NCBI RefSeq assembly: GCF_009914755.1 | Contig: NC_060929.1 | Length of the DNA stretch: 64,000 bases | DNA from: the human T2T-CHM13v2.0 reference genome, Homo sapiens | Strand: one strand, 5' to 3' | Part shown: positions 1 to 64,000 of the stretch, piece by piece | How the letters are laid out: the number at the start of each line of letters is the position of its first letter | Position numbering within the stretch: the stretch's first letter is position 1 | Notes under the pieces: generated by a model | What the model saw: only the letters and a program-made list of their open reading frames with translations | What the model was told of the DNA's origin: nothing | The model's database searches: none | Position numbers and translations under genes: made by a program

Positions 1-715
1 ATGCAAATCAAAACCACAATGAGATACCATCTCACACCAGTTAGAATGGCGATCATTAAAAAGTCAGTAAACAACAGATACTGGAGAGGATGTGGAGAAA
101 TAGGAGCAATTTTACACTGTTGGTGGGACTGTAAACTAGTTCAACCATTGTGGAAGTCAGTGTGGCGATTCCTCAGGGATCTAGAATTAGAAATACCATT
201 ACTGGGTATACACCCAAAGGATTATAAATCGTGCTGCTATAAAGACACATGAACACGTATGTTTATTGTGGCACTATTCACAATAGCAAAGACTTGGAAC
301 CAACCCAAATGTCCAACCATGATAGTCTGGATTAAGAAAATGTGGGACATACACCATGGAATACTATGCAGCCATTAAAAATGATGAGTTCGTGTCCTTT
401 GTAGGGACATGGATGAAGCTGGAAACCATCACTCTCAGCAAACTATCACAAGGACAAAAAACCAAACACTGCATATTCTCGCTCATAGGTGGGAATTGAA
501 CAATGAGAACACATGGACACAGGAAGGGGAACATCACACACCAGGGCCTGTTGTGGGGTGGGGGCAAGGGGGAGGATAGCATTTGGAGATATACCTAATG
601 TTAAATGATGAGTTACTGGGTGCAGCACACCAACATGGCACATATATACATATGTAACTAACCTGCACGTTGTGCACACGTACCCTAAAACTTAAAGTAT
701 AATAAAAAATAAAAA
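1..715 (+). mobile_element. L1PA (about L1PA4-type) 3' end: ORF2 C-terminus, 3'UTR and A-tail; continues left of the window
   Basis: ORF 1-252 is the L1 ORF2 C-terminus ([15 protein letters not shown]...[13 protein letters not shown]); canonical 3' end TACCCTAAAACTTAAAGTATAATAAAAA at ~681-709. Confidence 0.95.
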
Positions 716-2486
716 TAATCCTACTTATAATTAAAAAAAAGATACACCAAAGAAACTATACAGATATTCCCTAACAACACAAAACTTTAACAATGAAGTT
801 AAACTGTATAGCAAAAGCCAAGTATGACAATACACATGAATAATTTATAAAATAAACCTTTAAATCCTAGAAAACTAAAGTGGGGAGATCTTACTAAGGG
901 GTAACATACATAAAATGAGGACTAAAAGCAAGGAACAATCCTTAACACTTTCCCAATGACTGACTAAACCTCAAAAAGACAACTTAGGAAAATGATTAAC
1001 ATGTAGTTTTTATTTTTTTCCTAGCCGGTTCAGTTCTACTTAGACAGACCTGGTTACCAATCGATACGTATATAGATTATTTTTTTCTTTCTACTCAGTT
1101 ACTACCATTTTTTTCTTTTTCCTCTTTTCCCTAATTTTTCCTCTGGTTTGATGAGTTGAACTCAAAAGGTTTGGTACCTAAAATGATTATCGATGCTTAT
1201 AGGAATAGCACTAGAGAAGTGCAATCCTAGAAAAGGCAAATTTTTAACAGAGGTGGCTTGACAAAGTTAAGCATTCATTCTCAATATGACAATGTCTCCC
1301 ATGTTAGTCACAAGGTTAATGGCTGCTCTTGGGTAGATCCCTTGACCCTGCATGATACTGTAATGCTTCCTAGTGAGGTACTGCAGAGCTATGTCACACA
1401 CACCCATGAAAGCTTTCAATAAATGCAAAGCATCATTTTAAACCATTTCAGTGGAAAAAATAAAAAAAAATCACGTTTCTCTCGGCTTGCTTTGTTTCTT
1501 GAGCTGGCTTGAAGTGCTTTTGGTGATATAGAAGACACAAGAGTTAGTTAGTGGCTACTCCAAGCTCTTTAGACTTCAGCACTTTCCGTTCTTCAAGCCT
1601 CAGCACTTTTTTTTTGTGGCAATTATGGTATTCTTCATTAGCATTGCCACTGTCATAGGGCCAACACCTCCAGAAACTGGAGTGATATAACTGGCTTTTT
1701 GCCTAACTCCTTTAAAATCCACATTTCCAACCAACTTAGGTTTAGCAGTTACAGGATCTTGAACTGTATCTATTCCCACATCAATGCTATTGCTTCTCCC
1801 TTGGTCATATTTGCTGTGATCAGATTTGGAACACCTGCAACAGATATTACAATATCTGCAAGAATTGTATGTTTCCTCAACTGCTCTTTGGGGGTATATC
1901 AATGAGATATTATAACAGTGGCATCACCTCCGTGACGTTCATGCACCCCATCTGTGTGCAGTGACATTGCAATAGGCATTACAACATTTTTTGACCTTCC
2001 AGCCACAACCACATTCTTCCCTAGGGTTGGAATGCCAGTTTGCTTAATTATTTCCCACACACTGCATGGAGTAGCTGGTATACGGAATACTGGTCCAGAT
2101 ACATTCACCCTACATTAATTACATGAAAGCCATCAACATCCTTATCTGGAAAAACAGAATTGCAGATCTTTCTCTCATCAATGTGCTCTGGAAGAGGCAG
2201 GTGGAGAAGGAGGCCATCTACATTACCATCATTATTCAATTTATTGATTAAATTCAACAATTCTTCCTCTGAAATTGAAGCTGGTTTCACAATTATCTCA
2301 CTGTTGATTCCCACATCTGCAGCTGCCCTGGTTTTGTTGAGGATATGGCAGAGACTTGCAGGAGTTTTGCTGACCAGAGCCACGCTCAGGCATGGCCCTT
2401 TGTTGCCAGAGGCCACCTGCTCCTCCACCTCCTGCCGCACTTCCTGCTTGATCCACTGGGCCAGTTTCCTGACAACAGCTTCATTT

Positions 2487-2672
2487 AGTTGGCAATGGGT
2501 TCTTCCCAAGAACCCCACTGCTTCATCCAAAGCTGACAGACCAAGAGTGAGTATCTGACTGCAAAGGCAACAATTTTTAGGTTGGCCAGCTGTTCAGTTG
2601 GTGCAAAAGCTTAGCTCATAAGAGCAGTGAGAGTTATCGGAACCAGTAAGAGCTCGTCCGAGGGAGTTCAAA
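2487..2672 (-). other. 186-nt extra segment between MTHFD2 exon-1- and exon-2-derived sequence (candidate fossil cassette exon)
   Basis: Exon-1-like ...HLAAV ends ~2673; exon-2-like AAATGAAGCTGTTGTC starts at 2486; the segment has no GT..AG ends, poly(A) or TSD. Confidence 0.7.
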
Positions 2673-2797
2673 GGAACTGCCGCGAGGTGGAAAGGGCGAG
2701 GACAGAGGCGGCAGCTCTGAGCGGGCTGGATCAGCCGGCGACCAACGCTGACATGAGGGAAGTCGCAGCCATAGCCCGCGCCGGTGCCCGCGCTCGG
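2638..2797. promoter_or_regulatory. Small CpG-rich patch (retrocopy 5' end)
   Basis: 18 CpGs counted in ~160 bp versus about 6 in 1544-2486. Confidence 0.5.
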
Positions 2798-2931
2798 CTG
2801 ACAGTGATTTTAAATAAAGTTTTGTTGAAGGAAGATAGGTACGTTTCATTTATGGAAATGAAGGTGGAATTTTTTACAAAAATTAAGTTCCGCAGAAAAG
2901 TAGTATTAATGGGATTAGCTGTGACACAGTC

Positions 2932-2950
2932 TCCCAGCAGGGGGCAACAC
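2932..2950 (+). promoter_or_regulatory. CTCF-like motif CCAGCAGGGGGCAA
   Basis: Matches CCASYAGRKGGCR core at 2934-2946; binding not shown. Confidence 0.55.
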
Positions 2951-3649
2951 GTTGGGAATCAGAAGTAGCTGGGCAAATGCTTTTCAACTTTTTTGCCTTT
3001 GTGTCCCAGCCTGGTTAAAGTTCTGAAAAACATTCATTTTAAACTAAATTTCAACTAGTTATGAAATGATTAAACACCTTTTTTTAAATATTCTGACTTG
3101 GTACCTAAGTATTCGATTTTTTTTTCTGTTACATACCGAAATTTAAGAATACGTAATAATAATAAATTACTGCAAAGTTATTACCCTCTATGTAAATTTT
3201 TTTAATTGTTGAAAATGATTTCTTTTGAATTTCATTGACATCCTCATGTTTTGAAAATTGCAGGATTTGTTGCACAAACCCTCAGTTCATGGTATTCTTA
3301 CATCTTATGATTTTATGAATGCCCATTCTGTTCCCATGGAAATTTTCAGTTTTTATCTTCTAGATATTTTTAAAGCGTGTTATTTATATTGAAGGTTTTC
3401 TTATCTATAAAGTTCCAATCCAACAAATGTATTGTTTTTCTAAGTGCAAGCTCTTTTGCAAATGGTTTTGTCCCTGTCTTATTTTGGGTAACCTTCTTTT
3501 TATACTCTACAGTTGTCACACATTTGTTGACATACGGTCAGATAGAGCAGCCAAGGGTTGGTGCCCCTTAGCAGCATCCTGTAATCCTATCTCCTTTATT
3601 AATACCTAAGCTTACCTTTTCCACTCACTTTTTCCTTTTCTTACTCTGA

Positions 3650-4790
3650 AACATATACATTTCCAGAAGAGTTCATGAAAATATATTGTAGTTTAATGAG
3701 TGCTTATAAAACAAACACTTGTGTAACCTAAGTCAAAAAGTAAAACTGGCAGCATTCCAAAACACATATCCAGTCTATTCATGCCGTTCTCCCCAATTAC
3801 AGTTCTATCCCTCCACCCTGGAGGTATCCCTATGTCTTAATCAATTTTGTGCTGATAGAACATCTCAGACTAGATAATTTAAAATGAACAGGAATGTATT
3901 GGTTCATGTTTCTGGAGGTAATCCATACTATAATATTTGGCTATATCATTTTCTTTTTAATATACTCTCCCATTATATGAATATTTCATAATTCATGCAT
4001 GCTACTATAAGTGAACATTGAGGATGTTGACAGTTTTTGATTACTGTAAACAATGCTGCTACAAATGCATGTGTGTGGATGTATTTAGGATAAATGGTGA
4101 GTTGCACACCTTAACATTTTCCTGGTGAAGCACCTCTTGGATTTTAAAATCCAAACTTCAGAATGTAGGTGTCTTTGCAATATATTACTTGCTGATGTCT
4201 TACACACACACAAAAATGTGCAGTCATGCCCCCAAAGCTCAATACTACATTTTAAACAAAACAATGTGTGTGTGTTGTGAAAAAAAGGTGGGGATAAGAG
4301 TGAAATCTTGAGTTCTATTTTAAATAGAATTAAGTGTAAATGCTGTGAAAGGTATAGCTGAGAATCAATAAAGGCCATAGTACTGTGGTTACTGTATACA
4401 AAGCAACCATTTAATGAACATTTAAATCTTTTTACATCCAAACATGATTGGTTGTTATATATAGGCATTTTACTGTGAATTAGTTCTGTTTTAGAAAATT
4501 GGTTGAAGTTTTGAGTTGATATATAAAACATTATCATTTTTCTCATTTAAAATATTGAGAATTTGGTTCTCAATTAGCACTTATAGATGCCTAATTTACA
4601 GCAGTAGATATCTGATTTTAAGTGGAGTATCCTGAAATTGAAAAATGCTAAACCTAAAATGGAAATGCTGGGTCATAGATTGTATATATCTTTACCTTGG
4701 CTAGATAATGGCAGATTGTTTTCCAAAGAGGTGGTACAAATATTCCCATCAGGGGTGTATGAGAATTCCATTTATTATATCTTCACCTGT
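3650..4790 (-). mobile_element. Old L1M (L1ME-like) 3' fragments, interrupted by a MaLR LTR piece (~3833-3918) and a ~555-bp insert (4096-4651)
   Basis: L1-antisense phrases AACAATGCTGCTA..., GGAAATGCTGGGTCATAG, TTTTCCAAAGAGGTGGTAC. Confidence 0.6.
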
Positions 4791-5029
4791 TAACCAATTT
4801 TCCTAATATTTGAGAAAAAGTTCTGTATAACAGAAGAAAACCAGTTATAAAATATGCAAGAAATTATAGAAAATGTAATTTTACAGGCCCAAATGATATT
4901 ATTAGATTAAGAGGAAATATTAATTGGTGTCAAAACCATTAAGTAAATGATTGATGATAAACTGGTCATTGGTTAATTGTTAAAAAAAAAAACCCTAATA
5001 GATTAGTTTTTAACCACAAGGAAAAAAGC

Positions 5030-5520
5030 TTATCTGTATAGTGGATGGGAAAAACAAAATAACTTAGTGTAAGAATTTATCAGTCATAGTGCCACCAATG
5101 ATGGTTAACCAGATATTATGTGACATTGGGTATGATGCTACATGAAGTATACACCATCACTTTAATTGTTATTGGCAAAAATAATTTAAATTTATTAAGC
5201 TTCTAACATAATATACAATACAGAATATAGACTATAGACAGGAAATATAGGATATGGGCTAACAAGTTCAATAATAGTATGGCAAAGCAACTAGACAAAT
5301 TCAGGAATATTCTACAGAATGTAATTGGCTTGGGATTTTTAAAAAGTTAGTATTATGAAAAAGAGATTGTAATCAATTATAAGAAATTTAACAAATATAA
5401 AACCAAATGCAAGATTGGATCCTACATTTGATATTTGAATGGACAAATAAACTGTATGTAATATTTTTTGGGTCAACTGGGGGAATTTTGAACATAGTCT
5501 CAGCAGTAGATGAGATAAAA
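5030..5520 (+). mobile_element. Old L1M (L1MC/L1ME-like) 3'UTR fragment
   Basis: AACCAAATGCAA..TGGATCCT and TTTTGGGTCAACTGGGGGAATTTTGAA resemble L1MC/ME 3' ends. Confidence 0.45.
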
Positions 5521-5612
5521 TGTACTGAAAGAGAAAGTTACTAAAAAAACAAAACCAGATTGAGGAATGGTATGTACAATAAAATTTTATATTGATGTAA
5601 AACTAGAGAGAG

Positions 5613-5647
<35 letters not shown>

Positions 5648-5656
5648 TGTGTGTGT
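5613..5656. repeat. (TG)n microsatellite
   Basis: Direct reading. Confidence 0.95.
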
Positions 5657-6339
5657 ATAAAGACCTGGAAAGGTAAACATTAAGGTGATGAGCATTGGTG
5701 GACACTGATGGTAATTAAATTGATTTAATTAAATTCAAAAATTTCCTATAGTGCACATGTGCTGCTTCTGTAACTATACTTTTTAAAAGTACAAACAAGA
5801 TAATAAAAAGTTAACCAATTTAACAGATTACTTTTTGTCAACTGATTACTTTTTAATGGAGTGTATTTCCTGCTAAGAATTAAGATATGAAAGAAAAATA
5901 TTTTTGGCCTAATAATAATTCTATGCATGACTAGCATTTCATATGCTAGATAATCTTCCTGGAAATAATGATTGCCTTGATTGTTATTATAAAGACCACT
6001 CCATAGGGTCATAAATCATCTAGTGTCCTCATCTTCTTTCCTGATTATGTGCATTTTAGTATGAATCTTAAAATAGGTAAAATGTTTCTTTCTCTATTCT
6101 AGCATTTTATAGTTTTGGTTCTATCATTTTCTTCTCTGTTACATTATGTTTAGTTTATTAAAGGAAGAAATAGATTGATTAAAATAAATTACAAAGAATT
6201 TATGTGCAGATGGCTGTCAATAATTGTGATTAGGTTCTTTACACTCTTACTTATTTCATTTTATAAATATGTATTTTCAAAAACATGCACATCTTCTTTC
6301 TACTCTCTTTTCAAAGCCTAGATCATAATTTCTCAGTTC

Positions 6340-8142
<1,803 letters not shown>

Positions 8143-8144
8143 TT

Positions 8145-9770
8145 TTTACACATTCAATCTTTTGTTGCTATTGTCATTCTTTTTACTTTTACATAAGCTA
8201 TTAATACATAATGGGTTGATAATGGGTTAAAGCTAATATTTTTGCTTTAAATAGCTGATTATCTTTTAGACCCATTAAACTTCTGCCTGAAAAATTTTCT
8301 TTAACATTTATATAGTATATAAACCTGCTGGCAATGAATTCTCCTAGTTTTTGTTTATTTTAGAAAGTCTTTATTTTTCTATTTGAAAGATATTATTACT
8401 AGGGATAGAATTCTGGGTTGAGAATTTTTGTTTTTCAGCACTGTAAAGCTAGACTAGTGTCTTCTGGCTTGCATCATCTCTCTAATTGTTATCTTTCTTT
8501 CTCCGTATGTATGTATCCTCCTTTTTCTTTTGTTGTCTCAACACTTCTTCTTTGTCTTTTGCTTTCAGCAGTTTTAAGATGGTATCCTTGGTCTGGGGTG
8601 TGTACGTTTGTGTAATTATCTTTCCTGGTGTTCTCTGAGCTTCTTGAAACTGTGGTTTGGTGTCTGTCATCAATTTTGGAGAATTCTTGGCCTTTTTCCT
8701 TCAAGTATTTCTGTTGCCTTTTTCTCTATTTCTGTTTCTAGAATTTCAATTACATGTATGTTAGATGGTTTGATATTGTTCCACAGCTCTTGGATGCTCT
8801 CTTCTTGTTTTTTGTTTGTTTATTTGTTTGGGTTTTTTTGGATGTTTTTTTCCCAGGTATGTTTTTCTCTTTGTGTTTCAGTCTGAGTAATATCTGTCAA
8901 TCTATTTTTAAGTTTACTAATTCTTTTGCTAGATTCTTGTAAGTCTACTAATGACTCAGTTGAAGGCATGCTTTGTCACTGTTATTGTGCTATTTGTTTC
9001 TAACATTTCCATTTGATCCATTCTTTTTTTTTCCATCCTTCTGCTGAAATTACCTGCCTGATCCTGCATGTTGTTCACCTTCTCTCTTAGAACTTTAAAA
9101 CATATTAATCAAATTTATTTTAAATTTCCTGTCATTTAGTTTCAACATCTGCATCATATCTGAATCTGGTTCTGGTGATTGCTTTTTTGCTTGGTAGTGT
9201 GTGTATGCATGTGTGTTTTATTTTCCTTACTTTTTGTATTCCTCATCATTTTTTGTTAAATACTAGTCATGTTACGTAGGAAATAATGGTTTTTATTTCT
9301 GGAAGTGGGTGTATCCTTTTTTTCTGTTAGGCCTTTAGTGTCAGGGATTGAGTTAATCTATTTAGGAGGCAGGCTGAGTTTGAAGTGTGTTTCTGCTATG
9401 GTCCCAGTGCCATTCTGCAGTAGCTGCAGTTCCTACCTTCAGGCCAGTGCCATAAGAGTTGATTCTTAGGACTCTTGCCAGGCTTTTTCATGAGTGCTAG
9501 TGGGGTCTATGGAGAAAAGGTGAGAACTTTACTTTCATCTGCAATCCCTAGGACTCTATGGTCTCTCACTAGCCCACACTTAGCTTCTATTAATTTATTA
9601 ACAATTCTAGCTGAATTATTCTTACTGACATCTGGCTTTGTCTGCCCCAGGGAAGCAAGTGCTTACATCTCATCTCTTCCTGCTGGAATTGTCTTTCTAT
9701 AGAGTTAAGACTAATTAATTGATGTATGAGCTCAGCTCTCTGATTTAAGAATTTGCCCAGCATATGTTGT
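8145..9770 (-). mobile_element. Old L1M ORF1/5' region fragments
   Basis: Minus ORF TKPQFQEAQRTPGKI resembles L1 ORF1 (IQEAQRTP); T-rich antisense L1 texture. Confidence 0.65.
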
Positions 9771-10201
9771 TAGAATGAGATCTCTCTAATCTACAGTAGA
9801 AGCCAGAATTTATTAGACTCCATTGTTGCTTTGTTCTACTGAAGCAAGAGATCTAAAGTAAGTTTGCTCAATAGAAAGAATATTGTGTGTATTAATGAGA
9901 GACTGGTTAACTATATTAGAGTATATATGGTATATAGTTCTATTACTAATCTTATCTTACAGAGGAGAAAATAAGGCTCTGAAGGGCTAAAAATTGTACA
10001 GAACAATTCAATAGTAAGTAATAAGCTGGTACCTCACTATACTAAACTACTTTTATTATTATTAGCTTTTAAAAACTTGTGGCAAAATATTCATAACATA
10101 AAATTTAACATCTTAACCATTGTTAAGTATATAGTTTAGTAGTGTTACCTACATTCACATTTTATAAACTTTTTTGATCTGGACACTACAATTAAACTTA
10201 G

Positions 10202-12774
10202 TGTGTTAGGCTGTTTTTGCATTGTTATAAAAGAATACCTGAATCTGGGTAATTTATAAAGAAAGGAGATTTAAATGGCTCATGGTTCTGTAGGCTGTAT
10301 GAGAAGCATGGTGCCAGCATCTGCTTGGCTTCTAGTGAGGCCTCAAGAAGCTTACAATCGTGGTGGAAGGAGACAAAGACACAGCATGTCACATGGTGAG
10401 AGTGGGAGCAAGAAAGAGAGAGGGGAGAGGTTCCATGCTCTTTGAAATAACCAGATCTCACATGAACTACCAGAATGAGAACTCACTCATCACCAGGGGA
10501 CAGTGCTAAGCCATTCATGAAGGATTTGTTTCTATGATCCAAACATCTCCCACCAGGCCCCACGTCCAACTTTGGGGATTACTTTTCAACTTGAGATTTG
10601 GAGGGGAAAAATGTCCAAACTATATCATTCATCCCCTGACCCACCAAATCTCATGACCTGCTCACATTTCAAAATAGAATCATGCCTTTGCAATAGTTTC
10701 CCAAAGTCTTAACTTGTTCCAGACTTAACTTAAAAGTTCCAAAGTTCAAATCCAAAGTTTCATCTGAGACTCAAGGCCAAGTTCCTTCCACTGATGAACC
10801 TATAAAATCAAATACAAATCAAAGAAATCACTTTCTTCCAAGATAAGATGGTATTATAGGCATTGGGTAAACATTTCCATTCCAAAAGGGAGAAATTGGC
10901 CAAAAAGAAAGGGGTAATAGGCCCCATGCAAGTCTGGAACCCAGCAGGGCAGGCGTTAAATCTTAAAGCTCCAAAATAATCTCCTTTGATCCCATGTCCT
11001 GCATCCAGAGCACACTGGTGCAAGGTGTGGGTTCCCAAGGCCTTGGGCAGCTCTGCTTCTGTGGCTTTGCAGGGTGAAGCCCCTGTGGATGCTGTCATGA
11101 ATTGGAGGTGTGTACCTGCAGGTTTTCCAGGCTCAGGATGCAAGCTGCCCATGACTAACATTCTGGAGTCTAAAGGGCAGTGGCCTCCTTTCCACAGCTC
11201 CAGTAGGCCATGTCTGTGTGGGGGCTCCAGCTCCACATTTCCTCTTCACACGGCCCTAGTAGAAATTCTCAGTGAGGGATACAGCCCTGTTAACAGGATT
11301 CGCATCCTGTGAAATCTAGGAGAAAGCTGTCAAGCCTCCTTCATGCCTGCATTCTGTGTGCCTGCCACTTAACACTATATGGAAGCTAGTAAATCTTGTG
11401 GCTTGTGACCTTCAAAGCTGTGGCTCAAGCTGTACCTGGGTCCTGTTGAGCTAGAGCTGCTGGGATGTGGGGAGCAGTGTTCTGAGACTGAGAAGGGCAA
11501 TGGGGCCCTGGATCTGGCCCCCCAAACCATTCTTTCCTCCTAGGCCTATAAACCTGTGATGTGAGGGGCTGCCTTGAAGACTTCTGCAATGCCTTTGAAG
11601 TCTTTTTCCCATTGGTCTTAGATATGAGCACTTGGCTCCCTTTTAGTCATACTAATATCTCTAGCAAGTGGTTCCTCCACAGCCTGCTTGTATTCCTCTC
11701 CTGAAAATGCTTTTTTTTCTCTGCCACATGGCTAGCTTGCAAATTTTCCAGAGTTTTACACTCTGCTTCCCTTTTAAATATAAGGTTCAACTTTAAGTCA
11801 TTTATTTGTTCCCATATCTGATTGCAGGCTGTTAGAAGCAGCCAGACTAACTCTTGAACATTTTGCTGCTTAAAAATTTCTTCTGCCAGTTACTCTGTCA
11901 TCACTGTTAAGTTCAAACTGCCACAGATCCCTAGACTCTGGACACAAGGCAACCAAGATCTTTGCTAATGCATAACAAGTGTGACCTTTGCTCAAGTTCC
12001 TAATAAATTTCTCTTTTCCATCTGAGACCTCCTTAGCCTGGCCTTCACTGTCCATATTTCTCAAAAAACTCCTGACCTCAGGTGATCTGCCTACCTCAGC
12101 CTCCCAAAGTGCTGGGATTACAGGCATGAACCACCATGCCTGGTCGCTGTCCATATTTCTATCAGAATTTTGGTTACAATGATTTAATCATTCTCTAAAA
12201 TATTCCAAACTTTTCCTCATCTTCTTTTCTTCTTCAATGCCCTCCAAACTCTTCCAACCTCTGCCCATTGCTCAGCTCCAAAGCTGCTTCCACATTTTCT
12301 GGTATCTTTATAGCAATGCCCCACTTCTGGCACTAAGTTTCTGTATTAGTCCATTCTTGTGTCTCTATAAGGGAATAGTTACAACTGGGTCATTTATAAA
12401 GAAAACAGGCTTAATTAGCACACAGTTCTGCAGTCTGAATGAGAAACATGGTGCCAACATCTGCTTGGCTTCTGGTGAGGGCCTCAGGAAGCTTACTATC
12501 ATGGCCTAAGTTGATGGGAAGCCAGCATGTCACATGGTGAGAGTGGAAGCAAGATACAGATGGGGAGATGCCATGCTCTTTTAAACAACCACACCTCTTT
12601 TGAACTATAAGAGCAAGAGCTCACTCATCACCACTTTGTAAAAGGGATGGCGTAAAACCATTTATGAGGGATCTACCCCTGTGAAAAAAACATCTTGCAC
12701 CAGGTCACACCTCCAACGTTGGAGATTATATTTCAACATGAGGTTTGGAGGGAACAAACATTCAAACTCTATTA
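10202..12774 (-). mobile_element. Full-length MSTA MaLR retrotransposon: LTR 10202-10627, internal 10628-12341, LTR 12342-12774
   Basis: Two homologous LTRs (TGT.TTAG..GCATCTGCTTGGCTTCT.GTGAGGCCTCA.GAAGCTTAC..CAAACT.TAT.A), MST-int between them, 5-bp TSD CTTAG at 10197-10201 and 12775-12779. Confidence 0.9.
12062..12146 (-). mobile_element. 5' ~80 nt of an Alu, flanked by 14-bp direct repeat
   Basis: CTGTCCATATTTCT at 12048-12061 and 12147-12160. Confidence 0.9.
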
Positions 12775-13368
12775 CTTAGAAAATTATAAAAGTACTAAAA
12801 ACACAATAACAAACACATTGTTTAAAAAAGTGTGAAATGAAGAAAATATAGAAAGAAGAAAACAGAAAAGAATTTATAATCTCTAAACCCAGATAGAACC
12901 ACTTTAAACATTTTGGTAAGTGGTTTTTTTAGGGTTCTTTCTAAATATTTAAGTTTGTATGTATTTCTTAAGTAGTATTCTGAAAATAACTTTTGAATGA
13001 CACTTTGTTTAACCTACTAAACTTCAACTGATATTGTTTTAGATGGTGTTGGCTTTATTTAGTGGCCAAGTTTTTCTCATATATAATCTGTAGACACCTA
13101 ACTTTCCCAAATTTTTTCTTTCAAAATGAAATAAACATATATTTTTATTCATTAAAAAAACTTAAGCTCAAGTCTTTTACATTTATTTTTATTTGATTTA
13201 AATTTGTGGACTTTGACCAAGATTCCAAACTCCTGAGTTTACTTTTAATCTTCATTCCATCATACATCATGCTTCTATTCTTGGAACTTGGTGTTGAGGG
13301 CAAAGCCCTCTTGACACATTCCATGAGAGCCTTAATTCTATTGGGATAAAGGTATTGATCCTCTTAAG

Positions 13369-13555
13369 CAGGCATCAGCAATTTTTGTTTTTTTTTGTAA
13401 AACGCTAGATGGTAAATTTTTTCAGCCTTGTAGACTGTGTAGTCTTTTTACAGGCAATGCATAAATGAGCATTAATGTTTTGCAATAAAGCTTTATTTCA
13501 AAAGGTTTAAGCAGTGCCTGGATTTTGCCTCTATGTCTTAGTTTGTGGCCCACTA
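13369..13555. mobile_element. MER58A-like hAT-Charlie MITE
   Basis: CAGGCATCAGCAA..TGTAAAACGCTAGATGGTAAAT..CAATAAAGCTTTATTT; 8-bp TSD CTCTTAAG/CTCTCAAG. Confidence 0.75.
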
Positions 13556-13870
13556 CTCTCAAGGTAAGATTGGTTAATTGGTGTGAATCTGCATAATACT
13601 GTTGCCATCCAGACAACCATAGGTCATAGAACTCTCTCAAGTTGTTGGATTAAAGTCTTCAGTCAGGATTGTGTTCTTCAGTACTCCAGAGGTCTTATTG
13701 CTTCTCATTATTAAAAGGTGACAAGCTATCCACATTTCTTATGTCTCTGGCTTTATCACTTATTTCTACCCAGTGTTAATTATGTTGCTTGAAGTAGTAC
13801 AGCTATAGTGCACAATCATACCTACCACTGATTATGTTATTAAAATTCTCAAAACTATACCCCCTCATTA

Positions 13871-14077
13871 ACTGTGTGTTAGCAAATGTTTAACAATCAC
13901 CTCTCAGGAAAAGACAAACAAACCTTACTTTGTAGTGTTTGATGATATCTGTGGTTTAACCACTCCCAACATGGCCAGTTTCAAACTACCAACATGACAT
14001 CACTCAATGTGGAGGTAGGAAGAGATGAACACAATGGCTTTCCTGAGCCAGTGCAAGTTGGTGCCAGCATACCACTG
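13871..14077. mobile_element. MER63-like hAT DNA transposon relic
   Basis: GCAAATGTTTAACAA start and CCAGCATACCACTG terminus. Confidence 0.65.
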
Positions 14078-16116
14078 TTAAGCTCAGCAAGTCCCCTGGC
14101 ATGGCTAGGATGTGTCCTTGGTTTTTGGTTACTATTTATATTTCTAGAAACTACAACCTTAAATTCTGAGGCTTTCTATTATCCAAGAAGTCTGCAATAA
14201 CAACATGCTTCATCCTTCTGCTAAAGTGTATCCTCTCTTATTGCTAAAGACTTCAGGTACATTTAAAATGATCCTATGCCCTTCACAGACTTTCTTTCTG
14301 CTTTCAAAAATACCACCAGAGGCTTAATTATAACAATTTGTGATAAGCCTACATGAATCAATCTAAAGACAAAACAAAACAAAGAGATGCATCAATCTAT
14401 TTTGCAGTTAAAACTTGTTTGTAATAGCCAGGAGGAGGTCAGTCTGTCCTAACCTGGGGGCTTAGTGCAAACTTAATATAGGGATAGTCTTAAGAGTCTT
14501 AAGAGTTATTTTAATTCCAGTCTTTTTAGGGAACGAAGAGACTGAGCCACTCATGGTAATGTTAAAGTAAAAAGCTTTGGCGGGTATGTGTTAAATAAAA
14601 AAATTACAGAATCTATTCATCAAGACTTTTGACTGAGAACTAAAATACTAAGAGACAAGGAAGGTTCATAGAAAGTCTCCAGTATATATTCAGGATAACA
14701 TTTGGAATAATGAATTTTAGTGAGCATACGTATAGGTTAATACTTTCTTGTGTTATCATTTCTCCATATTCCAGGATGAAATGAATAAAAAAGGATAGAA
14801 AGAATCTTGAAGTTAATTAATTTCTCATTCCTTACTCCGTTTTCTTTAATCTCCATATAGCACACTATCACCAATTTATCAACATTCTTCTAAAGGAGGA
14901 AATTGGAACATAAAACACATCCTTATGATAAATAAAAGCATACAGGCAGGAGTTGTAAATTATTTAAACTTTCTTAGGGATTGTGATTCCAAAACATTCC
15001 TAAGTGAACTGTTATTGCTATTAATCACCTTTATAGCCAATAAATTACGTTTTATGGGTTTTTTTTTGCCAAATGTATGCATCCCTTTCTTTGTGAATTA
15101 AAGAGCATTTACTTAGATTTATCCAATAGCATCTTAAATATATGAGAACCACTTTAGGTTACACTTTAGCTACCTGTGTATTTTTTTTTTGTTTCTTTTA
15201 ACCCAAGTATTTTTTTTCTGAGATAAAAAGAATATATGCTCATTATTAAACAATTGGAAAATATAGACAAGATTTAAAAATAAAACTGAACAATCAACTG
15301 TAACCCTAACATTTGTAGAGAACTACTGCTAACATTCATAGTATGTCATTTAGACCTTTTCTATACACATAAATATTATTAAAAATTGGAAATACACTCT
15401 CTATACAGTTTCAAATACTAACATCCTCACTAGATATATATAAGAGCCTTTCCCTGTACTGTAAAATATTTCAATTCTGTAATTTTTATCTGCTGAGTCA
15501 TAGTCTATCATATGGATACTTCATAACTTAATACTATATCATTACAATTCCTCAATCCTGTATATATAATTTAAAATCCAAATAGCTATGAAAAGTATCT
15601 TTGTAACTCATTTGGTGGCACCTGAGCTGGTATGATTTAATTTGGTGGCAAGATTCAACTGAACTGATTTGAGGCTATTAGTTAATTTATCCCAGTTAGA
15701 GTGAGATATTTCACAACCAAAATATTAACAAGATTGATTATGAAGTATTGCCTGAAAACTTCAGGGGTTCAGTATATGCATTCTAAAATTTTTTTTTAAA
15801 TGGTAAATTAAAAAAAAAAACCTTCCAACAGTCCAAAATAGAAGATTATGGATTTTTTGGGTTTGGATTTTTTTCTTTTTATTGCTAATATTTCAAGGAA
15901 CATTTATATGGAGAAATCTTTTGCATACTTTGTATTATTTCTATAACGTATACTCTACTGAATAAAAAGAAAATATGTGAACATTGTTAAGGCTATAGTT
16001 TTTCAATTATTTGCCAGAAATCTTTTCTACCAGCAGTGTATGAAACTGCTCAGCCTATGACATCCTCTCTTGGTTTAATAATTAAAAAATTTATTTGTTA
16101 GGTGTCCTCTAATTTC

Positions 16117-16852
16117 TTTTTTTTGGTTTTTGGTTTTTTTTTTTTGCTTTTTTAATATACATATTTTTATTGTACTTCAAGTTCTAGGGTACATGTGCAC
16201 AACATGCAGGTTTGTTACTTATGTATACATGTGCCATGTTGGTGTGCTGCACCCATTAACTCCTCATTTAGCATTAGGTATATCTCCTAATGCTATCCCT
16301 CCCCCCTCCCCTCACCCCACAACAGTCCCTGGTGTGTGATGTTCCCCTTCCTGTGCCCAAGTGTTCTCATTGTTCAATTCCCACCTATGAGTGAGAACAT
16401 GCGGTGTTTGGTTTTTTGTCCTTGCAATAATTTGCTGAGAATGATGGTTTCCAGCTTCATCCATGTCCCTACAAAGGACATGAGCTCATCATTTTTAATG
16501 GCTGCATAGTATTCCATGGTGTATATATGCCACATTTTCTTAATCCAGTCTATCATTGTTGGACATTTGGGTTGGTTCCAAGTCTTTGCTATTGGGAATA
16601 GTGCTGCAATAAACATACGTGTTCATGTGTCTTTATAGCAGCATGATTTATAATCCTTTGGGTATATACCCAGTAATGGGATGGCTGGGTCAAATGGTAT
16701 TTCTAGTTCTAGATCCCTGAGGAATCGCCACACTGTCTTCCACAATGGTTGAACTAGTTTACAGTCCCACCAACAGTGTAAAAGTGTTCCTATTTCTCCA
16801 CATCCTTTCCAGCTCCTGTTGTTTCCTGACTTTTTAATGATCGCCATTCTAA
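16117..16852 (-). mobile_element. 5'-truncated L1PA (about L1PA5-type)
   Basis: Minus ORFs MAIIKKSGNNR..IPFDPAIPLLGIYPK and TWNQPKCPTMIDWIKKMW; T-tail on the left; TSD TCTAATTTC. Confidence 0.95.
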
Positions 16853-17130
16853 TTTCATTGCTGTTTTAATTTGCATATATTTGATGAATAATGAGCTTAA
16901 AATTTATTTATATTTTTGTTATATATCTGTATCACTTCTGTTGGTAGTCAGTCCTTTGCTCACTTTTCTATTGGGTTGCTAACATTGAAAAAAAATTATT
17001 TATATAAATATTTATTTACAAAATCATATCTATCTGTATTGTTGATGCCAAATAGTCTAATTTGCCTACTAATTCTCTTTGTGATAATTGATATAGTCGA
17101 ATTTATTGATTTTGCAATTATGTATTTTAT

Positions 17131-17625
17131 TATTATTATTATACTTTAAATTCTGGAGTACCTGTGCAGTATGCACTGTTTTGTTACATAGGTATACACG
17201 TGCCATGGTGTTTTACTGCACCCATCAACCCGTTATCTACATTAGGTAATTCTCCTAATGCTATCCTTCCCCTAGTCCCCCACCCCCTCAACAAGCCCTG
17301 GTGTGTGATGTTCCCCTCTCTGTGTCCATCTGTTCTCATTGTTCAACTCCCATTTATAAGTGAGAACATGTGGTGTTTGGTTTTCTGTTCTTGTGTTAGT
17401 TTGCTGAGAATGATGGTTTCCAGCTTCATCCATTTCCCTGCAAAGGACGTGAACTCATCCTTTTTTATGGCTGCATAGTACTCCATGGTGTATATGTGCC
17501 TAATTTTCTTTCTCCAGTCTATCATTGATGGGCATTTGGGTTGGTTACAAGTCTTTGCTATTGTGAATAGTACCACAATAAACATACGTGTGCATGTGTC
17601 TTTATAGTAAAATGATTTATAATCC
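17131..17625 (-). mobile_element. 5'-truncated L1PA (older, about L1PA8-type)
   Basis: ORF2 C-terminus in ORF 17343-17693; flanking TGTATTTTATT repeat. Confidence 0.9.
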
Positions 17626-17788
17626 TGTATTTTATTTTTAAAGGAGTGATACCTATATTGTATAACATACTCTGTATTGTCTATATGATACAAATTAAGT
17701 GAGTGTATAATTAATATCCTTTATATGCTAATTTTTGCCTACCAAATTTGCTAAAATATGAAGGAGGGGTTATTATGCACTTCTAATA

Positions 17789-17861
17789 CTGTCAACTTTA
17801 TTTCTGTCAACTTTAGCATTTTCTGTCAACTTTATCATTTCTGTCAACTTTAGCATTTTCT
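17789..17861. repeat. Tandem repeat, 4 copies of CTGTCAACTTTA with short spacers
   Basis: Copies start at 17789, 17804, 17823 and 17841. Confidence 0.9.
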
Positions 17862-19081
17862 AATTTTCATATTTGCTATTGTGAGAGCATTATTCAGTAA
17901 AGAAGTTTTGTGAGAGTCATCATTTTATTATGAATTGAAATGTTTTTCAACATAAAATGATTTTCCTTATATAACTTAATTATTTAACTGAATTTTTTCT
18001 TGGTCTTTTCCTAAATGTCTTGGCCCATCACTTTTCTTTTAACTTATCTGTGCTATTTTGTTTAATTTTTTTAGGCAAACTGATTTTGTGTTGAATTTAA
18101 GCCATTGCAATTGCTATGTCTGTTCATTATATTTCTCTTTGATTCTTTTGTTAATAATTATTTGATACTTCTCCTTTTCAGTTTTTAAAAATATGTCATA
18201 TGTTTCTCCAGTATTTGTGATAGTAAATGCCCTATTTTAAAATTTTACTAGTGTTATATTTAAATTATATATTTTTTAGTTTTTAATTGTCAGACTCAAT
18301 ACTTAAATATTATCATTTGAGTCCCCATGGTGTAAATCTCATTATTTGGCCACACTTTATTTCCCTTCTGTTTATCATACCTCTGCCTATCATCATTGCT
18401 AATATAATTTCATATGTTCTTCTCATAATACAGCCTATCAGGACAGAGATAGTGAATAAAACTATCTAGTATATAAAAAATAGTAAATCAAATAGTAAAT
18501 AAATATAGTAACCCCCATTAGATAATATGAGGTTACTATTCATTTTAATTAGCAAATTTTATCCATGGCATTTTTAATAGTTTCTAACAATCAGCTTCCT
18601 GTCAATTTTAGTTTTTAGTGTTGCTATTATTTCATATTTTGTGTTTTTATAAGTATTTTACTTGGAAAATGAAAAAAGAGAACTTAGTCAATCTGATAAT
18701 GTTAGCTAGATGCAAAGTAAAATCTTTCAAATTTACTTTATGCAGACTAAATAATTCACCTCCACTTCTTTAAATTAACTCTCTAGAGCTCAAAAAGTGA
18801 TGTTAAATGTGGCAAGAGTTAGAGGGGTAGCTCAGCTAGGGTTGTAGTTATTTGTGGTAGTTGGTCATGTGTTATATTACAGGGACATAAGGGCTCACTC
18901 TCTGACGTCTCACTTATACTCTTGGGCTTTGGATCATCTTTCTTTCTGAGGAGGTGTCAGGAAATTTTCCTTTATGTCAGAAACAATTAGCTCCATACTT
19001 TTCTTCCCTTGTTTTCTCTGCTCTACAGAGCAACAGATCTCATTCCTCATTTGGCCAGGAGTGTATGAAGATAAGCCCCGC

Positions 19082-19218
19082 AAATTTTTGTATTTTTGGC
19101 AGAGATGGGGTTTTACCATCTTGGCCAGGCTGGTCTCGAAATCCTGACCTCGAGTGATTCGCCCACCTCGGCCTCCCAAAGTGCTGGGGTTACAGGTGTG
19201 AGCCACCCTGCCCAGCCT
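19082..19218 (-). mobile_element. Alu left-monomer fragment
   Basis: TTTTTGTATTTTT..GGCCAGGCTGGTCTCGAA..CCTCCCAAAGTGCTGGG. Confidence 0.9.
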
Positions 19219-20009
19219 AGCTTTCCTTCTATGCATGAAAACTCCAGGGTTGATGTGTTTCTGTCTCTGTTGACACCCTGAGCTGTATGGAGGGACTTTT
19301 TATTCTCAAGTGTATTAGGTATTTTTCCTTCTTGCTGTCAGTACACAACTTCAGTCTGATTCTCTCCAAGTTGGGTTCTCTTCAATAGAGAACTTCTATC
19401 TACCCTACTTCTCAATTTCTCATATTGTGATAGATCCAACCTTCATTATTTCTTGCCTAGATTGGACAACAAAATCCTCTTTACAAATATCCCTGCATTC
19501 AGTCTCACACACTTTTTTCCAAGCTCTTCTCCAAACATCCAGCCTTGTGATTTTTCTATCGTCAAATCAGAGTATACCATTATCCTACTAAATATTCTAA
19601 ATGCTTCCCATTGCCTTCAAGGGGATGGTTTAGCCAAATGCATAATTCCCTTCATATTCTCATACTAAACCATCTCTTTATTAACTTATTCAACAGAGCC
19701 TAGAACATTATATTTGCTAAATGAATATTTTCAGGCAATATGAGTAAATATTTGTGGATTTGCTGATGGTAAATATTCTGTTCAGGTGCAACATTGAAAG
19801 AAATAGGATTACAAGGCACAGGTAAACAAAGCTAGTAATAGAAAAGCAGCAATGTCAGAAAGTAGTTTCCAATTTACTTCCTGGAATCTTTATAATTACT
19901 AAGGGATGGTTCCTATTTAAAATAAAGTTTAAAGAATGAAAAGAAAATTTTCAGGTTTGGTGAGGTAGTAGAAAGGAAGAATATAGGCTTAGTGTTAGAG
20001 TCTGTGCAG

Positions 20010-20232
20010 GAGAGAGGTGAAGTGTGCTTTTAAGAAAGTCAGCCTGCGTTATAATTTTGACTTTTTCACTTACTAACTTGGGAGAATTACCTAACTTCCT
20101 TGAGATTTGGTTTTCTTGGCTAAATGGTTATTACTAGAATCTACCTTATAAGCTGAAAACTAACCCAGCTCATTTAAGAGCTTAACATCATAAGCTTTCA
20201 GTAAAATGTAACTATTAATGTTATTATTATTC
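20010..20232 (+). mobile_element. MIR SINE relic
   Basis: CACTTACTAACTTGGGAGAATTACCTAACTT..AGAATCTACCTTATAAG core-like sequence. Confidence 0.5.
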
Positions 20233-22120
20233 TTAACCTCAAAAAACTGTTAGCTTTTTGCTAACTTTGTAAAAGACAGTTGAATGACATAAGCCATTAG
20301 CTGTTCCTTAGTCTACAGGAAAAGTCGAACTGTTAAAATAAAAATAGAGAAAATAAGCCATTTTATACTCATTGATTTCAAATTTTCTATTTAAAATTCC
20401 CGACTCTTGTCTTTTTTCCCTTAGAGTGAAAGGTTAGACATTTGACTCATAAAATACACTTCAAACTCAGAATTCACTTGTGGTAGTAATAATCATTGAA
20501 ACTGTAACTTAAAAAATAAATTTAGAAAGTATTGCGTAAGGCTAGATAAGAGCAGTCCCCATGCTTGAGGTAGTTCAAAGATAATTTAAAGGCAGGTTCC
20601 ACCTACATTGTGATATAAAAGCCCTCATTTCACTTAAAATTTTTTTCTGGTCCTACTCTCTATTTTCCTTCCCTCTAGGCTCCACTGTTTGGCCCCATTT
20701 ACCAAAAAGATTTACCATCTTTTTGACTAAGAGAGAGAGAGGAAAAAAAACAAATCCAAGCCCCACAACAACTATTGACTGTAAAATTGCTTTCACTTGG
20801 AGGCACAGGTGGAGCAGGTGGAGAAAAGATATAAAAACAAAGAAGGATTGAGTTATTTTCAGAGAATTTATTGGTTTAAGGACACATCTAGCCTACTATT
20901 CACTTTCTTCCATTCTGAAACATAATTGAATTTCAATGAGGTTTAGGACAAAGAACAAAATGTGATGCTACCGTTTGTATTTATCTACTAAACACAGAGG
21001 GCACTTCAAAGGAGTGTTCCCTTTCTCCAGATCATTTGTTTGGGATGTTTATGTGAACTTTTGAACTTTGTTCTTTCACTCAAGTGCTAACCTGAGGCAA
21101 GATAGCACAAAGACCCCAAATTATGATATTATTACCTCTCAGAATGCATAACACCACAAAAACGCAAACATGTTCTAAATAGAAGGAGAAGGTTTGTGAA
21201 TCCTCGAAAAACTTCTGTTATTCCTTTTCTCATGCAAAAAAATAAGATAGGTTTTAGGTGGATAAAACAACAGAATTCTAGAATTTATATAAATTGTTGT
21301 GATTTGTTTTTATTTTCATTGTTGTTGCCTTAATGTGGAAATGTTACAGTCATCCTGCTGTTTATAGAGAACAAAATGTCCTCTAGTTTAAATCCATTTA
21401 GCTTTAATGCCTGAGTTCAGATTCATGCAAGTAAATGCTACATTCTGACTAACTAGAAAATGATGAAACAAATAACACACAGGAGTTTGTTTATGAATAT
21501 GCTATTATCTAAGAATAAACAGTGTTTTTACAGAAAAATCAGACCTTTAAGATTGCAATCTTAACAAGAGGCAATTAGACTTGGTTTTCTTAGAGATTAT
21601 AACATTATGTTCATTTAGAAAGCTTTATCTTAAGTAAAATGGAAATAATAAATATTAATTTCATTGTAATATAATGCAACCATCTCTCTTCCGAACTTGA
21701 CTTCTCAGTTTCTGGCCCTTCACAAATTTCTTTAACCACCAATGTTGAACTGACCTCCCCTAACCTGGGAAGTTAAATAATTTTTCAAAGGATATGATCA
21801 AATCTCTGTTCCTGCATGCCTACATATATCTATTTTCAGTTGGGGTGTTCTCAAATTTCTAAGTTCAGTTTAGGCACTGAAATACCTTAGAAATGAAAAA
21901 CCATAGAGAAGGGTAATTGTAATAAGCTCCTTGTGAGGAATATTACTGTAGAGAAATGATCTTAACATTTTCCTGAAATTTACACAAGCCTGCGTGCCAT
22001 CTCATTACAATGCCTTTTTGCAGCATGAATGTGTTGAAAACTAGGGTATATGCTAAGAATATTCAAGTTTCAAATTAACTAATGAAACATTTGCTTGTGT
22101 GCATTTTACCATCTTCCTGT

Positions 22121-22170
22121 AATTGAAAGTAATGGCAAAATTCACAATTACTTTTTTACCAACCTGATAA
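22121..22170. mobile_element. MADE1 mariner MITE fragment
   Basis: AAAGTAATGGCAAAATTCACAATTACTTTTTTACCAACCTGATA matches the MADE1 terminal half. Confidence 0.75.
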
Positions 22171-23250
22171 TAAGCTCATCAAAGGCATTCTTCATTTCTA
22201 TTACAGTATTTTTAATCTTCAGCATTTCATTTTGGTTCTTTCTTAGGATTTCCATCTCTCTCCATACATTACTTGTCTGTTCTTGTATGCTGTCCACTTT
22301 ATCCACTAGAGCTTTACCATATTAATCATAGTGGTTTTAAATTCCTGGTTTGATAATGCCAATGGCCCTGCCATATCTGATTCTGGCTTTGATGCTTACT
22401 CTGGCTCTTCAACTTGTGTTTTTTGCTTCTAGTATGTCTTGTAATTTTTTCTTGACAGTCAGAAAAGATGTAATAGGTAAAATGAACTGTAACACACGGC
22501 TTTTAGTAATATGGTGGTAACATGTGGGGGGGAGAGAAAATGTTGTATAGACCTATGTTTAGGTCTTAGTCTTTAGTGAGCCAGTATCTCTGGATTGTGA
22601 ACTTCACATGTCCTTCTCATTCCCCAACCACTTTGTGTGGCACAGGATAGCTAAAGTGGGCTGGAGTTGGGTATTTTCCTTTCCCTAGGTCAGTTAGATT
22701 GTGGGAAATAGCAGGTTAGGCTCTGGTTAAATAGTTTCTACTGAGGGCAGATCTTTTTAGGAAGAAGGGAATGCTCTTCATCTTTCTTGAAGGGTATACT
22801 TAAAAATGATTCATTTTTCCTTTCCCCTGCTCAAAGTATGAGGATGTTTTTCTGTGATATTCACTGTGAGAACATGGTAGAGCTCCAGGAGGTAGAACTC
22901 ACAAAAGTGTTGGGGCCTTGATGACTGGGCCCCCTGGATGTTTTAAATTCTCATGCTTGTCTGCATTGAGACTCCAGCAATTATTCATCAACTACAGTTT
23001 AGGTTTTCCTACCCTGGCACTGGGTTTCATGGAGGTTGCGGCTCATGAGTTTCTGGTTTGATGAGCTCTGTGATTCTCTTTATTCACCTGTCAGTCTTTC
23101 CAGTTGGGGTGTAGCAGTTTGCTCTATGATCTCACTTCTCTTAGGATCTAATAAGAGTTGTTGATATTTTGGTTTATTCAGCTTTTACCTGTGTTCAGGA
23201 CAGAGTGATGACTTTCAAGCTTCTTACACTGCTTCACCAAAACTCAGAAA
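22171..23250 (-). mobile_element. Old L1M 5'UTR/ORF1-start fragment
   Basis: Homologous phrasing to 8940-9300 (AAGGCATTCTTCATTTCT.., CATATCTGA.TCTGG.T.TGATG). Confidence 0.6.
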
Positions 23251-26193
23251 TAATTTTGATTTTAAAATATATTTATCCAAAAGAACAAAAAAGATATAGA
23301 AGATCTGAAAACAAAATTATCAAGCTGACTTAACAAAGCTGTGGAAAGCACTTAACCACAAATGACAGAATTCACTTTCCTTCTAAGGCGCATAAATGCT
23401 TAGCAAAATTTAGATTATAATGTAAGTCGAACAAATTTTAAATAATTGAAGTCATTTGGGGCACGGTTTCTGATCACAGTTGAATTAGTTCAATATTTAA
23501 GAAAAAAACGGCCACAATGATGTTAATATTGAACACAATACCAGTGAACCTGATATATCCCTTTTACCCTAAAGAATTTCCAGTTTGCCTTAGCAGGGTA
23601 GCTTGTAAATTAATTAGATATTATCATTGATATACTTAATAAGAAATGCTTATGAAAAAGTAGATTCAAATGTCAGCAGTCAAGGGGTGACTAATTTCTG
23701 TGTAAGTAAACATATATATATAATTAATGTAATTAAGTTTACAGTAGCATTTTAAAGCCAAAATAACTATTAATTCAGAACTTAGCATAGAACTTGGCAA
23801 TCTAAATTATTTTATGATAAAAATAATAAATATATTCCGTTACGATCTTAGCAAGTTACTGTAGAGAAAGATGAGAAAAAGCATTCAGTTGCAAAGTTAT
23901 TACTGTAATTTAGGTAATTTACTTTAAAGCTCCCTTTGTATACATTAAAATATATTTGCCTTGGAATATTATTGCAGATCCAATTAAACAGTTTGAAGAT
24001 CAGAGTGTGCACCCAATTAAAAGATCAGCAGTAGTCAGGTGCTCTATATGCTTACTGTTATTTCTTTATTATATTTGTCGAATTGCTCAAGTCAAAGATG
24101 TCTACCCTGTAATGATTTGCTAATTCAAGAAGTATCATCCCAAAATAGCTCCCCATTGCTTCCCCTATCATCTGCTCCTTATTCATCCTAGTTCAAACAT
24201 TCCACCTTAGATTCAGACCAAAGATTACTAATAAAATGCTTATAATTATGAAGCATATTATTGGCTACATGACTGCTGGGTCTATTTAGCAGTTTAAGAT
24301 TTTGCATAAATTTCACCAAAACTAGGACTGGGGAAATACGGCAGGGACCGAATATATGCCTGGTGGATGCATATTGATTTTAGAGGGACCTAGTGGGTTC
24401 TGACAGTTATTTACGAAGTAGGATTTAGACCTGGGGTGCATCTTGAGTCCTTCCTTTAATTCGTACAATAATACCATCATCATAAAGCTACATTCATAAT
24501 TTCAATATATTACTAAATAATTTACATCTCACACAGATAAGTTTCCGATTTCAATGAATCTCTTTTGATCTTTTGACTCATTCAATGATTGCATTTTTGA
24601 GATCCTATGTATCCCATGCACTAAAACTGAATGTTAAAATTTTGGAATACTGCCTGGTTTAGAATCCCAAGGAAATTTAGACACATGCAATTCATTAATT
24701 CACTCAAAAAATAGTTCAGTGTGGTGGGCAATCTATCAGACATTCAGCCTATATAGAATAAAGTATTCATAGTCATTGCTTTATGGAATTTACAGTCTAT
24801 TGTGTATTCATGTGGATGGGGAGACACATTCATCAAAGTTCAAACAATGTAATAGAACAACAGTGATGACTGCTATGAAAATATATTGGTAGTGGGAATT
24901 TCAGAAAAGACTTCTCTGAGAAAATAATGTTTGAGCTAAGATCTAAAAAGTAGGAGTTAACCAGGGAACTTTCTCAATGTCTGACTAATGCTCCAGGAAT
25001 AATACCAATTCCCTAAAACTCTTAAGATTACAAATTTTAGTTATTATCATTTTGGACAGCATTGTAGATAGTTTTCTATTTTTTATCTAAGTTGGGAAAT
25101 AACATTAATAGCATTTTTATTAGACCATGGAAAGAGAAGCAGAGGGGAAAAGTAAAGCAAAAATAAAAAAATGTATTAATGGCCACTATTTATTTTCTTG
25201 GCTTTGGACTTACTAATTTTAATATTAGGCCAGGCAACTTCTTTGACCTTTTATGGAAGAAGTTCTTGCTCCTTACTACCAAAGAATATGCATTTTCTGC
25301 CCCCACCACTGAATAAAACTCCTTCCCTTTTGTAGTCTACATTTATATTGCCTTTTCTCATCTTCATTGTCATGAACTTTATTCTACCACATCTTAAGGA
25401 CAAAAGCCAAAGTCTAGATGAATTAAATATGATGGGTTGCTTAGAATGTCAGGGTCTGCCTCATTACCATCCTGGGTGAGTCAACATTCACGTTAACGTC
25501 CCTTTCTACATCTCACTCTTATATCCATATCCCCAGCCTCTACTAACCTGCTGACCATTTTATCAACATAAGCCTCCCATGATGATACCCTGGGACTTAG
25601 CATCACTAAAACTCTTCTTCAGAATTTTAAACCATAACCTTTGTAATGTCAACCACAAACTATTTACTGTCCACCAACTTTCTTATTCCTACCAAAGTGG
25701 CAGTTTATTATCCAATTATGTTCTCCCAATTTCCTGGCTGTCTTCTGTTAAATCTTGAATCTACTCCTAACCTAAAACTAGGCTGATGATATCGTCCTCA
25801 GAAATTCCTGCTCTTTTCTCTGCTTAATCCTGTGAGGTCTTTTTGTGAAAGCATAAGCCTGATTAACTTACCCCACATACATTCCTGGGTTTCCTTTCTG
25901 GGCTCCTAAACATTGGTTGAGAAATAACCAAGCCATGCTGATTTGTCTCTTCAGAGTCCTGCTATCAAACTCAAATGGGTCTTCAATGCTGCTCAATAAT
26001 TCTGGTGTAAATTTCTGTTGGACTCTGGTATATTTCCACTATTGTAAAATTTTTTGCTCTCTCCTAAAATCCTTAACTCTAACTCCAGCTCTGCCTTTTA
26101 ACTCACAGAAGGTGATTTTATCTCCTAATCTGTAGAGGTATTTAAGAACTTACATGCTTGATCTTCCTCAATTTTTTGTGTCTTAAGTATTTA

Positions 26194-26526
<333 letters not shown>

Positions 26527-27985
26527 TTAGGAAGAAACATCTGTCCTCCTATATAATAAATAACACACTGGTTTATTTAGATTTTCTCTAGCTCTTTATA
26601 TACTATTGGAATATAGTACACATTACTAGTTGGTTTATTAAAACTAATAATAGTGTAAGCAGTCAATCCAAATCCTACATATGAAATTAAGTATAAAGTC
26701 TTTGTTTATTTGAGGTACATGAACATGATGGTTTACAAACATTTAGTGGATCAGAGGACTTTGGTGCTAAAATCAAGGGTCTGGTGTGGCTTATAAAAAT
26801 ATGTTTTTTCTATTGGGAATCTTCATGGACCCATACAATTTTTTACCCTTACCTTCCATTGCTAAAAGGAAAAATGGAGAAGCACAGAAGAAGAAGAGTG
26901 GGGTCCCTTATCCAAACTTATAATCCCAGAGCTAACATTTCTGAGTTCTATTGTGGAAGGCAAATGGTAGACTGCTTGGGGACAGCAATGGTCTCTAGAA
27001 AACTATTTTCTTGATAAGACAGTCAATCAAAAAGTTTACACGAAGAAATTAATTACAATGGCCGGTTATTTCATTGGGGAGATATTTTTAGATTTGAATT
27101 GTTATGTAAAAGTGTTTTGGAATTTTTCTTTTTTTAAAATTTGCTTGCAATTGATTGGAAATCTTGAAGAGCCTTCATCAAATAAGTGATTTCTAGAATA
27201 AAAACAAATTTTGAGTTAAAATATTTTCAGCAAGTATGCTGCCTTATTCTTTCTACTGCCAGATTTGAAGACTTCTAGTTATAGTATTCTATTAGCTTCT
27301 AAATGTTTTGTATGCTGATTTTTAAGAAATAAATGCATTCTTCAACTGTAAGTCATGCTCTTTTAAGTGGAGAATGATAAAACTGAGAAGAGAAAATTGT
27401 GATCACATTATAAACACACTATTTTTTAATTTGCTTTTAAATGTAAAAACATATTGTAAACCCTTTTTAATAGACTGAAGTATTACTTAGTAGCATTAGT
27501 TTTCGTGACCACAGTACCTTCTATCCTTCATAAATTCATTTAACAAATATTTGTTGAGCATCTGCTATTTATCAGGTGACAAGGATAAGGCAATGAACAA
27601 AATATACAAAACTCTTCTTCATGAAGCTTGATAATATTTTCTTATAGAGCTGTGTTGCAACTTTTTATTCCCTTTTTATATTTCTGCATGAAGTACTTAA
27701 AATTTTTCCCAGATTTATTGATATATATTTGACAAATAAGAGTTACATGTATTTAAAGTGTAGAAGATAGTGTTTTGATATACAAAAACTTTGTGGAATG
27801 ATTACTGAAATCAAGCTATTAAGCATATGCATCATCTCACGTAGTTACAATTTTTTTTGTGGTAAGAAAACTTATGATCAACTTTCTTAGCAAATTTCAA
27901 CTATATAATTCAGTGTTAATTATAGTTAACTTGCTTACATCAGATCTTCAGGACTATTCATCCCATATAACTGAAACTTTTTACC

Positions 27986-28457
27986 CATATTAGTCAGGGT
28001 TCTCAAGAGAGACAGAACTAATAGGATATATATATATATATATATATCGTTTTATGTATGTGTATATGCATATAAAGGGACGTTTATTAAGTATTAATTC
28101 ACATGATCACAAGGTTCCACAATAGGCCATGTGCAAGCTGAGGAGCAAGGAGAGTCAGTTCGAGTTCCAAAACTGAGGAACTTGGAGTCTGATGTTCAAG
28201 GGCAAGAAGCATCTAGCATGGGAGAAAGGTGTAGGCTAGGAGGCTAAGCCAGTCTAGTGTTTTGCATTTCTCTGGCTGCTTTATATTTGCTGGCAGCTGA
28301 TAAGATGGTGCCCACACAGATTAAGGGTGGGTCTGACTTCCCCAGCCCATTGACGCAAATGTTAATGTCCTTTGGCAACATCCTCACAGACATACCCAGG
28401 ATCAGTATTTTGTATCCTTCAATCCAATCAAGTTGACGCTCAGAATTAACCATCACA
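27986..28457 (-). mobile_element. 3' LTR (MLT2A1-like)
   Basis: TATTAGTCAGGGTTCTC..ACAGAACTAATAGGATATA..TTAACCATCACA; purine tract on the minus strand adjacent at 28458-28470. Confidence 0.9.
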
Positions 28458-28999
28458 AGTCCACTCCTAGACAACTTGAACCCATACGCATCTCCTGAGA
28501 TCATACATAGTCTTCAAGTAAGGACAATAATAAGGTCATAATTATGCCTAACATAATACAACTATCCTTCGTACAACCAGAAATGCACCAATCCCCAAAC
28601 AAAATGCTATTACATAAAGTTAACAATACTTAAATGCTAATAGGAACTCAAAAAGTCTTATGTCACATGATAAAGAAGAAAATGAAATAAAATGAAGATA
28701 TTTCCTTAGTACAAGTGTATACATGCATAAACATGTTTTTAACAAAAGAAGGAGGAAATACTCATGACAATTACAGTCCTTGTGTTCTGCAGTTGGTACA
28801 TGGTGGTAGCTTGTATTGATGACTACCTTCTTCTACTACCCATTCTGTATTCCCTTTGCCTTCAGCAAGCACCTCAGCAGGTCGTGGTTTTTTTCCTGAT
28901 GGAGTGACCCCAACCTTCATTCCTGAAGGGTCTGGGCCATTTCTAGCCCTGCCGGATTGGACTGTTGTAGTTTCCCTTTGACCTTAATCATAGGGCATG

Positions 29000-29240
29000 G
29001 TAATACTAAGAGACATTATAACACCCTTACCTGTGTTGTGGAGTAGTAGACTGATTTCATCTTGATAGTCCAGATCAATCACCCCAGCCAACACTGTAAC
29101 TCCCTTCTTATCCTATTGACTTAAAGGTGGGAGGAGCCCAAAATGTCCAGGTGGCAATCTTAATTTCCAGTTCAGAATCATTGTTGTGTTTCCTGGTGGC
29201 AGCATTCCTCCCTCTGGAACTAAGACCTCTAGGCCGTCAG
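29000..29240 (-). pseudogene. ERV-L dUTPase remnant downstream of integrase
   Basis: LVPEGGMLPPG..LRLPPGHFGLL and GVIDLDYQDEI (motif III) at 29085-29053. Confidence 0.85.
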
Positions 29241-32200
29241 AATGTAATGTCGTGGGAACAGGAAGCAAAAATTTTGCACCATCACTAGGGGTGATGGTGA
29301 GTGTTGTCACTTCCACTTCCAACCCTTGATTCCTGGGCCCATGAATCCTGGCCATGGAAGAAACACTACCATATACTGGGTGCTGATTCAGAGCATACAT
29401 GGCCTCCTGGAGAACTTTTCCCAAGCCCTGCAAAGTACTATCACCTAGTTGGCGTTGTAATTGTAACTTCAAAAGGGAATTTCACCATTCTATTAGTCTA
29501 GCTGCTTCAGGATGATGGGGAACATGGTAAGACCAGTGAATTCCATGAGCATAAGCCCACTGCCACACTTCTTTAGCCGTAAAGTGAGTGCCTTAGTCAG
29601 AGGCAATGCTGTGTGGAATACTGTGACAGTGAATAAGGCATTCCGTGAGTCCATTGGTGGTAGTCTTGGCAGAAGCATTGAATGCAGGATAGGCAAACCC
29701 ATCCCTGGAGTAAGTGTTCATTCCAATGAGGATAAACCTCTGCCCTTTCTATGATGGAAGAGGTCCAATATAATCAAGCTGCCACTAGGTAGTTGGCTGA
29801 TCACCCTGAGAAGTGGTGCAATATCAAGGACTAAGTGTTCTTCTCTGCTGCTGGCAAATCGGGCACTCAGCAGTGGCCATAGCCAGGTCAGCCTTGGTGA
29901 GTGGAAATCCTTGTTGCTGAGCCCATGCGCAACCTCTATCCCTGTCACCATGGCCACTTTGTTCATGGGCCCATTGGGTGATGACAGGGGTGTCTGGGGA
30001 AAGAGGCTGAGTGGTGTCCACAGAACTAGTCATCCCATCCACTTGATTATTAAAATCCTCCTCTGCTGAGGTCACCCATTGATGAGTACTCACATGAGAT
30101 ACAAATATCTTCACAGTTTTTGACCACTCAGAGAGGTCTATCCACATACCTCTTCCCCTTTCTTTGTCACCAATTTTCCAATCATGCTTCTTCCAAGTCC
30201 CTCACCATCCAGCCAAACCATTCTCTACAGCCCATGAATCAGTATATAATCGCACATTTGCCCATTTCTCTTTCTATGCAAAGTGCACAACTAGTTGCAC
30301 TGCTTGAAGCTCTGCCCACTGGGAAGATTTCCCTTCACTACTGTCCTTCAGGCATGTCCTAGAAAGGGGCTGTAGTGCTGCAGCTGTTCACTTTTGGGTG
30401 GTGCCTGCATATCATGCAGAACCGTCTGTGAACCAGGCCCTAGTCTTCTCTTCCCCTGTCAGCTGATCACAGGGAACTCCCCATGAGGCCATCAGTGCAG
30501 GCTGGGGGAGAGAAGGCAGGGTGGCAGGAGTGGAGACCATGGGCATTTGAGCCACTTCCTCATGTAACTTACTTGTGCCTTCAGGACCTGCTCGAGCCTG
30601 ATCACATATATACCACTTCCATTTGATGATGGAATGCTGCTGTGCACGACCCACTTTATGGCTAGATGGGTCAGAAAGCACCCAGTTCATGACAGGCAGT
30701 TCAGGTCACATGGTGACTTGATGATCCATAGTCAAACGTTCAGTTTCCACCAAAGCCCAGTAACAGGCCAAGAGCTGTCACTCAAAAGGAGAGTAGTTAT
30801 CTGCAAAAGATGGCAGGGCCTTGCTTCAAAATCCTAGAGGCCTCCACTATGATTCACCTATGGGGTCCTGCAAAGGCTCCAAACAGCATCTCTATTTGCC
30901 ACTGAGACCTCAAGCACCATTGGATCTGCTGGGTCAGATGGCCCAAGTGCCAGAGCAGCTTGAACAGCAGCCTGGACCTATTGCAGAGCCTTCTCCTGTT
31001 TTGGACCCCACTCAAAACTGGCAGCCTTTTGGGTCACTTGATAAATGCGACAGAATAACACACACCACATGAGGAATGTGTTGCCTCCAAAATCCAAATA
31101 GACCCACTAGGCATTGTGCATCTTTCTTGGTTTTCTCTTGGTTGTAGGGGAGGCCACATGCAGCAACTTATCCTTCACTAGAAAGAATACCTCAGCAGGC
31201 CCCACACCACTGGACCCCTAGATATTTTACTGAGGTAGAAGGCCCCTGAATTTTAGTCAGATTTATTTCCCATCCTCTGGCACACAAATGTCTCAGCAAT
31301 AAGTCCAGTGTGTTTGCTACTTCTTGCTCACTGGATCCAATCAGCATAACGTCATCAATGTAATGGACCAGTGTGACATCTTATGGAAACGAAAAGTGAT
31401 CAAGTTCTCTCTGAATAAGATTATGACACAAAGCTGGAGAGTTGATAAACACCTGAGATAGGACAGTAAATGTGTACTGCTGGCCTTGCCAGTGGGAGGC
31501 AAAATGCTTCTGGTGGGCCTTACAGACAGGAATGGAGAAAAAGTCATTTGCCAAGTTAATGGCTGCATACCAGCTACCAGGAGATGTGTTAATTAGCTCA
31601 AGCAATGAAACCATATCAGGTACAGCAGCTGCAATTGGAGTCACCACTTGATTAAGCTTATGATAATCCATTGTCATTCTCCATGATCCATCTCTTTTCT
31701 GCACAGGCCAAATGAGAGAATTGAATGAGATGTGGTGAGAATCACTATCCCTGTGCCTTTCAAGTTCTTGATGGTGGCACTAATCTCCACAATCCCTCCA
31801 GGGATGGGATATTGTTTCTGAGTTACTATTTTTCTAGGTAGAGGCAGCTGTAATAGCTTCCATTCATCCTTTCCCACCATAATAGCCCTCACCCTACCAG
31901 TCAGGGAGCCAGTGTGGGGGTTCTGTCAACTGCTAAGTATGTCTATGCCAATTATGCATTCTGGCACTGGGGTAAAAACCACAGGATGAGTCCAGGGACA
32001 CACTGGACCCATTGTAAGTTGGACCTGAGCTAAAACTTCATTAATTACCTGACCTCCATAAGCACCTACTTTAACTGGAGGACCACAATGACTTTTAGGG
32101 TCTCCTGGAATGAATGTCAGCTCAGAGCCAGTGTCCAGTACTCCCCAAAATGTTGGATCATTTCCCTTTCCCCAGTGTGCAATTACTCTGGTAAAAGGCT
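29240..32200 (-). pseudogene. ERV-L pro-pol remnant (PR, RT, RNase H, IN), multiply disrupted
   Basis: VLDTGSEL (32141-32118), KRDGSWRMTMDYHKLNQ, YIDD (31362-31351), WFTDGSA, HEQSGH..CPIC zinc finger. Confidence 0.92.
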
Positions 32201-32249
32201 GGGAGGTCTACTTGGGGAAGAATGGGAAAAAGATTAACAACATAAATTG

Positions 32250-33710
32250 TTGGTAGTGTAGTGGGGTTCTTCCTCAAGGGGACCCAGCCTCCCCTTCATT
32301 CAAAGGGTTCTAGGCCTATAAACTGGCTCAAGTCTAGAAATTAATTGAGGGGCCATGATTCTTTGTTTTTATAATTCAAATTAGTCTTTCATCCATTTGA
32401 CCTGTAAATTTCCTGCTTATACAACTTAGGTAGGGATGCAGCAGGCTCCCTATCAATTTCACTTCTAGGAACACTGTAATTAATTAGCTAATGCCAAAGC
32501 GCTACATGAGTCAGACTATTCTGATTGCCACTTTGCCTCTGGTGTCCATTATGATAGCTATGTCTACCTTTCCTTTGACGATTGAGTGCCACCACTTGGT
32601 CCCTGACATCTCAGGATCCAGTTATCCCCATTATATTTAAATTTTGTAGTTGAGTGACTGTGGTTCCCACCATTAGATCTGATATACAGAGAAGAGCAAT
32701 TACAGGCGCCTTCAAAGATGCAGGTGCTGCCCTCACAAATCTATTTCAAAAGGCATTGGTTAAGGGTGTATCTCCTGAACCCTCCCAGCGGGGATGAGTA
32801 GGTCTAAAGTCACTAATCCACTCCACCATCCAATCTCCCTAAGCCTTAGGATCCCTTCCTCTACATTAAACCAAGGGAGATCAGGCATTTCCAGCTAGCT
32901 CACAGTGGGCCATATTTTAATCCATGTTTTAGTTAACCCAGCAAATAAATTATTAGAACCTTTTGTAACTCCATGAGCTGAAACATTAAATGCAGAGTCC
33001 CTACTTAGTGGGCCCAAATCAGTAAATTCAGCCTGATCCAACAATATGTTCCTCCACAATTATCCCATACCCTTAATATGAGAGGGGATGTTGTCACTAC
33101 TGGGGATGGGGAAGCTATTTCTTCTGCCAAAAATGTTCATCACAGTTTACAAACTCAGTGACACCTGGTGAAACTATGCATGCACCTTTGGTTGCAGGTC
33201 AGCCACTCACATGATAAGAGCTTGTGTCTATTTTTCCACTATTTCAGCTCTTTCTCTACAGGAGATAAGACTCTCACTCAGGTAAATCTTAGCACATTTG
33301 AGGCTCGGTATCTCCTTCTGAAGCCGGAAGTTAGAATCCGTGAGTTCATAGTTTTCTTTCATCACTTTCTCCACTGAACTTAGGAGCAGCCAACCAGCTT
33401 CATTACGTTCCTTGGTTCACATATGGTCCATATATGGACCACATATGGTTCACACATGGTCCATATATGGACCACATATGGTTCACATATGGTCAAAGGT
33501 ATTATATATAGAGTTGCTAAACTCCTTGCCTCTCACAGGTGGTGAATCAAGAGTGTCAAATGCATTTATTTTGCATAACTCTGTAAACAGTTAATACCAA
33601 GGACTCTCAGTGTTCTCCATACTATTAGAAGTAGAGACCTTAGCATTTTGGGGTCTAATCATATTAAGCAGCCAACTCCAGAAACCCCAAAACCAAGGAA
33701 AGAACTCCAT
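32250..33710 (-). pseudogene. ERV-L gag remnant (disrupted; probable internal deletion near 33075)
   Basis: Position between PBS and protease; no long ORF remains; boundaries inferred. Confidence 0.6.
33414..33494. repeat. 33-bp tandem repeat (about 2.5 copies) containing an 18-bp palindrome
   Basis: GGTTCAC starts at 33414, 33447 and 33480; TGGTCCATATATGGACCA at 33424-33441 and 33457-33474. Confidence 0.9.
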
Positions 33711-33734
33711 CCTTAGTATTCTGTTCCTCTAGAA

Positions 33735-33749
33735 CCACTCCTGGTACCA
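33735..33749 (-). promoter_or_regulatory. Primer-binding site complementary to tRNA-Leu (UAA-type) 3' end
   Basis: Minus strand TGGTACCAGGAGTGG, 5 nt from the 5' LTR. Confidence 0.85.
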
Positions 33750-33754
33750 AAATA

Positions 33755-33853
33755 TGTATTAGTTAGGGTTCTCTAGAGGGACAGAACTAATGGGTGATAT
33801 ATATATATTTATATATATGTATGTATAAATATATATATAAAATATATATGTGA

Positions 33854-33884
<31 letters not shown>

Positions 33885-34361
33885 CACATATATATATACA
33901 TATATATATGTGTATATATATATATATACATATATATATACATATATATGTATATATATATATATATGTATATATATATAGTAGTTTACTAAATATTAGG
34001 CCACATGCTCACAAGGTCCCACAATAGGCTGTCTGCAAGCTTGAGGAGCAAAGGGAGCCAGTCTGAGTTCCAAAACTGAAGAACTCAGAGTTCAATGTTA
34101 GAGGGCAGGAAGCATCCAGCATGGAAGAAAGATGTAGGCTGGGAGGCTAAGCCAGTCTCATCTTTTCACATTTTTCTGCCTGCTTTATATTAACTGGCAG
34201 CTGATTAGATGCTGCCCACACAGATTAAGAGTGTGTCTGCCTTCCCCATCCCACTGACTCAAATGTTAATCTCCTTTGGCAACACCCTCACAGACATACC
34301 CAGGATCAATACTTTGCAACCTTCAAGCCAATCAAGTTGGCACTCACTATTAACCATCATA
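33755..34361 (-). mobile_element. 5' LTR (MLT2A1-like) with expanded (TA)/(TG) microsatellite at 33797-33980
   Basis: TGTATTAGTTAGGGTTCTCTAGAGGGACAGAACTAA..TTAACCATCATA. Confidence 0.9.
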
Positions 34362-35611
34362 GTACCCAACATTTCCCCATTTCCCTCATCTCCCCAGGCC
34401 CTAGCAACCATCATTATACTCTCTGCTTTTAAGAATTTGACTATTTTAGATTATATATATAAGTGATATCATGCAGCATTTATCTTTCTGTTTCTGGCTT
34501 ATTTCATTTAGCAAAATGTCTCTAGGTTCATACATGTTGTCACAAATGGCAGAATTTATTTCTTTTTTAAGGCTGAATAACATTTCATTAAATAATAATA
34601 GTTTACACTTGCTTTATCCATTTATTTGTTGATGGGCACCTATGTTGATTCCATATCTTGGCTATTGTTAATTATGCTCCAATGAACATGGGGAAGGGAT
34701 AAGGCACAGACATCTCTTTAAGATACTGATTGCATTTCATTTGGATATAAACCTGCACATGTACCCCTTGTATCTAACATAAAAGTTGAAATTTTAAAAA
34801 AGAAAAATATCTTTTCAGTTCCTGAGTTCAGTTTTCATTGTGTTACTTGTTTTTGAGATATTGAAATATTTGTTTTATATATTTTGAATATCCCTTGTTG
34901 AATATATGGTTTGCAAATATTTTCTCTCATTCCATAGGTTGCCTTTCATTTTATTGATTGTTTTCCTTGCTCTGCATAAGATTTTTAGTTTGATGCAATC
35001 TAATTTTCCTGTTTTCCTTTTGTTGCTTGTGTTTTTGTGTCATATCCAAAAAATCATTGCCAAGACCAACGACAAAAAATGACAAAAAGCTTTTCCCTTA
35101 TGTGTTCTTCTACTTGTTTTATCATTAAGTATTTACTCTATTTCATGTTAATTTTTGTACATAGTGTCATAAAGATTTGGTTTCATTCTTCTGCATGTGG
35201 ATATTGAGTTTTCCCATAACAATTTACTGAAGAGACCATCTTTCCCCCATTGTGTGTTCTTGGCATCTTTGTCAATAATCAATTGACTGTAAATGTGTGT
35301 TCTTATTTCTGGGGTCTCCGTTCTGTTTCAGTGATTTATGTCTGATTTTATGCCATAGCATATATTGTTTTGGTTACCATAGGTTTGCAACACATTTAGA
35401 AATCAGAAAGTGTGATGATTTCAGCTTTGCTATTCCTATTAAAAATTGTTTTGGTTATTAAGGCTCTTTTGTGTTTCCATATTGGTTTTAGGATTATTTT
35501 TGTGTTTCTGTAAACAATGTCATTGGAATTTTTGGTAGGAACTGCATTGGCTCTCTAGATCAATTTGGGTAGTATGAAAATTTTAACAATATAAATTCTT
35601 CAAATCCATGA

Positions 35612-35937
<326 letters not shown>

Positions 35938-36111
35938 ATGTCTTTCATTTATGTCTGTCTTATTTCTTTCACAGTGTTTTATAATTTTCAAAGTACAAGT
36001 CTTTCACCTCTTTGGTTAAGTTTATTCCTAAGTATTTTATTGCTTTTGTTGCTATTGTGAATGGGATTGTTACCTTACTTTTTTATTTTATAAATTTTCT
36101 ATGTATATACT

Positions 36112-36399
36112 TTTGAGACGGAGTCTCACTCTGTCACCTAGGCTGGAGTGCAGTGGTATGAGATCAACTCACTACAAACTCTGCCTCCTGGGTTCAAGCA
36201 ATTCTCCTGCTCAGCCTCCCTAGTAGTTGGGACTACAGCGCCACCTTGGCTGGCTAATTTTTTTTTTGTATTTTTAGTAGAGGTGAAGTTTCACTATGTT
36301 GGCCAGGCTGCTCTCGAACTTGACCTCCTGACCTTGGGCGATCTGCTCGCTTCAGTCTCCCAAAGTGCTGATAACAGGCGTGAGCCACTGTGCCCAGCC
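36112..36399 (-). mobile_element. AluS/J element
   Basis: Alu antisense sequence. Confidence 0.9.
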
Positions 36400-37916
36400 A
36401 CCTTAATTTTTTAAAAAATAGTTTGTTGTTTGTGTTTAGAAACATGACTAAATGTGTACGTTGATTTTGTATCCTGCAATTTTACTGAATTTATTTATTC
36501 ATCATAATAGGTTCCTTTTTTGTCTAGTCTTTAGGGTTTTCTACATAAATGATCATGTCATCTGTAAACAGGCCACCCAAAGTACTGGTTAAAAACAAGA
36601 ATGCTATGGAATGACGATGTCTATGGTTACTCAAAGTATTAAGAATGATCATAGTACCTCTTTCCCAGAGGGTCGTTGTGCACACAAAAAGAGTTATAGT
36701 AGTGCAAGGCTTAAATAAGTGCCTGCCGCACAATGAGCACCATTAAAGAGTGGCTCTCACTATGATGATCCTAACCTAACCTTGCTATATCTTCAAATTC
36801 TTTAAAATATTTTGATCAACAAAGAGATATCTCTTGAAGACTCAATCATATACCAGTAAAAACCATCAATAGGAACTTTGAAATTAAGACATTTCCTTTT
36901 ATGATTGCCCAACTAAGATTTTTATTGAAGGATTTCTTTCCCTAATATAATTTTCTGTGCAAGGTAGAAGTAGCTATAGCCTTTTAGATCCTGTTTACTT
37001 TTGCATATGTGTGATAAGAGAGATGTGTCTGTGTTAAATAACGTTTTTTCCTTTTTGCTGCTCTGTATCTATGTCATCTATCTATACCATCTGTCTCTAT
37101 ATCTATCTATATTATCTATATCTATCTATATTATCTATGTCTTCAATGTTGCCTTCACGTGTACTCCAATAAGTGCGTGAGACATAGTGGTGTTCAACAA
37201 ATCCTTGAAAAACTAAATAAATGAATAGGCTCAGATAATATAAATTTTTCTTCAATTTCAGTATACTCATGCCCTGGTGCTTAGAAGCAAACTTGCTGAG
37301 ATGTTATCACCATCACCTTTTGTTTATATTTTGCATTTTGGCTTATAAAGCACATTTAGATTGTATTTCTATAATGGCACAATATATGTTGGGCATGTAT
37401 TTTGTGATTCCAGTTTTACATATTATAATTGGATATGTTTTTGTAACGTAACCTGCTTAGAAACATTTTCATAAGTTATGTATTTACCCATTTTACCCTC
37501 AGAACGATTTAACGAGATAGATTATACAATCACAAAGTCTTTTCAAAGGAGAAAAAATGAACTAAGTAACTTTAAGCAACTCAGACAATAATAGAATTAG
37601 ATAAGTTGTGGAGTTGAGGCAAAAATAGAGATTTAACACTTCACTTTGTCTTGAGTTACATGCTTATCTTGGGATCACCTCTTGTGTGATGAAGGATGCA
37701 GTGTTGTAATTGGCCAGACCTGACACATAAGACTTACCATGGAATTTTTTAACTACAGACACTTAAGAATGAAGGAGGGAAGAGCTATTCAAATGAAAAT
37801 GTGGTACTGTTTTCAGAAGAGGAATTGAATGTTGGCTTGGTAAAAATGATAGATGAACATCGTACCATCTAGCTAGCTTATTACCACAGATGCCTGTAAT
37901 TTGGCTTTCTGTATTT

Positions 37917-38529
37917 ATTTATTTATTTATTTTTTAAATTACACTTTAAGTTCTAGGGTACATGTGCACAACGTGCAGGTATGTTACATATGTATACATG
38001 TGCCATGTTGGTGTGGTGCACCCATTAATTCTTCATTTACATTAGGTATTTCTCCTAATGCTATCCCTCCCCCTCCCCCCACCCCACAACAGGCCCCAGT
38101 GTGTGATGTTCCCCACCCTGTGTCCAAGTGTTCTCATTGTTCAATTCCCACCTATGAGTGAGAACATGTTGTGTTTGGTTTTCTGTCCTTGCTAGTTCAA
38201 CCATTGTGGAAGACAGTGTGGTGATTCCTCAAGGATCTAGAACTAGAAATACCATGTGACCCAGCGATCCCATTACTGGGTATATACCCAAAGAATTATA
38301 AATCATGCTGTTATAAAGACACATGTGCACGTATATTTATTGCGGCAATATTCACAAGAGGAAAGACTTGGAACTAACCCAAATGTCCATCAATGATAGA
38401 CTGGATTAAGAAAATGTGGCACATATACACCGTGGAATATTATGCAGCCATGAAAAAGGATGAGTTCATGTCCTTTGTAGGGACATGGATGAAGCTGAAA
38501 ACCATCATTCTGAGCAAACTATCACAAGG
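37917..38529 (-). mobile_element. L1PA insertion with 5' inversion (twin priming)
   Basis: Minus 3' end 37917-38191 joined to + oriented upstream segment 38192-38529; TSD TTTCTGTATTT at 37906-37916 and 38531-38541. Confidence 0.93.
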
Positions 38530-40138
38530 TTTTCTGTATTTCTGTAGACACCTCCTTGTAAAATCATTTATTCCAAGTTATTTTATCACCCATTTCCTTC
38601 CTCCAATGTCCCATACACATACTTCTGCATTTGGAAACAGTCTTACCTATTGAAACTTTTTTTAACTTAAGAATTATATTGTAATATCTTTGGCAAATTT
38701 AACTTTCACAACCATTAAATTTGTTGATTTTAAATTAAGAAACAAAAGATCAAAATAATATGTGTGAGAGAAAGTGGGTAATTTTCTTAAGGTGAAGAGT
38801 AGAAGTACAAAGGTGGGTATATTCGAGAGGTAAAAAAAGTCTATTTAAGAGATCTAGAATCCTAAAATAATGTATGTAATACTCAATCGATTAATGAACA
38901 AAAATAGCAGAAATGTTTAAATACATAGGACCATAGAATAATACATGTAAGTTTAAAAATCATTAGGACTGGAAAAAAATTATTTGGTTTTGAAAAGTTG
39001 GTCACTTGTGCAGATTCAAAGCTCTTTCCTCTCTGACATATAGGCTGTCTTTTCTATTTCAGATAAAAATGAATTAGAATTGAGTAGGAATAACCATAAG
39101 CACACAGTCTTGATTCCAGTTCAATTTCTGCTACAAGGATAAAAAAAACAAACCACAAGAAGTTTCTACGCTTCAAATTCTTCTTCTGTAGAATGGGCGG
39201 TGGTGAGGTAGGGTGGTGAGTTAGGGTCAACTTACATTCGACTCTACAATTCTTAGTGATGCTTTTGAATTTACAGTTGGAATGGACACTAAAACCATGT
39301 TTTTCATCCTCTTCATCTTATAGATGTGGAAACTGAGGGACGGAGGCATTGATTGATTGATCTAAATGAACACATAGCTGGTTATTTTCAACACTGGTTA
39401 GCAAATTGCCTGAAACAATTGATGAAAACTTGCTGCAGGGGGGTGGGTAATATAATGCTTCTCTCTCACCTCATCATCTCCAAACTTTCAGCCATTCATG
39501 TTCCATGTTATTTTATTCTAAATAAAACATCTTGGAAGAGGAAGGCAAAGTAGAGAAGAGAAGATACAGCCGGAGAACCTGAGGGTTGCTGGAGAGGACT
39601 CATCTTCTGATGTAATATAACAGTGAAGCTCTTTCTAAGAAATTGAAACAGAGTTTTACCTTGTTCTCCCTTGTTCAAAGTTCAAATTATAAACTTTATT
39701 TGCTTCATAAGTATACTTTGTGATGGCTATACGTGCACAGTTCTTAGGAGGGATTTTGAACTGCACTCTAATGCAGTGCTTCCAACTTGGCTTATCTTGA
39801 AAGCTAATTGAAGTGAAAGACTATAAAAACATTTACAAACCATTTTCAGATTTCTGAAGGTGTTTAAAATGAAGATTTATATTTTTCCTTTCTCCACAAG
39901 TTCCTAACTCAGCTGATATTCTCTAATCACTGAAGAAATCTCTCTTCTCATTCTGAGTCCTCCATCTGAACTTTTATTGCATATTGGCTACTTTTCAGAG
40001 AATAATGCTCTTAACTGTTGGGATTATTTTGCTTGAATATATTTTTGGCATTATTTCATTCTGAGGAAGAGGGTTTCCTCCATGCTTTATTCCAGCTGTA
40101 CAGAAGTTGATCAAATCTGTGCTGTATCACCCCTTCCT

Positions 40139-40157
40139 TACCAGTAGGGGGCAACTG
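40139..40157 (+). promoter_or_regulatory. CTCF-like motif CCAGTAGGGGGCAA
   Basis: Matches CCASYAGRKGGCR at 40141-40153. Confidence 0.5.
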
Positions 40158-40440
40158 AGAATTTTTAACCAAGTCTTTTAAACTCATTTCTATTTAAAAG
40201 AAGCCACAATGGTCAAGTTCTATTTGTTTTTGACCTCCTCTTCTATCACCCAAGCAAACTTTTTAGATTTCCTCTTTAAAAAAACCAGTGACCCGCTATT
40301 GCCTATCAGTAACTTTTCAACCCCTTAGCCTGGATCCTAAGGCCCCCTGTGACCTAACATTTACTGATGAAGCCCTGCCTCTCTTCCCCTCTTTCCATAT
40401 TGAGTGCTATCATGTAACTAGTGTTCCCAAATGTTTGGCT

Positions 40441-40512
40441 CTTTTGTATTTATGCACCTCAAAAATATATTGACATATGTTGACATATTTTTGAGGTGCA
40501 CAGATACAAAAG
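40441..40512. repeat. 72-bp imperfect palindrome
   Basis: CTTTTGTATTTATGCACCTCAAAAATAT versus ATATTTTTGAGGTGCACAGATACAAAAG, centre CATATG. Confidence 0.92.
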
Positions 40513-41289
40513 CTTAGCTTAGCCTAAGCTGAAAGCACTGCCTGAGTTTTCATAAAATCAGTTTCACGAAATTACAGTTCAATTACTACATTTCTATCAT
40601 CTCACTAGTCAAGAAATACTGACATTTCCTCTTAATATCAGTAAATAATTTTTAAAAACCAGAAGTTCTTCATGGAAATGCTAACCAAAAGTTTATTTTC
40701 TATTATCTTAAAGGAGAAAAACTGTAATGTGTTTTATATCATGCCAAGGACCCCTAATTAATTTCTAAAATGCTGCTACAATATATCAAAGTACCTACCT
40801 ATAAGCAAGAATTATGTTAGGCTACAAATAGTTAAACCAAACAGCAGTTACTTTACATAAAATAATATATGTAACATACTATGATCTAAACACCTTGGCA
40901 ACATGGAGTGGGAAATAGTATATAGCAATAAGTAAATTTCCTTTAAAAGTACAGCGAAAAATTACATTTAAAAAGTCAATTTTTTGTCTAAACTGTTACT
41001 CATCAAGTAATGTGTAAATATGAAGTTTGAAGAAAGTTGAGAAGGAAGAAAGGAAGAAAGGTCTTAATAGCCTTTGTTTGACACTGGTTGTGGAAAGTAT
41101 TGCTGGGGGCAAATTGGGTAGTAATAGAGAAATTTTAGGCAAACCATCAGTTTCAGAGTAATTAATTGTGATTCTCCTTCACTTTGGTTCTGTTGAAGAT
41201 ACACAAAGAAATGCTTTGCAGAATATAGCCAAGGCTTTAAGATAAAACATTTGCAAAATGGAGCTTTGCCTACATTCCTAAGGTTCATG

Positions 41290-41292
<3 letters not shown>

Positions 41293-41333
<41 letters not shown>

Positions 41334-41411
41334 CACACACATACATACATATATATACATGACATATATACATAAACATGATATATATCAATATTATATA
41401 TATCTATATAT
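41293..41411. repeat. (TA)n / (TACA)n low-complexity tract
   Basis: Direct reading. Confidence 0.9.
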
Positions 41412-41433
41412 TTTTGGGAGGGATACAATACTT

Positions 41434-41632
41434 ATTATGTGTTGAACTGCCTCCCTTCACCCAAATTCTTATGTTGAAGTCCTAAGCCTCACTACTACCT
41501 CAGGATGTGATCTTATTTGGAAATTTACTTGCAGATCTTTACAGAAGTAATCAAGTTAAAGTGAGGTCATTAAGGTGGGCCCTAATCTGATGTTACTGAT
41601 GTCTTTATAAAAAAAGGACATTTGGACACAGA
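41434..41632 (+). mobile_element. MLT1 (MLT1B-like) MaLR LTR 5' half
   Basis: ATGTTGAAGTCCTAA..TTATTTGGAAAT..GAGGTCATTAAGGTGGGCCCTAATC. Confidence 0.75.
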
Positions 41633-43773
41633 GTGAGGCCCTGTCTCTAAAAAAATAGTATGAAACAATGTATATTGTACTTTTTATGAATGATTTATGA
41701 TATTTTCATTTTTATCATATTTTTACTGCCTATGAATTGACTTTAGATTCTTAACCTCTTTTGAGATGTAAAGATCTGCAAATAATTTGTATTAAAAGTA
41801 ATTTAAAAAGTATTAGCCATCTTCTAAGACGTGTAAATTTGCAAACTACTCAGGGGCAGAAATACATATTCTTTCTATTTCTTAGACACAGTATTTAATA
41901 ACTACTAACTACATATTATCCGTAGATAAGTGTTACTCCTGAGGGAGAAAACTTTTCTATTGCAAACACTCCTTGATTAATCTGAGTACCCAGTCCCTTG
42001 CTTAATCTCTGTAGCTTTCACAGGTTGGACAATTCCAATAGTTCTAATGCAACATTCACTTTCACCTAGAGCTAATAAACGTTTGATTCTTAGGTGATCC
42101 AACTCATTGGGCATCAATAGTTTTTTAAATATATTCAAGCATTATTGCAAAACTATAAAATATTATGTCTTTTTGTACTTGAACAGTAAGAGTATCCTAC
42201 TGGTGGAGTGGCGCCAACATATAGTAGACTAATCCCAATTATTTCTAGAATTGGGTGGTAGTAGGGGCTGCTCCCTAGTTAGTATTCGCATAGGAAAAGA
42301 TCTACTCAAGCAAAACTTTTTTTCTAGTCATTTGTTTTCATTTGGGATCATGAGACAGTTAATAATTTGGAGTAGGTACAGAGAAGGGAAAGAACAGCCA
42401 CAAGAAAAGAAAAAGAATTAATAATGGACTCAGGAAGAATCACATGAAGATGACTCTCATTAAAAATCAATGAGACATTGTGATGTTACCATTAAGTTAT
42501 TGCTAAGAGAGTTGGAATCCAGAGAAAGTTGAGTCTACTGGGTAACATGCCAATAATAGGAAATACATTGGACACATATTTGCCCAGGGATAATTTCAGT
42601 TAATGATGCAACAAAATCAATAGGTGAAGGGTGTTCCATTATCTTACATTAAGCTAACCTGTTTTAATGAGGAGCAAAGTATTGAGGTACCAAGGCTGCA
42701 TGACTCTGACCCTTGTTTTGAGTTTTAGGGAGCTAGACATACCAGCCTGATTGCTTTCTGTTTTTCCTCCTGATTCTAGAAAAGGAAATTCTGTGACCAG
42801 AGCTCCTAAGGGTAAATTTGGGCAGGCTGTTTGAAAATGTTTCAGGGGATTTGTTTTGATATGCACCATGGATCCTTGTCCGGATTTCTGTACTGATTTC
42901 TTCCAACTGACTATGGTCCTAACTGTGACCCCTGCTCCTCTGTGCCCTAAGACTTTGTGCCTACAGACATGTCTAACTAAGTAAGAGTCATAGGAATCAC
43001 ACCCATGATCTTGGTTATATTGCCTCTTTGTGTGTGGGGGAATCTCTTTTAATCCTCCTGTCCAGAAGTGCCTTAACATGGATTTAATTATTTAATCATT
43101 AATATTATCATGTTTTTCTAAACTCCATAAAATTTTTGCTTGAATTTTTAATGTGTGATTCTTGGATTTTTAGTATTTGACACTTTAGATTTCTAATTAC
43201 GTTTTATTGACTGTAAAAGTAAGCTGATCTCTGTTCCAACACTGTCCCAGGTTGATGGGAGAGCATGAGCTGGATCCACCTATTGTGTCTTAGGCCAGGC
43301 AAGGGTTTTCATTCCTTTCTAGATCACCATCTATTGCCCAGAGGTCTGCCATTTTCTCTTTTCTAGAGAGATACAAGTGTTCTGGACCATTGAAAGGGAG
43401 ATTATTCTATGTATGGTAGATAGGATGGAGGTTAAGTAAGTTTTTAAAGCACATAGGCCTCATTCCCGCTAGACTTTCAATAGGTAATCTCCTATCTACT
43501 GTCAATGAGAAGGGCAACAGAGGCAGTGCTTCAGGGCAGGTGCTGTGCAGTTATCATTTAATGAAGACTGCAGTATTTCTAAGCACTAACACCTGATCTG
43601 GCCACTGACTTAGCTCTTATTTGCTCCCTGTTTCTCCCTAATCTGTTTAACTATCCATGTCTGACAAAGTCAGGCCAATTCTTCAGTGTCTAGACTTTAA
43701 CTCTTGCGTTCCTTTGGCTTCCCTTCTCTTCATCCCCTACCCTGTGAAACCTTTACCTACTCTGGGAATTGGA

Positions 43774-43779
43774 GTGTGT

Positions 43780-43821
<42 letters not shown>
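43774..43821. repeat. (TG)n microsatellite
   Basis: Direct reading. Confidence 0.95.
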
Positions 43822-43822
<1 letters not shown>

Positions 43823-44164
43823 GCAGAGGGGACTTCAATCTTCTAAATATTTTCCATCCTTCTTTTAGACTGTGGCTTTGGAAAACTTTTCTACTTTTGT
43901 TATCTGATTTTGAACTGCTAGGGCTTAGGGGTACAAGTGACTGAATCACAATGGGCTAAGTGGAGCTTATTTCAAAATGATTTTTTAATTTTCTGACTTC
44001 AAATAAAATGACTACTTGTGGAACATGTTTAGCACAGGCAGTCTGTGGATGTGGGGTGCAGCAATGATGCTGCACATCTCTGTCTCATCAGTCACTGGAC
44101 TGTTACATAATTGCTTGTTCATAAGTCTTTCTCCCATAGAAGACTAAGTGTTCCTTTTAGTTTA

Positions 44165-45270
<1,106 letters not shown>

Positions 45271-45274
45271 TGCT

Positions 45275-45493
45275 CTTTCTTTTTCTTTTTTTTTAAATTA
45301 TACTTTAAGTTCTGGGATACATGTGCAGAACCTGCAGGTTTGTTACATAGGTATATACGTGCCATGGTGGTTTGCTGCACCCATCAACCCGTTATCTACA
45401 TTAGGTATTTCTCCTAATGCCATCCCTCCCCTAGCCCCCCACCCAGTGACAGGCCTCAGTGTGTGATGTTCCCTTTCCTGTGTCCATGTGTTC
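45275..45493 (-). mobile_element. Short L1PA 3' end
   Basis: TTATACTTTAAGTTCTGGGATACATGTGCAGAA. Confidence 0.9.
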
Positions 45494-45556
45494 TATCCTG
45501 ATGGGTATGAATACATTTTTCCTGATGGGCTAGAATAATGTCTTCATCTGCAAACT

Positions 45557-45944
45557 TGCTGTGATTGGGATGCAATTTGTCCCTATTAAAAATTCATGTT
45601 GAAATTTGATCTCTAATGTGGCAGTGTTGAGAGGCGGGGCCTAGTGGGAGGTGTTTTGGTAATGGAGACAGTTTCCTCAAGAATGGATTAATGCCATATC
45701 ATGGGAGTGAGTTCTAGCTCTCTCGGGACTGCATTGGTTATTGTGAGAGTGGGCTGTTCCTTCTCATGTTTGGTCTCTTCTCTTGGCACATGCCCATTAC
45801 CAGAAAGCAGTGAGGCCCTCACCAGATGTGGCTGCTCATCCGGGACTTTCCAACCACCAGAATTGGGAGCCAAATAAATATCTTTTCTTTATAAAATACC
45901 CAGCTTCAGGTATTCTGTTATAGCAACACCAAACAGACTAAGAC
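45557..45944 (+). mobile_element. MSTB-type solo MaLR LTR
   Basis: TCATGTTGAAATTTGATC..CAGGTATTCTGTTATAGCAAC..ACAGACTAAGACA. Confidence 0.8.
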
Positions 45945-47431
45945 AATACTCCCATCATTGCATGCATGTGCCTGGCTCTTACGGATATTTTATATATATT
46001 TATTGAACTGTTATTAGATGGCTCTAGCTGAGGCTCTATTGTTTCTCATTATTATAAGAAACTATATTATTCATAGGTTTAGGATAACTCTAAGGAAGGG
46101 TTTCCTAATAAACTGTGGTGGCATAATTTCATACCTTGTTGAAGTTCCATTCCTATGTAGAGTGTGTGCAGTAAGAGAAAGTTTAAGAAATATTTTCTAA
46201 TTGTACAAATAACCATGCCAAATTTGCCAATGGCTTCTATCATTTATAGATGGACATTCCTTGTTTTGGGAAGGATTTCTTGAATGTGTTTTGTTGTTGT
46301 TGTTTTTGTGGGTTTTATTTTTTCTTATGTGGATGTGAAGCAATTAGATACCTTTTTGTTCTGGGAAACAAATACCGTCTTCAAATTCCTTAATTAACTA
46401 AGCTCCAAATACGTTGGTGGGAAGGTCAGCAAGGTGAGAACATTTATATAGGAATTGAGTAGGTTTCAGAAGAAAAGTTATGGAGACGTTAGATTGTATT
46501 TTCCTTGAGGTTCAATATTAGTAGGAACTCTGATGGGTTCAGGAAACCCTAACTAAGAGCAATTGTCAGTAATTAGACATGAGCGTCCTCAAGGATTATT
46601 CATCATGGTGGCGTGCTTACCAGGTGGTCTGCACAACACCAGGGCCTCTATAGAATGCCCTGAGAGAGGGCTAGAAACCCTAGTTCTGTAGATGTACCTT
46701 GAGAAAATCTCCAAACCTATAGATGTGAGCATGTGTGTGTGTGTGTGTCTGTGTGTGTGTACACTGAAAGATCTATGTTACTAAAGATCTGTAACATTGG
46801 GTGATTGGGTGCCCAGGCCTTCTGATGCAGAAACACACTCTGAGAAACCTGTGCTGTTCTACTGAATCTGGAGAGTGGGGTCTTTTACTGGGCACTGTCT
46901 CCCGTAAATTGGAGCTCCTAGATTTTGTTGGCAATAATAGCCACAATCATTATAAAGTTTTTGATAGCAAATTAGGACTGTGTTTGGCTTCTAGAATGCT
47001 AAGTTGGGGGTCAAGCAAGCCTTATGTCACCACTGAACTTCCAGCAGGGAACAAGAGCTGTCTTCGGTGGCTGGGCTGCTTGTTCCTGACAACATCACCA
47101 GAAGTCAGTGCTGTCTGTGAAGGCAAAGGCAGTATGTGCAAGGGTTAAGAACAAGGTCTCTAGATCCAAATGGCCTGCATATAACTTCTGGCTCTGGGCT
47201 TCAGTTTTTTCCCAAGAAAAACAGGTATGATTATTGCTCCTGTATTAGATGTTTGTTGTAAGATTTACAATGATGCCTGTTACAAAGCAGCACTCAGTAA
47301 CGTTAGGTAGCAGAAGAGAAGAACAGCAATCCTATAAAGAATTGCCTAAAATTTCCACTTGTTCTCTATTAGTACCTACAGTCACACCTAGTACTGAGTG
47401 GTTTATCATGGGATTCAAGACTGTGGGGGAA

Positions 47432-47696
47432 GGCTGGGCACAGTGGCTCACACATAATTCCAACACTTTGAAAGGCCAAGGCAGGAGGATCACTTGAGGC
47501 CAGGAGTTTTAGACCAGGCTGGGCAACATGGGGAGACTCTATTTCTACAAAGAATAAAAAATTAGCCAGGCATGGTGGTGCGCACCTGTGGTCCCAGCTA
47601 CTAGGGAGGCTGGGAGGTCAAGGCTGCAGTGAGCCACAATTGCACTACTGCACTCCAGCCTGGGCAACAGAGTGAGGCCCCATCTCAAAAAGAAAG
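47432..47696 (+). mobile_element. AluJ element with internal deletion in the right arm
   Basis: GGAGGATCACTTGAGGCCAGG, GGTCAAGGCTGCAGTGAG. Confidence 0.9.
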
Positions 47697-48889
47697 ATTG
47701 TTAGGAAAGAAAGGTTTCTATAGCCATTCAAATTAAAAAGAGGATAAATGCCACCTTCCACTCTAATTGGCAAAGTTGAACATATTTCTTTTCATATTTC
47801 CATGTAGGCATCCTTGTCAGATTAAAGTACCACTCAAATGGTCTTATTGGCTAATATTTTTATCAAGTTATAACCATTCCCAAACCACTCAGGAGAAAAC
47901 CTGGATTCTATTTTGAACCTTGTTTCTTCCTTGAATTCCACGTTTAGTCAGTCGCTACACACTCTGGTTTTCCTTCATTATGACCCTTGCATCCCTTTCT
48001 CCCTCTCCATTCTCACTTCTATTTCTCCAATCCAATCATCCAATCCGGACAGATTCTTAATAAACTGCACACGCTTAAGCGCTGCAGGGCAGAAATAGGT
48101 TTTATGAGCTTGTGTTCATTTGGAAGCAAACACAGCTGTACCCTGGCAACACTTGAAGTAGGCAAAGTTAGACTTTGGTGTCTCATTCTTTGCCAGCTTT
48201 TTCTCAGAGGTGAGAAAAGCTTGCTGTGGCTTCTGGCCAGTAGTGTACATCAGCAAGTACGTTCTCCATGAATTGAGTATTAATTAATGATTTCCCACTC
48301 AGCTGCCGAGAGGAGACAAGATCTGAGAATGGTCTCTTAGCTTCCCTGAAAGATCATATGCTCCATGAAGATAGAGCTATCTTTTTACTGCTGTAGCATA
48401 ACCATATGATAGGACAACCACATGCAATTGCAAGAAAGGCGGAAATATCAAGACTGCCAACATTTTAGAAAGACAGACGCTTGACTTGCTTGGCTGAGGC
48501 AGGTGTGGTTTCTCTCTGAGGAAAGACATTCAATGAGGAGTCTTCCCCATATCACTCCTACCTTGCTTCTGTACTCTCACTTCTTCGTACTCAGGGCTAG
48601 AAAATTTTGGTCTATTCATTGTGATTTTTAAAAATCTGCAGAAAATTAAACATCCGCTACCCCCATCTTCTGATTTTATTTAGATTGATTATCTACTTTT
48701 GTGTGAATATTAACAATGAGAACCGTTTTCAGGAATTTATACTATAAGAACAAATATATGTGGGAAATGTGAGTAGACATTAATTTAATAACATTGAATA
48801 TGCTTTAGGAAAACTCCGCTCTTTCACTGTGCATATTCTGACATGCATCCCTAATTGAGAACAATTGCTTCAAACTATATAGGCATTTT

Positions 48890-49100
48890 AGGTTAAATAT
48901 GTGTCCTCATGAGTCAGACAGGTTTGACTTTAAATCCCAGTCCTGCCATTTGCCAATACTAGAGTTTCTTCTGCATGTTACTTACCCTCTTATTATCTTA
49001 GTTTCCTCACCTACTTCACTAGGTTTTTTAACACAGAAAATATAAGGCAAATTACTTAGCTCAATGCCTGGCCCTTAGAGAGCACACAATACAAGAAAGC
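48890..49100 (+). mobile_element. MIR SINE relic
   Basis: GAGTCAGACAGG..AAATCCCAG.CCTGCCATTTGC..AGTTTCCTCACCT. Confidence 0.6.
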
Positions 49101-50539
49101 TCAATTGTTTAGCTAAGAAGTCCTTTAGGTATCAATTCACTCTAGCCTGCCCTTTTTGAGATCAGGGATATAAGCTTTGAGACTGGAATCCAAGTCTCTT
49201 TACATCCTCCTCTAAGCTAGATGGCATCCACCAGAAAGCATGGGTTTTGGAACCTGATGGATCTAAATTTAATTATATTTGTTTTTACAATTACCTCACA
49301 AGCTTTGTTTCATTACCCTCAGCCCAAGTTTTTCATCATAATGAAAAATACAAAAATATTATTAGAATATAATCTATATTAATAAAGCACTGAGGCAATT
49401 CTTGGCACAAGGTGAGTGTACCAAAAATATTTGTTTTTCCCAGTGGCATTCCAAGAGTAAAGCAGTAGGTATGATCTGCTCCAAGTACAGGCAATAAGCA
49501 GAGGGGGCATTATTTGCAGAGAATTTAGAAATGAGAATAAAAGCAACTCTTTCTTTAATTATTGCTATGCACAACAATTATAAACAATTTCACAAATTCA
49601 GCAATAAATACTATTCTTTGAAAAAGTGTTTTGTTGGTCTAAGATCCTAATTATTATTGGGCATACTGTTGAGATTTTGTGTGTGTGTGAGTGTGTGTGT
49701 GCACACGCACATGCGCTTCAAACTGACACATTTCTATTACTTTTCCTTTAGGAGACGTTGTATTCTACATGGAAGTTAATTCAGGGAGGAGTTGGCCCCT
49801 GGCACATACAGACTGTTATAATCGTTCATTTTGAGTGTGATTTTGTAATAGAGGGGACTTTGTCTTCTTCCCCATCCTCAGATCACATGCCTTCAGGCTA
49901 GTGCTATTACCAGTTCATCAGATACACCCACCTATGTCTAAATCCAAATTTAGTTTCAATCAGAATCTCTTTTATGTAAGAATAAATGTGCTAATGTGAC
50001 ACCCTCCAAATGTCAACTCTACCACAGTCAGAGGCTGAGAAGAAGATTTAACCCTTGACTCTTTCTTTCTGCTCTGGTGGGGGAATGGTCAAAGGGAATT
50101 TGATTAATCTGATATTGCCAGGATTGAAAAAAAAAAAGTATCCATAGAAAAATGAGGATTTAAGTGTGTTTTTAGAAAGAAAATGAGAATAGAGAGTCTG
50201 ATCTCAAGTGATACTATTTTTAACTAAGTGATTCAAGATATCTATGTAATAAACCATTTGGAATGTAGTGGTCATCTGTGGTTAATACTAGAAATAGAGA
50301 CTGAGATTTTCCCTCAAAGTAATGGCACAAAATAAAGCCAAGCAAGCTAAAAGGGAATGGCTGGGATGTGCTTAGGGAGTCAGGGATGTCCTCAGTAGGA
50401 AAACATTAAAAGTGCATTTAGGTAGAAATGTTAAGTCTTGTGAAGGGAGAACGGACATTAACATTGGGAAGCACAAAGAAAAGATGGAAAAGATACATAT
50501 ATTAATTGATTAAAAGAAAAATAGAGTAGCGAGCTAGAA

Positions 50540-50960
50540 AACTGTTAATTTTCAATCATTAGCCATTCCCAATTCCCTTTTCCATGCTCATCTCCAGGTA
50601 TAGAGGCTGAAAAAGTTACTTTCTTTACTTGTCCTGCAGACAGAGGTGGCATGTTGCTCTGTTCTGAGTAATGAGATACAAACAGAAAACTGTTGGGGAT
50701 GCTGCAAAGGATTATTCTCTCTTGTAAAAGGAGAAAGATGCAGAAGGAAAGCTTTATTCCCCCTCCCTCCTTTTTTTTTTCCTTAGGATGTTATTATATG
50801 ATGACATGATGATTGGAACTTCAATAACCATTCTGCCACCATGGTAAGAGGCATAGCTAAAGCACAAAGGATAGCAGACTAGAAAAACAAAAAAAGCCTG
50901 GGTCCTTCTCGGCATAATTCAACCACAAAGCAACCTTGCAACCTCCTGTAAACAGATTTC
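50540..50960 (+). mobile_element. Old MLT1 (K/L-like) LTR
   Basis: TGCAGACAGAGGTGGCATG..CCATTCTGCCACCATG..CCTGGGTCCTT. Confidence 0.55.
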
Positions 50961-51834
50961 TTTTTTATAATTTTAAATAAACAATTTTTTTATTTATTAG
51001 TGGTATAAAAACTATGTTCTCAGCAACTTGTTAAAATGTTACTAATATATAATATTTTAAGTGAGAAAAATTGAATATAGGTCCTTTTTTGAAATTTTAA
51101 AAAGCTTTATAACAAAGAATGTAGTGATCTGGTTGTAAAATTGGATTATTTTAATAGTCTGTTGTAATTACTGTTGAATTTGAAAAAGATAATAAAAGAA
51201 AGATATGATTGGCTGTGGTTACTCAATTATGATACTTAGTTTTCAATTTTATCCACCAGTGGGCAAACTTTGTTTTTTAACCTAACTTTTTTTGTTGAAA
51301 TAAAAGACTTTATATTTCAGTAGTGTTAGCCAGATAATCTATTACTTGTAGCCAAAAGTATTCTAACTGTTAAAGCAGGATATCGATTAATTAGCAATAT
51401 TTAGACAGTGTTTTAGATGATATTAGTCTTTTCCTAGACATTCTAGGCAATTTCAAGAATAAAAGAAAATGTTTCTTTTATTATAGTATATCGTATATAG
51501 TATAGATATAACATATGTATCTGAGGAAAACTGAGGCAATCGATTGAGAAGAACACAGCTTGTCATCATACTAAGAATAAATAAATAGTAACAACAAAAT
51601 GTATCTATAAAAGCTGTTTATGAGACAAATCTAAAACAAATGCAAGAAAGAAAAAACTTAAAAAGATTTGGCAAATTCTAAGAAAAAAGTCATGAAAATA
51701 TTGATATCAAACGGAAGAGAAATATAACCAAAAATCATTACATGGAAAATGAACAGTATCTTGAAGAAAGGTACAATTCTCCAGGAAGACTTTTTTAAGG
51801 TAGTTTATTTTATTTTATTTTATTTTCAAAAAAT

Positions 51835-52398
51835 TTCTTTTTTTTTCTCTTTTTCAACCTTTATTTTAGCTTTGGAGGTACATGTGCAGGTTTGTTACTT
51901 GGGTATATTGCATAATACTAAGGTTTGGGACATGAATTATCCTGTTACTTAGGAATCAAGCATAATATCCAACACTTTTTCAACCCTTGTCCCCCTCTTT
52001 CCTGCCCCCCTCTAGTAGTCCCCAGTGTCATTGTTGCCATCTTTATGTCCATAAGTACCTGATGTTTAACTCCCACTTATAAGTGAGAACATGTGATAAT
52101 TTCGTTTTCTGTTCCTGCATCAATTCACTTAGGGTAATGGCCTCCAGGGCCATCCATGTTGCTGCAAAGAACATGATTTCCTGCCTTTTTTTTTTTATTG
52201 CTGCATGGTATTCCATGCTATGCACCGCATTTTCTTTATCTAATCTACCGTCTCTGGGCACCTATATTGATTCCATCATGTTGCTATTGTGAATAGTGCT
52301 GCAGTGAACATGTGAGTGCATGTGTCTTTTTGGTAGATGATTTGTTTTCTTTTGGATATATACTCAGTAATTAGATTTCTGGTTCAAATAGTAGTTTT
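51835..52398 (-). mobile_element. Old L1PA/L1PB 3' end
   Basis: Minus ORF ..FFAATWMALEAITLSEL; GTACATGTGCAGGTTTGTTAC. Confidence 0.88.
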
Positions 52399-53404
52399 AA
52401 AAAGATTTAGAATCTAAGAATTGATGGCAAAAATTGTTAAAACCAGAACCTCAATGGGAGACTCTAAGGTATTTATCTCTGAAATGATTGATTAAAATGA
52501 TAAAAAGGAACATAATGAATAATTTCATTATTATTATAATTAACAAACTATATATATAAAATTATATATATCTAATAAACTAAAATATATGTGTAATATT
52601 ATATGTATTATATTTTTCTCCCATGATAAACTCTAGGTTGAGAAAAAATCAGAGCAAATGTTTCAGATTAGCAGTGAAAAATAATGAGAACACCAAACAT
52701 AAAAATTGATTATTGAAAGCCTAGCATAATCCTAATGTCAAAACCAGTCATGAATGGCACAGAAAAATAAAACTACAAACAAGTGCAAAAATGCTGATAA
52801 AATATTTCCAAATTAAATTCAGCATTGTACTTAGGGAATAACATGAAGAAATAAAAGTAAAACATAAGTGAAACTCTTGACACAATTAATTAGGTTAACA
52901 GTTAAATGAAAGAAGATTATGTGATTATCTCAATAGATGCCAAAAAATTGCTTATTGTTTCAAGTTTCTGTTTTTTATAAAGTGTAGAAAGTACTTAAAG
53001 AAATTTACCAAGCAAAAGTACAGATTATTTCATATTTTTACATGCTTTCTCAAATATTTACAATAATCTTGTTTGTCCCTAAGTCAATAGAATTTTTCTT
53101 TTGGTGATTTACCTTTTTCCCCCAAAAGCATTGAGTTTAACAGAGAAAGAAGTTTTTCTCTTTATTCTCATCTTTCATCAATATTTTGTACTGTTGATCG
53201 GTGGCACAATTATAATGACAATAACAAAGAGATCAAGCAGATTTTGTAATAAATGTAACTTCATCTTTGTCAATGCAAAACTCAACTAGGGAGAGAAATG
53301 CTGCTAGGGCTACTAATGGGTAGCAGCCTCCTAGCAGCAAATGTCAGCATCTTGTCATTCAGTGTGGTGAACAGAGCGAAGGGAACACTGGTTAATTTAT
53401 AATT

Positions 53405-54170
<766 letters not shown>

Positions 54171-54729
54171 TAATTAAAACCTTATTAAAATAATATGTAA
54201 TTTTTTTCTACCTAGTGTTCTATATTCTTTCATGTTTTTGAAAAGTATATATTACACTTATTTTAAATAATTGAGTGACAAGGTTAGAGATATACAAAAT
54301 TTGTTTGCCACATTTTGATTTACGCAACTCTGTTTTAGAATGAAAAATAGCTATAAAATAATAATTTTCAAAATTATTGCTGATTTTTTAATTTGTAAAT
54401 CAATCCATAAGCAAAGCATGAACGACTTAATTTTAGATACAGAAAAGATTATGAATATTCTAAATCCTGCCAAAATAAAAATTGTGGGATTAGGAAATAG
54501 TGGGAAGAGAATGCACAATTGTTGATTCTCTCATCTCAGATAATGGAATCAAGAAATAGTGCCCCCAATATTTCAGTTTAAATACTATTTAAGGTCAAAA
54601 GGTAGCCACAAGAAATTAAATATAACAGCAAAATTATTTACGGGATAGTAATCTAAACTTTCATCCTTCCTATTAAGGAGTAAAATGAAGTGATCTAATA
54701 TCAATCAAGTAACAATTATTGATATTCCT

Positions 54730-56012
54730 TTATTTAACATTTATTCAACAATTATTTGTTGACTGGGATAAACATAACAAACTAGTAAAATTAGAAAACA
54801 AAATAATTTCTGATCTAGATAAATACAGAGTGAATCAAGAGGGTAACATGATAGAAACTGCTGTGAGTGTTGTATCACTTAGGATTATGTTTATCTGTGA
54901 TTACCAGAAAACTTAATAAATAGTGGTTTAAACAATTTTTATTTGTCTCATGAAATAAGAAGTTTGATTTTTCAGTTCACAGTCGGTGTGGTGTTATTAA
55001 TAACGCCAGCAAGGAACGAGGCTCTTTTCTCTCTGTTCTGCCCTGCTTATCAGGAATTGCTGTACATCCAGCTTTCTGTTTGCATTCCGGGGAGGAAGAA
55101 TGAAATAGAAGAAACCACAGCCAACTTCAACTTATGTCTCATGGGCCAGAACCGGCAGTATGGCCTCCACTAGCCATAAGGAGGCTGAGAAATGAAGCCT
55201 TTATCTTTCCAATACCCACTTGAAAAAGCAAAGGGAAAGGGAGTTAGAATGGGTTAGACACAGGTTGCTCCTTTAGGAAGTGATATTTAAACTAAGACCT
55301 TAAAGATGAGAAGGAATCCAGGTAAACACTAGGAAATTAGCATTCCAGGCATGCTCAAAGGACAGGAATGGAGCCTAATGCAACTGGAGTATAGGGTGCA
55401 AATAGAAGCATGACATGAAGTGAGGTAAGAGAGGAAGGCAAGAATCAGATCACACAGGGTCCTGTAGGTCACAACTAGGCATTATGATTTTTATTCTAAG
55501 TGGAGTATAAGAGTTTTTAAACAGAAAACGATTAGGATCTGATAACATTTTAAAGACTTCTCTGGCTGCTATATAGAAAATAGATTAAAATCGGATAAGA
55601 GTTGAAGGAAGGAAATCAGTTAACTGTTCCAGTTGTTCAGTTAGCAACCAGTAGTGGCTTGGATTAAGTGGAACGGACATGGATACAAGGGAAAGATTCA
55701 AGATATATTTTGGTTAGAGAGCATTCCTGTGGCTTGGTGATTAATTGACTAGAGAGGGAGAAGGAAATGGAAGAATCAGAGATGACTCCTAGGTCTTGAT
55801 TTGAGCACCCTTTTAGATCATATTGTCATTGAAATTGGAGAGACTCATGGTGAACTAAATTTGGGACAGAGAATGGTATGGAATCTACAATTCTGTTTTA
55901 GGGGTGTTAAGTTTGCAATGCTCATTGAACATACAAGCTGGCGGCTGCCTCTACGAGACTGGTGTTCAGTCAAGAAGTCATGGTTACAATTAAAAAATTT
56001 ACAGTCATCAAC
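54730..56012. mobile_element. L2 LINE fragments with an intervening old MaLR LTR piece (~54870-55250)
   Basis: ATTTATTCAACAATTATTTGTTGA; AGCATTCCAGGCA; CTCTGGCTGCTATATAGAAAATAGATT. Confidence 0.6.
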
Positions 56013-56838
56013 CTAACAGCCATTTTTCCAATCTATAGGTTAAACATATCACTTAGAATTTAGGTGATGATTACCAGAAGATTAAGAGCAGAATTAGTTA
56101 AAAGTTATTTTTCCCTTTATAAAGGGACTGGAGTTTGTGGGATTGGGTAGGAGACTTTCGCTTCTCATTTGGTATTGTGTAATTTTTTAAAGTGTGCATT
56201 TTAATTCAGGTACATATTTTTAAAGAGACAGAATGTTGAAGAACAGCAACAGAGAAAGAATAAAAGCATGAATCAAATAGCAGGAAAAATATATGCTTTA
56301 GTATATTTACTTCACACTTTTCTTACATTGATCTAATTACTCCTGTTGATGGTGAGAGCAAGGACAAACTAGATTAAGTTTTAAGAAAAGCTAACAAAAA
56401 CTCAGATTTGGTTTCTTTCATGGTCTGGGTTAATTTTGGAAACACTTTGGGTACGTCATTCTGAACGAGAACATTTGGTTTAGCCTTCAGATGATCTCAT
56501 TCATAAGAAGGGCTTAAATGAGTTGTGTGGGACTCTAGGTCCACTGTGTGCAGCAGACTGTGTCCATTCACTCTTCTGACATGTCCTTCCTTTACCTTCT
56601 TAAAGTGGCTTCCCCACAAACCCACTGGAATTTCTAAGCAAATAGATGCAGACATTGGAGAAAAAGAGAAAAGCCCTGAAGGAACATGCCAATTCATATG
56701 CACTGAATAAGCCAATTTTATTATTGGGCAAAGCAAATACCCTAAATGAATTGTAAGTGCCCAGCCAGTGGCTGCAAAACTATAGTGAATTTTCAGCTTT
56801 ATTTATATGAAAGTAAAGCTACAGTTGTTATACATCAT

Positions 56839-56925
56839 TCTGCTTGTATTAAATAGCCAGAAAATATTCAATTTGCAACAATAGTTACACTGAGTTTATT
56901 CTGATGTCCTGTTTTTCTTAATTCT
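56839..56925 (+). repeat. 87-bp dispersed direct repeat, copy 1
   Basis: 84/87 identical to 58137-58223. Confidence 0.95.
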
Positions 56926-57714
56926 TTACCACTTTTACTCTGATGCTATTTTACCACAATTCTTTTTCAGGCTCACCATTGAAGTTCTGATTTTAGTAAT
57001 TCTTTATGAGTACCTCCTAAAGGTGTCTCTGACAGACGGCATTATCTTATAGACATAATTAGTTACATGCTTCAGTATTCCAAAGTGAGGTTGGATATTT
57101 TTGTTTACTCACACAGTAGAAGTGTATAGTGGGTGGAGAAGTTGGGAAATAAAATCACATGGTCTTTTGACACTCTCCAGACTGTTTTGGTTTGTAGATA
57201 TATGACAGCTGACGTGTGCAGGGTATGAGAGTGTGGAGATGAGGGAGAAAAGAGAAGCTCAGATTATCTGGATACTCTTGTCTTAGTTTTCTCCATGAGA
57301 ACATAAGCAAGCAAGAAAGGCTCAGATTATTCTGTGAATAGATAATTTGAACAAATACAGGGTTTAAAAAAAATGAAATACAAATGTCAATTTCTACAAT
57401 GATGTTTAGGTAACAATGCCAATATCAAATATAAACATAATAAAGAACAATGTTCTTATCTAACACTTGATGCACTCCATTGTCTGACTACGATAATGAT
57501 TTGGGACTGTGGTGAAAAGAGAAGTGAACCCACTTTCTAGGACCGAATACGTGGGCAACCTGGGGAATGTTTTGTAAATTCCAGACATTATTTAAAAAAT
57601 TGTTATAATAGAATTGAGATTCATAGTTCATAGATAGCACATAGTATGAAGATATATTATACATCTCTAACGTATTGCTTGGAGAAACCTACCAAGAGGG
57701 TTGAGATCTGTTGT

Positions 57715-58312
57715 TATTGTGGAATCTGCTAATTTTTTCCTGTTTAGCATCTCTGTTACCTTTGGGGAATGCACCTCCTTCAATGCCTGTGCACCTGATG
57801 ATTCCTCACAACCATCACAGGGTTTGGGCAAACGATGAACTCTGAGACAATCCTAGTAGCTTTGTTCCTCTCTAAATACAATAGGTATTCTATTTGGGTA
57901 CATGGTCTATAATAAGCCAGTCATTCTTTCCTAAATTGTTATACAGTTGCTGTGAGAAAGTTATTTTTTTCCCATCCAGTTTCTAAGCTAAGTGGATATG
58001 AAAGCAGAAATATCCATGGCCATTTTCCCCATCATGTGCAGACACCAATTTGCAAATTGAAGTCACATCACAAACAAGGGCAAAGCAGAGAGATGGAGAA
58101 TCATAGCACACCCTGAAATAATAATATGAACCCCCATCTGCTTGTATTAAATAGCCAGAAAATATTCAATTTGCAACAATAGTTACATTGAGCTTACTCT
58201 GATGTCCTGTTTTTCTTAATTCTGAAGGAAGTTCTGCACTGAGGTTTTAAGTTACAAGAATTTATCAGTTCCCATTTGAGCCGACTATCTGCACCTTGCA
58301 ACAAAGAAAACT
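57715..58312 (+). mobile_element. Old MLT1 (J/L-like) LTR, interrupted by an 87-bp duplicated segment
   Basis: GGCCATTTTCCCCATCATGTG..AGCAGAGAGATGGAGA..CACCTTGCAACAAAGAA. Confidence 0.5.
58137..58223 (+). repeat. 87-bp dispersed direct repeat, copy 2
   Basis: 84/87 identical to 56839-56925. Confidence 0.95.
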
Positions 58313-58795
58313 GTGGGCAACATTGCTGTTCTCCACACCAAAACCTTCCCCTCTGATCAGGTTTGCTGGCTGTTGGCTGTATATATACATGCACCCTTTG
58401 CTCTGAACTTTGGCTTAGGTTGTGACCTTACTGGTCCCTTACATTTATTGTAAAACTATTTATCTAAATTCTATTTATCCTTTATGTCCCAGGTAAAATT
58501 CTTTCTTCATCAGCCTTCACTAATAGCCTTCACAGCCTTCTGAGCTCATTGTATTTATTTTCTGTACTGCTAAATGAAAATTTAATCTAATATTGCCTCA
58601 AGCTACTTCTTGAATTATTGTTATTTAATTTATATGTGTGTGTCACCAATTAATTTATAAGCTCATTCAAGACAAAGAATATGTACTATACTGCCTATAT
58701 CTTTCTAAAAGGTAATCATAATGATAAACACATTATAAGAACTTGAAAAATATTTGTTGTCTGTGTAACAGAATGAACTGAAAACAATGCCATAC

Positions 58796-61700
58796 TCTTT
58801 TTTAAAATTTTATATGTTCTTTTTAATTTTTGTGGGTACCTAATAGAGGTATATGTTTATATAGGGGTACATGAGATGTTTTGATACAGGCATGCAATGT
58901 ATAATAATTACATCATGGAAAATGGGGTATCCATCCCCTCAAGCATTTATCCTTTGTGTTACAAACAATCCCGTTAATTCTTTTAGTTATTTTACAATGT
59001 ACAATTAAGTTAGTGACTACAGTCACCCTGTTGTGCTAATAGTAGATTTTATTCATTCTTTATAAATATTTTGGACCCACCAACAATCTCTGCCTCTCCA
59101 CCACCCACTCACTCCTGTTCCTAGCCTCTGGTAACCATCCTTCTACTCTCTATGTCCATGAGTTCAATTGTTTTGATTTTTAGATCCCACAAATGAGTGA
59201 GAACAAATGATGTCTTTCTGTTCCTGGCTTATTTCACTTAACATAATGACCTCCAGTTCCATCCATATTGTTGCAAATGACAGGATCTCATTCTTTTTTA
59301 TGGCTGAATAGTACTCCATTGTGTATATGTACCACATTTTCTTTATCCATCCATCTGCTGATGGACACTTATGTTGCTTCCAAATCTTAGCTATTGTGAA
59401 CAGTGCCGCAACAAATATGGGAGTGCAGATATCTCTTCAATATATTGATTTTCTTTCTTTTGGGTATATACTCAGCAATGGGATTGCTGGATCATATGGT
59501 AGCTCTATTTTTTGTTTTGTTTTTTTAGAAGCCTCCAAACTGTTCTCCATAGTGGTTGTACTAATTTACATTCCTGCTAATAGTGGATAGGGTTCCCTTT
59601 TCTTCACATCATTACCAACATTTATTATTACCTGTCTTTTGGATATAAGCCATTTTAACTGGGGTGAGATGATATCTCATTGTAGTTTTGATTTGCATTC
59701 CTCTGATGATCAATAATGTTGAGCACCTTTTCATATGCCTGTTTGCCATTTATATGTCTTCTTTTGAGAAATGCCTATTCAGATCTTTTGCCCATTTTGA
59801 TTTTTTTCCTGTAGAGTTGTCTGAGCTCATTATATATTCTGGTTATTAATCCCTTGTCGGATGGGTAATTTGCAAATACTTTTTCCATTGTTTGGGTTGT
59901 CTCTTCACTTTATTGATTGTTTCCTTTGCTGTGCAGAAGCTTTTTAACTTGATGCGATCCCATTTATTCATTTTTGCTTTGGTTGCCTGTGCTCATGGGG
60001 TATTAATCAAGATTTTTTTTCCCAGACGAATGTCCTGGAGATTTTCCCCAGCATTTTATTGTAGTAGTTTCATAGTGTGAGGTCTTAGATTTAAGTCTTT
60101 AATTCATTTTGATTTGATTTTTGTGAATGGAGAGAGAGAGGAGTCTAGTTACATTCTTCTGAATATGGACATCCAGTTTTCTGTGAACTATTTATTGAAG
60201 AGACTGTCTTTTCCCCAGTATTTGTTCTTGGCATCTGGGTTGAAAGTGAGTTACTGTAGGTGTGCAGGTTTATTTCTGGCTTCTCTTTTCTATTCCATTG
60301 GCCTCTGTGTTTGTTTTTATGCCAGTATCAAACTGTTTTAGCTACTATACTTCTGTAGTATAATTTGAAGTCAGGTAATGTGATTCCTTCAGTTTTGTTT
60401 TTTGCTTATGATAGCTTTGGCTATTCTGGGTCTTTTGTGGTTCCATATAAATCTTAGTATTGTTTTGTCTATTTCTGAGAAGAATGTCACTGGTATTTTG
60501 ATAGGAATTGCATTGATTCTGTAGATTGCTTTGGGTTTTATGGGCATTTTAAGATTATTGATTCTTTAATCCATAATCATGGAATATTTTTCCATTTTTT
60601 GGTGTCCTCTTCAATTTCTTTTATCAATGTTTTATAGTTTGCCTTATAGAGATCTTTCACTTCTCTGGTTAATTCCTAGGTGATTAACTTCACTTGTAGC
60701 TATTGTAAATGACATTACTTTTTTATTTCATTTTCACATTTTTCACTGTTGGCATATAGAAATGCCACACTGATTTTTATATATAGAAATCAGCATACTG
60801 ATTTTTGTATGCTGATTTTGCATCCTGCAACTTTCCTGAATTTATTTACCAGTTCTAGGTTTGTTTGTGTAGTATTTAGGTTTTTACAAATAGAAGATTA
60901 TATCATCTGCAAGGAAGGATAATTTGACTTCTGCCTTGCCAATTTGGATGCTTTTTATTTCTTCCTCTTTTCTGACTCCTCTAGCTAGGACTTCCTGTAC
61001 TATGTTGAATAACAGTGGTGACAATGAGCCTTCTTGTTGTGCTCTGGATCTTAGATGAAAGGATTTCCGTTTTTCCCCATTCAGCATGATACTAGCTGAG
61101 GGTTTGTCACATATGGCTTCAATATGATGAGGTATATTCCTTCTACACCCAGTTTTTTATAAAAGGATGTTGAATTGTATCAAATGCTTTTTCACCATCA
61201 CTTGAAATAATCATATGGTTTTTATCCTTCATTCCGTTGATATGATATATTACACTGATTGACTTGCATATGTTGAACCATTCTTGAATCTCAGGAATTA
61301 ATTCCACTTGGTCATGATGAAAAATCTTTCTAATGTATTTTTCAATTCAGCTTGCTAGCATTTTGTTGAGGACTTTTGCATCAATATTCCTCAGAGATAT
61401 TGGCCTGTAGTTTTCTTTGTCTGATGTGTCTTTGACTGGTTTTGGGATCGGGGTAATGCTGGCCTCATAGAATGAGTTTGAAAGCACTCCCTCCTCCTAT
61501 GTTTTTTGGAACAGATTGAGTAGGATTGGTATTAGTTATTCTTAAAATGTTTGGTAGAATTCAACAGTGAAACCATTAGGTTCTGGGCTTTTCTTTACTG
61601 GAAGACTTTTTATTACAGCTTTGATCTCATTACTTGTTATTGCTCTGTTCAGGTTTTGGATTTCTTCCTAGTTCAATTGGTAGGTTGTATGTATCTAAGA

Positions 61701-64000
61701 ATTTGTCCATTTCTTCTAGATTTCCCAATTAACTATGAGCATACAGTTGCTCATAGTAGTCTCTACTGATCCTTTGAATTTCTTCAGTATCAGTTGTAAT
61801 GTCTCCTATTTTGTTTCTGATTTTATTTAGATCTTCTCTTTTTTCTTCTTAGTCTGGCTAAGGGTTTGTCAATTTTGTTTAACTTTTTTGAAAAACAGCT
61901 TTTTGTTTCATTGATCTTTTGTATTTTTTCATTTCAATTTCATTTATTTCTGCTCTGCTCTTTATTCTTTATTATTTTCTTCTACCAATTTTGGGTTTGA
62001 TTTGCTCTTGCTTTTCTAGTTCTTTAACATGCATCATTAGGTTCTTTATTTGAAGTTTTTCCTGTTTTTTGATGTAGGCACTGATAAGCTACAAACTTCC
62101 CCCATAGTACTGGTTTTGCTGTATCCCATAGGTTTTGGTATGTTGTGTTTCCATTATCATTTGTTTCAAAGCATTTTCTAACTTATTCGTTGACCCACTG
62201 GTCATTCAGGAGCCTATTCTTTAATTTCCATGTGTTTGTATAGTTTCCAAAGTTCCTCTTGTTATTGACGTTTGGTTACATTCCATTGTGGCCAGAGAAG
62301 ATGCTTGGCATTATTTCAATATGTTCAGTGTTTTAAGACTTGCTTTGTGAACTAACATATGGTCTATCATTGAGAATGACCCATGTGCTAAAGAAAAGAA
62401 TGTGTATTCTATAGTCACTGGGTGAAATATTCTGTAAATACTTATTAGATCCATTTGGTATACAGAGCACATTGAGTCTAATATTTCTTTTTTGATGTTC
62501 TGTCTGGAAGATCTGTCTGGAAGAAATGCTGAAATGGGGTGTTGAAGTCTCCAGCTATTATTGTATTGGAGTAGCTCTAATAATATTTGCTTTATACATG
62601 TTGGTGCTCAAGTGTGTGTGCATATATATTTAAAATTGTTATATTCTTTTGCTGAACTGACGTCTTTATCATTATATATTGACCTTCTTTGTTTCTTCTT
62701 ATTGTTTTTGTCTTGAAATCTGTTTTGTCTGAAAGAAGTATAGCAACTTCTGCTCTTTTTTGGTTTCCATTGGCATGGAATTATCTTTTTCCATCCCTTT
62801 ATTTTCAGTTTTTGTGTGTTTTTATAGGTGAAGTGTGTTTCTTACAGACAACAGATCAATCGGTCTTTCTTTTTTCATCCATTCAGCTGCTCTATGACCT
62901 CTTATTGGAGAGTTTAGTCCATTTATATTCAATGTTACTATTGAGAAGTAAGGACTTCCTCCTGCCATTTTGCTATGTGTTTTCTGGTTGTCCTGTGCTC
63001 ATCTCTTCCTTTTTTCTTTCATTTCCTTTCTTCCTTTAGTGAGCATGTTTTTCTCTGGTGATATGATTTATATTCTTGCTTTTAATTTTTTGTGTATCCA
63101 ATGTATCTTTTTTGGCTTGAGGTTACCATGAAGGTTGCAAATACTATCTTATAACCCATTATTTTAACCTGATAACAACTTAACATAGTTTGCATAAACA
63201 AACAAACAAAAAGAAAACTAAAAAAAAACCAACTCTATGCCTTAACTTTGTCTCCCGCTTTTTACCTTTTTTTGTTTTAATTTTTATCTTATTGTACTTT
63301 ACTATCTATGTCTTGAAAAGTTGTTGTAGTCATTTATTTATTTGGTTCAATGTTCAGTCTTTATACAGAGGATGAGTAGTTTACACATCACAGTTAGTGT
63401 TATAACAGTTTGTGTTTTTCTGCATGCTTACTATTACCAGTGGGTTTTATATCTTCAGATATTTCTTTTTGCTCATTACATTCCTTTTCTTTCTTATTGA
63501 AGTACTCCCTTTGGCTTTTCCTGTAGGACAGGTCTGGTATTGACGAAATCCCTCAGCTTATGTTTGCCTCAGAAAGTCTTTATTTCTCCTTCACATTTGA
63601 AGAATATTTTCACTGGATATACTATTCTAGGATAAAACTTTTTCTCATTCAGCACTTTATATACGTCATGCCACTCTCTCCTGGCCTGTAATGTTTTTAC
63701 TGAAAAATCTGCTGCCAGACGTATTGCAGCTCCATTGTATATTATCTGTTTCTTTTCTTTTGCTACTTTAGGATCCTTCCTTTATCCTTGATCTTTGGAA
63801 ATTTTATTATTAAATTCGTTGAGGTGGTATTCTTTGAGTTAAATCTGCTTGGTGTTTCATAACCTTCTTGTAATTGGATGTTGCTATCTTTCCCTAGGTT
63901 TGGGGGATTCTGTTATTATCCCTTTAAATACATTTCCTACTCCTATCTCTTTTCCTACCATGTACTTGGGGCCAATAACTCAGATTTGCCATCTTGAGGC
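58796..64000 (-). mobile_element. Long L1MA (L1MA1-3-like) element: 3'UTR, ORF2 and inter-ORF/ORF1 remnants, continuing past the window
   Basis: GGGGTACATGAGATGTTTTGATACAGGCATGCAATG 3' end; RT remnant [14 protein letters not shown] in ORF 60884-61087. Confidence 0.92.

What the first reader, a model, noticed from the sequence alone, without database searches (positions are those of the whole stretch)
2487..2672. MTHFD2 retrocopy preserves a 186-nt extra exon-like segment exactly at the exon1/exon2 junction: fossil of an alternative (poison or in-frame) isoform
Seen: on the minus strand, exon-1-like sequence (..HLAAV) is followed by 186 nt that are not canonical MTHFD2 CDS, then exon 2 resumes cleanly at AAATGAAGCTGTTGTC. 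The segment has no GT-AG ends (so not a retained intron) and no poly(A), TSD or recognisable TE sequence. It is a multiple of 3 and reads PLNSLGRALTGSDNSHCSYELSFCTN*TAGQPKNCCLCSQILTLGLSALDEAVGFLGRTHCQL with only one stop (TGA, 2596-2594), which could be CGA>TGA decay like the other two stops in this copy. Known: retrocopies are made from spliced mRNA, and the junction position rests on my recollection of the parental gene structure. Inference: the template mRNA included a cassette exon from MTHFD2 intron 1, either an NMD poison exon or a 62-codon insert between the mitochondrial presequence and the catalytic domain. That would record ancestral germline splicing regulation of this folate enzyme.
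Basis: partly seen in the sequence, partly recalled or inferred. Interest (0 to 1): 0.8.

Follow-up and report, generated by a model that had tools for sequence, protein, structure and literature searches.

The report
MTHFD2 retrocopy preserves intron-1 poison exon
A dead, reverse-transcribed copy of the folate enzyme gene MTHFD2 on chromosome 5 has preserved an extra 188-base exon that still sits, with intact splice sites, in intron 1 of the working gene. That exon breaks the reading frame, so the copy records an old unproductive splice form, which is a known kind of genomic fossil.

Summary
On the minus strand, window 2672-2487 lies exactly between MTHFD2 exon-1-like and exon-2-like sequence.

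The segment is not junk or a transposon. In the whole genome it matches only itself and chr2:74213255-74213442 (85% identity), which lies inside intron 1 of the parental MTHFD2 gene. There it is flanked by a pyrimidine tract plus AG, and by GTGAGA. Homology stops exactly at those splice sites. The template mRNA therefore carried a true cassette exon.

The poison-versus-in-frame question is resolved.
- The parental exon is 188 nt, not 186 nt.
- It places a TAA 21 codons into the exon and 124 nt before the next junction, which is an NMD-type stop.
- An ORF from an orthologous copy of this retrocopy in another genome (P0001) keeps the 188-nt state and has Trp where the human copy has TGA.
- The "62-codon in-frame" reading is therefore a later 2-nt deletion artefact, and the TGA arose from TGG, not CGA.

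Of six human MTHFD2 retrocopies that keep the end of exon 1, three record unproductive forms: this exon, a second intron-1 exon (chr4), and exon-2 skipping (chr3). The cassette has diverged at a neutral-like rate.

This is a new member of a known kind and of modest interest.

The parts
2673..2793 (-). Exon-1-derived part of the retrocopy (short 5' UTR, ATG at 2771-2769, presequence codons). The last base is C where the parent has G.
   Evidence: blastn to chr2:74207396-74207516, 83.5% identity. Junction sequence. A 1-nt deletion at codon 11 is shown.
2487..2672 (-). Cassette exon 'A' captured from MTHFD2 intron 1. It is 186 nt here and 188 nt in the parent.
   Evidence: Matches only chr2:74213255-74213442 genome-wide. 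Identity is 85-86% with 26 substitutions and a 2-nt gap. The parent is flanked by a pyrimidine tract plus AG and by GTGAGA.
2659..2660 (-). Site of the human-lineage 2-nt deletion (parent CCTCAGGGACG, retrocopy CCTC--GGACG). This deletion created the apparent multiple-of-3 length.
   Evidence: Pairwise alignment. P0001 reads FELPQGRALTGS like the parent and switches frame relative to the window at 2658/2659.
2611..2613 (-). TAA that is the premature stop in the MTHFD2 frame when the exon is 188 nt long. It is conserved between the parent and the retrocopy.
   Evidence: alignment; parental exon1+cassette translation stops here. (54-aa ORF; the stop ends 124 nt before the cassette/exon-2 junction).
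2594..2596 (-). It derives from TGG (Trp codon in cassette frame 0), not from CGA.
   Evidence: The parent has TGG and P0001 has W at this position.
2311..2486 (-). Exon-2-derived part, carrying a 9-nt deletion (codon 40) that is shared with P0001.
   Evidence: P0001 reads NE..V|RKLA without the three parental residues.
739..2310 (-). Exons 3-8 and the 3' UTR of the retrocopy, intronless and disabled.
   Evidence: Seven further colinear blocks. Pfam THF_DHG_CYH and THF_DHG_CYH_C match. The best PDB matches are human mitochondrial MTHFD2 chains. Frameshifts at codons 172, 271 and 328, and CGA>TGA at codons 164 and 233.
1..735 (+). L1 3' end with an A-rich tail, oriented tail-to-tail against the retrocopy's 3' end. 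The retrocopy lacks its last ~20 nt and has no poly(A).
   Evidence: Sequence. The chr13 and chr6:88M retrocopies run about 20 nt further into an A-rich tail. Naming this element as L1 rests on my recall of the L1 3' end, not on a tool.

Best explanation
Window 2487-2672 (minus strand) is a fossil of a real alternative exon of MTHFD2. Intron 1 of the parental gene (6.9 kb) contains a 188-nt cassette exon (T2T chr2:74213255-74213442) whose splice sites are as good as those of the gene's constitutive exons. An mRNA spliced exon 1 - cassette - exon 2 ... exon 8 was reverse-transcribed in the germline of an ancestral primate, probably by L1 machinery, and inserted antisense in what is now an FBXO4 intron. 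This happened tens of millions of years ago. Inclusion of the exon is unproductive. The normal start codon then opens only a 54-codon frame that ends at a TAA inside the cassette, 124 nt before the next exon junction, and the 188-nt length also shifts the frame of exon 2. By the usual 50-55-nt rule such an mRNA is a substrate of nonsense-mediated decay. The exon therefore acts as a poison exon that diverts part of the MTHFD2 pre-mRNA away from protein production. The 186-nt, nearly open 62-codon appearance in the human retrocopy is an accident of a later 2-nt deletion. Shown: origin in intron 1, splice-site flanks, the stop and frameshift, the 188-nt ancestral state, and presence in an orthologous retrocopy. 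Inferred: NMD of the isoform, germline abundance, and any regulatory use. I lean to low-level, weakly selected or unselected unproductive splicing rather than a conserved switch.
For: The genome-wide search with the segment gives 2 of 2 hits, itself and MTHFD2 intron 1. The reciprocal 601-nt parental query hits the window only over the 188 nt between the splice sites. The blocks follow the order exon 1 / cassette / exon 2 ... exon 8. The parental flanks are ttctgtggttctag| and |gtgaga. The pyrimidine fraction is 0.80 and the donor matches 6 of 9 consensus positions, equal to exons 1 and 2. The exon borders are validated by the 350-aa ORF. With the cassette, the main ORF is 54 aa, its stop ends at transcript position 186, the next junction is at 310 and the last junction at 1098. 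P0001 shares the chr5 5' flank (17 of 20 aa). It is 89% identical to the window over 80 aa against 75% to the parent over 65 aa. It shares the 9-nt exon-2 deletion. It carries the cassette in the 188-nt register, with W at the human TGA. Two further retrocopies record other unproductive 5' isoforms.
Against: No RNA evidence for present-day use of the exon could be examined here. Divergence of the cassette between the retrocopy and the parent (K2P 0.156) is as high as that of the 3' UTR (0.141) and more than twice that of exons 3, 5 and 6 (about 0.06). The parental exon sequence has therefore not been visibly constrained. P0007 is an ORF across the unspliced orthologous intron region of a more distant mammal. 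It has His (CAY) where the human donor G lies in a TGT codon, which suggests the donor is absent there. A deeply conserved poison exon is therefore unlikely. An NMD substrate should be rare, so its capture is either luck or implies substantial inclusion or weak NMD in the germline. The retrocopy lacks a poly(A) tail and target-site duplications. P0001 is a single outgroup, known only as protein.
Confidence: 0.85

Rival explanations
1. The cassette is a selected, regulated AS-NMD switch: a functional poison exon that tunes MTHFD2 output, for example by keeping this oncofetal enzyme low outside proliferating cells.
For: The splice sites have stayed intact in the parent since the retroposition. 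Three of six junction-spanning retrocopies record unproductive 5' isoforms, which suggests these were not rare in the germline.
Against: The exon has diverged at a neutral-like rate. The donor appears not to be conserved in P0007's species. No paper linking MTHFD2 to a poison exon was found. One search listed 2 papers: in one I saw the passage, where MTHFD2 sits only in a gene list, and the other I saw only in the listing. One search listed 14 papers: I read passages of 3 and none concerned MTHFD2 splicing. One search listed 5 papers, seen as a listing only.
Confidence: 0.3
2. The cassette encodes an in-frame 62-residue insert between the mitochondrial presequence and the catalytic domain.
For: The human retrocopy's segment is 186 nt with one stop. 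Frame 0 of the parental exon is open over all 62 codons.
Against: The parental exon is 188 nt, and exon 1 feeds it in frame 1, which stops at TAA. P0001 shows that the retrocopy itself was originally in the 188-nt register. No full-length protein with this insert was found among longer proteins: 1 hit, P0001, of 15 candidates. The peptide has no Pfam match. An open 62-codon frame arises by chance in roughly 5% of frames (my estimate, (61/64)^62).
Confidence: 0.03
3. In present-day humans the cassette transcript is translated from an ATG inside the cassette. This would give MTHFD2 without its mitochondrial presequence, with the normal start codon acting as an upstream ORF.
For: In the parent, an ATG at cassette nt 154-156 has G at -3 and G at +4. 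It opens a 328-codon frame that enters exon 2 in the MTHFD2 frame at residue 35. A nuclear pool of MTHFD2 with no known origin has been reported (PMC4602236, passages seen).
Against: This ATG is absent from the human retrocopy, from P0001 and from P0007, so it is young. It lies after a 54-codon ORF and an overlapping out-of-frame ATG, and the mRNA should be NMD-sensitive. There is no protein or ribosome evidence.
Confidence: 0.07
4. The 186 nt entered the retrocopy after insertion, through a transposon, unrelated DNA, gene conversion or RT template switching, and not through splicing.
For: The retrocopy is otherwise disturbed: no poly(A), an adjacent inverted L1, and no target-site duplication.
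Against: The segment derives from the parental intron that separates exactly the two exons it lies between. It is bounded to the base by that intron's AG and GT. It has no other genomic copy. It is already present in P0001.
Confidence: 0.01

Closest known systems
Processed pseudogenes as archives of transcript isoforms (Shemesh, Novik, Edelheit and Sorek 2006, PNAS). Carelli et al. 2016, PMC4772013, cite it for this point (passage seen). The 2006 paper itself is not held, so its content is recalled.
   Same: An intronless retrocopy preserves a splice variant of its parent. The variant exon maps to a parental intron with splice-site flanks.
   Different: This is a single-gene case. Here an orthologous copy (P0001) allows the ancestral length and frame of the exon to be reconstructed. 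Half of the gene's informative retrocopies (3 of 6) carry different unproductive forms.
Poison (stop-bearing) cassette exons coupled to nonsense-mediated decay, as in SR-protein genes (recalled from the literature, not read here).
   Same: A cassette exon whose inclusion gives an in-frame stop more than 50 nt upstream of an exon junction.
   Different: Classical examples are ultraconserved and autoregulated. This exon has diverged at a neutral-like rate, and its donor seems absent in a more distant mammal. NMD sensitivity was not tested.
RefSeq non-coding MTHFD2 variant NR_027405. It is listed as an MTHFD2 transcript in tables of PMC8973756 and PMC3595223.
   Same: An alternative MTHFD2 transcript with extra sequence from intron 1.
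   Different: The published NR_027405-specific forward primer maps to chr2:74210166-74210185, in an antisense-Alu-like stretch about 3 kb upstream of cassette A. It therefore marks a different exon. I could not see whether any RefSeq or GENCODE model contains cassette A.

Membership tests
Processed (retroposed) pseudogene of MTHFD2 | Colinear, intronless copy of the spliced parental mRNA | tested here: met
   Nine colinear blocks abut without introns. Pfam and PDB name the family and MTHFD2.
Processed (retroposed) pseudogene of MTHFD2 | 3' poly(A) tail and flanking target-site duplication | tested here: not met
   The copy ends about 20 nt short of the proximal 3' end used by two other retrocopies. 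It runs into an inverted L1 tail. No repeat of the 5' flank of 11 nt or more was found that would fit a duplication, apart from 1 chance-like match 9.6 kb away. The tail was probably lost when the L1 inserted, which is an inference.
Processed (retroposed) pseudogene of MTHFD2 | Disabling mutations | tested here: met
   Four frameshifting indels, one 9-nt deletion and two CGA>TGA stops.
Cassette (alternative) exon of the parental gene | Lies in the parental intron between the two exons it joins, flanked by AG and GT | tested here: met
   The exon at chr2:74213255-74213442 lies between exon 1 and exon 2. Its flanks are ...ctag| and |gtgaga.
Cassette (alternative) exon of the parental gene | Found spliced to both neighbours in an RNA | tested here: met
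   This is met indirectly. The retrocopy and its orthologue P0001 carry exon 1 - cassette - exon 2 joined to the base. Present-day RNA was not examined.
Poison exon (AS-NMD) | Inclusion gives a premature stop more than 50-55 nt upstream of an exon junction | tested here: met
   A TAA 21 codons into the exon lies 124 nt before the next of seven downstream junctions. The same TAA is present in the retrocopy.
Poison exon (AS-NMD) | Isoform rises when NMD is blocked; inclusion is regulated | not testable with these tools
   No RNA-seq data are available here. The literature searches found nothing on this.
Poison exon (AS-NMD) | Sequence conservation above the neutral level | tested here: not met
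   K2P is 0.156 for the cassette, 0.141 for the 3' UTR and about 0.06 for exons 3, 5 and 6. The donor G appears replaced in P0007. Conservation is typical of the best-known examples but is not strictly required.
In-frame coding insert | Length a multiple of 3 and open in the frame set by exon 1 | tested here: not met
   The exon is 188 nt in the parent and in P0001's register. The frame set by exon 1 stops at TAA.

The most novel reading that the evidence does not exclude
Unproductive splicing just downstream of exon 1 is an old (more than about 30 Myr) and quantitatively important brake on MTHFD2. Three different non-productive 5' isoforms (cassette A, cassette B, exon-2 skipping) were abundant enough in the primate germline to be fossilised in 3 of 6 informative retrocopies. 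In addition, the human-lineage cassette A has since gained a good-context ATG. That ATG would turn the same transcript into an mRNA for presequence-less, non-mitochondrial MTHFD2, a candidate source of the reported nuclear pool.
Probability: 0.1. Interest if true: 0.6.

Novelty: new member of a known kind. Interest (0 to 1): 0.3.

Why it matters
MTHFD2 is a sharply on/off oncofetal enzyme and a drug target, and its control is usually described as transcriptional. A cassette exon with intact splice sites has existed for tens of millions of years and makes the mRNA unproductive. Two further fossilised unproductive isoforms point the same way. Together they give a concrete, cheaply testable hypothesis that splicing in intron 1 also limits MTHFD2 output.

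The case also shows a method. An orthologous copy of a retrocopy can be used to reconstruct the ancestral length and frame of an alternative exon. That corrected a tempting but wrong in-frame reading.

As it stands, though, this is one more example of a known phenomenon, and the exon may already be in transcript catalogues that I could not consult.

Tried and rejected
- A protein search with the cassette peptide among proteins of similar length found nothing. A search with P0001 found only itself, 1 of 127 candidates.
- The exhaustive representative search gave 7 hits. P0001 and P0007 are real relatives. I fetched the sequences of P0003 and P0006, which are long internally repetitive proteins, and set them aside as compositional matches. 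P0002, P0004 and P0005 I judged the same way from the table alone (5 to 15 matched stretches each) and did not fetch them.
- Pfam finds nothing in the cassette peptide or in P0001.
- A transposon origin of the cassette was sought only through genome-wide similarity, which gave 2 places. No repeat library was available, so an ancient, highly diverged repeat origin is not excluded.
- A search for a target-site duplication of the retrocopy across 10 kb beyond its 3' end found none.
- Shemesh et al. 2006 is not held.
- Literature searches for an MTHFD2 poison exon, cryptic exon or NMD isoform gave no relevant paper. A 2026 paper measures 'MTHFD2-FL' and 'MTHFD2-S' variants, but the passages I saw do not define them.
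- Supplementary files were not consulted, so isoform tables there may bear on whether this exon has been seen.
- I considered and rejected intron retention (only 188 of about 6,900 intron bases are present, bounded by splice sites) and post-insertional insertion.

Full report
**1. The observation**

The window is T2T chr5:42222001-42286000. On the minus strand, a short 5' UTR and an ATG at 2771 are followed by MTHFD2 presequence-like codons ending ...GCGGCAGTTC(C) at 2673. Then come 186 nt (2672-2487), and then AAATGAAGCTGTTGTC from 2486.

Pfam finds the two tetrahydrofolate dehydrogenase/cyclohydrolase domains in the downstream ORFs. The best solved-structure matches are human mitochondrial MTHFD2 chains, and they begin only after the first roughly 40 residues of the ORF that starts in the extra segment.

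**2. Where the segment comes from**

- A search of the window's own genome with the 186 nt returns two places only: itself and chr2:74213255-74213442 (85% identity, E = 1.8e-52).
- A search with the whole retrocopy, and blastn against 20 kb of the chr2 locus, place that match inside MTHFD2. It lies between exon 1 (74207396-74207517) and exon 2 (74214443-74214627), so it is in intron 1.
- The retrocopy is colinear with exon 1, this segment, and exons 2-8, down to window 739.
- In the parent the 188-nt stretch is preceded by ...tctttctgtctttgttctgtggttctag and followed by gtgagaagg.
- Its pyrimidine tract (0.80) and donor (6 of 9 consensus positions) are no weaker than those of constitutive exons 1 and 2.
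- A 601-nt parental query centred on the exon hits the window only over the 188 nt between the two splice sites.
- The parental exon borders are not taken from memory. Joining the chr2 exons at GT-AG gives an uninterrupted 350-residue protein.

The segment is therefore a spliced cassette exon of MTHFD2 captured by retroposition. It is not a retained intron, a transposon or foreign DNA.

**3. Poison exon or in-frame insert**

- The parental exon is 188 nt. The human retrocopy lacks two bases 13 nt into it (CCTCAGGGACG against CCTC--GGACG).
- In the parent, exon 1 (101 nt from the ATG) feeds the cassette in a frame that stops at TAA after 21 cassette codons. This gives a 54-codon ORF whose stop ends 124 nt upstream of the cassette/exon-2 junction, with seven junctions downstream. 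Exon 2 is then also out of frame.
- The same TAA is present in the retrocopy (2613-2611).

Which length is ancestral was settled by a database protein. P0001 (149 aa, a single contig) was found with the cassette peptide.

- It begins with a peptide matching the chr5 5' flank of the retrocopy (17 of 20 residues, window 3037-2978).
- It is closer to the window (71 of 80 residues) than to the parent (49 of 65).
- It shares the retrocopy's 9-nt exon-2 deletion.

P0001 is therefore an ORF from an orthologous copy of this same retrocopy in another genome. It reads FELPQGRALTGS like the parent, and it runs through 62 cassette codons plus one junction codon into exon 2 in the MTHFD2 frame. That is possible only with a 188-nt cassette. 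It has Trp where the human copy has TGA, and the parent has TGG at that codon.

Three conclusions follow. The exon was 188 nt and stop-bearing when it was copied. The 2-nt deletion and the TGG>TGA change are later events in the human lineage. The "62-codon in-frame insert" is an artefact.

**4. Age and constraint**

Kimura distances between the retrocopy and the parent:

| Region | K2P | K2P, non-CpG sites |
|---|---|---|
| Cassette | 0.156 | 0.136 |
| 3' UTR | 0.141 | 0.133 |
| Exon 3 | 0.069 | 0.069 |
| Exon 5 | 0.058 | 0.041 |
| Exon 6 | 0.057 | 0.046 |

The cassette has diverged like unconstrained sequence. With assumed rates of 1-2.2e-9 per site per year, this puts the insertion very roughly 30-80 Myr ago. 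That range is my estimate, not a tool result.

A second database protein, P0007, is an ORF running colinearly through the upstream intron flank, the cassette region and the downstream flank of an orthologous, more diverged genome. At the human donor (codon TGT, whose G is the +1 base of the donor) it has His (CAY). The GT donor therefore seems absent there. This rests on a protein-level alignment only, but it argues against a deeply conserved exon.

**5. The other retrocopies**

The genome search found eight retrocopy loci, which is a lower bound. Two are 5'-truncated: chr6:88.2 Mb and chr13. Six keep the end of exon 1:

| Locus | Structure after exon 1 |
|---|---|
| chr7:83.84 Mb | Canonical ...GCAGTTCG\|AAATGAAG junction |
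| chr3:182.27 Mb | Canonical junction |
| chr6:109.16 Mb | Canonical junction |
| chr5 (this window) | Cassette A |
| chr4:165.67 Mb | Exon 1 joined to a different intron-1 stretch, exon B, followed by an L1 fragment and then exon 2 |
| chr3:98.36 Mb | Exon 1 joined directly to exon 3 |

- Exon B is chr2:74210747 to about 74211058. It is preceded by a T-run plus AAG, followed by GTAAGA, is 83% identical over 223 nt, and also carries a premature stop.
- Skipping exon 2 removes 185 nt, which shifts the frame.

Thus 3 of 6 informative retrocopies record three different unproductive 5' isoforms. The numbers are too small for statistics, but they suggest that such isoforms were not rare in the germline.

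**6. What is known**

That retrocopies archive transcript isoforms is established. Carelli et al. 2016 (PMC4772013) cite Shemesh et al. 2006 for this point (passage seen). The 2006 paper itself is not held.

I found no paper on an MTHFD2 poison, cryptic or NMD exon:
- One search listed 2 papers.
- One search listed 14 papers.
- One search listed 5 papers.
- The passages I read were irrelevant to MTHFD2 splicing.

RefSeq has a non-coding MTHFD2 variant, NR_027405 (tables in PMC8973756 and PMC3595223). Its published specific primer maps about 3 kb upstream of cassette A, in an Alu-like stretch, so it marks another exon. I could not check whether cassette A is in GENCODE or RefSeq, and supplementary tables were not consulted.

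**7. A speculative extra**

In the present human gene the cassette contains an ATG with G at -3 and +4. It opens a 328-codon frame that joins MTHFD2 at residue 35, so the product would lack the mitochondrial presequence. The ATG is absent from the retrocopy, from P0001 and from P0007, so it is young. It lies behind a 54-codon upstream ORF. A nuclear pool of MTHFD2 of unexplained origin has been reported (PMC4602236, passages seen). I give this reading about 7%.

**8. Verdict**

The poison-exon alternative is chosen and the in-frame alternative rejected. Mechanistically the exon diverts pre-mRNA into an NMD-type transcript. Whether that is used for regulation or is tolerated noise is open, and the neutral-like divergence makes me lean to the latter. 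This is a new member of a known kind, with interest 0.3.

Noticed in passing
L007 (chr4:165669279-165673117) 328-1010: A second MTHFD2 retrocopy joins exon 1 directly to another intron-1 stretch, exon B (chr2:74210747 to about 74211058, about 312 nt). In the parent exon B is flanked by a T-run plus AAG and by GTAAGA, and it carries a premature stop. An L1 3' fragment with an A-rich tail sits at the exon B/exon 2 border.
   Followed up: partly
L006 (chr3:98355430-98359496) 2437-2669: A third retrocopy joins exon 1 directly to exon 3. It is a fossil of exon-2 skipping. Exon 2 is 185 nt, so this form is frame-shifted as well.
   Followed up: partly
window 1-760: The retrocopy has no poly(A) and stops about 20 nt short of the 3' end seen in the chr13 and chr6:88M copies. 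It abuts the A-rich tail of an oppositely oriented L1 3' end (recognised from recall). No target-site duplication was found within 10 kb.
   Followed up: partly
window 739-1346 and 2487-2793: The RefSeq span of MTHFD2P6 (1347..2486) stops exactly at the start of exon 2. It omits the cassette, exon 1 and about 600 nt of 3' UTR that are clearly part of the retrocopy.
   Followed up: yes
L002 1654-1656 (chr2:74213408-74213410): An ATG inside the parental cassette, in good initiation context, opens a 328-codon frame into MTHFD2 from residue 35. It is absent from the retrocopy, from P0001 and from P0007.
   Followed up: partly
window 2814-2977: P0001 lacks about 160 nt of the human 5' flank of the retrocopy. 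The missing stretch is bounded by similar short repeats (TTGAAAA / TTTAAAA). It is unresolved whether this is a deletion there, an insertion here, or splicing in a transcript contig.
   Followed up: no
L027, chr2:74210150-74210255: An antisense-Alu-like stretch in MTHFD2 intron 1 has a long T-run plus CAG acceptor and a GTGAGT donor. It contains the published NR_027405-specific primer and is probably the exon of that RefSeq non-coding variant.
   Followed up: partly
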